From positions 1 to 64,000 of the forward strand of contig NW_005434508.1 in the NCBI RefSeq assembly GCF_000315625.1: DNA of 64,000 nucleotides, read 5' to 3'. Shown here in pieces: positions 1 to 64,000 of this stretch. The notes below the pieces were generated by a model, which had not been told where the DNA came from, ran no database searches, and saw nothing but the letters and a program-made list of their open reading frames with translations. The stretch is from Guillardia theta CCMP2712 (taxonomy: Eukaryota > Protista > Cryptophyta). Made by a program: the position numbers and the translations under genes. Positions within the stretch are counted from its first letter, which is position 1, and the number at the start of each line of letters is the position of its first letter.

Positions 1-307
1 AGGAGGAGGGAGAGGAGAGAAGGGAGGGGAAGAGGTAGAGGGAGAGGTGAGGAGAGAACGGGGAGGAGGGAGGAGGGGAGGGGAGGAGGAGGAACACTAG
101 AGAAGGAGGAGGAGGGAGAGGTAGAGGAAAAGGTAGAGGTGGGGGAAGATTGGGGATGAGGGAGGTGGGGGGGTAGAGGAAGACAAGAAAAGAAGGAGGG
201 AGAGGGAGAGGAAACAAAAATCCTGACATTCTCGGGATGAGCTCTCGGATCGATGCAATCTTGTAGAACCTGCGGCAGTAGAGTCGGAAGTGCGGAAAAC
301 ATGGCAG

Positions 308-361
<54 letters not shown>

Positions 362-2139
362 GGAGGAGGAGGAGTAAGAGGAAGCAGGGGCTCGCACCAG
401 TTTTTGCACGTCTCCCGCGCTTCTTCAGTGACATCTTTGGGACTGTTAGGACGAGCAGTCAGGGGATGGAGCAGCAGAAAACGTGAGCTGGTCGTACCAG
501 AAATCCTCCACCCTGGTCTTCGCCTTGCCCTCCGGGGTCAAACCCTGCGTATGGGAGTGAGAAAGAGGTAGAAGTTGAGAGGAAGGAGGAGGAGAGGGAG
601 GGGAAGATGAAAGAAAGCATGGATGGATCAATGTGAGGGAGGGAGGGAGAGGTGGCAGAAGTGGAGTGAGGGCAAAGAGGAGGGTAAAATGTCGATCTAA
701 GGGAGAGAAGACGGAGGGAAGGGAGGGGAGGGGAGGGTGGAGAGGAAAGTATGGATGGATTGTTGTGAATGAGGGAGGAAAAGGTGGAAGAGGAGGAAGG
801 GGAGGAAGGGGGTAGCGAAGAGGAAGGGGAGAGAGGAGGGGAAGGTGAGGAACGGAGCTCAAAAACCTTCTGCTTGATCCTCTCAAACACCAGCCGCCCG
901 AACGTGTCCAGGATCTCAGTGACAAGGACGAACAGGGAGGGGTAGAACTGAGGCGTGCTCGAGTCGCCCAGCAGCTTCGAGCACTGGATCGCCATCTTCA
1001 GCGCCTTCACCCGCTCCTCCTTGTTCCAAGCCCTCGCCAGCTCCTCGTTCAGCTCCGTCATCTTGGTTACGTACTCCCTCGCGTTGTACCGCACCATGCT
1101 GACCTGCGAGACAAGCTTTTACTCCTCCTCCTCCTTCGCTCCTCCTCCTTCGCTCCTCGTCCCTCGCTCCTCGTCCCTCGCTCTTCGTCCCCCCTCGATC
1201 CCTCCTCCTCATATTCCTCCCTCATCATTTCTTGCCTCCTCATATCATCACTACAACCCCCCCCACCCTCCCCTCCCCCTTCTGACCTCGTTATCTCCAT
1301 CATCGATCGAGTCAAGACGAGCCTTCAGTGTGTTGGCTCCTCTTCCTGCCTTGGCGACTTCCACAGACACGAAGGAGGGCATCTGAATCGTCCCAGTCGT
1401 CGTGAAGCTCTGCACCAGCTGCGTCTTGCGGACCTGCGGCGTTCGAGTGAGTGAGTGAGGGAAGCCCCAAAAAGAAGCCTCGTACATTCCAAGGGACGAA
1501 CAGAGGGTATGCCTCCTCCCCCTCCTCCTCTTCCTCCTCCTTGGCTGCTTCTGCGGAGCAGGAACCGTCATCTCGCCGTGGGGAAGCACCTGACATGCTC
1601 GACAGAGCGTCTTGCTACCTGGCTTGCGGGCCTGGGAAGAAGCATGCACAGCTCGCGACAGAGGGTCTGAGGAGGAGGGTTACAGGTCCGGCTGTGGGTC
1701 GAGGATGAGGATTGCCTGTGAGAGGATCACGAGTCTCCTCGCGTGCGAAGCTCGACAGCGGATCCTTGAAGGAGGACAGAGGGTCGCTTGCCTGCTCCTC
1801 CTTCTTCTGCCAGCGCACAGTTCATGGAGGTACAGGAGGACGAGAGGGACGGACCTTGGCTTGTTCGGGGGCTTCTCTCTTCACATGGTCAAGAGGATGG
1901 GAGGAGGTGGGGGTCAAGAGGGCCTCTTGAGCTGGCAGCATCATCAACGCAGAGCATCATCATCATCAACCAAGAGCAGCATCATCAACGCAGAGCATCA
2001 TCATCATCAACCAAGAGCAGCATCATCAACGCAGAGCATCATCGGCGCATGGCGTCGTCGGAGCACGGCGCTTACCTTTCAGCAGAGGTCTCAACGAAGG
2101 CTCCCATCTCGTACTCAGGCTCTCCCTATCCTCCACCAT
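1..2139 (-). CDS. VPS35L: VPS35 endosomal protein-sorting factor-like (C16orf62/Retriever subunit); multi-exon, 3' part continues off the left edge; start approximate
   Basis: Exon 866-1100 encodes EYVTKMTELNEELARAWNKEERVKALKMAIQCSKLLGDSSTPQFYPSLFVLVTEILDTFGRLVFERI, which matches the conserved N-terminal VPS35L block as I recall it. Further short exons are separated by purine/pyrimidine-tract introns. Confidence 0.85.
1935..2043. repeat. Intronic 41-bp minisatellite (~2.6 copies)
   Basis: gcagcatcatcaacgcagagcatcatcatcatcaaccaaga repeated head-to-tail with no spacers. Confidence 0.85.
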
Positions 2140-2489
2140 TGACCTGACAAGAAGGAGCGTTGAGATGTTGGGCAGGGAATTATGCGCTATCCTACGTAAG
2201 ACCATTGCATTTACAACACCTCCTCTAGGTCAGCTCTGTCTGCTCTCTCATCCTTGCCCTCTTCTCCTTCCTCGTCTCTTGTCTCTCGTCTCTCATCGCT
2301 CCTCGCTCCTCTCTCTTCTTTCTCGTCTCTCGTCTCTCGTCTCTCCTCGCTCCTCTACCCCTCCTGCTTCTACATTGCAAGGCTTGCACTGACGCCCCAT
2401 GGTCGGTGACTCAACCTATCCCTCATCCCCGCTCATAACGATCATCCCCCTCATCTACCGCATGCATCTACCGCTCATCTCATCGGAGT

Positions 2490-2690
2490 ACCCGGACTCC
2501 GGTGCTCACTGGGTGAGTCTCACTCGGAGCAATCCGGGCCGCGCTGAGCAGTGACTCCTGCCTCAGTCCCCTGCTCAGTCCCCGGTCCCCTACCAGAGAC
2601 GGTCCACACCGCACTCAGCTCAGAGGCTCGGCGATTTCCCGGCCGGAGTGACCAGTCGCGTTCAGCCGTGACGGTCCCTGCCCGAACTCT
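2490..2690. promoter_or_regulatory. GC-rich CCGG/TGAGT-ACTCA island upstream of VPS35L
   Basis: Dense ccgg, gtgact, actca and cagtc motifs in non-coding DNA 5' of the gene; the same texture recurs 5' of other genes in the window. Confidence 0.4.
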
Positions 2691-3005
2691 TCGGTTATCA
2701 GGCTTTCAAGATCTGGATCGAACGTTGAGAACACAAGACATAGTTGCAGGAATCACATCTGTTTCGTCTCAATTTATAGCCAACTTTAATTGTTCTCAAC
2801 CTAATGAAGTTTGTGCGTGCCTTTCAAGTTGCAAGTGCTTTCCTACCTCAATGAGCGACTATCTACCACATGCAATTTCAACATTCCACCTTTGCCAAGC
2901 TCACCAACACCCTGGGGCAAAACGGCTATGCATCTAACTTGCTCTACAAACTTCGCCAGCCCTTGGAAACCTCTGTCGGGTCCATCGTATGCTTCCCATG
3001 CTTGT

Positions 3006-3855
3006 TTAGTCAAGGTCCATTCCTCCCTCGCTCTTAAGCTTAGCTTCCAGCCTGTTCACCTCCTCGAGTGTCTTGGCATTTTCAATAGCGGCCTGTGATG
3101 CAAGCTTTAGAAACCAAAACCATCTTGAAAGGAAGAGAAGACAAGAAAGAAAAGGCAATTCAAGCTACACAGAGATTGTCCAGCCGGGGGTTGGGTTGTT
3201 TTACCTTGATTGCGGTTATTTTCTCTTTGTTCGGCTGACTAGAGGTTACTTGAACCCCATTCATTCCATCCGCAAACAACTTTTTAGCTTCTTCCCTTTC
3301 CTGCTCAGAAGCATCAGACAAACATGCAAACAGGTTGTAAGACACACCTTGGTCTTGACCTTCTGAAAATCCAAAACCAAAAGCTTTGGGAGCAAATTAA
3401 TAACATATAACCGGTAGTTCGGCTGTTTTGTAACGTTATTCTCGATGAGGCAGAGACGTCTCAGCGCAGGCAAGTTGCACAGAGGATTGAGATCTTGCAA
3501 ATTCACAATGTTGTTGTTGGCCAGCATTAATGTATGGAGATTCGGCAAGCAATCCTTCAGATCATCTCCAATACGAAATATCAAGTTGTTTGATATTAAC
3601 AGGGTCTTCAGCCTCTTTAGCAAAGGAAAATTCTGCAAGAAAGATCCAATTAGACCTGGTTCAACAAGGACTTGAGCCCGTTACCTCAAGTTTTCGAATC
3701 TCGTTGTCAGACAGGTCTATCGTATCGAATTGATCCTGAGTTGATCCAAGATTCTCGATTGCGGGAATCTTGTACGCCCTCAACTTAATCTCGCGTTCCC
3801 TCAGCGGATTAGTAAATTGAGGGCTGCAAATGACTAGATCGGGAGTAATACGCAT
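3006..3855 (-). CDS. SNRPA1: U2 snRNP A' protein (LRR); exons 3855-3685, 3632-3348, 3300-3205, 3092-3006
   Basis: MRITPDLV..NPLREREIKLRAYKIPAIENLGSTQDQFDTIDLSDNEIRKLE|NFPLLKRLKTLL..YRLYVI..LDFQKVK and C-terminal AAIENAKTLEEVNRLE; all three GT-AG introns keep frame. Confidence 0.95.
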
Positions 3856-3939
3856 TTTCCAGAGTTGTCAAGCTCACAAATGAGCTGAACCGCACACTCC
3901 GCTCTAGCTTTGCAACTGCAGTACAGCAATAGAGATTAT

Positions 3940-4855
3940 GGACGGATTTCTATAGAGTGTAGTCGCACGGACTGTTCCACGAATCTTTCACCCTGATGCA
4001 CAGATTCTGTTCGAAACAAGGGTCAGGAGTTTCATTGACAGGACGCAGCAAACTCTTTGTAGACAAATCAACAAACATCATGATAAACATCGGAACTTTT
4101 TGGGTCTACTAGGACTTCCAACATGATCGAGTACCATCAACTATCCAACCCCTTCTAAGTCTGACTAACATCAGGGCAGCAACTCAGCCCTGGCTACTTC
4201 ATTCTGCATAGACAAAAATTCTTGACCTAAACACCTCACTTTAAATCAGCCTAAGAAATTTTCGCGTTATAAGATAACTGTAGCAGTTTCCTGGATCCAC
4301 AGCGTAAACAAGTGAAATCTTTTTGAAATAACAGTGCTGCGCCCCACTCCATCATCCCTCCACGCTCTGTGCTGTACTACCAGGCCTGGCTACCTCACCC
4401 AGTCATACCAACAGTATCTGATCATGAAATCTTCCAGATGTTATGCACGAACACACTCACTATCATCCTCATAATTCTTTCAGCACAATTGTTACGACAA
4501 AAGGTCCATCCCTTCGGAAAGTGAACCTGCCTTGTCGAATATTCCTCGTTCTAAATCATGTCATCATGACCTCGATCGAAAACCAGCATTCAGATTTCAC
4601 TGCATCCGTGCAGAATAGTCCCATATCTCCTTCACCTCCATCATCTACTCTACCAAACACAACTGACGCCCTCAACAGCCCTTCCGCCTGTTGTGCCCTT
4701 CGCGCTCTGGCCTGGTTCGTACCACTCATTGACTGAGTCTATTCGAACCCTGACATCTACATTTGTTGTTCGCACATTTGAAATCCAGATTTCTGCCATG
4801 CTCTGCTTCATTTCTTCTCCTCCCTTTGGTGTTCCCCATCTCTTCTCCCTGCATC
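3940..4855 (-). CDS. Possible small multi-exon hypothetical gene; boundaries uncertain
   Basis: Several GT(g/a)ag..AG pairs ~50 bp apart with coding-like segments (e.g. VNEWYEPGQSAKGTTGGRAVEGV); no recognisable domain. Confidence 0.3.
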
Positions 4856-4889
4856 GCCGAGGATCGCGGGCCTCTCGTGGCGGTTAACT

Positions 4890-5720
4890 AAAAACCTCAC
4901 CCACCCTATTCTTCTAACCCCTACCCCAGTTTTTGGTTTAGTACCCGTTATTTTTCCTTCTATTACCCCATCTTTTATTAGGAGTTCGTCAACGCGTTAG
5001 AGTAGTGCCCCTTGCTCCTCTACCCCCACCACCTGAAATGGATCTACCCCACCCTACCCTGAAACAGATTTTCTCCCTTCTACCCCGGGTGGTGTGGCCA
5101 ACCCTTCAAGCAGCCATGACCACCACCCCACTCCCCCGGAAAGGACCCGCTCAATTTGAACATACCCCTACCTTGCAGAGAAATTGGTACCCACCCTTGG
5201 GTAGTACCATCCCAGCACCCCCACAGACAACCGTACCACCCCTGTCTTGACCTTCAATTCTGACCGCATGATAGATGGGATCGCCGATTTTACCAAGTGG
5301 GGTGGTGTACCTACCCCTGTCTTTATCTTTGATCCCCGGTCTGGAGGGCGGGTACTTGATATTAAGTAAAAAACAGTACATGGCCTGTCAGTGTTCGGGC
5401 CGCCGTTGACCGGCGCCGGGCCGGGGGGCGTCACTGATCCGGTTCGAATCGATTTGTTACAAAATGATGCGAGTTTTATTTGATTCAAATCAGGCCAAGT
5501 TGAAGTCAAGTTCAAAGAAGGGGTGGGGGGAAGTAGTAGTGGGTAGGGGTACTCATCGGATCATTGCTGTACCCATGATTTAGTACTGTTTCAACAGTCA
5601 AAAATAGGGTAGGGTATATCATCAGGGTAGTATGGACCGAGTTGAGCTGTTAAAGACGGGGGTGGGTATTTATGGGTAGACTCCAATAAGGGGCGGAAGA
5701 CGAAATGAGACTGGATACGA
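4890..5720. repeat. Degenerate TACCCC/GGGGTA-rich intergenic repeat; similar tracts at ~10810-11250, 12350-12580, 52010-52250, 57610-57760, 63850-63900
   Basis: Many ctacccc/taccc motifs on + in the left part and gggta/ggggta in the right part; ggtacccaccc is shared with the 12.4-kb tract. Confidence 0.5.
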
Positions 5721-5928
5721 AGTGAGAGGAGGGGATAGTTATGAGGGAAGGTAGGGAGCGAGAGAGGAGGGAAGGGAAGGACAGAGACAAGAGCAGAGGA
5801 GAGGCGGAAAGGGACAGAGGCATGGATAGGGAGGGAGAAACTGGAGGAGGGAGGGAGGGGGGGGGGTTCAGGATATGAGGGGATCATTGTACAGCACAAT
5901 GTTGTGTTTCTCACAGCAAGTGATAGAG

Positions 5929-8201
5929 ATGAAGATGCAGCAAGTGTGAGGGCAGCAGCGAAGTCCATGAGCTATCATCCATTGCTGTCCTCCGATGTTC
6001 CACTGCATGCAGTTTCGTCTCACATCGCTGAACAATCCTCTTGGTACAGGACAGCATGGCGGTGGACCGTGAGGTCGAAGATCAAGTTGTGGTCGAAGAG
6101 ACCAAGGGCAACCTCAAGGAGGTGAGTTTGAACCATCTTCCAGGCAAGTTGGTGGGCTGATACTCAATGCTAACAGGACGCCAACGGCACTAGCGTACCG
6201 GGCGCTGCTGTGAGTGAGGAGAGCGAGCTTTATGCTCTCCTGTTCACTTGCCTGTGAACCTGATGAGGAGCAGGAGACTGCGCAGGGAAAAGTCAAGATC
6301 GAGAATATCGTAAGCCTGCTGGATCCCAAGAACAATGACTCAAACCTGTATGGCGCCATGTAATGCTGTACCTGGTAACATGAAGGGCAACTGACTGGCT
6401 TCAATAGCAACAGGTGGATTTCCAAGGCACCGGTAGATGCGCGGAAGGGAGGAGAGAGGAAGGAGAGGTCTTGTTGATGGATTGCGCAGGTCTGCTCTAA
6501 GTTGCAGTCGCCGCTGAAGGAAGAGGACTTTGCTGAGGTCAAGGGCAAGCTTTCAGAAATCAGCATCGACGACGAAGGTCTTTTGCCGGCCCTCCGTTGT
6601 CACCTCTGATTTCAACTTGACAGGCTTTGCCATGAGCGACCAAGTCGTCAGGGTTCTTCAGGTACCTCCCAGTGCGAACTCGCGCGCAGCCTCGGCGTGT
6701 TGACGGGGGGGACATCCTAGGAGGAGCCTCTCAGCCTGGAGCAGGGGGAAGCATCTCAGATTGTCGGCTACGTGCAGGAGAGGTGAGGGTGGGCTCGACT
6801 CTCGGCCTCTAGCTCATGGGCATGTAGGAGCCTGCCGCAGCGGACTGTGGAGGTAGCGAAGAAGAACATACAGTCGTTGGTGTCAGTGGCGGGAGCTGCG
6901 AAGGAGAGTGTCCTGGTTGGTGCGGAGAGGGTGAGGAAGCGATTACCTCCTCTCTTCCGTCCTTCCTCCTCCCTCGTCCTCCCCTCCTCGTCCTCCTCCT
7001 TCCTCCTCCCCCCGCCTCCTTCCTCGCCCTCCCCTCCTCGTCCTCCTCCCTCCCTCATCATCATCTCCCCTTCCCTCAACCCCATCTATCCTTCTCTTTC
7101 TCCTTGTCCTTCTCTTCCTTCTCCCTCTCTTTCTCTTCCTCCTTCTCTCCCTCTTCCTCCTCCTCAGCTGCAGCATGCAGGCGTCAGAGACGATCTCGTC
7201 GCAGGCTGACATCGTCTCTCACTGGATCGTGGACGAGGATCGAAGTAAGCTGCTGGCCTTCACTGCTGCTGTTGGGTGACCGGTAGGACTCTAGTCCTCG
7301 GATCCCGCAGGCTCAAGCAGCTCACGGATGTCGTCGTTGACCCAGAAACCTCCAGCAAGGGCAGCAGGTTGAGCATCCGACATTGTTCTCTTGCCCTCTC
7401 TTCGACCTGTTCGTGGCTTCTCCTCCTCCTCCTCCTCCTCCTCCTCCTCCTCCTCCTCCTCGATACTTCTCCTATTCCTCCTCCTCCTCGTGCCATTGTT
7501 GCCGTCATCTCTTCACAGGGTTCTTGGTTCGCGTCGACTGGCAGGACTCCGAAACTTTTTCTTCGGGCCTGACGAGGTTGCCCGATCTTGACAACTTCTC
7601 CTGTCGCTGACGTTTCCTGCCTCTCTTGCCTGTACCTCCACTACCTCGTGATTTCTCTTCCTCTCTCCTCCTCTTCCTCCTCCTCCTCCTCCTCCAATTC
7701 CTCTCCTCTCTCTCCTCTCCTCCTCAACCACCAATCCCTCTACTCTCCCCCCTCCTCCTCCACAACCACCAATCCCTGTCTTCTCCCATCCTCTCCTTCC
7801 CTCTAGCCCGCGGATCCCGGAATCATCTCCTGCCACACCTTCACCACTGAAGCGGCTACTGGCGACTCCAAGGTGATGGTGGGGATGTGTACTCTTGAAG
7901 CTGACGGAGCTGCCTGGGAAGGAGGAGGACGCGAGCGGCGTCAAGAACGAGGGGAAGGCAGGAGACAGCAAGGACGATGCCGACAAGGATGCGGAGGAGG
8001 AGCAGCGGCAAGACGAGCTGGAAGTCTCAACCCTCAGGTATCGCACGCGCCCGGGTGCCTCCCTCCTCCTCCTCTCCCTCACGCCATCCCAGTGAGAACT
8101 TCTTCGAAGAGGCTGCCGCAGTAGAGCAGCAAGGGGCCAAGGAAGGGCCGATCTCGGCATCCTCGCAGGGAGTGGAGGATGATATCTCTGAAGAACAGTG
8201 A
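5929..8201 (+). CDS. Hypothetical acidic protein with >10 short exons; start approximate
   Basis: Consecutive GT-AG-bounded exons (DSMAVDREVEDQVVVEETKGNLKE, VCSKLQSPLKEEDFAEVKGKLSEISIDDE, LPQRTVEVAKKNIQSLV.., ENFFEEAAAVEQQ..DISEEQ*); no recognised domain. Confidence 0.6.
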
Positions 8202-8476
8202 TGGAGGGAGAGGAGAGGGGAGGACAGGTCCTCCCGCCTCGTCCCTATTGGTGTAAACTACAGCAGCGTTCGGCTGCCTGCTGAATGTCAGGAATGTTGT
8301 TCTCTTCATGTGAGAGCGTGTCGCGTGTTATGTGTGTATTGAGATCACAGATGTCCTTCATGTGAGTATGATGATGATTTCCCACAGAGCCAAGGTGCTC
8401 GATAAGATAATGACTGTTGACTATTGTACTTCAATTACAATCCTTCAAACTTCCTCTCTTCACAATTTCATACAAT

Positions 8477-10422
8477 TCACATGGTTTTTACAAGACGAAT
8501 CTTCCCTGCTGCAAGTTCATCGGATTCTCCTGTAACAGCATCATCAGCCCCTGCCTCGCTCCTCCTCCCAGGCTCACCGTCACTTTCTGGAACATGGACA
8601 ACATGTTGTTTGAAGGCATGGAGGTTCCTTTCATCGGCTGTCCTGCTAGGAGTGCGTGAGTGAATAGGAGGAGCTTTTCCCACCTCCCCTTCCTTACCCT
8701 GCTGCTGCGACAACCACGTTAGATTGTTTCCAATTTGCTGGTTGTGCTGAAAGTTGGAAGCCATCTGCAGGTATCGATCACTTTCTTGCTTCCCCACCTC
8801 CCGACCTTCCTAAACCCCCCCCCCCCCNNNNNNNNNNNNNNNNNNNNNNNNNNNNNNNNNNNNNNNNNNNNNNNNNNNNNNNNNNNNNNNNNNNNNNNNN
8901 NNNNNNNNNNNNNNNNNNNNNNNNNNNTTTTTTGGCCTACCCTCCTACCCCTAACCCCCCACCCCCCCTACCCCCCCCCTCCCTCCTCCTCCTCCCCATC
9001 CACGTCATCACCTGCATGCACTGCTGCTGCCCGAGCTGAGACATCGGAAACACCGGGTTGCCGAAGTTCGCCACCGGCCCGTCACCGGGAGGATGCATGA
9101 ACGAGCTGGACGCCGCTCCCAGCTGGGAGAACATGGCTGAGTTTGCGCCCTGCCCGGGCACGTTCTGCCAGGAGACTTTGTGTATCCTCAGAGCACCGGA
9201 GATGTCGTTGCTGGTCTGCGGGGAGGGTAATGAGGAAGAGCTGGACGAGGACGGGACAGTCTTCACCTGCAGGACGACCGAGGGAGAGTTGGTCGAAGGC
9301 ATCGGCATGCCGACTACGGTGCTCGGCTGGGCGCTAGAGCAGTCCTTGCCCGCCATGCCCATGGCTTGCATGCCCTTAGAGCACATCTGGCGGGGGACAA
9401 GTGAGGAGATTGCGGTACGTGGAGCGAGTTAACGAACCTGGTTCTCAAAGCTCTGTATCTTGCTCTGGAGCATCTGGTCGGCAGCGGGAGCGTACAGACT
9501 TGAGAACGTCTCCCCGCTGTCATAGCAAAATTTCCTTGCAAGCCAAAGTCAGGACCCGGAGCCCCCAGCCCTTCACCAGCACTCACTTGCTGTGCAGCGG
9601 AGGAGTAAGGGGGAGCTCGTCGTAGGACGGGGTGAAGTTAGGCTTCGTTTGCGAGCTCTCTTCCATCATGACCGCCATTGCAGGGTGCGCTTCATCCTCT
9701 GTATGAACGCTCAGCAACCGAGAAACGATGCACGGCTCCTCCCTCACCTTGATCTAGCTCATCGCTCTTCTCGGGCAGCCCGAGGTCGGCAAGCGTCTTT
9801 CCTACCCCCAGCATTCAGCACAGACTCGCTCCTCGCCCACCAGCTCACCGTGCCGGTTGAGTTTCTTCATGTACTTCTGCGCGTGTGATCTGACCTGTGG
9901 GAGGAGCGCGTCACGAAAGGAGGCCAGCAAGACAAGCTACCAACCTGAGTCGTGCTCCTCGTTCCCACGTAGGCTGCGATCGCCTTGATGTTCTTGTGCC
10001 CATACTTCTTCAAACCCACCAGGAACCGCCTGTGCTCCTCCGGCAGCCAGTACCTCCCTTGTACTTGCTACAGGGGACGTGGTCAGTTGAGGGTAAAGCA
10101 AGTGAATGAGGAGAACCTCGGCATCCGCTTGTATCATCTCCTTGTTGAGCTCCTTCTTAAGCATAGCAACCTGTTGTGCAAGCAGAGGTGAGAATCGCAA
10201 GAAAGGAGAGAAGGAGGCGGGGCAAGTACCTGTGCCTGAACATCTTTGAGTTCCATCGATAAGCGCTGATTTTCTTGGACGAGCATTGCGCTCCTCATCG
10301 GGTTCATAATAAGGGCTAGGAGAAAGAATCGAAGTCGTCCCAATCGTTTTGTAGAGTTGGGCGTAAAGGTCCGTCAGAAAGTAGTCCAGTCTGTCTCTTG
10401 ACCTGCCTGAGCTCAATTTCAA
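8477..10422 (-). CDS. Single-repeat SHAQKY-class Myb transcription factor with N-terminal coiled coil; interrupted by a gap; ends approximate
   Basis: Spliced exons ~10067-9849 give GRYWLPEEHRRFLVGLKKYGHKNIKAIAAYVGTRSTTQ|VRSHAQKYMKKL; upstream LVQENQRLSMELKDVQAQVAMLKKEL is heptad-like; the C-terminus is low-complexity. Confidence 0.88.
8828..8927. other. Assembly gap (100 N)
   Basis: N run. Confidence 1.
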
Positions 10423-11809
10423 TCAAACGTAAAAGCTCGAGTGTTGAAAAGAAGCCATTCCATTCTCAATCTACAGATGCATCATAACTGAACAAGAGAA
10501 AATATCCTAGCGCAGTCATAGCTCATTCTTTCCAAGATACATCTCTGTCTCCCTGGTATGACATCTGTTTCGAAAAGTGCTCACAGCAACATGTGTAGAT
10601 ATAACTTCTTGCAGTTCACCCATAAACGCCCTCCTGCCATCTCAAAACACCACCCTATCTCCCTTCAAGCATCCTTGCCTCTCAAAATCATCACACCACT
10701 GCTCCTGCTGTCGCTCCCACTCAAGCTGCATTGTTCGCGTTCAAGCACTCTACGGCATCTTGGTTGCATTCCGTGAGTGAAGTGAAAGGGACAGAGACAC
10801 TTTTATATCTGCATTGAGGGTAGGGTACTTGACACTACCCCAGTCTTCATATCTGGGAGAACGTTGAAAGGGTGGGTAGTCACAGGGTCAGTTCTGACAT
10901 GAGGGGTAGTCGTACTTTCATCCTGTGCTGACTGAGATGTCACATGGCACAGGTATTCTCGAGATTGGGACAAAACATTAAAACATTTATCTATCAAACG
11001 ATGTGGTCTTGGGGCCAGTTCATCCATGAAAAGAATCTTTTTCCTTTAAAGGTGACATGAGCTAAACCTATTTTTATAAAAGGGAAGGCGCAGGCAGATA
11101 GAATATCGCTCAGTGGGGTCATTGGTGGGGGCCCTGATGATTTGGTAGGTATATAACACTGGAAAAGGGGGTAGGGGTTAAATGGTATGAGACTAATGAT
11201 GGTGGGGTCACATTTTTTTTCTGGGTATGGTCTTAAGGGCCCTCGTGATCAGATATAAGTTCTTTAAATTTATTTAAAGACCAGGGGGTGCTGCAGATTT
11301 AGGGTCATGGAGCTAGAATTGCCACCACAAAACAACTATCTACTTAGACAATGAATATAAAGAATCATATTTCGTCAATTATTTGAAACTTGCGCCTACC
11401 CTTTACGAAGGTCCGTCATCGTGCCATGATGGGTCCGTGGTCACGTGCACATCACGTCAGGTGGTATCATGTATGATGACAACTTCTTGTCGATTCCGCA
11501 ACGAAATCACAGTATTTCGCTTTGAGACTCCGGAGAGTTGGTTCACCGCACGATATCCGCAATCTTGGGGCAAGTTCTACCTCACCCTGGCACCCTGCAT
11601 CCGTTTTGTTAATTTGCAAAATTTCCCTTCAATATTCAAATTATTTACAAACAGTTGCAACCTCTATTTCAAATTAACTCAGAGAATTTCGAAAGACAAA
11701 CAACAACCCCCCCCGATCTCTTGCTAACTGTCACTGATTACTTTGCTGACAACCAAGAGATCTGTGAAAGCATCGTTTCAAATCTCCTTTTATAGCCTTG
11801 GCTTCGTGC

Positions 11810-12265
11810 TCCGGGGCCGGGCCCGGTCCCGCTCGGACGGACTCAGTCCTCAGCCGAGGCCCTCAGGAGTCACCTCACTGCCGCCGTGAGCCCGGCTGCT
11901 CCGACTGAGCGGCTCGCCGGATCCGATCATGGCATCGGCGGCGATGATGAGGGGTCACTGGCGAGTCACTGGCCTGAGGGCGCGGCCCGGCCCGGCGGCC
12001 CGGTCCGTCACTCGGACCGTGACGGCCCGGGCTCAGCAGGCCGAGTCGCCACACTGGCACTTAGTTGAACTCAAACGCGTACGGTAGTAGCGGCCCGGCC
12101 GCCGCGCTTCCGGGTGGCGGCACCCCGGTGACGACGGTCCCGGCGGCGGCCAGCCTAGGAGGCACCCCCGGACCGCCGCCGGGCCGGGCCGGGCCGCGCC
12201 CGGCGGCCGGAGTGACGCCCGCCCGCCGGTTGCCCGGCAGTTGCTACTACGGCCTGTGACTCATC
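11810..12265. promoter_or_regulatory. Very GC-rich palindromic island in the divergent Myb/LHC intergenic region
   Basis: ccgggcccgg, gccgggccgggcc, gagtcac and tgactca motifs; no credible ORF. Confidence 0.45.
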
Positions 12266-12617
12266 ACTTGCCAGTATCCGTTCGGAGGATCCGTGAGAGT
12301 ATCCGTGAGTATCCGCGAAGGAGAAGGCTGAAAAATGCGAAACAAATTCCCTACTCTACCCACCCTTCTCTTCTGCTACCCACCAGTATTTAATCACTCA
12401 TTTACATATACAAAGTACCGGTCCAATCGATTTCTATTACGAATGGTACCCACCCCAAATTGAGCAGAACCCTATTCTATGACCTCACCCCCGGGCTATT
12501 CGGTACTTTGGTAGGTGGGGGTACTATGATTCGATAGGGTAGTTTTCTAGGGACGGGAGGGGGTGTTTAAAAACTTGGGGTTATAGGCAGAGGAAAGGCG
12601 TCAGAAAGCAGTTCGCC

Positions 12618-13797
12618 ATGCTCAGGGCCGTCCTTCTCCTCGCCGCCGCCGGCGTCTCTGCCGCCTTCGCCCCTGCTGCCCTCCCAGTCAATGCAGGATC
12701 CAGAGGTAGGATACCTTGTGGGATGAACGGGCCTGTCCCACGAGTGTGTCTTGGATGCTGACAAGCGATCTCTGTTGGTTAATGTGACGGGGTGTGGGAG
12801 GGTCTGCCAAGGGATCGACCCGAGCAGCCATTGATGGTTGGGATGGATGATTGAAAAATGATCGAATCAGATCATCCCTGTGATGTTGCTGTATCTTGTT
12901 GCGAGATCTCTCCGACCCGTCAATCTGTGAGGAAGGAGAAGACCCTGGTTCTGATTTCTCCCGACAGCTGCCATCGCTCGTGGACCCCGCATGCAGCAGA
13001 TGTCTGAGGCTATCCCATTCTTGGAGAAGCCCAAGAAGCTCGACTCCAGCATGCCAGGTGATCCCAGAGATCCGATTGCAATCTTGCTCGACGGCAGAAT
13101 GATGCTGGTGCAACAGGATACGCTGGATTTGATCCCCTCGGCTTCTCTGACTATTACGATGTCAAGTGGCTCCAGGAGGCCGAGATCAAGCACGGACGCA
13201 TCTGCATGCTTGCCGTCGTTGGCATGGTGATGAATGCTGGCCGACTTGCTGCTCTGACGGGGGCTGACGCTGTGACAGTTCCACCCTGAAATCGCTAAGC
13301 TCCCCCAGTTCGCTTCCTTCTCTACCAACCCCCTTGAGGCCTTCTATCAGCTCTCCTTTGCTGGATGGCTCCAGGTAGATGAAGCGAGCCGGTAAGGTCA
13401 GTGCCTTGCTCACGAGACTGCTCAGATCTTCGTCTTCATCGGCATCTGCGAGTCCTTCTCCTTCGAGAAGGTCTACTACACCGACAAGGCCCCTGGCGAC
13501 CTCGGGTTTGATCCCCTCCGCCTCGGATCCAACCCCGCTTCCCGCAAGTACTATGCTGTGAGTGTTTCTAGCTCGTTCTCCTGCCTTCCTCCTCACTCTC
13601 TAGCAGAACGCTGAGGTCAAGAACGGACGCCTTGCCATGATCGGATTCGGAGGAATGCTTCACCACGCTCTCTTGACCAAGATGGGACCCTTCCAGCAGA
13701 TTGCTGAGCAGAAATTCGTGAGTTTGCGCTTTCCCTGTGCTGGGCTAGGTCTAAGACGTATCTGCAGTACCCCACCGGATTCGCCGGTGGCTTCTAA
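12618..13797 (+). CDS. Chlorophyll a/c light-harvesting complex protein with bipartite plastid presequence; multi-exon
   Basis: [19 protein letters not shown] presequence; [22 protein letters not shown] (helix 1); [23 protein letters not shown] (helix 3); last exon YPTGFAGGF* ends at 13797. Confidence 0.96.
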
Positions 13798-13948
13798 GCG
13801 GTTGACTTGTCTTTGGGGATGTCCTGAGCTCCGGAGATTCTGCGTGTAGCTTGTGTGTGATTCTTTGTCTGATGTGATATGTACAATACATGCAGAACTT
13901 CGAGCAGAATCTTATGTTCCTCTGTGCTATCAAACATATCATTGCTTG

Positions 13949-16277
13949 CTACTTCGTCGAAGCGGCTTGCACTTGACAGTCAGGGCGTGATGGGCTGCAG
14001 GCCTTGAAGCAGACCGTTAGCATTTCACCATGTCGGCCAAAACCGTCTCACCTGACATAGATCTCGCAGGAGGAGAGTGTCTTGCATTGGATTCTTGCAC
14101 TCTCGCACTCACCTCGTCTTCGATCATCTGCCTTCCACGTCAGCACCTCCAGAGCTCGCAGCATCCCGAAGTTGCACTCCTGCCCCACCTTCCTGATCTC
14201 CGTGGAGGTCATGGAGTGCAGGCACCTCTCATAATCGAAATCGAAGGTCTTGAGGTTCATGTCAGGAATTTTCCTCCGATCCCCCGCAGCCTCACCTTGT
14301 CGCAGTCAGGCTCGCAGTTGGGGTCGTGCAGCTCTTGAAAAAATGGATGTTGGAGAGCCTGTCGAGACGAGCGAGTGAGAGAGGAGGAGGGCAGAAGGAG
14401 GAATCTTGCTGGATCTCTTGGAAAGGAGGAGGTTGTTTTCTGAGCGGGGGAGGTGGGGGGCGAGGGGGAAGGGGCGCGGAGGAGGTATGGGGGAGAAAGT
14501 GGGGACATATGAAGGGAAGGAGAGGGAGAGGGAGAGGGAGAGGGAGAGGGAGAGGGAGAGGGAGAGGAAGGGAGAAAGGGAGAGGGAGAGGGAGTGTGGC
14601 TTACAACGCCAGCCTTGGCCCTCTTCTTAGGGTTGAACTGAAGGAGCTGATGCAACAAGTCGATGGCCTCCTCGCTAGGGACGTGAGAGGACCAGTCAAA
14701 CTTCTTGTTGACCTCGACGACTGCAGCACTGTCAGCGTCCCAACATCAGCCCCCCGCCTCCTCCCACCCGACAGGAAGCGCACTGCGTTTTCGCACAGGT
14801 GTTCTTGATCCTCCCGGCTGGGTAAGCCAATCTTGCTGATCTGCAGCTTGATCATCCCAACATAGTCGTCCCCTGCCATCATCGCCAGTGTCAGGATGCT
14901 CGTGACTTGTTCATTCAAGTGTCGACCAGGGAAGGCGGGCTTCCTCAAGAAAAGCTCAGCCATGATGCAACCGACCTGCTCTATGGGTGAGCAGGCAATG
15001 AGATAGAAGTGCATGTCTTTTGTAGCAAGCACGACAGGAGAAGGAAGCAGAGAAAGCGTGAGAGAAGGAGTAGGACGAGGAGGACGGGGATGGCAAAGAG
15101 GAGAACATGAAGGACGAGGAGGAAGAAAGAAAAGGAGCACGGAGGAAAGGAGAAAAGAGAGGGGGAAGAGATGGGCAGCTGGCAGGAGAAGTTTGGAGGA
15201 GGGTGCTCCCCCCAACTCACTGCCCAGACGTCGATCGAGAAATCGTAGTCGAGAGAGCAGAGCAGGAGCTCAGGAGCTCGGTACCTTGAAACAAGGAGGT
15301 CACGGAAAGGTCGGAGGGACGGAGAGGAACGGGGGCTACCATCTCGTGACCACCTTCACTGTCAGTCGCTCTCCAAGCTGCGAGTCCACTGGCGACCTTG
15401 CCATCCCCTGAGCACGGACGTCAGGAGGGAAGGAGAGCAGGATCCGAGCAGGTGTGAGAGCTCGTGGAGAAGCAATAGCCGAGCGAGGAAGAGAGGAGGG
15501 AGATGATAAAGGAAGGGAAGGAAGGGATGGGACAGAGGTGGGAGGAGGTGAAAGTGGGAGGAACCGGAGGAAGCGAAGGAAAGGAGGAGGGAGGAAGTGA
15601 AAGAGGGAGGAAGCGGAGGAGGGGAGAAAGCGTCACATCATCTGTCTTACAAGGTCACAGATCTTGACGTCGCAGGCTGAGTTGACAAGAATGTTTCCGG
15701 GCTTGAGGTCGCGATGCATTACTTTGGCCGAGTGAAGGAACTTGAGGCCACGTAGGATCTGATACACAAAGAACTGAATGTGCTGGACGGTCAGGGGCTG
15801 CTTTGAGTAGATGACTGAGTGAAGACTGGTGTCCATCAGCTCCGTTACAAAGTACAGGTGCTTGTCCTTCCCGTCAATGAAGACATCCACAAGGGAAACG
15901 ATGTTGTCATGCCCGCTGAAGTGCTGCAGCATCTTCAGCTCTCGCAGGATCATCTTGGCAACGCTCTCCCTTATCTCCCCATCTGCATAGTCCTTGATCT
16001 TCTTGATCGCAACGGGCGAGCTGTCCTCGATGTTTCGTGCGGCGAACACTACCCCGTACTCTCCCTCCCCCACCACCCGATCGATCTCATACCTGCTCAA
16101 CACGTAGGAGGAGACTATGAAGCCTCCAGCTTCACTCCGTGACATGCTAGACACTCAGCAAGGTTGATGGACACGCGAGTGGATGAAGAAAGGAGGCAAA
16201 AAGGCCAGAACAAGACACATGAACAAGAAGAGCCGTGTGAGAGAATCTCAGCCCTTCTGCGTCAGAATCTCTTCCAT
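13949..16277 (-). CDS. Mitogen-activated protein kinase family member with atypical activation loop; multi-exon; ends approximate
   Basis: GEGEYG, VAIKKI, LRELKML, LTVQHIQFFVYQILRGLKFLHSAKVMHRDLKPGNILVNSACDVKICDL|GMAR..VVTRW|YRAPELLL..IDVWAVGCIMAEL..ALQHPFFQELHDP. Confidence 0.92.
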
Positions 16278-16933
16278 GATCTTCACAACGACGACGGATT
16301 CAGATAAAGAAGGAGTCAAATCAATCAATCTGATGTCGAGCTAGAACTTGCCCTCGTTGGCAAATCTGGCATAAACCACTTCGAACTTCTGATTGAACAA
16401 GGTCAGTGGTCAATCGAGAACATAGAACTGAAAGTTCCATCCAGCACAGTATCAGGCCAACTCGCCTTGTCTCGTGTCCTCACTCTGCATGTCTTGCTTC
16501 TAGTCCTTCTCCCTCCTCTCTCCATGGCGTGCTGTCTTTCTTTGACCTCCTCCCTTCTCCCGCTCCTACCGACTCTTTCGTTTGGATTGCATCACGCAGG
16601 ACTTTTCTCAATAATTTAGAAATCCATGGTACAAACTATTGTACCAAAAACGAACTTTCCCACATTTTTTTGTACTGTAAATAAATGAATCCGTATCTAA
16701 AATCGATATAGAGCCTTCCTTATAAAGTCTTTTGTATTCTGTGATTCACTCTCTGGTAGTAGAATGTACTGCATCGTTAACTTAGAAGCTACCACAGTAC
16801 CACCCTCAAAGTTAACACTGCAGCAATAGTAGTAAAAAAAATGCAACTTATAGCCCCCTTTTAACTTTGAGTAAATTGCCCGCCCCCGGGCAGCCCGGCC
16901 CGCCGTTCGGACTCCGGCGCGGCCGCCCGAGTA

Positions 16934-17250
16934 TTTACTCAAAGTTAAGTTAAAATCAGTACGAGGACAATCAGGAGAGTCGAGGAGGCTTGACCCGACA
17001 CTGTCGCACAGGCCAAACGGCGAGAAGAGAAAAGACAGCGAGAACCAAACCCACTGGCTTAACTGATACCTTCCCGGCTTAACTGCCGCAGTGCGCGCAG
17101 GACAAGTACGGTCCCCCGCTCCGCCATGCCAGCGATGTCGCCGCTGTGGCCGCCGGGGCGGCCGAAGGAACTTGAGACGCATACCGGGATGTCATCCGGG
17201 CGTGCCGCGGCCCGGCGGCCGGATAAGTTTTTAACTTAACTTTGAGTAAA
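16934..17250. mobile_element. MITE-like element with 22-bp terminal inverted repeats; partial relatives at ~42725-42770 and ~56750-56810
   Basis: tttactcaaagttaagttaaaa (16934-16955) is the exact reverse complement of ttttaacttaactttgagtaaa (17229-17250); its left ~60 bp recur at 56750; no clear TSD. Confidence 0.6.
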
Positions 17251-17596
17251 CTTTAAGTACCTTAAACGATAAGTTGGTTCTTCAAAGTTAACGGTTTGAC
17301 TTAAAACTGTCACCGCCTTTCAAAAGCCTGTTTTATCCGAAGTTCTCGCCGTGAGTGGTCACTGCCACGGTTGCCCCACCGGCTACCGTAGTGACGGTGA
17401 GTGACTTCAAGTCAGGGTCAATACTACCGTAATCAAGAGGCCACGGTGCGTGACTCAGTGAGGTGAGTACGTGGCACTGCAGGAATTACTCAGGCCCTCA
17501 CGGACTCCCCGCCTCCCGGTGACCCTTCGGGCCCGGGGGCCTGGCCCCCGGCCGGGGGCCCGGGCCGGGCCCGGCCCGGCGGGCCGGGTGGGTTGA

Positions 17597-17696
17597 NNNN
17601 NNNNNNNNNNNNNNNNNNNNNNNNNNNNNNNNNNNNNNNNNNNNNNNNNNNNNNNNNNNNNNNNNNNNNNNNNNNNNNNNNNNNNNNNNNNNNNNN
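17597..17696. other. Assembly gap (100 N)
   Basis: N run. Confidence 1.
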
Positions 17697-17749
17697 CGCC
17701 CGGTCTATTCGATCCTTTCGCTCCGTGTGCGTGCTAATATCTTATCAAG

Positions 17750-18403
17750 GGCTGGTCGGGGGCCCTCCCCCTCCGTCCATGGCTGGCCTTCCTCCTCCTC
17801 CTCCTGGAGGCGGCCCTCCTCCTCCCCCCGCCTCTCAGTTTCCTCCTCCTCCGCCCGATGGAGCTTCGTCACAAGGTACGCTCAGGGCACGGCTTGCATC
17901 CGTCTCCTCCTCCTCGCTTTCCTCCCGCTCCCGCTCCCGCTCCCCTTCGTTCCCATCCTCCTTCCTCTGTATCTCCCTGTCAGCGTCCCTTTCCTTCGTC
18001 TTGGATTGTTGCCCTACAATGTGTTTATTTCTTCTCCAAGGTATGTATCCTCCTCCGCCAGGGAACTTTCCACCTCCCCCTCCTGGGGGTCAGGGTGTAC
18101 CTCCTCCTCCTGGTAAGCTCTGCTGCAAGACTGCTGCTGAAGAATCCTCCCCCTTCCGCGCCCTCCTATCACGCTCCTCTCCTCGTCCTCCCCTCTTCTG
18201 CTCCCCATCTGTCGTCTTGACTTACTCCCTTGCACTCTCCTTCCTACCCTCCTTCCATCTGACCAACTGTCTGCTAGGCGGATGGCAGGGGCAACCAGGA
18301 GGTTGGCAGCAGAGTCAGGCGCCTCCTCCTCCTGGCTGGGGTGGGCCGCCAGGAATGCCGCCGGGTCAAGGATTTCCTCCTCAGGTGAGATCCAAGGAGA
18401 CAT

Positions 18404-18460
<57 letters not shown>

Positions 18461-19168
18461 CGACGACGACGAGGATGATGACGACGACGGCGACTACGAC
18501 GATGGAGATGATGATGATTGTGATGATTGTGATGATGATGAAGAAGAAGAAGGGGATGTGGCTGATGGGGATGATTTATGGAGGGTTAGAAATTAAGCGT
18601 GTCTGCTGATCAGGAGAGGAGGAGGAGAATTGATGAAACATTCTTCATCTCATGTTTTTCTTGCAGGGATGGCAAGGCGGGCAGCAGCCTCCAGGTCATA
18701 TTTTACCAGCTTCTCCCTCTGCTTCGCCATTGCTCCTGCCCTTTCTCACCCTCTCCGACCTCTCTCCGCTTGCTGCTCTCGTTCTCCTCTCCCTCTTCCC
18801 TCCCCCTCCTCCCCTTGTCTCCTTGTCTCCTGTTCTCCTCTGCTCCTCTTTCTCCATTCTCCTCCATCGTCGATGTTGCTGCTGATTTGTTCCCGGCTCA
18901 TCCTTCCCTCTCCTGATGCTCTCTTGCAGGATGGAGGCCTCCTGGTCAGGGTCCCCCAGGTTCGATCCTCCTCCTCCTCCTCCTCCCTCGCTTCCTCGCT
19001 CCCTCCCTCGCTTCCTCGCTCCCTCCCTCCCTCCCTCCCTCGCTCCTGCCTGATTCCATGGCAGGGATGGCGCCGCCAGGATGGCCAGGACCTCCCGGGC
19101 AGGGCATGCCTCCTCCTCCTCCTCCGGGCATGCCTCCTCCTCCCCCGCCTGGTGCTCCTCCTATGTGA
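17750..19168 (+). CDS. 3' exons of a Pro/Gly/Trp-rich protein (splicing-factor-like C-terminal tail); 5' end probably lost in the gap
   Basis: Spliced exons give GGPPPPSMAGLPPPPPGG..GMYPPPPGNFPPPPPGG..GWQGQPGGWQQ..GWRPPGWPGPPGQGMPPPPPPGMPPPPPPGAPPM*. Confidence 0.7.
18405..18545. repeat. (GAT/GAC)n intronic microsatellite; similar (GAT)n at 309-360
   Basis: Direct trinucleotide run. Confidence 0.95.
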
Positions 19169-19224
19169 AGATCTCAGCAAGGAGTGCGCGAATAAGTTCA
19201 ATGAAAGTGGCAGAGTTTGGTATC

Positions 19225-19342
19225 TCACGCCTTCTCCCTCTTCCTTGCCAGCTGCTCCAGCGCCATCAGTCGCTCCTCCTCTGACATGTCAGTCCCGATG
19301 AAGGCCTCTTTCAGCTCCTCCCAGCGGCTCCCGTTTTCTCTT

Positions 19343-19400
<58 letters not shown>

Positions 19401-21438
19401 GTACTATTCTGCCGATGCATCGCAGGAGCTCAAGTTTGTCGTTTCTTTGTGCGGTCCTGTCGAGGAGCTGGAGAAGATCCTCAAGTAGCCCGAGAGGCTG
19501 CGGGAGGAGGATGACTAGACGCTCGAGCGCCTTTGTTACTGCCTCCTTCACCTACAGGCGAGCAAGGGAGTGGAGTGAGAGTTGAAGAGCGACAGGCAAG
19601 AGCAGGAGAAGGAGGAAGGGCAGGATGGGGTAAGAGGAGCAGGAGGATGGGGAGAGGAGGAGCGCGGTGATGGCTGGGAGGAAGCACATACAGGTGAAGG
19701 AGTTTTGAGTAGAGGAGAAGTAGAAGCTCGGATGGAGGGAGAGGGCAAAGGAGGAGGAGGAGGAGGAAAAGACAGGGCAGAGCAGGAAGAGAGGAAGTTT
19801 GGATGGAGGAGGAGAAGGTCGTCACCTCAGATTCTTGATCGAGGATGGCGCGGAGGAGGATGACTTGCAGTTGGGGGAAGAAGAGCTGAGAAAATGAGGT
19901 GAGGAAAGCTGAGAAAATAGACGATATATACCTTGATGGATTTTGTGTGAGCGGGAGAGAGGAGGTAAGAAAGAGAGTCCAAGATTGCAACCTGAGCAAA
20001 GCAAGTTGAGTGATAGCTTAGGGAGTAGATGAAGGAGAAAAAGGAGGCAGAAGGGGAAAGGGGATGGATCAGAGGCAGCAAAAAGAGGAGGAAGAGGAGG
20101 AGGAAGCGGAGGAGGAAGCGGCGGCGGCGGCGGCGGCGGCGGTGGAGGTGGAGGAGGTGGAGGAGGAAGAGGAGGAGGAGGAGAACAAGGAGGAGGAGAA
20201 CAAGGAGGAGAAGGTGGTGGTGGTGGAGGAGGAGAACACAGAGGAGGAGGAGGAACAGGCAGGAGACGAACCTTTGTGGCTGTTAACATGCGATCCGAGT
20301 ATGATCTGATGAGAGTGGCTGTGCATTTGGAGGCTGCTTGCCGAAGTTGATCTGGAGAGAACTGAAAGATTGTGATGAGAAGAGAGGAAAGAGGGAGCGG
20401 GAGGAGTAGAGACCTGTCGCATCAACAACAGGATCCATTTGGCCGCCTCCTCTTTCTCGAAATTTTCTCTGTCTTCCTCTTCCTGAGCAGGTCGCAGCAG
20501 GATTGCCATGGGGAAGGAGGAGATGGCAATGATGGAAGAGGGAGAGAGCTGGTTGCTGCGAAAGAATCAGTCTGCAAGCCTCCCTCCTCCTCCTCCTCCT
20601 CCTCCTCCTCCTCCTCCTCACTTGTTTTGTTCCTTCGCCTCCCACACTTCGTGGACGATCAGGCTTGTCACATGGTGCAAACTCTGAGCAACGTGCGGCC
20701 TGAGCGTCATGAGAGTCTTCTCAGCTGCAACGGCGACGGTCGCGTCCTTGCGGTAGAGGAGCTTGACGACGTTGGAGAAGATTCGCTTCAGTTTCCTGCA
20801 GACATGGAAGTTACTTGGACAGCATGAGAGGACAGGGCAGCGTGCGAGGCTGGTCACATTGCGCCGGAGAGTTTTTGCGAGCTCGCGGCAAGGGGAGCAA
20901 GGTTGTCAAAGATGGCAAGGGCGAGCAAGACTTTCATGTCCTGACGGGGAGGTCAGCACAAGGAGTCCACAACCCTCAGGTCACCTCCTGCTCCTCCTCC
21001 AGCAGGGAGATACTTTGCTCCAACATCTCACTCGAGCTCGAGGTGACCTGTGGGTCGCCGCACATGAGCAGCTCAGCAAACGTGACTGACATGTGACTGG
21101 CAATCTTCGTCATCCTCTGCGCTTCCTGCTCCTCCACATTCCCGTGTCGGCTGACGATCTCGAACAGTCGCTGAAGGCCGTCGAAGACAACCAGCATGTG
21201 GTCGACGAGGAAAGACCGCGAAGCCTGAATCGTCTCGTGCACGAGAAACAGAACCTTGAGGTGATTGGACGAAGAAGAAGAGGAGAGGAAGTTTCCAATC
21301 TCCAAGAAGAAGAGAGGCAAGGTCACCTCAGGGGCGTTGGACGCCAGATACATGAAGTTGCGATATGAAGAAGATGCGCAAATGTCTTGTCGGATGTGAT
21401 GGCCAATCATTTCATCGATCAGACTGCTTTCTTCGTCG

Positions 21439-21482
<44 letters not shown>

Positions 21483-24400
21483 TTGCTCCTGCTCTTGCTC
21501 CTGCTTCTCTTGGTACTCCTGCTCCTGCTCCGCTTCTTCAGGTGACTCATAACCCGCTTTCTCATGATGATCCAGGAAGATTTTGTGGAGGAGGTTTGTG
21601 ACGACTATCTTGGCAATTACCATCTTCTTAGACTCCAGCGTCTTGATGAGGGAAACGCACTCCATCCTGACCCGCTCTTGTCGCTGCTCTATGTTGGCAG
21701 CGATCGCTTCCTTCATGTGCGAGATCAAGACCTCAAGCTGCGCGCGATGTGCTCCCTCCGCGATCGCTCTGGTGACCTCCATCACTGAAAGTTTCTCCCT
21801 CGTTGAGATGCCAGGTGATTGGTCCAGAGCTCTCACATGCTTGACGACCTTCAAGAACATCTCGTCTCCTGCAAGGTTGTTTTCACGGTTCGCAAAACGA
21901 CATGTGATCTCATTCACAGCTGCCAGGCATCGCTCCCTCTTGGCACTGACCAGCACCGTTGCATCTTCATCGCCATCATCGTCATCCCGCAGCTCCTTCT
22001 CGCGCGTCTCTCGGTCCCTTGCGAGCAAGAAGACGATGCGGTCAGTGATTCTTCCCACAAGCCGGAAGACGGTGTGCACAGAGCTGGAAGCAAAGGACCT
22101 CCAGACTGTGTTGGCCCTTGTCCTGACATCATCGTTGCTGTCGTGCTGGAGGACAAACGTCTCGACCATAAGATCGTCTTTGACTTTCTCGTCCAAGTTG
22201 TTCAGCATCGTACTCTCAGTACTGACATGCAGCCTTGCAGTCTTGCTGGGCACCTCTTGCTCCGTCTCCGCTGACTGTTTCACGTGGGAGATGCAGAGAC
22301 TTAGCAGCTGCATTGTTGCTGCCTCCGCACGTGCACTGAGATCGAACTCGACCAGATTCTTAGCCACACAGTCGAAGAACAAGTTCAACTCCCTCCATTG
22401 CCGCTGCGCCACCGCGACTTGGAAGGAGTCCTTGAAGATGGCAAGCGACGTCTGTACCGCCGCCTCCCTCATCGCCTGCTCCTCTGCGCGCAAGGTCGCT
22501 ATCGATATCTTCATGAAGTCTTCCACCACCTTCCTCCTCCCTCCTCCCTCCAAGTGCACCAGCAACTCGTCGATCAGCTTGAGCCTACCTCCGTCAGCAG
22601 GAGGAACCTCCACGAACTTCGCGCTGGCAACGAGCTCCGCCCGTCCCAGCATGCGCCTGAGCTCCTCCTCCTGCATCTCCTTCATCGCCAGCGCCAGGCT
22701 AGCAGCAGCTCCGCTCCTCTCCAACAGGTTCCCCTCGAGCAGGCGCTCGAACAGCTGATCTGTCATGAGGTCCGGCTCCAGCCGCTCGTCCAAGAGACTC
22801 CTGGCGACCGCAAGGCAGGCGACTTCCCTGACAGACGGGTCGTAGTCCGTGCTCGCCTCAAAGATCATTCTCTTCATCTCCCTGTCCATCCCTGTCAGGG
22901 TTGACCTCCGAGTCTTCGTTAGTAGCGCCCCTGCCAGCGCTACCGCACACCTCCTGCTCCCCGCGTCGAGCTCCCTTACGGCGCGGGAGACAGGGAGGAG
23001 TAGGAGGGAGAGGGAGGCTTCGTCGAGAGAGGAGGGAATTTCAAGGCTGAGAAGAGACAAGAGCACGTCTGAGGAAGAGGAGGAGGAGGAGGAGGAGGAG
23101 TGAACGGCTTTCTGTGAGGTGATGATTGAAGGAGCAAGCACGCGCATCTCGCTGTTCCGGAGGAGGGAAGAGATGTTGAGCATGGCGTGCTCGGCGAGCT
23201 GAGCAACTTCAGGATGTCCGTCGGAGATGAGGGAGAAGAGGTTGTTACAGATGTCAAACATCAACGACGTGAGATGCCGCGAGCACCTGCGAGAGCAACA
23301 ACGAGAGTCATGCGAGAGGTGAAACAGCGGAATGAGACTGATTGCAACATCTGGTGGGAAAGATGCAATGATAATACATTCAAGATCCTCCCAAGATCCT
23401 CTACCATACTCGAACAAGTCCCAACACAACTTCACCTCTTCACGATGTTAGCAAGGAGCTCAATCATCGCACATTTGCTTCGCCAGTGAACAGCCTGGTC
23501 CTTGATTTTCTCCAACAGCCACTGCAAGTTGACGTGAGAACTCCTGTAGATTATTTCGATAGGTTACATACGGGTGTCAAGATCTTCGCAGAGCTGCCGG
23601 AGATGCATGTTGAGAAAATGTCCGACGCCTCCAACGCTGCTTTTCTTGCTGCAAGAAGAAGTGAGATCGAAAACCAAGTCCGAGTTAGAGGACGGACAAG
23701 AGTTTCAGCAGGGGATATAGTGTAGAAAATTATCGATATGTACAGGAGAAGGTGGAGAGATGAGATGTGGAGGGGGTTAGCAGAAGCAGGAGGAAAGAGA
23801 ATGGGGATGCTGAGGAGAGGAGAGGAGAGGAGAGGAGAGGAGAGGAGAGGAGAGGAGAGGAGAGGAGAACGTGGACGGGTGAACACCTTGCGAAAGAGGC
23901 AGGAGAGAACAATGAGAGGGAAGAAATGGACGAGGAGAAGAGAGGAAAAGGGCCGGGAGGAGGAAGCGGAGGAGGAAGGAGATAGAGGAGAGGCAAGACA
24001 AGGAGCTATAGGGTAGCTGTCATGTTATCAAAGAGCGCAAGGGCCCGTTCTCACCTCCTTTGCTCATGTCGGCGTAGTCAAGGAGGACGTGCTGAACGAT
24101 AGGGAGAGCAAAGGGCTCGAACCTCTTGCCGAGTACAAGGAGAAGAGCAGAGAAGAGCGCGAGGGATCGTATCTTTGTAGACATGTGCGAGTCCTGGAGC
24201 CACTCGCTGATCAGCTTCTCCATCCTCCACCTGTGTAGCAGGGCAGGCTGCATGCCCTTCATGATCCCAGCGATGCAGAGCGCTGCACTCCTCTGCTTGT
24301 CCTCGTCCTCAGCCACGAGGAGGGCTCCGACAAGCTCGTCCCTTGTCTTCATCGCCTCCTCCTCTTCCTCCTTCTCAGCTTGCTTCGAGAATGCCAGGAT

Positions 24401-27400
24401 CATCTCAAGACCGCTGGGAAACTCATCCTCCTTGGGCGCCTTGCTCTCCGCTGAGAACTTGAGGAGGAAGTTGGAGATGGAGGAGAGGGAGAGGGCAAGG
24501 CTAGCGCCTGTCCTCCAATCCTTGCAGTGCTCCAGACTGGTCGAGACTCCCTTCAGCACCCGTCGGGCAACAGACTCCAACCTCGTGTCCTCAGGGGACA
24601 GCGAGTTGGCTACGTCCCCGAAGATATCAATCTGAGCTTCTTCGATGTCCTGTAGCACTCCTTGGTCGGTTTCAGCCTCCTGTTTGAGGGACACCAGGCG
24701 GCTCTCGAGCATTCTCATCATGTCGTCAATGACAGCTGACCTGTCAGCTGAGCTTTCTTGCGCGCTCAGCAGGGACTTGGCGGCGTTTCTCGCGCTCCTC
24801 CTGCCAAGGCTTCGGATGTGACGCTGATTGTCAAGAAGAACATGCTGGAGCAGAAAGTTGAAGGAGTCCGTGATGACAAGACGAGCGGAGGAGGAGGAGG
24901 AGGAGGAGAAGGAGGAGGTTGATGACGACGACAACAACGACGGGGAAGCTGATGACAAGGATGATGAAGCAAGTTGTGTCCACTCATCGTAGAACAAGGC
25001 GCAGCTCTCTCGGATGTGCCAGTGATCATCTTGAACTTCTTTTTTCTTCTTCTTGGACGACAGGATGCTGAGATCTACGGGCTTTGCAAACTTGTCTTGA
25101 TCGGGCGTCCTCAGGAAAGGCAGATTCGGCATCTTCGGTGCGTTCATCTTAGGAGGCAACATGATCTTCTCCTTGGGAGCTTGCGGAATGTCTTCCACGA
25201 TCGCCTTGTTCTTGAGATATTTCTCCATCATTTCCTTGCACAGATGGTGAAAACGATTTGTTTGCAGTATCTTGTTCTCGAGTAGATGAAATGCAAGGGA
25301 TCCGAGAGCCCTCGAGAAGGCAAGACGGCAATGAGCACGATTGTCTGATGAGGATTTCAACAAGATGTCCAAGTTGCTTTCTTGCAAGAGATGATCGTTC
25401 TTGCCAGCATCTAACTTGTTCCAAACTTGTTCAGCAACATCAGCAACCGACGGGTCTTCGTCAAACTTTGCAACAAACAGAAGCAGGTACGATCCGTCTG
25501 ACATTGAAACTCTCCCGTCCTGCAAACCGCCCCACAACAACTCCAACGACATTCTCCGAGTCGTAGGCTTTCCCATGAAGACTGCAGAAGTCAACAGAGT
25601 GACATCCGCATTGACATCGTTGCAGTCAAAACTTGACAGCACCTGCTCAAGAAGGGAGCAACTTGTCCTGTACAGACTGTCCTCTACCTCCATGCAGCTA
25701 ATGACCTTGTGATATCCCCCGAGCTCATAGAACAACTCTCCAAGATGCCTTTTACCGCGCATCCCCAACGACGTTGCGATCAGAAGGTCTTTCACCATCG
25801 GGTTCCAGTCAGTGATACAGGCGGTTGCGATGGGAACTAGCAGAGTGTATGTCCACAACGAGACCACGTCTGCATCAAGTTGTGTAAGAGTGTGAGATAC
25901 AACTTTGCTGACATGCTCGATCTGCTCTTCTGATAAGCTTGCAAAGTAGACTTCCTTTGAATCTTTCGACGTTCTGATCTGCAAATCAAAGAAAGCTCGC
26001 TCAAGCACATACGTCTCGTAGCTGTCGAGAATATTTCCTGTCATACCCAGGGAGCTGTCGAAGAATGTCTTGAAGAAATTCCTCTCAGGGCGAGAAAGGA
26101 GGAGGATGACAAATTCAGAGTACAGGCGCAGGTTGAACTTGGTGAAGAGATGTGAAAAGCATCCCACGAGCTCCAACATTTGTTGTACCCTCGCATCCGT
26201 GTCATGTTTTATGACATGAAGAGCTTGTTGCAACATGTCGACCATCGTTTCTTCTCCTTCGATGAATTGCGACACGACTCGCAAGAAGTTGAGAGCGCTG
26301 ATCGAGATGATTTCTGCATTTCAAAGTTTAGCGATCGAAGAGCAAAGATATTTTGATCACCATCATCCTCGGAGAGCATCTTCTTCACAAGAACGAACAA
26401 GTCCGAGACGTCAAAGTGCCTGGCTTTCATCTCCTCCAAAACTTTCTTGCAGAGCCTTTTCCTTTTCACTCCAGATACTTGAAGAGAGGGGAAAAAATTC
26501 AACATGATCATCTTCATCGCACATTCGTCCAAGTTCTTATCATCCAACACTACGTGTTCAACCAAGATTGGGTTGAGAGTCGATAGAACTCGTCTCACTG
26601 CAACACCCTTGTACATCGTCATTCCCTTCTTCATCACTGAGCAAACACCTTCCAGCACCCAGCTCATGAAGCTGGACTGTAGCTCTTCCTGATCCCTCAA
26701 GTCTCCTTCCTCCTGCACTGCTGGGTCGACTCCCTTGGTTGCAATCCCGTCCTTTTCAAAGTCGTCACTTGCGCTCACGATCTCAGACATGCTCGAGTCA
26801 CTGCCCGACTCTTCCGACATGTCGTTTCTTGTTGCCGTCTCCTTGTTTCGCGGCAGATTTGAATTTTCCTTCCTCAGCACTGACTTCGACAGCAGCTCGA
26901 ACGCCTTGTACACTTTCATCCGTACACGCCAATCACTACTCTCCAGTGCCAACTTCACCATCGCCTGTCAAGTTTGGATCAAGAAGAAATCAGAAGACGG
27001 AAGCAAAACAACAAGCATCATTCACTTCAGTCGACACTCACCATCACACCTCGTTGGAGAGGATTGACATGCTTCTTCCAATCCACGTCATGAATGCTTG
27101 TCTGAACGATGTGCTCAAGCATGCAGACAGCTTCTGACATGACCTCAATCCTTGACTCAACCCTGTCAGTGCGTCAAACGTCATCATCGTCACCATCATA
27201 TTAATGCATCATCTCAATCCTCATCTAAGTCATCATCGTCGTCACCGTCACCGTCAACATCAACATCAACGTCAAAACATCGACACCATACACAACAACA
27301 TCATCCAACATCTCCACCTGCTATCAGTCTCTCCTTCAAAGAAGCTATCCTGAGGAGAGTCGACGTACAAGTCAATCACTTTCTCAACCGCCTCACAAAG

Positions 27401-29866
27401 GAGCAAACGAGTAATTCCCAGATCAAGCTCTGTTTCAACACACGATAAGTCCCTGCCGCATGTCAACAGCAGCGTCAACTTCCTACCGTCAGAAAGAACT
27501 TTCTGCGCCAAGAAGTCAGCCCGGCATGTCTCGGCGGTGGCGAAACGATTGAAAGGACGTCGATGACGAGAGCGATGGTCCAGGAAGCAGGCGGCTCGGA
27601 CGAGGATGTTAGTTGCAAGCACGAAGTGACAAGTTTGCTCCATGGGCCCAGCGGGTGCAGCTGAGCGAATAGAGAAGGAGGATGAGGAGGAAAGCTGAAT
27701 GAAATTCTTCCGGGTCATATCCCATGGTCTGCTCCCTGGCTCTTTCATACTAGCTATCAGATTGGAAAAGATCTCCACCAGCTGCACAGGAGGGGGGCAG
27801 CCCCCGGCGATCGCTCGCTTCCATGCTCGAAGACAAGCCCTGCTCTGACTCCTCCAGCTCTGCAGCGGGAGCTGGAGTGGAGAGACGGTGGACGCCAGCG
27901 AGGGGTAGCGGGACATGAGCTGAGGAGCTGAAGGCGGGACGAGGAACTTCTGCCCGAGGTAAGAGAGGGAAATGAGCAGCGAGAAGGAGGAAGACGTCAA
28001 AGAGCCCTGGCATGAAACTCGCCCTGCTATCGCCATCCGCAGCTCCTCCATGACGTCAGATGCCTTCAACGGATCTAGGTGATGTGAGACTGCCGTCAGG
28101 AAGTTGATAATCGTAGCAAGACGGCCCTCTGTCATGCTCTGGTCCTTGAGAAGTCTTGTCGACTCGGTCAGGATGGAGCTGGAAAGACGAAAATTTGTAA
28201 GACGACCCGAAGGAGCCACACACATACAAGAACATACATCAACGTATCTTGCTCCCTAGTCGAGGCCTCCATTGCAGATAAGATTTTCCCCAAATCAGAG
28301 AGGAAAGGGAGATCTCGGTCGTGCAGACAATGAGCAGTCATATTGAGAATGTTGTTGTATAGCATCTTAGTCCAATCAACATATCTTGTGTTTGAGATGA
28401 GAGTGTGTAAAGCTCTCGCGCAACTGATTGAAAGACTCAGAATGGATACCAACAGTGCCCAGACAATTTTGAAGGGAAACGTATGACATCACCATCACCA
28501 TCACCATCACCATCACCATCACCATCACCATCACCATCACCATCATCACCATCACCATCACCATCACCGCTTCACCACCACCACCACCACCATCGCAATC
28601 ATCATCATCATCATCAGTATCAGCTTCACCATCATCATCATCATCATCATCATCATCAGCTTCACCACCACCACCACCACCACCACCACCACCATCGCAA
28701 TCATCGACTTCATCATCATCATCATCATCGTAATCGTCATCATAGCCACTTTAAATCCTCCTCACCTCGACGAATTTTGCAAGAGTTTTGATCCGATGAA
28801 GTCAGAGATTTCAAAATCCACAATGATAGATTCACAATTCTTAAATAGATTCGCCATCCATCCAAAATCGACGTCATGACGGACAACAAGCTGAAATACA
28901 GTATCAGCAACAACAGGTTCAACAATCTGCCACCTTTGCCGCCATGTTGAAGTATTGTGCGCTCAACACATCGAAGTCTGGCAAGTACATCACAACACTC
29001 ACAACAAAATTCAGGTCAGAACACCAGAAGAATGAGTTGAGAAAAAGTTTGAAGCAAGCAAGAGACAAACCATGGCCTGCCCATCGTATTAGACACTCAT
29101 CGAACGAGTTGAATGGTCCTACCTTGAAAGATCTTGTTCTTCTTCGCAGTTGATCTTTCATCAGATAGGTATTATGACAACTATGATCTTCTTTCTCTGC
29201 TGCTTGCAACTGTTCTCTGCAAATGCTCAACAGAGTTTCGATGACATCAGTATCTGTCTTGTCATTCAATGCCCTGGATGGCGCACGGAGAAGTTTGTTC
29301 CATCTCGACTTTTCGACTCTCTTCTTCATGCTTCCTTCTCCCTCGTCCCTGCAACCAGCACATCAGCTAACGCAACAGTTGATTGTCCTCTCTAACATGT
29401 TCATCGCATAACGTGTCAACGAGTCGACAAGGTCCTCCAAGATTGTTGTCTTCGACACGTTGAAGGCAACGAGCTTGCGAAACTGGAGGATCTCCCCAAC
29501 AACTTTGGATGCAGCAAGAAGGTATCCATACAGAGGTGTTCGAGACGTCAAGATTTCTCTTCTCAAAGAGCTCTCGTTCCATACAGCTCCGATCTCCCCG
29601 CTAGGGTCCTCCTCCTCTCCAGGCCGTGATTCCGCGTCCTCCCACAGTCCTCTCAGAGGAAACTTCCTCTCGAGCGTGTCTCCACAGCAAGACTTGAGGG
29701 TTCTCAGAGCCGGTCGCATGCTCCCGCGGCCCCCAGCGCTCTCCCTGAGCCCTTCCAGCGCAACCTGAAAGCTGCGGAGGATGTTGCAAGGGACACAGTC
29801 CTGGTGGAGGACGAGAGGGGAGGAGAGCGGGAGATGCTCATGGGTGAGCGACGGGCATGCCTGCAA
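19225..29866 (-). CDS. GCN1: Large GCN1-like HEAT-repeat protein (divergent); multi-exon; start approximate
   Basis: Recalled GCN1 hallmarks in the right order: KFDEDPSVADVAEQVW; HWHIRES; QRSAALCIAGIMKG; LGKRFEPFALPIVQHVLLDYAD; HWRSKCAMIELL; ISDGHPEVAQLAEHAMLNISSLLRNSEMRVLAP; LDEASLSLLLLPVSRAVRE; DYDPSVREVA; LERSGAAASLA; HDSNDDVRTRANTVWR. Confidence 0.78.
28486..28743. repeat. (CATCAC)/(CAT)/(CAC) compound microsatellite in a GCN1-like intron
   Basis: Direct repeats. Confidence 0.9.
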
Positions 29867-29955
29867 CAGAACCCGTCAGACCATGTCGGCTCTCCTGAGC
29901 TGCCCGGCTCTTACCGCCACCACCAGGGTCAGCAGCAGGACAGGGCGCATCACAA

Positions 29956-30745
29956 TGGAGCGATCGAGTCCACGAGCGCACGCCCTCCCGAGCTCGACGT
30001 CATCAGCAGAGCTCTCGTCGCAACGGAGATGTTCTTCGGCAATGCGATCCCTCCCTCCCTCCCTCCCTTCCTCCCTCCCTCTCTCCCTCCTGCTCCATTC
30101 CTCCCCGTGGGATCCTTGCAGCCCACCATGACGAGGCGGGCTCACCAAATTTTTCCCCTGCCCCCAGTGGGAACTTTCCTCGAGTTGGGCCCCCGTTCTT
30201 GGAAGCTTGCCTTCCTCCTCCTCCACCAATGTGCATGAGGGAAACAGGCACAATGTATTCGAGAACTCAACGTTGGGCGCTCCAGGGGATGACACGACAA
30301 GTTTCATCGCCCCAGCAAGGAGCTATGGAGAACTCAGTGAAATGTGTGGCCATGAGGCAAGAGAGGACGAGAAAGAACTGGCGGGCGTTGTTTCACATGA
30401 AAACTGGAGGGATACGTCGACCATCGAGAGGAAGCAGTTTGGACTGGGGCCGTCTCACTCCCCTGCGGCAGCCAAGACGTCTCATGAGGATTGCTCAGAG
30501 GACGAGTATAACTCAGCTGTAAGATGGCTGCAGTTGTGCATCTGTTGTGTGTGTATATCTGATGTTGGATGCTCCAGGATGAAGCGTGCAATGACTGTGG
30601 GAGGAGAGGAGACAACTTGAGCGAGGGTGCTTCGCGTTCCTTGTGGTTGATCCCGTTGTTGACCTCAAAAGCAGAGGAGCTGGAGAATATTTTGTGGAAG
30701 GAGAAAGGATTCAAGATCCGACGGATGAAGGAAGTGAGTCTAGCA
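29956..30745 (+). CDS. Hypothetical gene fragment running into the gap
   Basis: Coding-like segments (..HEAREDEKELAGVVSHENW..EDEYNSA | DEACNDC..ILWKEKGFKIRRMKE) bounded by gtaag..ccag and a gtgag donor just before the gap. Confidence 0.4.
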
Positions 30746-31367
30746 NNNNNNNNNNNNNNNNNNNNNNNNNNNNNNNNNNNNNNNNNNNNNNNNNNNNNNN
30801 NNNNNNNNNNNNNNNNNNNNNNNNNNNNNNNNNNNNNNNNNNNNNNNNNNNNNNNNNNNNNNNNNNNNNNNNNNNNNNNNNNNNNNNNNNNNNNNNNNNN
30901 NNNNNNNNNNNNNNNNNNNNNNNNNNNNNNNNNNNNNNNNNNNNNNNNNNNNNNNNNNNNNNNNNNNNNNNNNNNNNNNNNNNNNNNNNNNNNNNNNNNN
31001 NNNNNNNNNNNNNNNNNNNNNNNNNNNNNNNNNNNNNNNNNNNNNNNNNNNNNNNNNNNNNNNNNNNNNNNNNNNNNNNNNNNNNNNNNNNNNNNNNNNN
31101 NNNNNNNNNNNNNNNNNNNNNNNNNNNNNNNNNNNNNNNNNNNNNNNNNNNNNNNNNNNNNNNNNNNNNNNNNNNNNNNNNNNNNNNNNNNNNNNNNNNN
31201 NNNNNNNNNNNNNNNNNNNNNNNNNNNNNNNNNNNNNNNNNNNNNNNNNNNNNNNNNNNNNNNNNNNNNNNNNNNNNNNNNNNNNNNNNNNNNNNNNNNN
31301 NNNNNNNNNNNNNNNNNNNNNNNNNNNNNNNNNNNNNNNNNNNNNNNNNNNNNNNNNNNNNNNNNNN
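30746..31367. other. Assembly gap (622 N)
   Basis: N run. Confidence 1.
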
Positions 31368-31664
31368 CCTCCTCCTTCCACCCCCTCCCCCCTTCTCTTG
31401 CTACTGTTGTTCTCCTCATTCTGTCCTCTAGCTTCTACTACTCCTCCTCCTCCTCCTCCTCCTCCTCCTCCTCCTCCCAACCCCTCCCCCCCTTCTCTTG
31501 CTACTGTCCTTCTCCTCCTTCTGTCCTCTTGCTCCTACTCCTACTCCTACTCCTACTCCTACCCCTTCTACTCCTGCTACTGCTCGGATTGGTACTACTC
31601 CGGCTGATCCTGCTCCTGCTCCGTGGATTCCTGCGGTAGCTCCTTTCTGCTTCGTCCCGCGCCC

Positions 31665-34152
31665 ATGCTCTTTGAGCTCATCGACGATCTGGCCTGCCAT
31701 GAAAGCGCACAGCTGGTGTGGCTGGCGAGCAGCTGCCTGGCGGTTGTCTACGTGGTCGGGTGGTACTTGATGTGTCGGAGGATGAACTCCTGGACCCTGG
31801 AGGAGCCGAGCCATGCTAAGACACGGAAGGGACATAAGGTTCGCCTCCATGGCATGAGGCGCCGGGGCTGAGCTTCCGTTCAGGTCTCCGTCATCCTGCC
31901 TGTCAAAGGCGTTCATGAACAGACTCTGGACAACTGGAGGACGCAGGTGACGAGTGGGTGGGAGGGCTCGAGGGGCTCCTGACCGGCATGGTCAAGATCA
32001 AGCTGGATCACGGGGGTGAGACCGAGTACTTCTTCTGCATGGAGAGCACGCAGGACCCTGTGAGCAAGCGAGTGAGACGGGCTGACACGTGATGTGACCC
32101 GCGGGTCGTGCTGAGCAGGCGTACAAGGCAGCGATGGAGTTCAAGGAGGAGCAGAAGGATCTGAAGAACGTCAACGTGGTTGTCTGCGGACTATCCTTCT
32201 ACTGCACACAGAAGATTCACAACCTCCTTGAAGGGTATGCATGCTTCGCGTGACGAGCAACCTGATTCAAGTTGGACCCCAGGGTCTCGCAGATCAGCAA
32301 GGAGAGCAACTATGTGTTGTTCCTGGACGACGACGCGCAGATGTCGTCAAGGTCGTCATATCGCTGTCATGAGAGGAAGGAGCGATGAACAGGCAGCAGG
32401 ATCCTCCTCAGCCTCATGGACGTGCTGGACAGGGACGACAAGGTCCTCATAGCGTGAGTTGCGACGGCGGGTCAGCAGCGACTGAGAGATGAGGGTCAGA
32501 TCCGGCTGGCCGTTCGAAGTGAATCCCAAGACCTTTGCTGGTTTCATGCTGTTTGCGTGAGCGGGACGAGATCGCTGCTCCTCCTCTTACACATTGCGCA
32601 GGTACAGGATGCTCTCGGTGATCGCTCTTGGCCAAAAGTACCCGACGGTCCTGTGGTGTGTATCGTTTCCGCTGGCAGCCCATCCCTCCCTCTTGGGAAC
32701 CTTCTGATTGTACTCCAAGGGGAGGGTGCCTCCTGTTGAGGACAAGAGATCTCTTCGACGACAAGGTTGGAATCTTGCAGGCCTGGGAGGTAAAACATTG
32801 ATGGCGTGCTGTGAACTTGTGATACCATGGATGATATGCTGTAAACCTGTGATGATCGTTTGCAAGGACTGTGGATATTCCGACGATATGATCATGGCTG
32901 GGCGAGCAAGCAAAGTGAACAAGAAGATTTTCATCCCCCCAGTCGCTGTATTACCGTCTATGTATGACTTATCTGTGCAAGGCTTCCTAGCTAGTAGACT
33001 GAAAAATTGCAGGATGAAGGAAGATTACTCGGTCAGGAACCACTGGAACTATATCCGACGGCAGATGTTTGTAAGACACTGAGTTTGCAACGTTGAACTC
33101 ACAGATGACTTGTGTATTGGTAAGGTTTGCGACACTTACAGTGATATCTTCGATCGGGTGATGTGTTCATACCCGGCCATCTCTCCAGCATTCTCCGTCT
33201 GACTGAGAGACCAGATGAACAACTTGTTCCTTTTGATAGTCATCTGCATCATCGTCTTGTTGGTAGGCTGCTTGACCTTCCAGGTATGCTTCTCAGCTCA
33301 CTGCCTGCACGACTCTCATGTGATATCAAAGGTCTTGATCTTGGCAAGTCTCGTTGGGGCAGGGAAGAGCTGGCTGCTGGGACAGTGAGCGTATCCATGC
33401 TGCGTTGCTTCTGCCGTTGAATGTTTCCTTTGCAGTCTTTCGGCCTATCACCTGAATCGTCAGAGCTGCGGCTGGGTCGGCAACGGCCTGCGCGGGAACC
33501 GTTCTTGACTTACAACCTGTGCAGATCCCTCTCGCTCCAGATGTCTTGTATGTCATCATCTCAGGTTCAGTCTCTTGCTGCTACCGTTACATCAGAGTCA
33601 CGTGCTGTGGTTCAGCCTTCGCTCTCGTCTGGATCCACTCGATCTACATGGCTAACGAAACCTTGATCAAAACATGCTCGCGCGTGTATGGAAAGCAATT
33701 CCCTCCTCTCACATCTCACTACAGCGTTCTGTCAGTCTGCTCTCTGCTCTGAAGGCTGAAAAACCTGACGTGCAGACAGGTTCTGGGTTAAGTTCTTCTT
33801 TGCTTTGCTAGCTCAATGCACATTCCAGTCATGTTGTCGTTGTTCTCTTGTTTTGTTGCCTCTCATCGTGTTTTGTGGCAGCATCTGCCGTGATCGCGAT
33901 GCTGGACAACTCCATAGTGTGGTCGGGCATCTGCTACAAGAAGGCCAAAGGGAAGGTAGCGAGCGTTTGGAGGAGAACTACAGGCAACACAGACTGTGCG
34001 GAGAGGGAGGAGGTGACGAGCTGGCAGATGGGGAGTGGTATACAGTGCCGTTGAAGGAGTCGCAGGAGAAGGTAGCGATGTAGAAGTATGATCTGATCTT
34101 GACTCGCCGTCAATGTTGGCAGGCCAAGACAGCGAGGATGAAGAGACCATGA
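31665..34152 (+). CDS. GCS: Glucosylceramide synthase (ceramide glucosyltransferase, plant-type); many short exons
   Basis: N-terminal TM helix, then VSVILPVKG..LDNWRTQ, EYFFCMESTQDP|AY, VVVCGLSFYCTQKIHNLLEG, YVLFLDDD, GYSDDM, WNYIRRQMFV, IVWSGICY; collinear with plant GCS motifs as I recall them. Confidence 0.88.
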
Positions 34153-35211
34153 CTGAAAGTTGCCGGGCCTGCTGCGACCAGCACCAAGTAAGACAAGTTA
34201 GTGAGATAGTAGTGAGTACCAATCTTCAATTAAATTCGAGTTTGCCTCAGAAAAGAGACTAGTAAAATATCAAGGACAGAAGCGTGCTCTCATTCTATTC
34301 TTAACGACCTCCAGCCATGTCAGAGTCGATTCGACAAGGGCAGATTGGCGGGATGCGGGCTGTATGAGCAGGGACTGGGGGCCGGGTGGTGCGAGGGACA
34401 AGACCCTAGGGGAGAGGGGTGGGTGGTGATAATTGTTACCGTTGTAGGCATGGCGGCCGAAATGATGGCAGAGGAGGGGGAGAGAAGTGAAGCGGAGAGA
34501 AGCTGTAGGGAGGGGAGACAAGAGAAGGTGTGGTAAGATAATAGTTCCGAGAGAGGGGAAGGAGAGGAGCGAAAATAGAATGAGGGGATATGAACATTCA
34601 AGGGCAAACGGACGTGAAGTACCGTGCGGAGCGATGAAAAGAAAGAGGATAGAGTATCGACATCAAGAGGAAAGTAGAGAATTATGGGTTGGGAACAGAC
34701 CGGAAGAGAAAAGGACGTCAGGAGGGGAGGTGGATTCATATGGGTAGCAATGATGTCAGCGGAAGAGGTGGATTCATATGAGTAGTAATGATACCATCAC
34801 CGAGCATGAGATCTTCGAGTAGATGTGCAGAGGGAGCTGTGAGCAGACATCAAGTCTCAGCCTTGGCTGGTGGAGGAGAGAAGAGAGAGAGAGAGATTGT
34901 TAGATACATTGACTAGTCTTTAAGCAATCAGTTCCATTGAGAGATTGGAGCGACTTCACTTCAAACTGATCTGTCACTGCTGATCCAGACCTTGCAGGGG
35001 ATTCTTCCATTGGATTCAGGATGAAGAAGCGAAGGCAGGAAGGAGCATGTCAGGGAGTTGAAACCGTGAAGGAAGATTGATAGGAACATGTTCACAAGGC
35101 AAGCCGTCGCGGGTCTCGAGAGTTGTGTTTGGTTAGTATGTCCGGAAACGAGAATTTGATCTGCTGGTTTATGCTCAATGAGTCCTGGGAACATCTCCCC
35201 AGCTCTGCGCG

Positions 35212-38200
35212 TTGATGCCGTTGCCTCCTGTTCCCCCCGCTCGACTCGAAAGCTTGTACAAGGTAGCGTCTGATCGAATGGATAGCATGAGGCCCCTGAG
35301 GTTGCAGTTTGACAACGGGAAATCACCCGGGCCGGGAGCGAACAGCCTGGAGAACCAGGTGTCGATGATGATGAGGTCAAAGAAGGCGAAGAAGTTCAAG
35401 AAGATGGTGGCGGATAAGATGGGAGATAGTCTTGCATCGTCAAGAGAGGTTGAGCCTCCAACTAGAGGGAACGAGTCGTTCAGCTTCGAGACTCCGCGCC
35501 ACAAGTCAGAGGATCAAGACGACGATGATCAGAGCCCGACGCTGACTGCGCTCAAGAAACTGACGAAGAGGATGGACTTCTGGCAGCAGCTCGGAGCAGC
35601 AGATGCGGAGGCTTCCCCTCCGAAGAATTTGAGAAGCCATGTGAAGTCGAAGAGGGTGGATACAACGTTGGAGCATGCCCTTGAAGGCAGTGAAAGATTA
35701 GTTCAGTCCTTTGACATGTCGGCAATCAAGAAAGAAGGAAGCACAATGCATACTTGGAATATGCTGGATGATGCAGCCAAGATCGATTTCTACATTGATT
35801 GCCCGGAAAGCGCACGATCACATCTAGATCAGCACATTTCGCATCAAGAGATCTCGTTTCTGCTCTCTTTGTCCCTGTCGTCAAACCAATCAAGGAAGTC
35901 GAAGTTCTTTGTGAGAGTGCTGCATCCACATGTCAGAGCGGATGCGATCAGTGGCCTTGAGCTCCCTGAGATGAGAAAAGCTGTCCACTCGCTCTCTAGT
36001 CAGGAGAAGGAAGAAACTTTCCTGTACATGAACGCAGAGCAGATTGCTGCCATACTGACTGAAATGACAAGTTCTGACACCTACAAGACCTTCGAGTTGG
36101 TGGAAAAACATAAACGCGCTGAGGTGTTCACCAGGCTGCCCCTTCCCTGTCAGCGAGACATCTTGGACATGGCTCCGATCAAGTACAGGTCTCAACTCAT
36201 CTCAGACCTCAGCGTGCAGGACGCCATCGCTCTGCTCCTCTTGTACCCACCCAAGGCTGCCTGGACCCTCCTCAAACAGTTCTCGACGAGGATGCAGGAA
36301 GACGTCGTGCTGGAGCTGCCGGAGGACTTGCGATCTCAAGTGCTTCTGGCCATGTCCGAGCGAGAGGTCCAACATCTGGTCGATCACCTGCCACAGTCGA
36401 GTCAGGTAGCGCTCATGACGGACTTGTCTTCAGAAGCTGTCTGCTTCCTCTTCGACGTGCTCCGACCCTCAACGCTGGGACCTCTGCTTAGCGAGCTCAA
36501 CTACGAGCACCACAAGGAAGCAGTCGAAAGGCTTTCTGCGGCAAAACGCATTTCTCTGCTCCAGCACCTTCCGACAGCCCTCAAGGTCGAAGTGACGAAG
36601 ACGTTTGACAAGAGAGAATTCCTCTCTCTCATCAAAGTGCTCGACCGGAGTATCCTCGCGCAGGCGCTGCAGGAGATGGACTTGTACGATCAGGTCGAGG
36701 TCTGCAACCAGATCCCTGACCCCTACCGCACCGAGCTCGTGCTGGAACTCGATGGCGACAAGCGGCTGGCGCTGTTGTCGTCCCTTGACACGCAGGAGAA
36801 AGTTTCCATCTTGAAGAGCTTCGACAAGAAGGCTTTCAGGAACACCTTCAATCAGCTGCAGCGAGCATACGATGCCGATGTGCTGTCTGCTATGAACCCC
36901 GTCGAGCTGGCTGAGCTGATCTGCGGGCTCTCAGGGATCGATCAAGAGAACGTGTTGAGGCTTCTGAAGCCCGAGCAGCTCAAGTTGGTCCTGATGGAGA
37001 TGGGCATCGAAGACTGTCTTGCCGTGATCCCTCTGATCAGCAGGCAGGTAAGATGTCAGGTGCTGTCGATGCTTCCCGACGGTGTCCGATCGCTGGTCTT
37101 CCGTCAGCTCATCTTCAAGCAGCAAGGCAACTCGCTCAGATCCTCTCAGGCGGGATACGATCTCGACGCCCTCGCTATGCTCATGAGTCTCGGGACGGAG
37201 GTCGCCTACACGACCCTGAGGGAGATGGGGGATCCCCTCAAGCTCTCCGTCCTCTCCAAGGTCTCGACGACGGAGAGGACGGCGCTGCTGGAGTGGATGG
37301 ACCCCATCGAGCGAGCGGAGGTGCTGGACAACCTGACCCTAGAGGACAGCGCCAACTCGCTGCGCATCATGAACACCGACAGGGCGGTGGAGGGGCTGGT
37401 GGAGATCGTTCCCAACAAACGAGCGATCCTCCTTGTCGCCCTGCCGGAGAAGGAGAGGGTCGCGATCATCGAGAGGATGCAGGCTGATGAAGCCTCCCAC
37501 GTTCTCAGCTCGCTGCCTCTCCCCGACGCCGTCGCCATCTTGAAGCACCTGAGCCCTGCCACTAGCGTCAACTGCTTCCTCAACATGACGACGGAGGAAT
37601 GTGTGGTGGTGCTGGAAGCGGTTCCAGCGAGGCAGAGGGCTGAGATCATGTGCAGCATGGAGATCGAGGACTCAGTTCGGATCCTGAGCGACATGAGCCC
37701 AAGGAAGGTCGTCGAGACCCTGCAGCACGTGCAAGATAACGACCTGAGCCTGATGGCCCGTGACCTGCCGAGGTCTCTGCTGCAGGAGGTGATCGAGTTG
37801 GCCTCCCTCCGCCTCCGCACCAGGATAGTCCGCCTGCTGCCGGGCTCATCGAGGGCCTCGATCCTCAATGGCACGGAGGGCAGCCGGTTCCTTGCCATGC
37901 TCAAGTGCCTGACGTCAGAGGACATGGAGGGCTGCTTCACGGAGCTCACCCCTGCTGCCCAGCTGCAAGTCATCCAGCATGTGCCGCCACGAGACGCCAA
38001 GAGCCTCGTCGGCCTTCTCCCCGCCGCCTCCCGCATCCCCCTGCTGTCCCAGATGAACTTGGAGGCGTGCTCGCAGATCCTCAAGAGCGAGCAGAAGGAG
38101 ACGATCGAGGGACTCCTCGGCCTCCTGACGGCCGAGAGGCGCAAGGAGATCCTCCACAAGCTCCCGGAGAGCGTGCAGAGTGCTATCGCCGTCCCCTCCT

Positions 38201-39105
38201 CTGCTCCACAGCCCCAGCGGTCTCCCTCAGAGCTCAAGACATCTCCAGCGTCACCGTCAAGGCTCATGCCGGCAGCTCACGACCTGAGTGCCGAAGGAGC
38301 CGTCGTTGTGTCGCTCTTGTTCAAGCATGACGAGGGCTGGGCGGGAGGTAGAAGAAACCTCCGCTTCTGGGAGGTATGGGTGAAGGAGACGCTATGCCAG
38401 GCAGTGGACACCTCCCCCAAGCGAGTGGAGCTGGTCTCGCTGCAGGAGTCGACGGCCTCTCTCGTCCTGAGGTGCCTGGCGAGCAGGTCAAGCAGGCAGA
38501 GATCGCCGCTCGAGCTCGCTCAGGAGATCGTCGGGTGGCTCAGGGAGGCGAAGCTGGAGTATGGGCTTGAGATGTTGTCGGGGACGATCCACGCCCAGCA
38601 GGCGATGAGCTCGCCGATGAGGATGAGCTCCTTGCACAACAGAAGCCTCAGCTCCCACCTCGACCCTTCGCGAACAGCCAACGACCTGTCGGCCTTGAGA
38701 CACTCATCGGCTCTCGGAGAGCGAGAAGATGAGCCCTTGGCTTACTTCGCCGGCTTCTCCCCGGAGAGTTACAAGATCCTCCAGGCGTCTGACATGGAGG
38801 AGGAGGAGGAGGAGGAGGAGGAGCACTCGGTAGCCAAGGGAGATCTCTCGCTGCTTGACAAGCTCTTTGAGCCTCTCAGCATGGACGGTCGGGTGGGAAA
38901 CGAGGGATGGAGCATGGAAGACTCGCGGGCGTCGGGGGGTCACGACATTTTCGAGAACCTTCAAATGCTACAGTCAACGATCCAGCGGAGAAACCATGAC
39001 ATCCGATCCTTCACGAGGTCTGTGAGGAGCTTGCAGCATGACGTAGAGGCAGAGCGGACACGAGGGAGGGAGAGAGACAAGAGCGGGGACTTCATCTATG
39101 CTTAG
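35212..39105 (+). CDS. 1297-aa intronless protein with a long MgtE_N/FliG-like 12-residue helical repeat solenoid
   Basis: Uninterrupted ORF; residues ~250-990 show a 12-aa period [LM][PSD]xxxxxx[LIV]Lxx (e.g. LPEDLRSQVLLA MSEREVQHLVDH LPQSSQVALMTD); disordered termini. Confidence 0.8.
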   Translation: MMPLPPVPPARLESLYKVASDRMDSMRPLRLQFDNGKSPGPGANSLENQVSMMMRSKKAKKFKKMVADKMGDSLASSREVEPPTRGNESFSFETPRHKSEDQDDDDQSPTLTALKKLTKRMDFWQQLGAADAEASPPKNLRSHVKSKRVDTTLEHALEGSERLVQSFDMSAIKKEGSTMHTWNMLDDAAKIDFYIDCPESARSHLDQHISHQEISFLLSLSLSSNQSRKSKFFVRVLHPHVRADAISGLELPEMRKAVHSLSSQEKEETFLYMNAEQIAAILTEMTSSDTYKTFELVEKHKRAEVFTRLPLPCQRDILDMAPIKYRSQLISDLSVQDAIALLLLYPPKAAWTLLKQFSTRMQEDVVLELPEDLRSQVLLAMSEREVQHLVDHLPQSSQVALMTDLSSEAVCFLFDVLRPSTLGPLLSELNYEHHKEAVERLSAAKRISLLQHLPTALKVEVTKTFDKREFLSLIKVLDRSILAQALQEMDLYDQVEVCNQIPDPYRTELVLELDGDKRLALLSSLDTQEKVSILKSFDKKAFRNTFNQLQRAYDADVLSAMNPVELAELICGLSGIDQENVLRLLKPEQLKLVLMEMGIEDCLAVIPLISRQVRCQVLSMLPDGVRSLVFRQLIFKQQGNSLRSSQAGYDLDALAMLMSLGTEVAYTTLREMGDPLKLSVLSKVSTTERTALLEWMDPIERAEVLDNLTLEDSANSLRIMNTDRAVEGLVEIVPNKRAILLVALPEKERVAIIERMQADEASHVLSSLPLPDAVAILKHLSPATSVNCFLNMTTEECVVVLEAVPARQRAEIMCSMEIEDSVRILSDMSPRKVVETLQHVQDNDLSLMARDLPRSLLQEVIELASLRLRTRIVRLLPGSSRASILNGTEGSRFLAMLKCLTSEDMEGCFTELTPAAQLQVIQHVPPRDAKSLVGLLPAASRIPLLSQMNLEACSQILKSEQKETIEGLLGLLTAERRKEILHKLPESVQSAIAVPSSAPQPQRSPSELKTSPASPSRLMPAAHDLSAEGAVVVSLLFKHDEGWAGGRRNLRFWEVWVKETLCQAVDTSPKRVELVSLQESTASLVLRCLASRSSRQRSPLELAQEIVGWLREAKLEYGLEMLSGTIHAQQAMSSPMRMSSLHNRSLSSHLDPSRTANDLSALRHSSALGEREDEPLAYFAGFSPESYKILQASDMEEEEEEEEEHSVAKGDLSLLDKLFEPLSMDGRVGNEGWSMEDSRASGGHDIFENLQMLQSTIQRRNHDIRSFTRSVRSLQHDVEAERTRGRERDKSGDFIYA

Positions 39106-39143
39106 CAGGACGAGTGTACATGAACGAACAGAGTTAGACTAGC

Positions 39144-40451
39144 TCACGCTGACTCGTACCTAATCGAATCGATGTCAAACGGGACGGCGTTGTCGGGGGT
39201 CAGCTGGGAGAGCATGCTGGAGTAGTCCAACCCTACGACTTCTCGGCCGGTGGGAAAGAGGCTTCCCTGGAGTGGCATCTGAAGCACGTCATCGAGAGAC
39301 AGCGGGCTCTTGTTGTCCACTGCGTCCCCGAAGAAACACTCGCGCGTCGTCTTTCCCATGCTCCTGCACGACTGCAAGCTCGAGTAGATGTCGACAGGCT
39401 CTGCCGTGTCCCTGTAGTAGCACTCGAAGGAGACGTCCCTGACCTTGTCCCCCATGGCTGATGCCACCAGGACTTCAGCTACATCCAGCCGGGAGATCAC
39501 CCCGTTCTTCATCAGCCCCTGGTTCAACTCCACCTCTCTCGGCCCCCTCCTCTCCCCGAACGAAAGCTGCCCTGCTCTCACGATCACGTAGCTCCTTGCC
39601 GCTCCCTTGTCAGCTGCATACAGCTCCTGCACTGCGTTCTCTCCCTTCTCAATCCTTCCGCAGACCTCACACCTCCCTCCTCCAGATCCTCCGCCCTGCA
39701 TCCACATCATCCACAGAGGTGCAGTAGGAGAGAAAGAATTTCGATACCTGCTCCTGCTGCTGGTTGCGGCACTTCCCGCACACAGAGCTCAGAACCACCA
39801 GTTTCTTCACCTACACAACCAAGTAAGTCTCATCCCTCTCATTCTCTTGTCCTCTACGTCTTGATCCAGGCACGCCTTGGCCACGTTGCTCAGCCCCGTC
39901 ACTTCCATGCTCGATCCTTCTGGACGATCCGCTGCCTCCTTGAGGTCGACCGCCTCCTGCTGCGGAGCACGGAACCGGGGCTCGACGGCATAGATGACAG
40001 TCCCTGAGTTCCTGACTACCTCGCTCACCTCCTTTTCATCCATGAGGTCGCACTTGCTGACGGTCAGGAGCTTCGAGTCACCAGGGATGCTGATGCTGGA
40101 GGTCGGAGAGACGCATGCTGTGACGGGCACCTTCTGCTTCAGCAGCATCCTTAGCACATCCCCCCCCACGTAGCTGTCGGCTCCCACCACCGTCACTGTG
40201 CCCACCAGTCCCTCAGCACCCGAGCGAGGAGGAGCAGAGACCAGCAAGAGGCCAGCACTGGCTGCTGATGCCAAGAAGGAGCGCCTCTGCATTGAAGCGG
40301 ACTCAGCCCAGCTCTGCATGCTGAGCCGGCAGAGCGAACTGCATCGCGGATTTCTGCATGCTGCGTGGAGAGCGGAGGACGAGAGAGAGAAGCATGAGGA
40401 GAGATGGAGATTCGACAGAACAATCGCCAGGAGGAGAGTTGGCGACTTCAT
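39144..40451 (-). CDS. Plastid-targeted NAD(P)-binding Rossmann protein (atypical SDR, Tic62/NAD_binding_10-like)
   Basis: Signal peptide MKSPTLLLAIVLSNLHLSSC-F, transit-like segment, RRSFLA..; VTVVGADSYVG, GLSNVAKAC, KGENAVQELY, YVIVRAGQL, ISRLDVAEVLV. Confidence 0.8.
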
Positions 40452-40564
40452 CGCGGCAAGTTGAAATCTCCTGTCAAGGAAATTTTCAGTCTCCAATCGT
40501 TTGTTGAATCCATCCCATGTAACGCGTGCTCCTCCCCCCCCCTTCTCTTTCTCTCTTTCTCTTT

Positions 40565-41100
40565 ATCTCCACCTCTACCTCTATCTCTATCGCTATCATT
40601 ATCGCTATCTCTTTCACTTTCTCAGTCTCGATCTTTACCTCGATCTCTTTCACTTTCCTTATCTCTACCTCTACCTCTACCTCTACCTCGATCTCTACCT
40701 CTACCTCTACCTCGATTTCTTCCACTTTCTCTTCCTCGATCTCGATCTGATCTGATCTGATCTCTTTGACTTTCACTTTCTCTATCTCTACCTCTACCTC
40801 TACCTCGATCTCTACCTCTACCTCTACCTCTACCTCTTCACTTTCTCTATCTCTATCTCTATCTCTACCTCTACCTCTTCACTTTCTCTATCTCTATCTC
40901 TATCTCTACCTCTACCTCTATCTCTACCTCTACCTCTACCTCTATCTCTGGCTCTACCTCTATCTCTGGCTCTACCTCTACCTCTACCTCTACCTCTACC
41001 TCTACCTCTACCTCTACCTCTACCTCTACCTCTACCTCTACCTCTACCTCTACCACTACCTCTACCTCGATCTCTTTCACTTTCTATATCTTCATCTCTA
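40565..41100. repeat. (TCTACC)/(TCTATC) hexamer satellite
   Basis: About 530 bp of near-continuous hexamer units in the divergent SDR/kinase intergenic region. Confidence 0.95.
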
Positions 41101-41519
41101 TATTTCTGTCTTGCCTCTTCTCTGTTTCTCTGCCCCTCCCTCCCTTCTCCCTCAATCCCACCGCAAGCGCCTTGTGCCTCGATCCTACTCCCGGGGCCCG
41201 GGCCGGCCCGGCGGCCCGGCCAATCCATAATGATACGTAAAACCGTAAAACTGATACGTCGGAGTCAGTTTTAAGGAACAGGAATCGTAGACGTCGCTTG
41301 TGAACAATGCAAAGCAAGATTCTACATCAACAAGCTGGCATGGGCATGTCCCGATTGCGGCATTTCTGTTGTTCAAGACACACATGACCCCTCTAAATGT
41401 GCCGATAGAGCACAGGAATCGAGGTATGGATGGGGAAGGTACTTCGGAGGACGAGATTACTGCTGTAACTGTGCTAAGAAGCATGGTTGGACTAGCTATG
41501 GCAAGTATGCTTGCAAACG

Positions 41520-42602
41520 ATGCAAGGAGAGGTCTTTGAAGAAAACTTTAACAACTTCAAAGGTCTCGAAGAATTTGACTCAAGTGGGTCCTTCAAGTCC
41601 GTCTATCGTGCAACTTGGAATCGCTCCAACGGAGATACGTCGTCTGTAGCTGTTCTACAAATCAAAGGAAGTGGATCTTATCTCCGAGACGCGTTCCAGC
41701 AGGAACTCAACGTCACATGCGAGCTTGGTCTTCACCCGAACCTTCTCAGGCTGCTTGCGATCACCAAAGAGCCAGCCTCTGGAGATTACTGTTTGGTCAC
41801 CGAGTTCGCATGCCATGGGTCCTTGAAGTCCATGCTCCTAAAGCTGTGGGAGTCCAGGAACACGATCAGTGCACTGCACAAGATATTGATTGCTCGCCAA
41901 ATCTGTGATGGGATGGTACAACTCGCCCTTCACAATGTGGTGCATCGTGATTTGGCGGCCAGAAACGTATTGGTGTTCTGCATGGATTCAATGAATCATC
42001 TTGACGTTCAGGTCAAGATAGCAGATTACGGTCTTTCGATCTTATCTAATTGTGGGTACTGCAACACCAATGGCGGGTCGATGGCAGGGAGCACAGCTCG
42101 CCCTATCAGGTGGATGGCGCCCGAGAGCATTCAACGAAGGCTATACTCGGAGCAGAGCGACGTTTGGGCGTTCGGCGTTACCATGTGGGAGATCTGGAGC
42201 TATGCGATGATGCCTTATGGGAGTGTAACCGACGATTGCACTGTTGGGTCAAAGATCGTCGATGGTGAACGACTTGCAAACCCTGATAATTGTCCAGCTG
42301 GAATTTATGCGATCATGCAGAAATGCTGGCAAGATACGAGGAAGGATCGCCCTACGTTCAAGGAACTCCAAAGATTGCTCCTGCTGCAATACGATGAAGC
42401 AGTCGTTGAGGAGAAGATGATATCCGTGCAGCTTGCAAGTGAAGAAGCTAAAGTGTGTGTGGTCTGCCAGACAGACCCTGCAATCTGGGCGCTATCGCCT
42501 TGTGGACACTTGTGTCTATGTGGGAACTGCAAGCAAGGAAGCGAAGCCAGACCTTGTCCCCTTTGTCGCGGCCAGCCCACAAGCCTGCTACGTATCTTTT
42601 GA
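41520..42602 (+). CDS. Intronless protein tyrosine kinase-family domain with a C-terminal C3HC4 RING finger
   Basis: HRDLAARN and PIRWMAPES (TK signatures), SDVWAFGVTMWEI, CW..RPTF; C-terminal CVVC..PCGHLCLCGNC..CPLCR..LRIF (IAP/Mind-bomb-type RING). Confidence 0.92.
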   Translation: MQGEVFEENFNNFKGLEEFDSSGSFKSVYRATWNRSNGDTSSVAVLQIKGSGSYLRDAFQQELNVTCELGLHPNLLRLLAITKEPASGDYCLVTEFACHGSLKSMLLKLWESRNTISALHKILIARQICDGMVQLALHNVVHRDLAARNVLVFCMDSMNHLDVQVKIADYGLSILSNCGYCNTNGGSMAGSTARPIRWMAPESIQRRLYSEQSDVWAFGVTMWEIWSYAMMPYGSVTDDCTVGSKIVDGERLANPDNCPAGIYAIMQKCWQDTRKDRPTFKELQRLLLLQYDEAVVEEKMISVQLASEEAKVCVVCQTDPAIWALSPCGHLCLCGNCKQGSEARPCPLCRGQPTSLLRIF

Positions 42603-43850
42603 AGCGTCACGGCGTGAAGCTGTTCGCTGTGACGGTGTCAGTGATCTGGCCTCAGGCCTCTCAGGCCAGAGACGATTGCATTTTAAGCGTTTAGTGGGCT
42701 GGGCCGGGGGACTGGTCTCCAAACTCAACTGATACCTTCACTGAGTCACTTAACTGCGCGCAGGGACAGCAGTCGGCAGGATGAGGGCCCTTGGTTCTTG
42801 CTGTCTTCTCTCTTCTCGCTGGCCTGTACGACAATGTCAGTGTCAAGCCTCCTCTACTCTCCTGATTGTCCTCGTATGATTTTTAAATCACATCGAAGCC
42901 TGGCTTTGAAGCTTGTGTTTCAACGGTTCCATTCTCTGGGAGTCCCTTCCGGATCATCTGACCTATCATCTGAGTCATGGCATGATCATCTGACATATCA
43001 TCTGAGTCATGGCATGATGCCGCCACTCGAACCGAGCAAGGTCGCGCGGCTGGAGATCAGCCTGATCCCGATTACTTCATCAGTTTGATGCCGCCGGGCC
43101 CGGGAATCCACTCTTTACTCACTAGCCAATTTTTTTAAACTTTTTTTTTGCAAACAGGTATTTTTTTCCCATTGTAATGTGTCATTACTACTCAACCGTA
43201 CGTTGACGGATAAGGCCGAAAGTTACTACCGTCGGTACGGCCCATACCGTACGCCTTGTAGTTTTTAACTTCCAAAGTTCAAGCTCACGCTAGTAGCCAA
43301 GTCACCCGGTAGGTCCCAGTGGTTCTCCCAGAGGGACCGGGGGGTGGGGGGTGTGACGCTGCTGTTGACCTCTGGGGAGTCGAACGGTCACTCGCTACCC
43401 GAGGTGAGCGCGGAGAGACGGTCGAAGGAGTCAGAAGTTAACTTCCGAAGTTAACAACAGTCTGTAGGCCCTCCCTCAAGAAGTCAGAGAGCCGTTACTG
43501 TACGGGTGGCTCACTCTAGTTCACGCGGGGTGGGGGGTACTGGATTGGCTAAATGAGGCGATCAGATGTTGGATCCGTTGTTGGTCGGTTAGGATAAGGA
43601 TGACCGTGACCTCGTCAATCTCAGCTCCTCATAACAATCTATCCTCGAACTCTCCCCTCGCACTCTCGCACCCCCTCTCCCTGCCACCCTCCCGTCTCCC
43701 TCCCCTTCCTCCCCTCTTTTGTCTTTCTTCCTGTTCCCATCTGCTTGCATCGCTGCTGTCTAGGTCGTCGCATTCCTCTCGGTCGCGTCTATCCCAAGCG
43801 GTTCTGGAACTTCTACCTGATACGACGAGCGTGTCCTCCTTTGAGACTCC

Positions 43851-46800
43851 ATGCCGCCGTCTGAGACGAAGTGTCTGATCTTTCTCGTGTCATTTCTGCT
43901 CTCCTCGTGCTGGGGGAAAGCAAGCAACCGGGATGATGATCTTAGTGTCAAGAGGCTTACTGGCCGCCCATGGCACGTTCTAAACATGAAGGACGTTCCT
44001 TTGAGGAAGCTTGTCTTCGATGACAAGTCCAAGAGCTCTACTCGCTCCATATCCTCTAGCTTGAGCCTCTACGTTGTTCGGGTGTCCGACCCCAGAGCAG
44101 TGGTCGCCAGCTTGAGGTCGATCGCGGCGGGCAAGTACATGCAGTACTATCCTCACGACACCTACCTCATGGCGCTCGATGCCGCGCACGCAGAGGCCGT
44201 CCATTCCCTCCGGGGGGTCGAGGGCGTGTTTGCTATGCCGGCGGAGGCCAAGACAGCGTCTCGTGCTGCTCAGGTCAGAGCGGCGGCAGGGGCCACGGCC
44301 ACGTTGGACGTGCAAGTGGCAGTGACGAACGAGACGCGAGGAACGTTTGCGAGCACGCTGATGTCATGGCAGCGAGATCTCCGCAAGGTTGTACCTCCTT
44401 CCTCCTTCACCATGCGATGGGCCAGCACGAGCAAGGTGGTGGTGGTTGTGGACGTCGCACAGGAAGACGCTGTGTGGGCCTGGCTGGCAGAGCAGCCGCT
44501 GGTGGTCTGTATCGAGGAGCGGCCGACTTTCATCATCAACAACAAGTATGCGGTGAGTGCAGCTGCTTCCTCCCTCCTGCTCCTGACTTGCCCACCTAGT
44601 CCATGGCCGTGCAGTCCAATGATGGAACGCAAAACAAGCTCTGGAGCCAGGGCCTGCTGGGCTCCGGCGAGATCGTCGGGTGCGCGGACACTGGGGTGGA
44701 CTACGACAGCTGTTTCTTCCAGGACCCCAACCAGCAGGTGAAGACGTGTCAGGGCCTGGGAGCCCCCGCAAACTGCGTCAACATGAACCATAGGAAGATC
44801 GTCTCCTACCGCTACTTCGCCTCCACCAACGTGGGCGACACCTCCTACGGCCATGGAACACATGTCGTCGGCTCGATCCTGGGCAACTCTCTGTCCAGCG
44901 ACTACACCGTCTCCTACAACGGAGGAGCGCCGGAAGCAAAGCTCTCATTCGACGACATCTCCTCTGACGGCAGCAGCCTGTGGCTCCCCGACGACCTCAA
45001 CACGGACTTGTTCCCTCATGCCTTCGCCGTCGGGGCCAACCTGCACTCCAACTCATGGGGGTCGTCGACCTCGGCCTACACCAGCACGGCGCAGGAGATG
45101 GATCAGTTCATCTTCGACCACGACGACTTCCTCATCCTCGTGGCTGCCGGTAACTCTGGGCCAGGAGCAGGAACCATCGGCTCCCCCGCCACGGCTAAGA
45201 ACATCCTGGCAGTGGGAGCAGGAGCCAACACGCTCGCTGCCTACCAAGACTACGACGGATACACGGGGACGGCGCATGACAAGCAGAGGACTGGCCTCGT
45301 CGACTTCTCCTCCCGCGGGCCAACTCCGGACGGACGGTTCAAGCCGGACATCGTGTGCCCGGGAGAGAGCATCCGGTCGGCCTACTCGGACGGGACCCTG
45401 ACCTCCTTCCAGTGCTCCATCGCCGAGATGAGCGGCACCTCCATGGCCACCCCGACATGCGCAGGCGCGTCAGCGCTAGTGCGTCAGTACTTCCGCGAAG
45501 GCTTCCTCTCCTCCGGGGCCCGCAACGCTTCCGCCGCCATGGCGCCGTCGGCGTCGCTGGTCAAGGCCATCATGATCCATGCGGGTCAGCCCATGTGGTA
45601 CACGGAGTCGTCGACGTGGAGGCTTCCTCCCTCGCTCCCTCACGTGTCGCAAGGGTTCGGACGGGTCGACCTCGAGTCCGTCCTCTACTTTGGCCCTTCC
45701 ACTCCCTTCAAGCTCAAGGTGCATGACCGGGAGGTCGTCGAGGACCAGCAGACCAGACACTTCTGCTTCCTCGCCCCCAGCCGCCCCTCCTCCCTTGTCT
45801 TCCGCGCCTCCCTCGTCTGGACGGATCCTCCTGCTCCTGTCGGGAGCCAGCGGACGCTGATGCACGACTTGAACCTCATGGTGCAGGACCCGAGCAGGAG
45901 GATCTTGTTCGGCAACAACCTCACGAGCAGCGGCAACCCGGTCAAGGACGACGCCAACAACTGCGAGCAGGTCACCATCTCCAACGCTACGGGCGGCATG
46001 TACCGAGTGATGGTGGAAGGGCTCGACATCCAAGGGAGCTCGCAGAAGTTCTCGCTGGTGGTCACGGGGGACGTGGAGGAGGTGACTTGCCCAGCCCTCA
46101 CTTGCCCCAACGGCTGCTCGTCACATGGAACCTGCAAGCTCGGCACCTGCTCCTGCGACATCGGCTTCCAAGGACAGGACTGCAGTGTCCCAGCTCCTCC
46201 CCTCATCAGCCCGTCCGTCTGCCAGCAAGTCACCTACGACTCTGGCAGCCCCTACTCCGGCACGACGCCTCCTGCTGCTGCTCTCCGACCGACTCCCGTC
46301 GTGGTCGAGTTCGTCTCGGACGGAAGCATCGGGGGCAAGGGCTTCTTGGCCATGTTCGGCGACTCCTCGTCGCTGCCGTCCAGCAACGGGACGAGCAACC
46401 AGGTGGCGACGCTGTTAGCATCTGAGGGGATCGTGACCGATGGGGACGGGAACTACGACAACAACTGGGTCAAGACTTGGATCCTCGCCCCTCCTCTTGC
46501 CCAGCAGGTCTACCTCAAGTTCCTCGACTTCAACGTGGAGAACGGATGGGACTTCGTGTACGTCTACGAGTGCTCTACCGCCGCCTGCTCCTCTCCGGTG
46601 CAGGTGCAGGGAAGCCCGTTCACAGGGGCTGCCGTCCCCGACCTCCTCGTCTCCTCCACGGGCATCATGAAGGTTGTCTTCACTTCCGACGGCTCAGTCA
46701 CAGCGCCGGGCTTCAGAGCTGTCTTCCTCACTCGCCTCCACGACTGCTCCAGCAGCGGGCTGGTGCAAGAGAGCTTCGGCCTCCTCTCCGACGGGATCGG

Positions 46801-49666
46801 CGCCTACGGCAACAACCTGCGCTGCTCGTTTGTGGTTCAGCCTCCCTCCTCCTCCAGCCTCCGCCTCACCTTCCTCGAGATGAACATCGAGCAGAACTTC
46901 GATCGCTTGTACCTCGGACAGTGTATCCCCCCCTCGTCCACCAGCCGTGCTCCCACCACAAGCCCAGCACCGACAACCAGCCGTGCTCCCACCACAAGCC
47001 CAGCGCCTACTACCAGCCGTGCTCCCACCACAAGCCCAGCGCCTACTACCAGCCCAGCTCCTACCACAAGCCCAGCTCCTACTACCAGCCGTGCTCCTAC
47101 CACAAGCCCAGCTCCTACTACCAGCCCAGCTCCTACTACCAGCCGTGCTCCTACCACAAGCCCAGCTCCTACTACCAGCCCAGCTCCTACTACCAGCCCT
47201 GCGCCTACGACGCCCCCGAGCTCGGGCATGACTTGCTCGATCATAAGCGGCAGCCCCTACTCAAGCACGTCGACGATACCGCTCATCACTTCCTCTACCA
47301 GCATCCTCAAGGTCTCCCTCACCTCCGATGCTCAAGCAAGCTTCCTTGCTCGCTGGGGCCCTGAGCCCTCCTACAACGCTGACGCCTGCGCCTCCTCCGC
47401 CGCCGTCGCCCTCCAAGCCGACTACGGCGGTCTCTCCGACGGGGTCGGGCTCTACAGCAACAGCGCCTCCTGCAGCTGGATCTTGGCTCCCGCCGGCGCC
47501 TCGAGCGTCACCCTCGTCTTCACCCAGCTGGACATGGAGTACGGCTACGACTACGTGTACGTCGACGAGTGCAGCGACGCCTCCTGCGCCTCCTCCACGC
47601 AGCTGGCGAGCCTGACGGGGTCGACGATGCCGGGGCCGCTTGTGAGCTCGACGGGGTACATGCGAGTGAGGATGTCGACGGACTACTCGGTGAGGCGCGA
47701 GGGCTTCAAGGCCATCTATGCGGGGTCGACGCGGGTGTACGACTGCAGCTGGGGAGGGACAGGGGCGATCGACAGCCTGCAGGGGCTGATGAGAAACATC
47801 GGAGGAGCGTCATGCGTTTGGACCATTGAGTCATCAACGTCGCTGCCTTCCGCTCGTGTTCTCTACCTCAACGCTGCTGTCAGCTCCCAAGTATCGTTCT
47901 TCTCGTGCTCCGCGGGTGGACAATCTCCTCCTCCTACTACGTCGCCGCCGCCATCTTCTTCTCCTCCTCCTCCTCCTCCGTCGACCTGCTCCTCCTACTC
48001 TGCTGTACCCGGCAGCCCCTTCACCGGTTACAGTCTTCCTACTCCCTTCACGGCCAGCAGCCCCGTCCAGCTCACCTTCACCAGTGACGCCAGCATCACC
48101 TACCAAGGCTTCCTTGCTCGCTGGGGCCCTGAGCCCTCCTACAACGCTGACGCCTGCGCCTCCTCCGCCGCCGTCGCCCTCCAAGCCGACTACGGCGGTC
48201 TCTCCGACGGGGTCGGGCTCTACAGCAACAGCGCCTCCTGCAGCTGGATCTTGGCTCCCGCCGGCGCCTCGAGCGTCACCCTCGTCTTCACCCAGCTGGA
48301 CATGGAGTACGGCTACGACTACGTGTACGTCGACGAGTGCAGCGACGCCTCCTGCGCCTCCTCCACGCAGCTGGCGAGCCTGACGGGGTCGACGATGCCG
48401 GGGCCGCTTGTGAGCTCGACGGGGTACATGCGAGTGAGGATGTCGACGGACTACTCGGTGAGGCGCGAGGGCTTCAAGGCCATCTATGCGGGGTCGACGC
48501 GGGTGTACGACTGCAGCTGGGGAGGGACAGGGGCGATCGACAGCCTGCAGGGGATGATACGTCATGCTGCAGCAAACTCACAAACATCGACGACGTGCTC
48601 TTGGAGCATCGCTCCAGCGGGCACCTCCTCCGTCTCCTTCGTGTTCCATCAGTTCGACCTCAACGCTGCTGTCAGCTCCCAAGTGTCTATTCTTGCTTGC
48701 GCGGCGGGTGGACAATCTCCTCCTCCTCCTCCTTCTCCTTCTCCTCCTTCTCCTCCTCCTCCGTCGACCTGCTCCTCCTACTCTGCTGTACCCGGCAGCC
48801 CCTTCACCGGTTACAGTCTTCCTACTCCCTTCACGGCCAGCAGCCCCGTCCAGCTCACCTTCACCAGTGACGCCAGCATCACCTACCAAGGCTTCCTTGC
48901 TCGCTGGGGCCCTGAGCCCTCCTACAACGCTGACGCCTGCGCCTCCTCCGCCGCCGTCGCCCTCCAAGCCGACTACGGCGGTCTCTCCGACGGGGTCGGG
49001 CTCTACAGCAACAGCGCCTCCTGCAGCTGGATCTTGGCTCCCGCCGGCGCCTCGAGCGTCACCCTCGTCTTCACCCAGCTGGACATGGAGTACGGCTACG
49101 ACTACGTGTACGTCGACGAGTGCAGCGACGCCTCCTGCTCCTCCTCCACGCAGCTTGCGAGCCTGACGGGGTCGACGATGCCGGGGCCGCTTGTGAGCTC
49201 GACGGGGTACATGCGAGTGAGGATGTCGACGGACTACTCGGTGAGGCGCGAGGGCTTCAAGGCCATCTATGCGGGGTCGACGCGGGTGTACGACTGCAGC
49301 TGGGGAGGGACAGGGGCGATCGACAGCCTGCAGGGGATGGTGACGGATGGGCCAGGGAACTACCAGACGTCGACGACGTGCTCTTGGAGCATCGCTCCAG
49401 CGGGCACCTCCTCCGTCTCCTTCGTCTTCCATCAGTTGGACGTGGAGGCCGGCTGGGATACGCTGGCGATCGAGGAGTGCAGCAGCGGGAGGAGAGGGCT
49501 GAAACGGCCAACCTTGTCCTCCACAGCCATCGACAGGCAGACAGTCAGCGATGCCGCGAGCGAGAGACGCGGGGAGTCAGCCTGGTCGGATGTCACGACG
49601 ACCTTGATAGATGTGTTTGGAGAGGTCGCGAAGAAAGCCAGTGAGCTGCTGTCAGGACACGTTTGA
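43851..49666 (+). CDS. Secreted subtilisin-like serine protease (S8, KP-43/TagC type) + EGF + CUB array, long copy; intron 44553-44599
   Basis: Signal peptide and prodomain; triad motifs DTG, HGTHV, GTSMA; AAGN oxyanion motif; LVWTDPPA..DLNL C-terminal barrel; EGF CPNGCSSHGTC..CSCDIGFQGQDC; 7 full plus 2 half CUB domains. Confidence 0.95.
46935..47215 (+). repeat. 18-bp coding tandem repeat encoding APTTS(P/R)
   Basis: About 16 units; about 22 units in the second copy at ~60005-60405. Confidence 0.95.
47341..49335 (+). repeat. Coding tandem repeat of CUB-pair units with 768- and 783-bp spacing
   Basis: cttccttgctcgctggggccctgag starts at 47341, 48109 and 48892, each followed by ~440 bp of near-identical sequence. 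Confidence 0.95.
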
Positions 49667-49762
49667 AGACGTAGATGTTGACATGCTAAGTTTGTTTTCT
49701 TGTAAATCATTTCATGATGCTTCCAGTCTCTTGCTTGTTTTCTCTCTCCTCCTCTCATCATG

Positions 49763-51717
49763 TCATTCTGACGTTGACCAGCGCTCAACCTCTTTCTCTG
49801 GCTCTGGCCGACAATACACATGACGAACGCCAGCAAATCTCTTCCCAAGGTAGCAGACAAGCCGCACCTGTTACATCGACTGTCAACTCTGATTCGATCC
49901 TCCTCCTCCCGCTTCTCCTCCTCCTCTGCCTTCTCCATCCTCCTCCTCTGTCTACTCAGCGATCTCGACTCATCCAGCCGTATCGTTGGTATCAACGGCC
50001 CCGCCGCAGTCTCTTCCTCCTGCTCTCTTTCATGCTCTTCTCCTTCCTCACCTGCGGGTCCAGGTAGGTCGTGTCCATGAGCGCCTACACGGGATCAGCA
50101 GGAGCACACTTGCTGCAGAGAGATGAAGCGAGGAGATGCAGGAGGAGCAGGAGAAGAACAAGCAAGACAGACACACTGAAGGAGGAGGCAGGCAAGGAAG
50201 CAGCAAGAGGGTCAGCAAGAGAAGGAGGAGCAGGTGGAGATGGAGGAGATGGAGGAGCTAGCGGAGCAGCAAGAGAAGGGGGAGCATGAGGAGGAGAAGG
50301 AGGGTTTGCGACCTCATCAGGATCGAAGAACTCTTTCGGCAGGGCTCGCTGCAGAGCTCCTACGAGAGCCTGCAGAGAAAGTGAGGAGGGAGAGAGAGAG
50401 CGGGGTTAGGGTGAGAGAGGAAGAGGGAAGGAGACTGAGCAGACGACTGAGAGGGAGAGGAGGGGAATGAAACGAGGGAGAGGAGGACGAGGATGAGACT
50501 ACAAGACGAGGAGGGAGATTAAAAAGGAGAACTAGCAAATGCATGTAAAGCAGAGGGGGGCTCGGAGGAAGAGAAAGATAGGAGGAGAGGGGAGGAGAGA
50601 GGAGGAGAGAGGAGGAGAGGGGAGAAAGGAGGCGAGCAAGAGAAGAGAGGAGGAGGTACTTCAGGGTTCTTTGGAGGTCTGTTGAGAGGCTCAGGAGTCA
50701 GTCGAAGCTCTTCCACTGAGATGATCATGCGGGTGGGAACGCTGGGGGCCTGGAAGCAAACAATGAGGAAAACATCCTCCTGCATCACGTCCATGCGCTC
50801 CTCTCTCCCTTCCTCCTCCTTTCTCCCTTTCGCTTCCTCTTCCATCCCCCTCCCCCCCTCTCGCTTGCAACTTTCTCGCTCCCTGCCTGCTGCCTCCCTC
50901 CTTCACTCCCTCCCATTATTCGTTCTCCTACACATCTATCGAGCCTTACCTCACTCATGTTGTAAGAGCACTTCACCTCGAACAGGCCTCGCGTCCTTGA
51001 TCCCGTCAGCCTCCCCCCTCAAGGTCCAACAAGCACATCAAGTACCTCAACTCTTCTGCCTGCCCCGTCACATCCTCCCGGTACTCCCACCTTGCCTGAT
51101 GCACCAACTCCCGCGCCCCTCCGTCGATCCTGCTCCTGATGTCTCTGACCTGCTTAAGAATCAGAGACAAGGGAAGACCAGGAGGGAACGAGGAAAGAAA
51201 AATCCAAGAGGAGGAGGAGGAGGAGGAGGAGGAGGAGGAGGAGGAGGAGGAGGAGGAGCAGGAGCAGGAGGAGCAGGAGCAAGAGCAGCAGGAGGGTGTG
51301 GAGTTTATTTCGGCTGTTGAGCAGGACCTTGAGGTTGGTGTCGGGCGAGAGGAGGCGAGAGGTCGAGTACAGGAGCTGCCAATCCCCCGACACGGCGAAG
51401 TTGAAGAAGTTGACGTCGAAAGGAAAGATCTGCTGCTGCTCTAGCTCCGCTATGCACTTCCTTATCATGGTCCTGCTCTCCTCGTCCGACGTCCCTTCCC
51501 GGATGTGCGTCAGCAGGCGCTGGGGAGCCTTTGCTATGTAATCTTGGAAGCCTGCGTCTGAAAAAGCATCGTCGTCTCCCAAGCTCATGCTCCTGCAGAC
51601 AGCTCTTCTGCATCTGAGGCTCGGAGTGAGCTGGCCTGGTAGGTGAAGTTGAAAGCAATCGCAGAGAGAGAAGAGGAGGAGGGCAAAGGAGCAGGATATC
51701 CGGGAGAAAATCTTCAT
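49763..51717 (-). CDS. Plastid lipid-associated protein/fibrillin-like protein with bipartite presequence; multi-exon
   Basis: MKIFSRISCSFALLLFSLCDC-F presequence; IRKCIAELEQ..VSGDWQLLYST; 3' exons ALVGALQRALPKEFFDPDE|ALMDTTYLDPQ|VRLVCYLGKRFAGVRHVYCR..STSE*, where TTYLD..R is the fibrillin C-terminal motif. Confidence 0.8.
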
Positions 51718-53372
51718 GATTATTGCTTTTTGATGCTTGAAAGATTCATTTGCTCCTGCGAGAGTTGTCAATTTCGATTTTCTGTCTTGCACTACCATCA
51801 CTCCCTCTCCTTCCTTCCACTGTCTGTTCTTGTGTTGTGCTCATCGAAAGCAAGTCCTCTCCCCTCTCCCCTCTCCTCTCTCCTCTCCTCTCTCCTCTCC
51901 CCTCTCCTCTCCTCTTCTCTCCTCTCCTCTCCTCTCCTCGTCCTCCAGTTTCGTCCCCACGTTGCCATGTCGAAGATACAAAGCATGGGAATCCTGGTAT
52001 GCTCCCCCCACACAAGGGTACGTGTACGATATTTGACTGATTTTCTGCTATAGTAATGGAAATATAAGGAAACATTTCTTGTGGTCGTAGATGCTTAAAG
52101 GTTCCTTGGTGTACTTTTAAGGGGTGGGGGTACACAGACCACCGGTCTATTTCAATTGATGGGGTACTGACAAGATTTACCTTTGGGGTAGGTCCTTGTT
52201 TTCAGTGGTGGGGTCTAGGGTTGGGTGTTTTAAATAGGAAGGTGGGGTGGAGGCCTCCCAGAGGAAACATGCACGTGCAATCAGGTAATGCAGGGAGGCG
52301 TGCGATGGTGATGGGGAGAGGAGAGGGGAGGAGAGGGGAGGAGAGGGAAGGAGAGGAGAGGAGAGGAGAGGGGAAGAGAGGAGAGGGGAGGAGAGGTAGC
52401 TGAGGCAGAGGGGAGGAAGTGAAGGTGAGGCAAGATGTAATTGAAGACGGATGGGAAGAAAGGAATGATCGCTGATGAAACAATCGTATCTTTTTCTGAC
52501 ACCTCTTCTGAATACCCTTGAGGATACACGTTTCTGAGATCACAACTCCATACCCCACACATCTCATCGAGGGAGTTGCAGAGTTTCTGTTCGCTCATGG
52601 TCATTTGCTACAGGCTGCTGCTGCTGCACGGCAAGGACATTACTCCCCAACGATGGGACGAGGTGAGTTTGCGGAGAGAGACCCCCCCTTGTGTCTGTTC
52701 TTGGCCAATGAGGAACAAAAATTCATTTGGAGACCTGATCTGAGGGAAACCGATGGGGATTTGAATACTTACCTACATTATCTGAGGCTTTTCACCTCCC
52801 TGCACGCGATTTTGAAGATTCTCGTGTTTTTTCGAATGACTGGCATGCAGATGAAGGAACATCATCCCTCCTCGATCATCGTTGTCATGGCTGGAAGTGA
52901 AGTGTGACGTTGTCCCTTTGTTAGCGAATTTTGGAGCTCTGTAAATTTTGTTGTATAGTACATGTGTTTCATTCACCTCCTACCCCTCACCCGCTTTCAC
53001 TGCTGGGCGAAATTTCTCGCCTTGTTTCTGTAGGCGTCGAGGTCACTCTGCGAGAGATTGTTATAAGAAGACGAGGCGAGGAGAGAAGGGAAAGGAAAGG
53101 AGAATGAGAGGGAATGAGAGGGAGGGAGATATGGGGGAATGAGAGGGAAGTGGGTGCGGGACAAGGTGGGTGAGGGTTAGACAGGACTTGCGTAGTAAGC
53201 CACCTGTAGTTTGAGCCAAGGTGAAGGTAGCGAGAGGCAGAGCCACTCGGTGAGGTGAAGCTGCAGTAGGATCTGGAGAAAGAAAATGTCAAAAGCGAAA
53301 AGAGATAAGGAAGAAGAACAGCAGAGGGAGAGAGAGTCAAGGGGAGAGGCGAGGAGCGCGAGGGAAAGAGAG

Positions 53373-55979
53373 TCAAGGGGAGAGGCGAGGAGCGCGAGGT
53401 GAGTGACGGGACATGGAAGGGGTTAGTAGGAGAGACAGTGAAGAAGTGAAGTGAAGGGGATAAACTACCTTAGAAACGTCATCTGCTGACATCTGGGACG
53501 AGGCCTGCTCCTTAGAGGGGTAGAGCCTCGCCTTGACCTCCGTCAGCACTTGCAAGATGACGTCCAGCCTCCTCCGTACTTCTGCCTCCTGCACAGTCGT
53601 CGTGACGCGCAGCTGGGCATTGCGGAGGTGGGAGAGAGTCGTAGCGTACGCCTGGTGGAGGTTCTTGAGCCGAGGGAGGAAGCGGAGGAGGCTCAGGATG
53701 ACATCCAGGTTCCTTCCCAGCACGACGACAACGTGGCTGTGGGCTGGGGGGGAGGAGGAGGAGCGGGAGAAGGGGAGGTGGTGGACGAAGAGGGCCTCGT
53801 CCGGGTTCAGGTGCCAGTCCTGCAGACATCTCTCGACCCCGTCGATCACTGCTGCCGAGTTGGACCGTCCGAAGTGAGCCTGCAGCTTGTTCACCACGTG
53901 CATCTCCGCCTCATCCAGCTCTCTCTTCGTCCCCTGGCTGGTCTTTAGCCCGCAAAGTTCGTTCTCAGCTCGCAGCCTCCTGATGGTAAGGAGGCAACGC
54001 ACCAGCCCGCTCCAGTCCCCCGGCATCACTTCAGCCTCCGTCGACTCCTTGGCATGGTAGAGCGGCTCGATTGCCAGCGCCCCTGGAAGGGCCTGGGAAA
54101 GGACTCGGATGCTGTACCTTGCTGAAGGAACTTCGCGCAGAGACGCTCTTAGAGCGCTCGCAAGCTTCTTGAGAGCTTCCTGAAGCTCCCCGAGACTCCC
54201 CCTGCTCCTCAGGCTGAGCATGGCCGAGTAGTCTTCCTGCCCACTCTCACTGCAGAACCTCGACTCGAACGTCTGCAGCTTGGACAGCAACTTGCTGACG
54301 TCAAAGATGCAGGCCTCTACTATGATCTCCTCCTCCGTCCAGCTGAGCCGCTTCTCCGCCAGCTGAGAGGCGTCGAAGCCGATGTGCTGTTCGAGGATGA
54401 TAGAGGGGACGAAGGGCTCTGCTTTAGGAGGGGTGCTGGACTCCGGCAAGCCCTTGACGTAGACAGTCAGCCGCTGGATTTGAGTCTCAGCCACCCGGTT
54501 GGCCTTCTGCATGTGCTGGACGATCTGAGGGCATCGTGTAGTGAAGTGATAGAGGTTGCGGAGGCGTTGAGCCGTGCTAGTCAAGTTGACGAGGATGTAC
54601 CTTGCGACATGGAACTCCTCTCGCCGAATGGACGCCAGAAGCTCTCTCTCCTCCCTCTCTCGCCTGATCTCCTCGTTCACCCGAGCTTCGTTCGGCGACC
54701 ACACACTGTCGACTTTTTCCATGGTGAGGGTGCGAGCAAGGTCCTTCCGCTTCTCCAGGATCTCCCTCTGCCCGGACTCGTTGATCCTCTTGCAGAACGA
54801 CATGAGCCGAGCTACATAATCTGGCGCCATGGTTGGGAACGGCTGCTCTGTCTCCTGCAGGTGCCTGGAGTAAGTGAACAAGATCGCGATGCCGATCTGG
54901 AAGATGGCAACGCTGCCCTCGAGAAAGATTATGTCCCAGAGCTTGACCACGAGAGGAAGGGGGAGGGCGTTCACGAAGAGCGAAATGAACCACTGCGGGC
55001 AAACCATCCCCAGCAGCTCAGACACGACGATCTCCAGCCCCTCCAGCTCTAGGTAGATGTCGGGTGCGAGGGTCTTGAGAAGGTCGCAGAGGACGAGGAC
55101 AGAGATCTTGAAGCTCGTCAGGGTCCGAGTGAGGCCCCCAGGTATCAGCTGCGTCACCACTGAGTGGAGAGTCCAGAAAGTGTCCTCGTCATCCTCCAGG
55201 TGCAGCAGAAGCAATGCCGCGATGAAGTTCATCCCCTGGCTGTACCCCAGCTCCTTGTTGTGAGCTGAGTATGCCAGCAGGCATCGCCGTAGCCTCTCTT
55301 GTCCCTCCGGGCTCGCGATGTAGGGGATGTCAGGCATCGACCGCCCCAGGTCTCTGCCGATCTCCGACGCAACGTCCGCATGGTCCTCCATCCGCAGCTC
55401 GCACAGATGCTTATAGTACTGCTCCCCTGCGTCCTCCCTCAACAGGCTCGTCCTTGCGCACAGCCGCCAAAGACGCCCCCTCCTCTGCTTGGACACTTCT
55501 TTCAGGTAGCCCCCTTGCAGCAGGGAGCTCATCTCAGCGCACAGGAACTGTCGCCATGCTCGATCTGTGAGCGCGTCTTCTGACTTCACCGAAGACTTCT
55601 CGAGTGGCCTTGCAATTACGTCAAAGCAGATGTCCGCTACCACAGCGTTCCTTCGCCTTAGAGCGTCCAAGATCTGATCCCTGATAGGGAATCGATTCTC
55701 TGGCTGCCTGGAAGCCTGCCCCGTCTCGTCGTCATGGAACTTCGATCGAAGGTTGTTCACGACGCTGCCATTCTCTGCCGCCCACTCCTCAACCTCTGTG
55801 ACAACAACATCTCTTGGAAGCTCTCTCAGCAGTTGTCTTAACAAGGCTCTTCTTCCTTCTCCCTCATGCTGCATGCCATCTGAATCTGTCGTGCCTTGTG
55901 GAGGCATGTTGTCCTTGCCTTCGCTCTCGGGCACGGGTGTTTCCTCCACCATCGAGTCGCCGGACTCAGCGGTTATCAT
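53373..55979 (-). CDS. TBC-domain Rab GTPase-activating protein (main exon; extra small exons likely toward ~52560 and ~56150)
   Basis: RGRLW..EIGRDLGRS (Arg finger), LLAYS..GYSQGMNFIAALLLL (Gln finger), QWFISLF..LWDIIFLEG. Confidence 0.9.
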   Translation of the reverse strand: MITAESGDSMVEETPVPESEGKDNMPPQGTTDSDGMQHEGEGRRALLRQLLRELPRDVVVTEVEEWAAENGSVVNNLRSKFHDDETGQASRQPENRFPIRDQILDALRRRNAVVADICFDVIARPLEKSSVKSEDALTDRAWRQFLCAEMSSLLQGGYLKEVSKQRRGRLWRLCARTSLLREDAGEQYYKHLCELRMEDHADVASEIGRDLGRSMPDIPYIASPEGQERLRRCLLAYSAHNKELGYSQGMNFIAALLLLHLEDDEDTFWTLHSVVTQLIPGGLTRTLTSFKISVLVLCDLLKTLAPDIYLELEGLEIVVSELLGMVCPQWFISLFVNALPLPLVVKLWDIIFLEGSVAIFQIGIAILFTYSRHLQETEQPFPTMAPDYVARLMSFCKRINESGQREILEKRKDLARTLTMEKVDSVWSPNEARVNEEIRREREERELLASIRREEFHVARYILVNLTSTAQRLRNLYHFTTRCPQIVQHMQKANRVAETQIQRLTVYVKGLPESSTPPKAEPFVPSIILEQHIGFDASQLAEKRLSWTEEEIIVEACIFDVSKLLSKLQTFESRFCSESGQEDYSAMLSLRSRGSLGELQEALKKLASALRASLREVPSARYSIRVLSQALPGALAIEPLYHAKESTEAEVMPGDWSGLVRCLLTIRRLRAENELCGLKTSQGTKRELDEAEMHVVNKLQAHFGRSNSAAVIDGVERCLQDWHLNPDEALFVHHLPFSRSSSSPPAHSHVVVVLGRNLDVILSLLRFLPRLKNLHQAYATTLSHLRNAQLRVTTTVQEAEVRRRLDVILQVLTEVKARLYPSKEQASSQMSADDVSKVVYPLHFTSSLSLLLTPSMSRHSPRAPRLSP

Positions 55980-57241
55980 ACTGGTGGAGTCAGCAGCGTG
56001 AGATCCAGAGGCACTCCGACTGGTCGAGCATACGAGGAGGAGCTTCAGTGGATGAGTACCATCGAGTTCAAGAGAACAGCAGCGCCAGCAGCCCGATCAT
56101 TCCCAGTGGCTTCAGAACATCGACTTGACTGCTTCAAGGCTTCTGTGTCAATCAGTTCCTTCTCCCTCTCAGTACATTCGAGCTCGATCTGCCTTTGTAT
56201 AACCCGCCCTTGCTCGCCCCTCCGTCCCTCTTCAATTCGCCTGTTACGCTCCTCACTTTGTGCCTGCCTCCCTGACACCAACTCTTCATACACCTCCCCC
56301 TCTTCTCATCCCTCTCCTCTTCTCTCCTCTCCTCTCCTCTCTCCCTCCTCTCAGTCTGCTCCTGTCCTTCACTCCCCTTTCTTGTTACATAGCGCTACCA
56401 TCCCCGACCGCAATACACTGCGACGGTTATTTCATCGTTACTTTCAACCAGCTATTTGTGCTGCCTTCTCTTTTATCCCGATTTACACCTGAGGCGGGCT
56501 TAGTTTGAAACTCCAACAACTGCGATTCTTTACTCAAGTCAGAAATCAGTGGCTGCAGTATTCAATGATTGGAGGCGCTCGGAACCCTCCCTCCAGTATT
56601 TGTCCCTGGCTCTCGGGGCCAGAGTGAGCCTCCGAGGCTCGGAGCGGCGAGTCAGGCTCGTAGCGGCCGCCAGTGCCGATGGCACCGAGCCTGAGAGCCA
56701 AATTGATTCAGTGATCGGCGGCTTCGCAGCCTGTAGGTTTCTTTCTGTGACTCAAAGTTAAGAAGTTAAAAATCAGTACGAGGACAATCAGGTCGAGGAG
56801 GCTTGACCCGTAGGATGATCAGGGTGTAGGAGTAACCGCGTTGGAGGCCCATGAGACTCGGTGACTTCAAACTTAGTTGGGGGGCGGCTCACTGAGTCAG
56901 TGCGATCAGAGCTTTCATCTCATATTCTTGAGGGAAAACAGCAAGTTAGAGATTTCTCAAACCAAAACACAATAACAATCATGGCCCTCAAGTGATCCCT
57001 GGACAGCTTCAATCAATCGTGCAGAAACAGGCGATGGTTGTATCAAGGTGTGTCAATGTTTATAAGAACATAAAGAAGGGTTTCTGTGAAAGGATGCTAA
57101 CACAAGCGCGCACGTAGATTGAAAAATATTTCTTTATGCAATATCATGGTTTGCATACCTGTCTGTGGCCTCGAGAAAAGATTTTCGAATGAATGAGCAC
57201 ATACCTTGCAAGCTTTGAACTTTGACAAACACGCGATGGAA

Positions 57242-57571
57242 TCATGGAGATTTGCTTAGCGTCGTCTGAATCAGATTTTCACACTCATGCTTCCACCTCT
57301 CCATCTCCCTTTCATCTTCGGTCAGCATGGGCTTACTAGTCTTCTGCGAGCTTTCTGTCTTGATAGGCGGCCTTGATCCTTGTGGCAGGGTGTCTCTGTT
57401 GGAAAGTAGCCCAGTCGCCTTTGACCATCGAGGAGGAGTGCCGAGAGGAGGAGAGTAGCTGGGCTGGAACTCGGACCTGTTGCTCAGCGGGACAGAGCCT
57501 GGTTTGTACATGAGCGACCGCCGACCTGTCGACTTTCTGCTAGCGCATTCGCAGCACATGGCGTTTAGCAT
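57242..57571 (-). CDS. Small hypothetical protein (109 aa)
   Basis: ATG-started intronless ORF, not low-complexity, with an N-terminal Cys cluster and a charged C-terminal helix; no homology recognised. Confidence 0.4.
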   Translation of the reverse strand: MLNAMCCECASRKSTGRRSLMYKPGSVPLSNRSEFQPSYSPPLGTPPRWSKATGLLSNRDTLPQGSRPPIKTESSQKTSKPMLTEDEREMERWKHECENLIQTTLSKSP

Positions 57572-58106
57572 TGCGACAAACCTCTGCTTGAAAGGGCGAA
57601 CGACAATTCAAGAGGGTAGGGTAGTGCATAAAGGGGTCCTAATGTCAGATAACAATGCTCTTATATCAGGGTGGGTTGTTCAGGTGAGGCTGTGGAGGGG
57701 TGGGGGGTACGACAAGTTCTGTCGGGGGTCACTGATCGTACTAGTGGGTGTTGGAGATAAGTAAATTTCAGTACCTGGATTCACATGTGACTAAAATGTG
57801 TAGGTTGCAAGAGTGTCACCTACGCGAACGCTCCGACACAGAGTCGGTCTCAACGCCGGGCCCGGGCTCCGGAGTCCGGGGCCGGCCGGTGACTCCGGGC
57901 CGAGTGACCGGCGACTCAGCCTGACTTGACTTACTAGTTACTGGCCCGATCCTGATCGGACTGCGACAGATCTGTTCGCTCAGCGGCTAGACATAGCTCT
58001 AATCGTACGGAAGTTCCAGTGATCCGACCTGCAGTGCAGTTCCTGCTCTAGAGCCGGGTTCCAGGAGCCGGGAAGGGAGAGTCCGACGGTCATTGTTTGC
58101 TTCCAG

Positions 58107-59010
58107 GCCCCCAGCGTTCCTAACACTCCTCTGCTCTGCTCTGCTCTGCTCTTCTCCTCTCTTTCTCTCTGCCCATGAGCCCCCACCTCCCCTGAGACAG
58201 GCCCATTCTGTTTTACATGCAATTGCTAGTTCTCCGTTTTGATCACCCTTCTCGTCTTGTCACCTCAGTGCTCAGTCTCCTTCCCTCTTCCTGAGTCTCT
58301 CACCCTAACCCCGCTCTCTCTCCTCCTCCTCACTTTCTCCGCAGGCTCTCGTAGGAGCTCTGCAGCGAGCCCTGCCAAAAGAGTTCTTCGATCCTGATGA
58401 GGTCGCATATCCTCCTTCTTCTCCTCCAGCACCTTCTCTAGCTGCTATTCTGCTCAATCGCCTGCTTCTCTTCCTCGTCCTCCTCATGCTCCCCCTTCTC
58501 TTGCTGCTCCACTAGCTCCTCCATCTCCTCCATCTCCACCTGCTCCTCCTTCTCTTGCTGACCCTCTTGCTGCTTCCTTGCCTGCCTCCTCCTTCAGTGT
58601 GTCTGTCTCGCTTGTTCTTCTCCTGCTCCTCCGCCATCTCCTCGCTTCATCTCTCTGCAGCAAGTGTGCTCCTGCTGATCCCGTGTAGGCGCTCATGGAC
58701 ACGACCTACCTGGACCCGCAGGTGAGGAAGGAGAAGAGAATCGAAGAGAGCAGGAGGAAGAGACTGCAGCGGGGCCGTTGATACCAACGATACGGCTGGA
58801 TGAGTCGAGATCGCTGAGTAGACAGAGGAGGAGGATGGAGAAGGCAGAGGAGGAGGAGAAGCGGGAGGAGGAGGATCGAATCAGAGTTGACAGTCGATGT
58901 AACAGGTGCGGCTTGTCTGCTACCTTGGGAAGAGATTTGCTGGCGTTCGTCATGTGTATTGTCGGCCAGAGCCAGAGAAAGAGGTTGAGCGCTGGTCAAC
59001 GTCAGAATGA
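58107..59010 (+). pseudogene. 5'-truncated duplicate of the fibrillin-like gene (last three exons plus a broken exon)
   Basis: Exons ALVGALQRALPKEFFDPDE, ALMDTTYLDPQ and VRLV..STSE* are intact; the upstream exon is cut to APSVP followed by TAA; no 5' half. Confidence 0.75.
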
Positions 59011-59106
59011 CATGATGAGAGGAGGAGAGAGAAAACAAGCAAGAGACTGGAAGCATCATGAAATGATTTACAAGAAAACAAACTTAGCATGTCAACATCT
59101 ACGTCT

Positions 59107-62100
59107 TCAAACGTGTCCTGACAGCAGCTCACTGGCTTTCTTCGCGACCTCTCCAAACACATCTATCAAGGTCGTCGTGACATCCGACCAGGCTGACTCC
59201 CCGCGTCTCTCGCTCGCGGCATCGCTGACTGTCTGCCTGTCGATGGCTGTGGAGGACAAGGTTGGCCGTTTCAGCCCTCTCCTCCCGCTGCTGCACTCCT
59301 CGATCGCCAGCGTATCCCAGCCGGCCTCCACGTCAAACTGATGGAAGACGAAGGAGACGGAGGAGGTGCCCGCTGGAGCGATGCTCCAAGAGAACGTCGT
59401 GGACGTCTGGTAGTTCCCTGGCCCATCCGTCACCATCCCCTGCAGGCTGTCGATCGCCCCTGTCCCTCCCCAGCTGCAGTCGTACACCCGCGTCGACCCC
59501 GCATAGATGGCCTTGAAGCCCTCTCGCCTCACCGAGTAGTCCGTCGACATCCTCACTCGCATGTACCCCGTCGAGCTCACAAGCGGCCCCGGCATCGTCG
59601 ACCCCGTCAGGCTCGCAAGCTGCGTGGAGGAGGAGCAGGAGGCGTCGCTGCACTCGTCGACGTACACGTAGTCGTAGCCGTACTCCATGTCCAGCTGGGT
59701 GAAGACGAGGGTGACGCTCGAGGCGCCGGCGGGAGCCAAGATCCAGCTGCAGGAGGCGCTGTTGCTGTAGAGCCCGACCCCGTCGGAGAGACCGCCGTAG
59801 TCGGCTTGGAGGGCGACGGCGGCGGGGGAGGCGCAGGCGTCAGCGTTGTAGGAGGGCTCAGGGCCCCAGCGAGCAAGGAAGCTTGCTTGAGCATCGGAGG
59901 TGAGGGAGACCTTGAGGATGCTGGTAGAGGAAGTGATGAGCGGTATCGTCGACGTGCTTGAGTAGGGGCTGCCGCTTATGATCGAGCAAGTCATGCCCGA
60001 GCTCGGGGGCGTCGTAGGCGCTGGGCTCGTAGTAGGAGCTGGGCTGGTAGTAGGAGCTTGGCTTGTGGTGGCAGCACGGCTGGTAGTAGGAGCTGGGCTG
60101 GTGGTGGGAGCACGGCTGGTAGTAGGCGCTGGGCTTGTGGTGGGAGCACGGCTGGTAGTAGGCGCTGGGCTTGTAGTGGGAGCTGGGCTGGTGGTAGGAG
60201 CTGGGCTGGTGGTAGGAGCTGGGCTGGTAGTAGGCACTGGGCTTGTGGTGGGAGCACGGCTGGTAGTAGGCGCTGGGCTTGTGGTGGGAGCACGGCTGGT
60301 AGTAGGCGCTGGGCTTGTGGTGGGAGCACGGCTGGTAGTAGGAGCTGGGCTGGTAGACGAGGTTGTTGGAGCTGGGCTTGTGGTGGGAGCACGGCTGGTG
60401 GACGAGGGGGGGATACACTGTCCGAGGTACAAGCGATCGAAGTTCTGCTCGATGTTCATCTCGAGGAAAGTGAGGCGGAGGCTGGAGGAGGAGGGAGGCT
60501 GAACCACAAACGAGCAGCGCAGGTTGTTGCCGTAGGCGCCGATCCCGTCGGAGAGGAGGCCGAAGCTCTCCTGCACCAGCCCACTGCTGGAGCAGTCGTG
60601 GAGGCGAGTGAGGAAGACAGCTCTGAAGCCCGGCGCTGTGACTGAGCCGTCGGAAGTGAAGACAACCTTCATGATGCCCGTGGAGGAGACGAGGAGGTCG
60701 GGGACGGCAGCCCCTGTGAACGGGCTTCCCTGCACCTGCACCGGAGAGGAGCAGGCGGCGGTAGAGCACTCGTAGACGTACACGAAGTCCCATCCGTTCT
60801 CCACGTTGAAGTCGAGGAACTTGAGGTAGACCTGCTGGGCAAGAGGAGGGGCGAGGATCCAAGTCTTGACCCAGTTGTTGTCGTAGTTCCCGTCCCCATC
60901 GGTCACGATCCCCTCAGATGCTGACAGCGTCACCACCTGGTTGCTCGTCCCGTTGCTGGACGGCAGCGACGAGGAGTCGCCGAACATGGCCAAGAAGCCC
61001 TTGCCCCCGATGCTTCCGTCCGAGACGAACTCGACCACGACGGGAGTCGGTCGAAGAGCAGCAGCTGGAGGCGTCGTGCCGGAGTAGGGGCTGCCAGAGT
61101 CGTAGGTGACTTGCTGGCAGACGGACGGGCTGATGAGGGGAGGAGCTGGGACACTGCAGTCCTGTCCTTGGAAGCCGATGTCGCAGGAGCAGGTGCCGAG
61201 CTTGCAGGTTCCATGTGACGAGCAGCCGTTGGGGCAAGTGAGGGCTGGGCAAGTCACCTCCTCCACGTCCCCCGTGACCACCAGCGAGAACTTCTGCGAG
61301 CTCCCTTGGATGTCGAGCCCTTCCACCATCACTCGGTACATGCCGCCCGTAGCGTTGGAGATGGTGACCTGCTCGCAGTTGTTGGCGTCGTCCTTGACCG
61401 GGTTGCCGCTGCTCGTGAGGTTGTTGCCGAACAAGAGCCTCCTGCTCGGGTCCTGCACCAAGAGGTTCAGGTCATGCATCAGCGTCCGCTGGCTCCCGAC
61501 AGGAGCAGGAGGATCCGTCCAGACGAGAGATGCGCGGAAGACAAGGGAGGACGGGCGGCTGGGGGCGAGGAAGCAGAAGTGTCTGGTCTGCTGGTCCTCG
61601 ACGACCTCCCGGTCATGCACCTTGAGCTTGAAGGGAGTGGAAGGGCCAAAGTAGAGGACGGACTCGAGGTCGACCCGTCCGAACCCTTGCGACACGTGAG
61701 GGAGCGAGGGAGGAAGCCTCCACGTCGACGACTCCGTGTACCACATGGGCTGACCCGCATGGATCATGATGGCCTTGACCAGCGACGCCGACGGCGCCAT
61801 GGCGGCGGAAGCGTTGCGGGCCCCGGAGGAGAGGAAGCCTTCGCGGAAGTACTGACGCACTAGCGCTGACGCGCCTGCGCATGTCGGGGTGGCCATGGAG
61901 GTGCCGCTCATCTCGGCGATGGAGCACTGGAAGGAGGTCAGGGTCCCGTCCGAGTAGGCCGACCGGATGCTCTCTCCCGGGCACACGATGTCCGGCTTGA
62001 ACCGTCCGTCCGGGGTTGGCCCGCGGGAGGAGAAGTCGACGAGGCCAGTCCTCTGCTTGTCATGCGCCGTCCCCGTGTATCCGTCGTAGTCTTGGTAGGC

Positions 62101-63488
62101 AGCGAGCGTGTTGGCTCCTGCTCCCACTGCCAGGATGTTCTTGGCCGTGGCGGGGGAGCCGATGGTTCCTGCTCCTGGCCCAGAGTTACCGGCAGCCACG
62201 AGGATGAGGAAGTCGTCGTGGTCGAAGATGAACTGATCCATCTCCTGCGCCGTGCTGGTGTAGGCCGAGGTCGACGACCCCCACGAGTTGGAGTGCAGGT
62301 TGGCCCCGACGGCGAAGGCATGAGGGAACAAGTCCGTGTTGAGGTCGTCGGGGAGCCACAGGCTGCTGCCGTCAGAGGAGATGTCGTCGAATGAGAGCTT
62401 TGCTTCCGGCGCTCCTCCGTTGTAGGAGACGGTGTAGTCGCTGGACAGAGAGTTGCCCAGGATCGAGCCGACGACATGTGTTCCATGGCCGTAGGAGGTG
62501 TCGCCCACGTTGGTGGAGGCGAAGTAGCGGTAGGAGACGATCTTCCTATGGTTCATGTTGACGCAGTTTGCGGGGGCTCCCAGGCCCTGACACGTCTTCA
62601 CCTGCTGGTTGGGGTCCTGGAAGAAACAGCTGTCGTAGTCCACCCCAGTGTCCGCACACCCGACGATCTCGCCGGAGCCCAGCAGGCCCTGGCTCCAGAG
62701 CTTGTTTTGCGTTCCATCATTGGACTGCACGGCCATGGACTAGGTGGGCAAGTCAGGAGCAGGAGGGAGGAAGCAGCTGCACTCACCGCATACTTGTTGT
62801 TGATGATGAAAGTCGGCCGCTCCTCGATACAGACCACCAGCGGCTGCTCTGCCAGCCAGGCCCACACAGCGTCTTCCTGTGCGACGTCCACAACCACCAC
62901 CACCTTGCTCGTGCTGGCCCATCGCATGGTGAAGGAGGAAGGAGGTACAACCTTGCGGAGGTCTCGCTGCCATGACATCAGCGTGCTCGCAAACGTTCCT
63001 CGCGTCTCGTTCGTCACTGCCACTTGCACGTCCAACGTGGCCGTGGCCCCTGCCGCCGCTCTGACCTGAGCAGCACGAGACGCTGTCTTGGCCTCCGCCG
63101 GCATGGCAAACACGCCCTCGACCCCCCGGAGGGAATGGACGGCCTCTGCGTGCGCGGCATCGAGCGCCATGAGGTAGGTGTCGTGAGGATAGTACTGCAT
63201 GTACTTGCCCGCCGCGATCGACCTCAAGCTGGCGACCACTGCTCTGGGGTCGGACACCCGAACAACGTAGAGGCTCAAGCTAGAGGACATGGAGCGAGTA
63301 GAGCTTTTGGACTTGTCATCGAAGACAAGCTTCCTCAAAGGAACGTCCTTCATGTTTAGAACGTGCCATGGGCGGCCAGTAAGCCTCTTGACACTGAGAT
63401 CATCATCCCGGTTGCTTGCTTTCCCCCAGCACGAGGAGAGCAGAAATGACACGAGAAAGATCAGACACTTCGTCTCAGACGGCGGCAT
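59107..63488 (-). CDS. Secreted subtilase-EGF-CUB protease, short copy (3 full plus 2 half CUB domains); intron 62740-62786
   Basis: Near-identical to 43851-49666 with an intact triad; exon 2 ORF is 1209 aa versus 1687 aa. Confidence 0.95.
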
Positions 63489-64000
63489 GGAGTCTCAAAG
63501 GAGGACACGCTCGTCGTATCAGGTAGAAGTTCCAGAACCGCTTGGGATAGACGCGACCGAGAGGAATGCGACGACCTAGACAGCAGCGATGCAAGCAGAT
63601 GGGAACAGGAAGAAAGACAAAAGAGGGGAGGAAGGGGAGGGAGACGGGAGGGTGGCAGGGAGAGGGGGTGCGAGAGTGCGAGGGGAGAGTTCGAGGATAG
63701 ATTGTTATGAGGAGCTTGATCTATCGGGGAACATTGACGAGATCACGGTGCTTGCTGTTGGCTTTACTGCTATTTTACTACACCCGATCCTTATCCTAAC
63801 CGACAAAATGACCATTCGGTCTTCCATGTAGCAAATGCGGTAACTTCTCAGGCTACCCCCACCCCACTAAACCCTATCAACGGGACCCCTACCCCACCAC
63901 TTCTTTGTTCCGAACAGCCTAATCCCTACAGCAACTTAGCAACTGAAACATAAAACCGTGAAACTGAGGCTTCACCGCCTCCTCACTTCACTCTTGAGCC

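What the first reader, a model, noticed from the sequence alone, without database searches (positions are those of the whole stretch)
41520..42602. Tyrosine kinase with WNK-style catalytic-lysine relocation, fused to a RING E3
Seen: the beta3 VAxK lysine is absent (VAVLQ, 41646-41660), while the Gly-loop reads SGSFKSVY (Lys codon 41595-41597). Established: WNK Ser/Thr kinases lack the beta3 Lys and use the Lys in G-x-GSFKTVY instead. Yet the catalytic and P+1 loops (HRDLAARN, PIRWMAPES) are tyrosine-kinase type, with DYG and the alphaC Glu (QQE) intact. Inference: an independently evolved 'with-no-K' tyrosine kinase outside animals that motif scanners would miscall a pseudokinase, coupling phosphotyrosine and ubiquitin signalling in one ~360-aa chain.
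Basis: partly seen in the sequence, partly recalled or inferred. Interest (0 to 1): 0.8.

Follow-up and report, generated by a model that had tools for sequence, protein, structure and literature searches.

The report
Tyrosine-type kinase–RING with shifted lysine
An algal (cryptophyte) gene encodes a tyrosine-kinase-type enzyme fused to a ubiquitin-ligase RING domain whose essential ATP-binding lysine sits where human WNK kinases have it, and about a hundred relatives from many algae share this, so it looks like an undescribed, independently evolved "with-no-lysine" kinase family.

Summary
ORF 41520-42602 (+) encodes 360 aa: a PK_Tyr_Ser-Thr kinase domain plus a C-terminal C3HC4 RING. Leu46 occupies the beta3 lysine site. 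Lys26 replaces the third glycine of GxGxxG, the same position as the catalytic lysine of WNK1 (G-loop EIGRGSFKTVYKG in PDB chains).

This is not a one-off. Of 163 homologues covering both sites:
- 97 have the G-loop Lys and no beta3 Lys;
- 59 are canonical;
- none has both;
- 7 have neither.

With the two sites masked, every shifted sequence falls in one clade (SH-aLRT 92-96) and no canonical member lies inside it. That clade keeps the alphaC Glu, the HRD Asp, the catalytic-loop Asn and the DFG/DYG Asp in 96-99% of members, so it looks like an active enzyme rather than a decaying pseudokinase. The nearby QIK lysine is Arg in 75/97.

Named members come from cryptophytes, haptophytes, a chrysophyte, green algae and a colpodellid. 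In the shifted clade 70/97 carry a U-box or RING, against 0/59 canonical relatives.

Best sequence and structure matches are animal tyrosine kinases, not WNK. Catalysis, tyrosine specificity and E3 activity are inferred, not shown. No paper describing the family was found.

The parts
41520..42602 (+). Complete intronless ORF, 360 aa plus stop: TK-type kinase, linker helix, C-terminal RING.
   Evidence: Contigs of two public runs are collinear with it, with no differences and no joints inside the ORF. The genome's own gene call, P0001, covers only residues 22-284.
41583..42377 (+). Protein kinase domain as matched by Pfam PF07714 (residues 22-286). The model starts beta1 at residue 13.
   Evidence: 3.7e-65; AF2 pLDDT 91.9. 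Foldseek top 50 are all animal TKs.
41580..41597 (+). Glycine-rich loop SSGSFK. Lys26 (41595-41597) replaces the third Gly and is the proposed catalytic lysine.
   Evidence: K in 95/101 of the clade. One search shows the WNK1 G-loop EIGRGSFKTVYKG in the same register.
41646..41666 (+). Beta3 strand VAVLQIK. Leu46 (41655-41657) sits at the canonical lysine site. Lys49 (41664-41666) is the +3 position.
   Evidence: At the beta3 site the family has L 67, M 9, Q 8, V 5 and never K. The +3 position is R in 75/97.
41703..41705 (+). AlphaC glutamate, Glu62.
   Evidence: E in 94/97. (helix 56-69).
41943..41966 (+). Catalytic loop HRDLAARN, the tyrosine-kinase type, with Asp144 and Asn149.
   Evidence: D 93/97, N 96/97. 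PMC4342544 uses this motif as a TK criterion.
42024..42128 (+). Activation segment, from DYG (169-171) to the P+1 loop PIRWMAPES (195-203). It contains Tyr180, and residues 179-190 are predicted disordered.
   Evidence: Asp169 is conserved in 96/97.
42357..42446 (+). Long helix (residues 280-309) linking the kinase C-lobe to the RING.
   Evidence: DSSP H280-309.
42456..42599 (+). IAP-type C3HC4 RING: ligands C313, C316, C328, H330, C334, C337, C346, C349. It has CPLCR with Arg350 directly after the last Cys, and the tail ends ...LLRIF.
   Evidence: PF13920, 41.1 bits. best PDB hits: CGRRF1 3.4e-9, cIAP1/2, MGRN1, XIAP, MDM2, BIRC7..

Best explanation
This is a cytosolic, catalytically competent protein kinase of tyrosine-kinase type. 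It belongs to a previously undescribed algal/protist clade in which the ATP-anchoring lysine moved once from strand beta3 (PKA Lys72 position, here Leu46) to the start of strand beta2 (PKA Gly55 position, here Lys26). The same shift is known in WNK kinases and in POMK.

Inferred mechanism:
1. Lys26 reaches under the glycine loop to bind the ATP phosphates and to pair with alphaC Glu62.
2. Asp144, Asn149 and Asp169 act as in any kinase.
3. The HRDLAARN and PIRWMAPE loops favour tyrosine substrates.
4. A 30-residue helix connects the kinase to an IAP-type C-terminal RING, which probably dimerises and recruits an E2~ubiquitin.

One chain would therefore both phosphorylate and ubiquitinate. Either it acts on shared substrates, or autophosphorylation gates its own E3 activity or turnover.

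Shown here: the sequence anatomy, the family-wide conservation, the single origin, the TK-like rather than WNK-like affinity, and the exclusive association with E3 domains. Inferred: catalysis through Lys26, tyrosine specificity, RING dimerisation, E3 activity and the coupling between the two activities.
For: - Position equivalence with WNK1's catalytic lysine; PMC1821047; PMC5346417.
- Mutual exclusivity among homologues: 97 shifted, 59 canonical, 0 with both lysines.
- One clade with the two trait columns masked: SH-aLRT 96 with 95 rows and 92 with 161 rows. No canonical sequence lies inside it.
- Within the shifted set, Glu62 is kept in 94/97, Asp144 in 93/97, Asn149 in 96/97 and Asp169 in 96/97, at only 28-60% overall identity.
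- Lys49 is Arg in 75/97.
- A confident kinase fold, with Lys26 at the beta2 start.
- TK affinity: PF07714 scores 220 bits against 102 for PF00069; top PDB sequence and Foldseek hits are all TKs.
- In POMK, swapping the lysine back (K93G/S108K) keeps activity, which shows the two sites are interchangeable (PMC5142810).
- The RING has all ligands, is above Pfam's cutoff and is closest to active IAP/CGRRF1/MDM2-type RINGs.
- An E3 domain is present in 70/97 shifted relatives and 0/59 canonical ones.
Against: - No biochemical data exist for any member.
- The shift happened once, so the 97:0 table is one evolutionary event plus conservation. It is not independent co-variation.
- A few paralogues do show decay: HGD or HRG in place of HRD, and HCD in some. 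Six clade members lost the G-loop Lys (to N, R or Q). Part of the family may therefore be pseudokinases.
- TK-versus-TKL placement was not tested with outgroups.
- Transcription of this particular copy is unproven. The runs that hold it are only guessed to be RNA, and one true RNA run read at 6% gave no reads on the gene.
Confidence: 0.65

Rival explanations
1. Pseudokinase scaffold. The kinase domain lost its beta3 lysine and no longer transfers phosphate. It serves as a substrate- or nucleotide-binding module that targets the RING/U-box E3. The G-loop lysine would be conserved for structural or nucleotide-binding reasons only.
For: It formally lacks one of the three canonical residues. Some paralogues degrade HRD (P0004/5 HGD; P0013/14 HRG; P0036/40 HCD). 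Several clade members lost the G-loop Lys too. No activity data exist.
Against: Glu62, Asp144, Asn149 and Asp169 are kept in 96-99% of 97 sequences that are otherwise only 28-60% identical. The compensating Lys lies at exactly the position proven catalytic in WNK1 and POMK.
Confidence: 0.2
2. Active kinase that uses another basic residue instead of Lys26. Candidates are Lys49 of the QIK motif, or the residue next to position 46.
For: The window protein does have Lys49 three residues after the canonical site. The +1 position is K or R in 56/97 relatives.
Against: Position 49 is Arg in 75/97 and Lys in only 9/97. The same position is Lys in 38/43 canonical TKs, where it is not catalytic. In the window protein the +1 residue is Gln. 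On a beta strand, residues +1 and +3 face away from the side that carries the canonical lysine (inference from strand geometry).
Confidence: 0.04
3. Active, but a Ser/Thr or dual-specificity kinase of the TKL type that merely converged on TK-like motifs. It would then not be part of phosphotyrosine signalling.
For: The clade lies outside Holozoa. Its weakly supported sister sequences include a HRDIKPSN-type kinase. The short G-loop segment alone best matches B-Raf and LysM receptor kinases. No TKL outgroup analysis could be run.
Against: HRDLAARN and P-I-R-W-M-A-P-E are both present and conserved. The best full-length sequence and structure hits are TKs. The nearest named non-family homologues are choanoflagellate and metazoan TKs.
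Confidence: 0.3
4. Gene-model artefact: the RING is a separate gene or exon, or this copy is a dead paralogue.
For: The genome's own gene call stops before the RING. Transcription of this copy is not demonstrated.
Against: There is one uninterrupted 360-codon frame with all catalytic residues and Zn ligands intact. The same kinase-RING layout occurs in Hanusia transcripts and 21 other relatives. The model joins the domains by a confident helix.
Confidence: 0.05

Closest known systems
WNK1-4 (with-no-lysine Ser/Thr kinases)
   Same: The lysine sits at the third-Gly position of the glycine loop, at the start of beta2, and beta3 carries a non-lysine. The G-loop motif is near-identical: WNK1 reads IGRGSFKTVY, family member P0042 has the same ten residues, and the window protein has GSFKSVY.
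   Different: The catalytic loop is HRDLAARN (TK type), not the Ser/Thr type. It has DYG, not DLG. Beta3 carries Leu, not Cys (the Cys is from my own knowledge). The N-lobe and the whole domain match TKs rather than WNK. It has a RING instead of WNK's regulatory regions. Chloride sensing is untested.
POMK / SgK196 (protein O-mannose kinase)
   Same: A second known case of the beta3-to-beta2 lysine migration. Mutagenesis shows the two positions are interchangeable (PMC5142810).
   Different: POMK has also moved its DFG and HRD equivalents, is a luminal glycan kinase, and is an animal protein. In the window protein everything except the lysine is canonical.
CAK-chloro subfamily of choline/aminoglycoside-like kinases
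   Same: The positive charge shifted from position 72 (Met) to position 55 (Arg) (PMC1821047). Family members P0067 and P0068 likewise carry Arg at position 55.
   Different: These are small-molecule kinase-like bacterial and plastid proteins, not ePKs, and they lose Glu91.
Holozoan cytoplasmic and receptor tyrosine kinases (ABL, SRC, FAK, EGFR, KIT)
   Same: These are the best sequence matches (E down to 5e-42) and structure matches (TM up to 0.91 on the target). They share HRDLAARN, PxxWxAPE and the CW...RPxF motif.
   Different: They keep Gly55 and Lys72 and carry SH2/SH3 or receptor domains: 21/59 canonical relatives have SH2 and 0/59 have an E3 domain. The window family is from algae and other protists.
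IAP/CGRRF1/MDM2-type C-terminal RING E3s, and the Cbl-TK partnership
   Same: The RING is of the zf-C3HC4_3 type, with CPxCR and a short tail ending in an aromatic residue, as in cIAP (...VRTF). Cbl RINGs are weaker hits.
   Different: Here the RING is fused in cis to the kinase, rather than being recruited to a phosphorylated kinase.
Plant kinase-U-box (class IV PUB) and RING-kinase KEG proteins (from my own knowledge, not tested here)
   Same: A kinase and an E3 domain in one polypeptide.
   Different: The plant proteins have RLCK/IRAK-like Ser/Thr kinase domains with a canonical beta3 lysine.

Membership tests
WNK kinase family | Catalytic Lys in the glycine loop (PKA position 55) and no Lys in beta3 (position 72). 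| tested here: met
   PMC1821047.
WNK kinase family | Closest sequence and structure relatives are WNK/NRBP, with a Ser/Thr-type catalytic loop and a DLG motif. | tested here: not met
   The top 60 PDB sequence hits and top 50 Foldseek hits are all TKs. The N-lobe alone finds no WNK at E<=1. The protein has HRDLAARN and DYG.
WNK kinase family | Chloride binding at the vacated beta3 site that inhibits autophosphorylation. | not testable with these tools
   Needs biochemistry or a structure. The property is described in PMC5346417.
Tyrosine kinase (TK) group | Catalytic-loop motif HRDLAARN/HRDLRAAN. | tested here: met
   Residues 142-149. The motif is conserved in the family. The criterion is stated in PMC4342544.
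Tyrosine kinase (TK) group | P+1 loop P-(I/V)-(K/R)-W-x-A-P-E. | tested here: met
   PIRWMAPE at 195-202. The use of this motif as a criterion is from my own knowledge.
Tyrosine kinase (TK) group | Placement inside TK, away from TKL and other groups, in a kinome phylogeny with curated references. | not tested
   No TKL or WNK reference sequences could be brought in by reference. The trees contain only TK-like sequences and are unrooted.
Tyrosine kinase (TK) group | Phosphorylates tyrosine. | not testable with these tools
   Needs an enzyme assay.
RING-type E3 ligase (zf-C3HC4_3, IAP-like) | Eight Zn ligands in C3HC4 spacing and a Pfam score above the gathering threshold. | tested here: met
   C313, C316, C328, H330, C334, C337, C346, C349. 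PF13920 scores 41.1 bits against a cutoff of 27. CGRRF1 and cIAP are the best PDB hits.
RING-type E3 ligase (zf-C3HC4_3, IAP-like) | E2 binding and ubiquitin-transfer activity, and dimerisation through the C-terminal tail. | not testable with these tools
   Arg350 after the last Cys and the C-terminal ...RIF are consistent with this by analogy (role of these residues from my own knowledge).
Pseudokinase (sequence definition) | Lacks at least one of the beta3 Lys, the HRD Asp or the DFG Asp. | tested here: met
   Leu46 at the beta3 site. The formal definition is met in the same way as by WNK.
Pseudokinase (functional) | Relaxed conservation of the remaining catalytic residues. | tested here: not met
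   Glu62, Asp144, Asn149 and Asp169 are kept in 96-99% of 97 members.

The most novel reading that the evidence does not exclude
The clade is an ancient, pan-algal family of genuinely tyrosine-specific kinases that are catalytically driven by the beta2 lysine. As in WNK, the vacated hydrophobic beta3 site (Leu/Met) would serve as a binding pocket for an anion or other small ligand, making these proteins ion- or osmo-sensing kinases. Their autophosphorylation would switch the fused RING/U-box ligase in cis. This would be a self-contained phosphotyrosine-to-ubiquitin signalling module that arose outside animals.
Probability: 0.12. Interest if true: 0.85.

Novelty: new variant of a known kind. 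Interest (0 to 1): 0.66.

Why it matters
Reviews still describe the lysine placement of WNK as unique among functional eukaryotic protein kinases (PMC13686953, PMC1821047). POMK is the only other experimentally supported case. A large, conserved clade with the same shift in a tyrosine-kinase-type scaffold would matter in four ways.

1. It would show that the position 72-to-55 lysine migration is a recurrent, viable solution rather than a curiosity.
2. It would rescue about a hundred or more algal proteins from automatic "pseudokinase", "hypothetical" or "partial" labels.
3. It would add a non-holozoan lineage of TK-like enzymes to the debate on the origin of phosphotyrosine signalling.
4. It would provide a natural kinase-E3 fusion in which crosstalk between phosphorylation and ubiquitination can be studied in one polypeptide.

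It also makes testable whether freeing the beta3 site generally creates a regulatory ligand pocket, as chloride binding does in WNK.

Tried and rejected
- **WNK-derived N-lobe (gene conversion or domain swap).** Rejected. The N-lobe alone (95 aa) finds only TKs in the PDB and no WNK at E<=1. WNK1 appears only for a 20-48-aa G-loop peptide, at E 0.17-1.4.
- **QIK lysine as the catalytic residue.** Rejected on conservation.
- **Treating the 97:0:59 table as independent co-variation.** Rejected. Fisher p was 5e-23 on the first 96 sequences, but the trees show a single origin.
- **Expression test by reads.** Inconclusive. Contigs of runs X1 and X2 are collinear with the ORF, but their RNA status is only a guess, and the contig ends coincide with flanking repeats. 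The one certain RNA run (X6, 6% read) gave reads only on a downstream repeat.
- **Measuring the Lys26-Glu62 distance.** Not possible, because model coordinates are not exposed to scripts.
- **ESM Atlas look-up of the window protein itself.** Paralogue P0004 was used instead.
- **Kinome tree with TKL and WNK outgroups.** Not done, because no reference sequences were available by reference and typing them from memory was avoided.
- **The large representative-protein search.** The word-index searches were sufficient.
- **Literature searches.** The eight literature searches turned up no description of this family.

Full report
**The sequence.** Window 41520-42602 (+) is one uninterrupted ORF of 360 codons plus TGA.
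- G-loop SSGSFK is residues 21-26, with the Lys26 codon AAG at 41595-41597.
- Beta3 VAVLQIK is residues 43-49 (41646-41666), with Leu46 at 41655-41657.
- QQE ends at Glu62. HRDLAARN is 142-149, DYG 169-171 and PIRWMAPES 195-203.
- The RING runs from C313 to C349.

Pfam scores PK_Tyr_Ser-Thr at 3.7e-65 (220 bits) against 102 bits for the generic Pkinase model. It scores zf-C3HC4_3 at 1.6e-10, which is 41.1 bits against a cutoff of 27.

**Assignment of the two key positions.** HMMER alignments to the Src-Abl ancestor, ABL1 and EGFR place Leu46 on the VAxK lysine. They place Lys26 on the third glycine of GxGxxG, and Lys49 on the second, non-catalytic lysine of the TK motif VAVKTLK. An AlphaFold2 model built on 84 sequences is confident (mean pLDDT 91.9, pTM 0.85). 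In it Lys26 is the first residue of beta2 (26-34), Leu46 lies in beta3 (40-48) and Glu62 in alphaC (56-69). Only activation-loop residues 179-190 are disordered.

WNK1 chains in the PDB read EIGRGSFKTVYKG. Family member P0042 has the identical ten residues IGRGSFKTVY. The lysine is therefore at exactly the WNK position. [quoted passage not shown]

**Homologues.** The word-index search found the window's own partial gene call (P0001, 263 aa, kinase core only). It also found many paralogues or orthologues from Guillardia theta and Hanusia phi at 48-60% identity, and then a long tail of unnamed metatranscriptome proteins. A profile search added Emiliania huxleyi, Chrysochromulina, Tetraselmis and others. 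Cluster look-ups added Dinobryon, Alphamonas edax and Pyramimonas obovata.

Among 163 sequences covering both sites:
- 97 have Lys at the G-loop site and no Lys at beta3 (Leu 67, Met 9, Gln 8, Val 5, others 8);
- 59 are canonical (Gly/Ser/Thr plus Lys);
- none has both lysines;
- 7 have neither, of which 2 carry Arg at the G-loop site.

In the 97 shifted sequences, Glu62 is kept in 94, Asp144 in 93, Asn149 in 96 and Asp169 in 96. Overall identity to the window protein is only 28-60%. Position 49 (the QIK lysine) is Arg in 75 and Lys in 9.

**Phylogeny.** Maximum-likelihood trees of the kinase domain were built with the two trait columns masked. All shifted sequences, plus the six clade members that later lost the G-loop lysine, fall in a single clade with no canonical member inside. 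Support is SH-aLRT 96 with 95 rows under LG+C20 and 92 with 161 rows under LG+G4.

The shift therefore arose once and was never reverted in this sample. The striking 2x2 table reflects one event followed by strong conservation, not repeated co-variation. These are quick searches, and the root is unknown. The sister group (canonical P0035, P0064, P0233 plus a long-branched Ser/Thr-like sequence) is weakly placed.

**Not a WNK.**
- The 60 best PDB sequence matches are all tyrosine kinases, with E from 2e-64 to 2e-36.
- The 50 best Foldseek matches are EGFR, KIT, ABL, FAK, TRK, CSF1R, PYK2, MER and ACK1.
- The isolated N-lobe finds TKs and no WNK at E<=1.

The catalytic loop HRDLAARN is the motif used to tell TKs from Ser/Thr kinases (PMC4342544), and the P+1 loop is also TK-type. 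Formal placement against TKL outgroups could not be done.

**The E3 part.** The RING has all eight ligands. Arg350 lies directly after the last Cys, and the tail ends ...LLRIF. The best solved relatives are CGRRF1 (3.4e-9), cIAP1/2, MGRN1, XIAP, MDM2, BIRC7, MUL1, MYLIP and, more weakly, CBL.

Across the shifted clade, 48/97 proteins carry a U-box, 22/97 a C3HC4 RING and 8 a ubiquitin domain. Many of the remaining proteins are fragments. Among the 59 canonical relatives none has an E3 domain and 21 have SH2. Kinase-E3 fusion is thus a hallmark of the same clade that carries the lysine shift.

**Precedents and literature.** A 2026 review still calls the WNK placement unique (PMC13686953). POMK is a second proven case. 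Its K93G/S108K swap retains, and even improves, activity (PMC5142810; PMC10211241). CAK-chloro kinases show Met72/Arg55. The eight full-text literature searches found no description of a TK-type or E3-fused family with this feature.

**Mechanism proposed.** This is an active kinase in which Lys26 substitutes for the beta3 lysine, probably tyrosine-directed. It is coupled through a 30-residue helix (280-309) to a probably dimeric IAP-type RING. Dimerisation would also favour trans-autophosphorylation, with Tyr180 as a candidate site. These steps are inferences. A pseudokinase scaffold (about 0.2) and Ser/Thr or dual specificity (about 0.3, not exclusive of activity) remain open.

**Gene model and expression.** Contigs from two public runs match the ORF with no differences and no joints inside it, consistent with an intronless gene. 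A MAPK-like gene elsewhere in the window is split by introns. Whether those runs are RNA is unknown, and the one certain RNA run gave no reads on the gene at 6% sampling. Related Hanusia and MMETSP transcripts show that the family is expressed in cryptophytes.

Noticed in passing
window 40500-41230: A roughly 700-bp CT/GA-rich microsatellite-like array lies immediately upstream of the gene. It translates as LSLSLS / EVEVEV / YLYLYL in all frames.
   Followed up: no
window 42835-42876: A short, very high-copy dispersed element lies just downstream of the gene's 3' end. Its word depth is about 3,250 in run X2 and about 420 in X1, against 5-10 for the gene. It has many different flanks, and it is the only place hit by RNA run X6. 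It may relate to the dispersed element noted by others at 56750-64000.
   Followed up: no
window 41300-41539: An upstream ORF in another frame contains ATGs at 41498 and 41507 and overlaps the kinase start codon at 41520. It is a possible uORF if the 5' UTR starts near 41279, as the X1 contig does.
   Followed up: no
window 15633-16154 (-) and downstream exons to about 14260: A MAPK-like CMGC kinase gene is split by introns. It has a canonical GEGEYG glycine loop and a VAIKK beta3 lysine. It serves as an in-window contrast to the shifted-lysine kinase.
   Followed up: partly
homologues P0043, P0205, P0213; P0067, P0068; P0208: These are secondary variants inside the shifted clade. Three have Asn at the G-loop site together with an unusual VAAARR / VAASIR beta3. 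Two have Arg at the G-loop site, like CAK-chloro kinases. One has Gln. They may be pseudokinases or yet another charge relocation.
   Followed up: partly
homologues P0199, P0018, P0174, P0170, P0198, P0172: The shifted kinase domain is also found fused to a caspase-like peptidase C14 domain, WD40 repeats, ankyrin repeats, WW, PDZ, and ubiquitin plus U-box.
   Followed up: no
ESM Atlas clusters near paralogue P0004: The kinase+U-box (92 members) and kinase+ZZ (65 members) clusters have Rotifera as the commonest recorded phylum. A kinase+RING cluster is labelled Haptophyta, and one kinase-only cluster Nucleocytoviricota. Whether these carry the lysine shift, or reflect transfer or contamination, was not checked.
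   Followed up: no
window 41583-42371 (gene call P0001): The genome's existing protein model covers only the Pfam kinase core (263 aa). It omits the first 21 residues and the whole linker and RING. Several Guillardia 'partial' models of paralogues look truncated in the same way.
   Followed up: partly

Follow-up and report, generated by a model that had tools for sequence, protein, structure and literature searches.

The window, a 64,000-nucleotide stretch of Guillardia theta CCMP2712 DNA, holds a gene with four repeated C-terminal modules on the forward strand and a two-module paralogue on the reverse strand. The product is a secreted S8 subtilase whose C-terminal region is built of repeated modules on Pro/Thr-rich stalks. 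The large open reading frame (ORF) of the four-module gene (44603–49666, forward strand) encodes 1687 amino acids (aa), and joining the exons across the intron gives an open frame of 1922 aa. Exon 1 was taken from the ORF list, with its splice position inferred from the identical paralogue intron in transcript contigs, and matched no Pfam family. Assignment to the S8 subtilases is based on the PF00082 match together with DTG, HGTH and SGTSMA motifs in the translation. Across the whole protein, Pfam returned S8, EGF and CUB domains and nothing else; the EGF-like domain is also kept in Rhodomonas orthologues. Features outside the array are as follows:

43851–44552, forward: exon 1 of the four-module gene, 234 codons, with a hydrophobic N-terminal signal-like sequence and propeptide region
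44553–44599, forward: sole intron, 47 nt, GT..AG; the paralogue equivalent (62740–62786) is skipped by contigs of three runs
44660–45580, forward: S8 subtilase catalytic domain, ORF residues 20–326 (Pfam PF00082, E = 3.8e-40)
46085–46195, forward: EGF-like domain, residues 495–531 (Pfam EGF_Teneurin, 32.4 bits)
49481–49666, forward: C-terminal tail of 61 non-CUB residues, and stop codon
59107–63488, reverse: two-module paralogue, 1444 aa when spliced; its ORF part is 59107–62736, 1209 aa

Transcript contigs from the three runs and raw RNA reads were placed on the paralogue. Its transcripts contain one 47-nt GT..AG intron, far upstream of the half-CUBs, and the contigs span both the EGF/half-CUB junction and the stretch from the terminal EEC motif through the tail to the stop codon without a break. 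A poly(A) site lies near 59054, 53 nt past the paralogue stop, and the paralogue tail is identical to that of the four-module gene. No splice near either half-CUB was found in the contigs or raw reads. Two ways of completing the last CUB were considered and rejected. A downstream exon is ruled out by transcripts that reach the poly(A) site without a splice, and the tail is ruled out as a cryptic second half by its score of −0.8 bits, without CUB similarity, against a profile of the family's complete CUBs. AlphaFold2 models the tail as helices at low confidence, and it does not resemble the tail of the relative P0385. The array is highly repetitive and its copy number differs between the two genes, as might be seen if a missed exon or repeat collapse had shortened it; such an artefact is extremely improbable given the unbroken RNA evidence at both ends and the orthologues of other species, which end alike.

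The array consists of four modules, each composed of a cysteine, the second half of a CUB domain, a complete (nested) CUB, the first half of a CUB and a final cysteine. Modules of 235 residues occur four times in the main gene and twice in the paralogue, every module starts and ends with a cysteine, and Pro/Thr-rich linkers are located solely between modules. First and second halves are labelled a and b, numbered by module:

46220–46924, forward: module 1, C540–C774, placed by family-profile mapping
46220–46357, forward: b1, second-half CUB of module 1, C540 to F585
46391–46726, forward: nested complete CUB of module 1
46745–46924, forward: a1, first-half CUB of module 1
46925–47233, forward: mucin-like Pro/Thr/Ser/Ala linker, 103 aa in 36-bp repeats, from tandem-repeat and composition analysis
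47234–47908, forward: module 2, C878–C1102, both outer halves degenerate
47909–47986, forward: Pro-rich linker between modules 2 and 3, 26 aa (Pro 12/26)
47987–48700, forward: module 3, C1129–C1366
48701–48769, forward: Pro-rich linker between modules 3 and 4, 23 aa (Pro 12/23)
48770–49480, forward: module 4, C1390–C1626, comprising b4, a nested CUB and a4
49295–49480, forward: a4, terminal first-half CUB, C1565 to C1626, ending in EEC

To map the halves we used a profile of 112 positions made from complete CUBs of the family only, in which the loop cysteines fall at positions 61 and 66. The initial annotation had read the array as opening after the EGF-like domain with only a second half and closing with only a first half, both broken inside the Cys-x4-Cys loop with one cysteine on each side. 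Profile mapping bears this out: b1 covers positions 65–112 (23 bits, E = 3e-9) and a4 positions 7–64 (62 bits, E = 2e-21). First halves cover positions 3/7–61/64 and second halves 65–112 across the modules, and positions 65–112 are encoded ahead of 3–64 in every module of the window and of six homologues. Against the Pfam CUB family (PF00431) the whole protein matches in six stretches (E = 7.9e-65) and nested CUBs alone score 34.8 and 46.9 bits. With a cut-off of 21.4 bits, a4 alone is detected over positions 15–63 (22.9 bits), internal second halves fall below it (positions 74–109, 15.7 bits) and b1 alone is undetected.

By alignment, putative Ca2+/ligand-site residues are present in the nested CUBs; modules 1 and 4 have them in their outer halves too, with Tyr, Glu and Asp in the first half and Asp and Ser in the second. 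This Tyr/Glu/Asp/Asp/Ser set is the known pattern of Ca2+-binding CUBs. The residues are missing from the internal first halves a2 and a3, both degenerate; a2 has lost its acidic E/D motif. Because the residues are divided between halves in modules 1 and 4, the Ca2+ site would exist only in an assembled domain. Judged from sequence, the likely function is Ca2+-dependent recognition of ligands or substrates of the CUB type.

The same end layout is found in the paralogue despite its two rather than four modules, as the initial annotation had noted. The paralogue lies, however, within an inverted duplication that is 98.5–98.9% identical to the four-module copy and is therefore not independent evidence. 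Its parts, all on the reverse strand, are:

60982–61119, reverse: b1 of the paralogue
60415–60594, reverse: a1 of the paralogue
59293–59988, reverse: second module
59110–59292, reverse: tail

A cysteine has been lost from the paralogue's last first half, and its copy of the mucin-like linker is 142 aa long with a predicted pLDDT below 40. Since a degenerate second half stands beside an intact first half in the paralogue, correlated decay of the halves is uninformative as a test of pairing.

Orthologues of other species do supply independent support. Four orthologues, P0157 and P0389 (Rhodomonas abbreviata), P0269 (Rhodomonas sp. CCMP768) and P0158, have the EGF-like domain followed by exactly one module, end 5–7 residues past the last cysteine and contain short connectors of 8–12 residues. 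At 27–38% identity across species, the two halves are retained together with their terminal cysteines, and these cysteines stand at the module ends in all homologues examined. That the end halves might be decayed remnants of truncated CUBs, neither folding nor pairing, could be argued from the weak Pfam scores of second halves, the failure of b1 alone to be detected, the degeneracy of a2 and a3 and the cysteine missing from the paralogue. We consider this very unlikely in view of the conservation across species, the Ca2+-site residues kept in modules 1 and 4 and AlphaFold2 pLDDT values of about 90 in both halves.

Most of the matches to an exhaustive profile search were ordinary multi-CUB proteins, among them arrays of three tandem normal CUBs, which also match a second-half/whole/first-half query. 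After half-by-half scanning of the profile matches and reading of the sequences, a second-half start with a first-half end was found only in cryptophyte subtilase relatives. PA-domain cryptophyte subtilases, such as G. theta GUITHDRAFT_112852 (P0272), have a homologous S8 protease (36–41% identity) and share the C-terminal CUB subtype, including the Cys-x4-Cys loop; they differ in that their CUB arrays, including three normal CUBs in tandem, are in normal order, with a first-half start and a second-half end. Normal-order inserts of 20–120 residues occur in the same Cys-Cys loop of these relatives (about 120 aa in P0274), and pairing across a long insert is thus structurally possible.

The reading we favour, and consider moderately probable, is that each module closes on itself as a circularly permuted CUB wrapped around a nested CUB and probably stapled by its terminal cysteines. 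The outer halves would enclose the nested CUB and combine into a single CUB-like beta-sandwich, with the nested CUB bridging its old termini and the Cys-x4-Cys loop holding its new ones; complete CUBs carry a disulfide in this loop, and here it would probably be made by the cysteines at the two ends of the module. Most likely, b1 pairs with a1, about 170–175 residues downstream (C540–C774), and a4 with b4, about 170–175 residues upstream (C1390–C1626). During vectorial synthesis, an emerging first half would meet only the second half of its own module.

Predicted structures are consistent with such pairing, which we read from pLDDT, DSSP and alignment ranges in the best of five AlphaFold2 models. 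For the EGF-like domain plus module 1, mean pLDDT was 88.4 and pTM 0.83, with all three module parts at about 90; the second half has four predicted strands and the first half five, a pattern similar to that of the nested CUB's own halves. The nested CUB of module 1 matches solved CUBs with Z scores of 16–17 (PCPE-1, Z = 16.7, rmsd 1.9 Å over 113 residues; neuropilin-1 and TSG-6, Z = 16.6), and the nested CUBs of both models do so with Z = 15–17 and rmsd 1.5–2.0 Å over about 110 residues. For the outer permuted CUB, compact-domain matches spanning both halves were found at Z of about 6, with single domains aligning over model ranges 43..283 and 317..550 / 316..554, that is, from a second-half start to the matching first-half end. 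ESM Atlas shape and feature searches returned ordinary CUB clusters only (best TM by query 0.49).

A second construct lacked b1 and offered a choice of partners (CUB1, a1, linker, b2', CUB, a2', tail); an earlier one (module 3, linker and the start of module 4) was dropped, its degenerate a3 having misaligned the orthologues. Without b1, a1 fell to pLDDT 63–83 and lost nearly all its strands without collapsing, CUB1 stayed at 87–94, and b2' (four strands) and a2' (six strands) were both folded; no structure alignment row joined a1 with b2'. The alignment had ten rows over the second module against five elsewhere, which could favour the second module, although CUB1, also on five rows, stayed confident. 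These models indicate that a second half, given the choice, takes as its partner the first half within its own module, not the preceding one across the linker.

The results change what can be said of the end halves, which the initial annotation had paired with each other. Complementation of second and first halves within a chain is predicted and to that extent stands, but the predicted partners are the halves of a single module. With a periodic array, one-module orthologues and the modelled own-module choice, b1 and the terminal a4 are most likely not orphans, and pairing within modules would leave no need for the whole-array ring or the filaments that had been proposed. An analogy to pilin donor-strand exchange likewise falls away, given that a single module is predicted to be complete in cis and that one-module orthologues exist.

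A ring could still arise if halves paired in normal order across the linkers, with the Pro/Thr-rich segments as giant CUB loops and the end halves joined in cis. First half, linker and second half do follow the canonical CUB order with a cysteine on either side of the linker, and the PA-domain relatives tolerate 20–120 residues in this loop. We nevertheless consider such pairing unlikely. In the AlphaFold2 competition b2' paired with a2' rather than with a1, and P0385 has its first module preceded by a Pro/Thr linker of about 190 aa that comes straight from the protease; with no first half upstream, there is no CUB in which this linker could form a loop. Proline makes up about half of the 23- and 26-residue linkers, a composition that is typical of stiff inter-domain stalks, not of closed loops with touching ends, and that would be awkward for loop ends one disulfide apart. 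Under this scheme, b1 would also remain unpaired until about 1000 further residues had been made.

The one-module orthologues do not separate the nested-CUB model from the ring: for one module the two are identical, and a ring of one is not evidence against ring closure.

Complementation between chains, in which the end halves or those of any module swap so that protease molecules join head to tail as dimers or filaments, is in principle open to any permuted or nested design. We consider it very unlikely, given that a single module is confidently predicted to close on itself, that the 8–12-residue connectors of one-module orthologues would give the cis partner a very high local concentration, and that no polymer-specific feature was seen. 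A broader version, in which half-CUBs exchange between modules or chains by runaway swapping locked by the terminal disulfides, giving rings or filaments whose geometry would depend on linker length and on how many modules there are, is doubtful, falling between normal-order ring closure and decay in credibility.

CUB is among the most common domains for recognition outside the cell. The literature searched yielded neither a circularly permuted CUB nor a CUB nested in a CUB, and no account of the CUBs of cryptophyte subtilases; the split CUB of C3/C5 was the only relevant item. Circular permutation by duplication and truncation is known in nature from swaposin/saposin and some DNA methyltransferases, and is reportedly reviewed by Uliel et al. 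(2001), a paper cited in PMC4224354. The order second half, whole, first half equals a tandem triple CUB minus its outermost first and second halves. The usual product is a single permuted domain, whereas here the middle copy would have been kept and wrapped and the whole would have become a repeat unit. If the pairing is true, the family would represent a natural case of duplication followed by truncation with these two further features. For cryptophyte biology, the finding marks out a family of secreted subtilases that carry two-CUB heads on mucin-like stalks. Domain finders show such proteins as arrays in which CUBs are truncated or interrupted, which may lead to wrong repairs of gene models and wrong domain counts.

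The nested CUBs match canonical ones (PCPE-1, neuropilin, TSG-6, cubilin, MASP/C1s, enteropeptidase) in fold and in PF00431, and, as in canonical proteases with CUBs, they lie C-terminal to the protease. Two differences stand out: every second CUB here has its halves in reversed order around a complete CUB, and the cysteines of the second disulfide are spaced as Cys-x4-Cys, closer than is usual elsewhere. The term split CUB domain is used for C5 (PMC13219244). In C3/C4/C5, alpha2-macroglobulin, TEP and CD109 the CUB likewise comes in two distant segments that enclose a whole domain, which is a thioester (or C5d) domain in the C3/alpha2-macroglobulin type and a CUB here. Pfam shows no thioester-type or MG domain in this protein, which sets it apart from that type. 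CD109 and TEP1r were among the weak structural matches spanning a nested domain (Z = 5.6).

Pfam searches assign the array-bearing open reading frame (ORF; 44603–49666, plus strand, 1687 codons) an S8 subtilase domain at residues 20–326 (E = 3.8e-40), a teneurin-type EGF at residues 495–531 and six stretches matching CUB (E = 7.9e-65). The initial annotation placed orphan half-CUBs at both ends of the array, broken at the same Cys–Cys loop and each carrying one cysteine of the pair. We mapped both ends using a profile built solely from the family's complete CUBs (112 positions, loop cysteines at 61 and 66), and the two pieces covered complementary positions:

46220–46357, plus strand: second-half piece after the EGF, profile positions 65–112 (23 bits, E = 3e-9)
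C-terminal end of the array: first-half piece, profile positions 7–64 (62 bits, E = 2e-21)

The Pfam CUB model is divided in the same way (first halves 15–63, second halves 74–109), confirming the coordinates, break point and cysteine distribution of the end halves. The tail following EEC, the last residues of the terminal first half, does not complete the last CUB: none of its positions matched the family profile (−0.8 bits). This tail (49481–49663; 61 residues) starts basic, has predicted low-confidence helices and lacks a hydrophobic anchor; no similarity was detected between it and the 88-residue tail of the homologue P0385, and it is compositionally like the 40-residue non-proline inter-module linker of P0076.

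Within the array the end pieces are nothing special, as the same periodic unit is found throughout: a triplet, or module, of second half, complete CUB and first half with a cysteine at both ends. Four modules (C540...C774, C878...C1102, C1129...C1366 and C1390...C1626) are separated in turn by a 103-residue Pro/Thr/Ser/Ala linker and by Pro-rich linkers of 26 and 23 residues, and the tail follows the last; about half of the residues in the short linkers are proline. In the first halves of modules 2 (47744–47908) and 3 (48512–48700), N-A-A-V-S-S-Q-V-S replaces the conserved acidic E...WD motif, and module 2 has short deletions in its second and first halves alike. Judged from sequence, these internal outer CUBs look degenerate relative to those of modules 1 and 4.

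A nearly identical second copy of the gene (59107–62736, minus strand, 1209 codons) belongs to a tail-to-tail inverted duplication of both protease genes and their flanks (43623–50301, plus strand, versus 58472–63716, minus strand) with 98.5–98.9% nucleotide identity, so that the layout the paralogues share lends no independent support. This copy contains two triplets joined by a linker of 142 residues. The copies differ in how many modules they have (4 versus 2) and in how long their Pro/Thr linker is (103 versus 142 aa). Together with additional module combinations in P0009 and P0384 (fragments from other assemblies), this suggests that unequal recombination within the identical nested CUBs is frequent. 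At codon 59392–59394 (minus strand; T-S-T-T-F-S-W), within the final first-half CUB of the paralogue, phenylalanine takes the place of the second cysteine in the N-terminal CUB disulfide, so that the partner cysteine is unpaired; P0009 and P0384 share this substitution.

Transcriptome contigs from three runs and raw reads from one RNA-seq run were aligned over the entire paralogue (58900–63600). All three contig sets lacked 62740–62786, a 47-nt intron with GT..AG on the gene strand, and an intron with the same sequence lies at 44553–44599 in the four-module gene; the spliced frames are 1444 and 1922 residues, respectively. In the paralogue, a single contig is continuous from 60370 to 62739, spanning the EGF/half-CUB junction at ~61119, while uninterrupted contigs over 59466–59054 span the EEC codons, tail and stop, and a T run (poly(A) on the gene strand) starts at 59054 in both contigs and raw reads. 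The unbroken contigs, shared intron and open joined frames thus indicate no missing exon and no splicing-out near either half, and we consider it highly improbable that the end halves are an artefact. The 61-residue tail is translated. Both copies seem to be expressed, since a loose end among the contigs matches a second half specific to the gene with four modules. In the contigs of the three runs, other loose ends fall at 62750 (within the intron) and 59642, and a joint connects 62771 to 59622 across 25 intervening foreign letters; these features may stem from a third gene copy, an isoform or a chimeric assembly.

The nearest relatives are proteins from cryptophyte transcriptomes, in which the half/half architecture was also present. 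P0157, P0389 (Rhodomonas abbreviata), P0269 (Rhodomonas sp. CCMP768) and P0158 combine S8, EGF and exactly one triplet, and all stop 5–7 residues past the last cysteine. P0385 (1520 aa) has no EGF, and a ~190-residue Pro/Thr linker joins its protease directly to a second half, which opens a first triplet completed by a whole CUB and a first half; a 54-residue linker separates this triplet from another, and the 88-residue tail comes last. Because no first half precedes the ~190-residue linker, it cannot be an intra-CUB loop. In a PA-domain sister subfamily, to which Guillardia theta GUITHDRAFT_112852 belongs, three CUBs in normal order form ordinary arrays, and in some members this Cys–Cys loop holds inserts of ~20 to 120 residues.

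The most economical reading, and in our view a probable one, takes each repeat as a self-closing two-CUB module. Its outer CUB would be circularly permuted, with the nested normal CUB bridging the old termini and the new termini lying in the Cys-x4-Cys loop, probably tied by a disulfide. The module has the layout expected of a tandem triple CUB that lost its first first-half and last second-half, and may have arisen in this way; relatives with three normal CUBs exist. Alternatively, each first half could pair across the linker with the next module's second half and the array close into a ring, which we regard as unlikely. Pairing around long inserts is possible, as the insert-tolerant relatives show, and with a single module the ring and the self-closing module coincide, so the one-module orthologues do not discriminate. 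Against cross-linker pairing stand the P0385 linker and the proline content of the short linkers, which suits stiff stalks better than loops with meeting ends, and on balance the evidence favours these proline-rich segments being inter-module linkers. The self-closing module is also favoured because a first half emerging during synthesis would encounter its module's own second half at a time when the following one has yet to be made, and because in modules 1 and 4 the residues corresponding to the Ca2+/ligand site of well-studied CUBs are divided between the outer halves; the putative site would thus exist only in the assembled domain.

Besides linker composition, P0385 and this kinetic argument, discrimination between the two pairings draws on one AlphaFold2 experiment, with pairing read indirectly from confidence values and secondary structure. 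EGF plus module 1, predicted from a family alignment of 13 rows, gave a mean pLDDT of 88.4 and pTM of 0.83 (~90 in each outer half, ~95 in the nested CUB), and the outer halves share their strand pattern with the halves of the nested CUB; that the end halves are non-folding remnants seems improbable. The competition construct, paralogue residues 600–1209, omitted the second half of module 1 and comprised a complete CUB, first half a1, the 142-residue linker and module 2 (second half b2', complete CUB, first half a2') with the tail. Its first complete CUB, a control for alignment depth, held 87–94, whereas a1 fell to 63–83 and lost nearly all strands; b2' (four strands) and a2' (six strands) both folded at pLDDT ~70–82, and the tail was a low-confidence helix. 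The predictor thus appears to match a second half to the first half within the same module, joining b2' to a2' and not to a1 across the linker. Small single-domain beta-sandwiches align to both models over 43..283, 317..550 and 316..554 (Z ~6), ranges that open in a second half and close in the matching first half; none of the matches to the models joined a1 with b2'. The earlier proposal of complementary halves is thus partly supported, with partners favoured within one module over partners across the whole array. Swapping of half-CUBs between chains is slightly less probable than non-folding remnants, and the suggested analogy to donor-strand exchange fails its defining test: unlike a chaperone–usher-type pilin, the subtilase module is predicted to be complete in cis.

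The nested domains are ordinary CUBs, that of the module 1 model matching the CUBs of PCPE-1, neuropilin and TSG-6 at Z 16–17, and ESM Atlas searches returned ordinary CUB clusters only. Full-text literature searches turned up neither a permuted CUB nor one CUB lying inside another. The closest parallel comes from complement C3/C4/C5, alpha2-macroglobulin and CD109, whose split CUB consists of two distant segments enclosing an entire domain, the thioester or C5d domain (PMC13219244); here, in contrast, the guest is another CUB, and MG and thioester domains are absent. In P0274, a PA-domain subtilase relative with normal half order, a ~120-residue non-repetitive insert (residues ~990–1115) in the Cys–Cys loop of the middle CUB has a folded appearance and seems to be an independent instance of a CUB hosting another domain.
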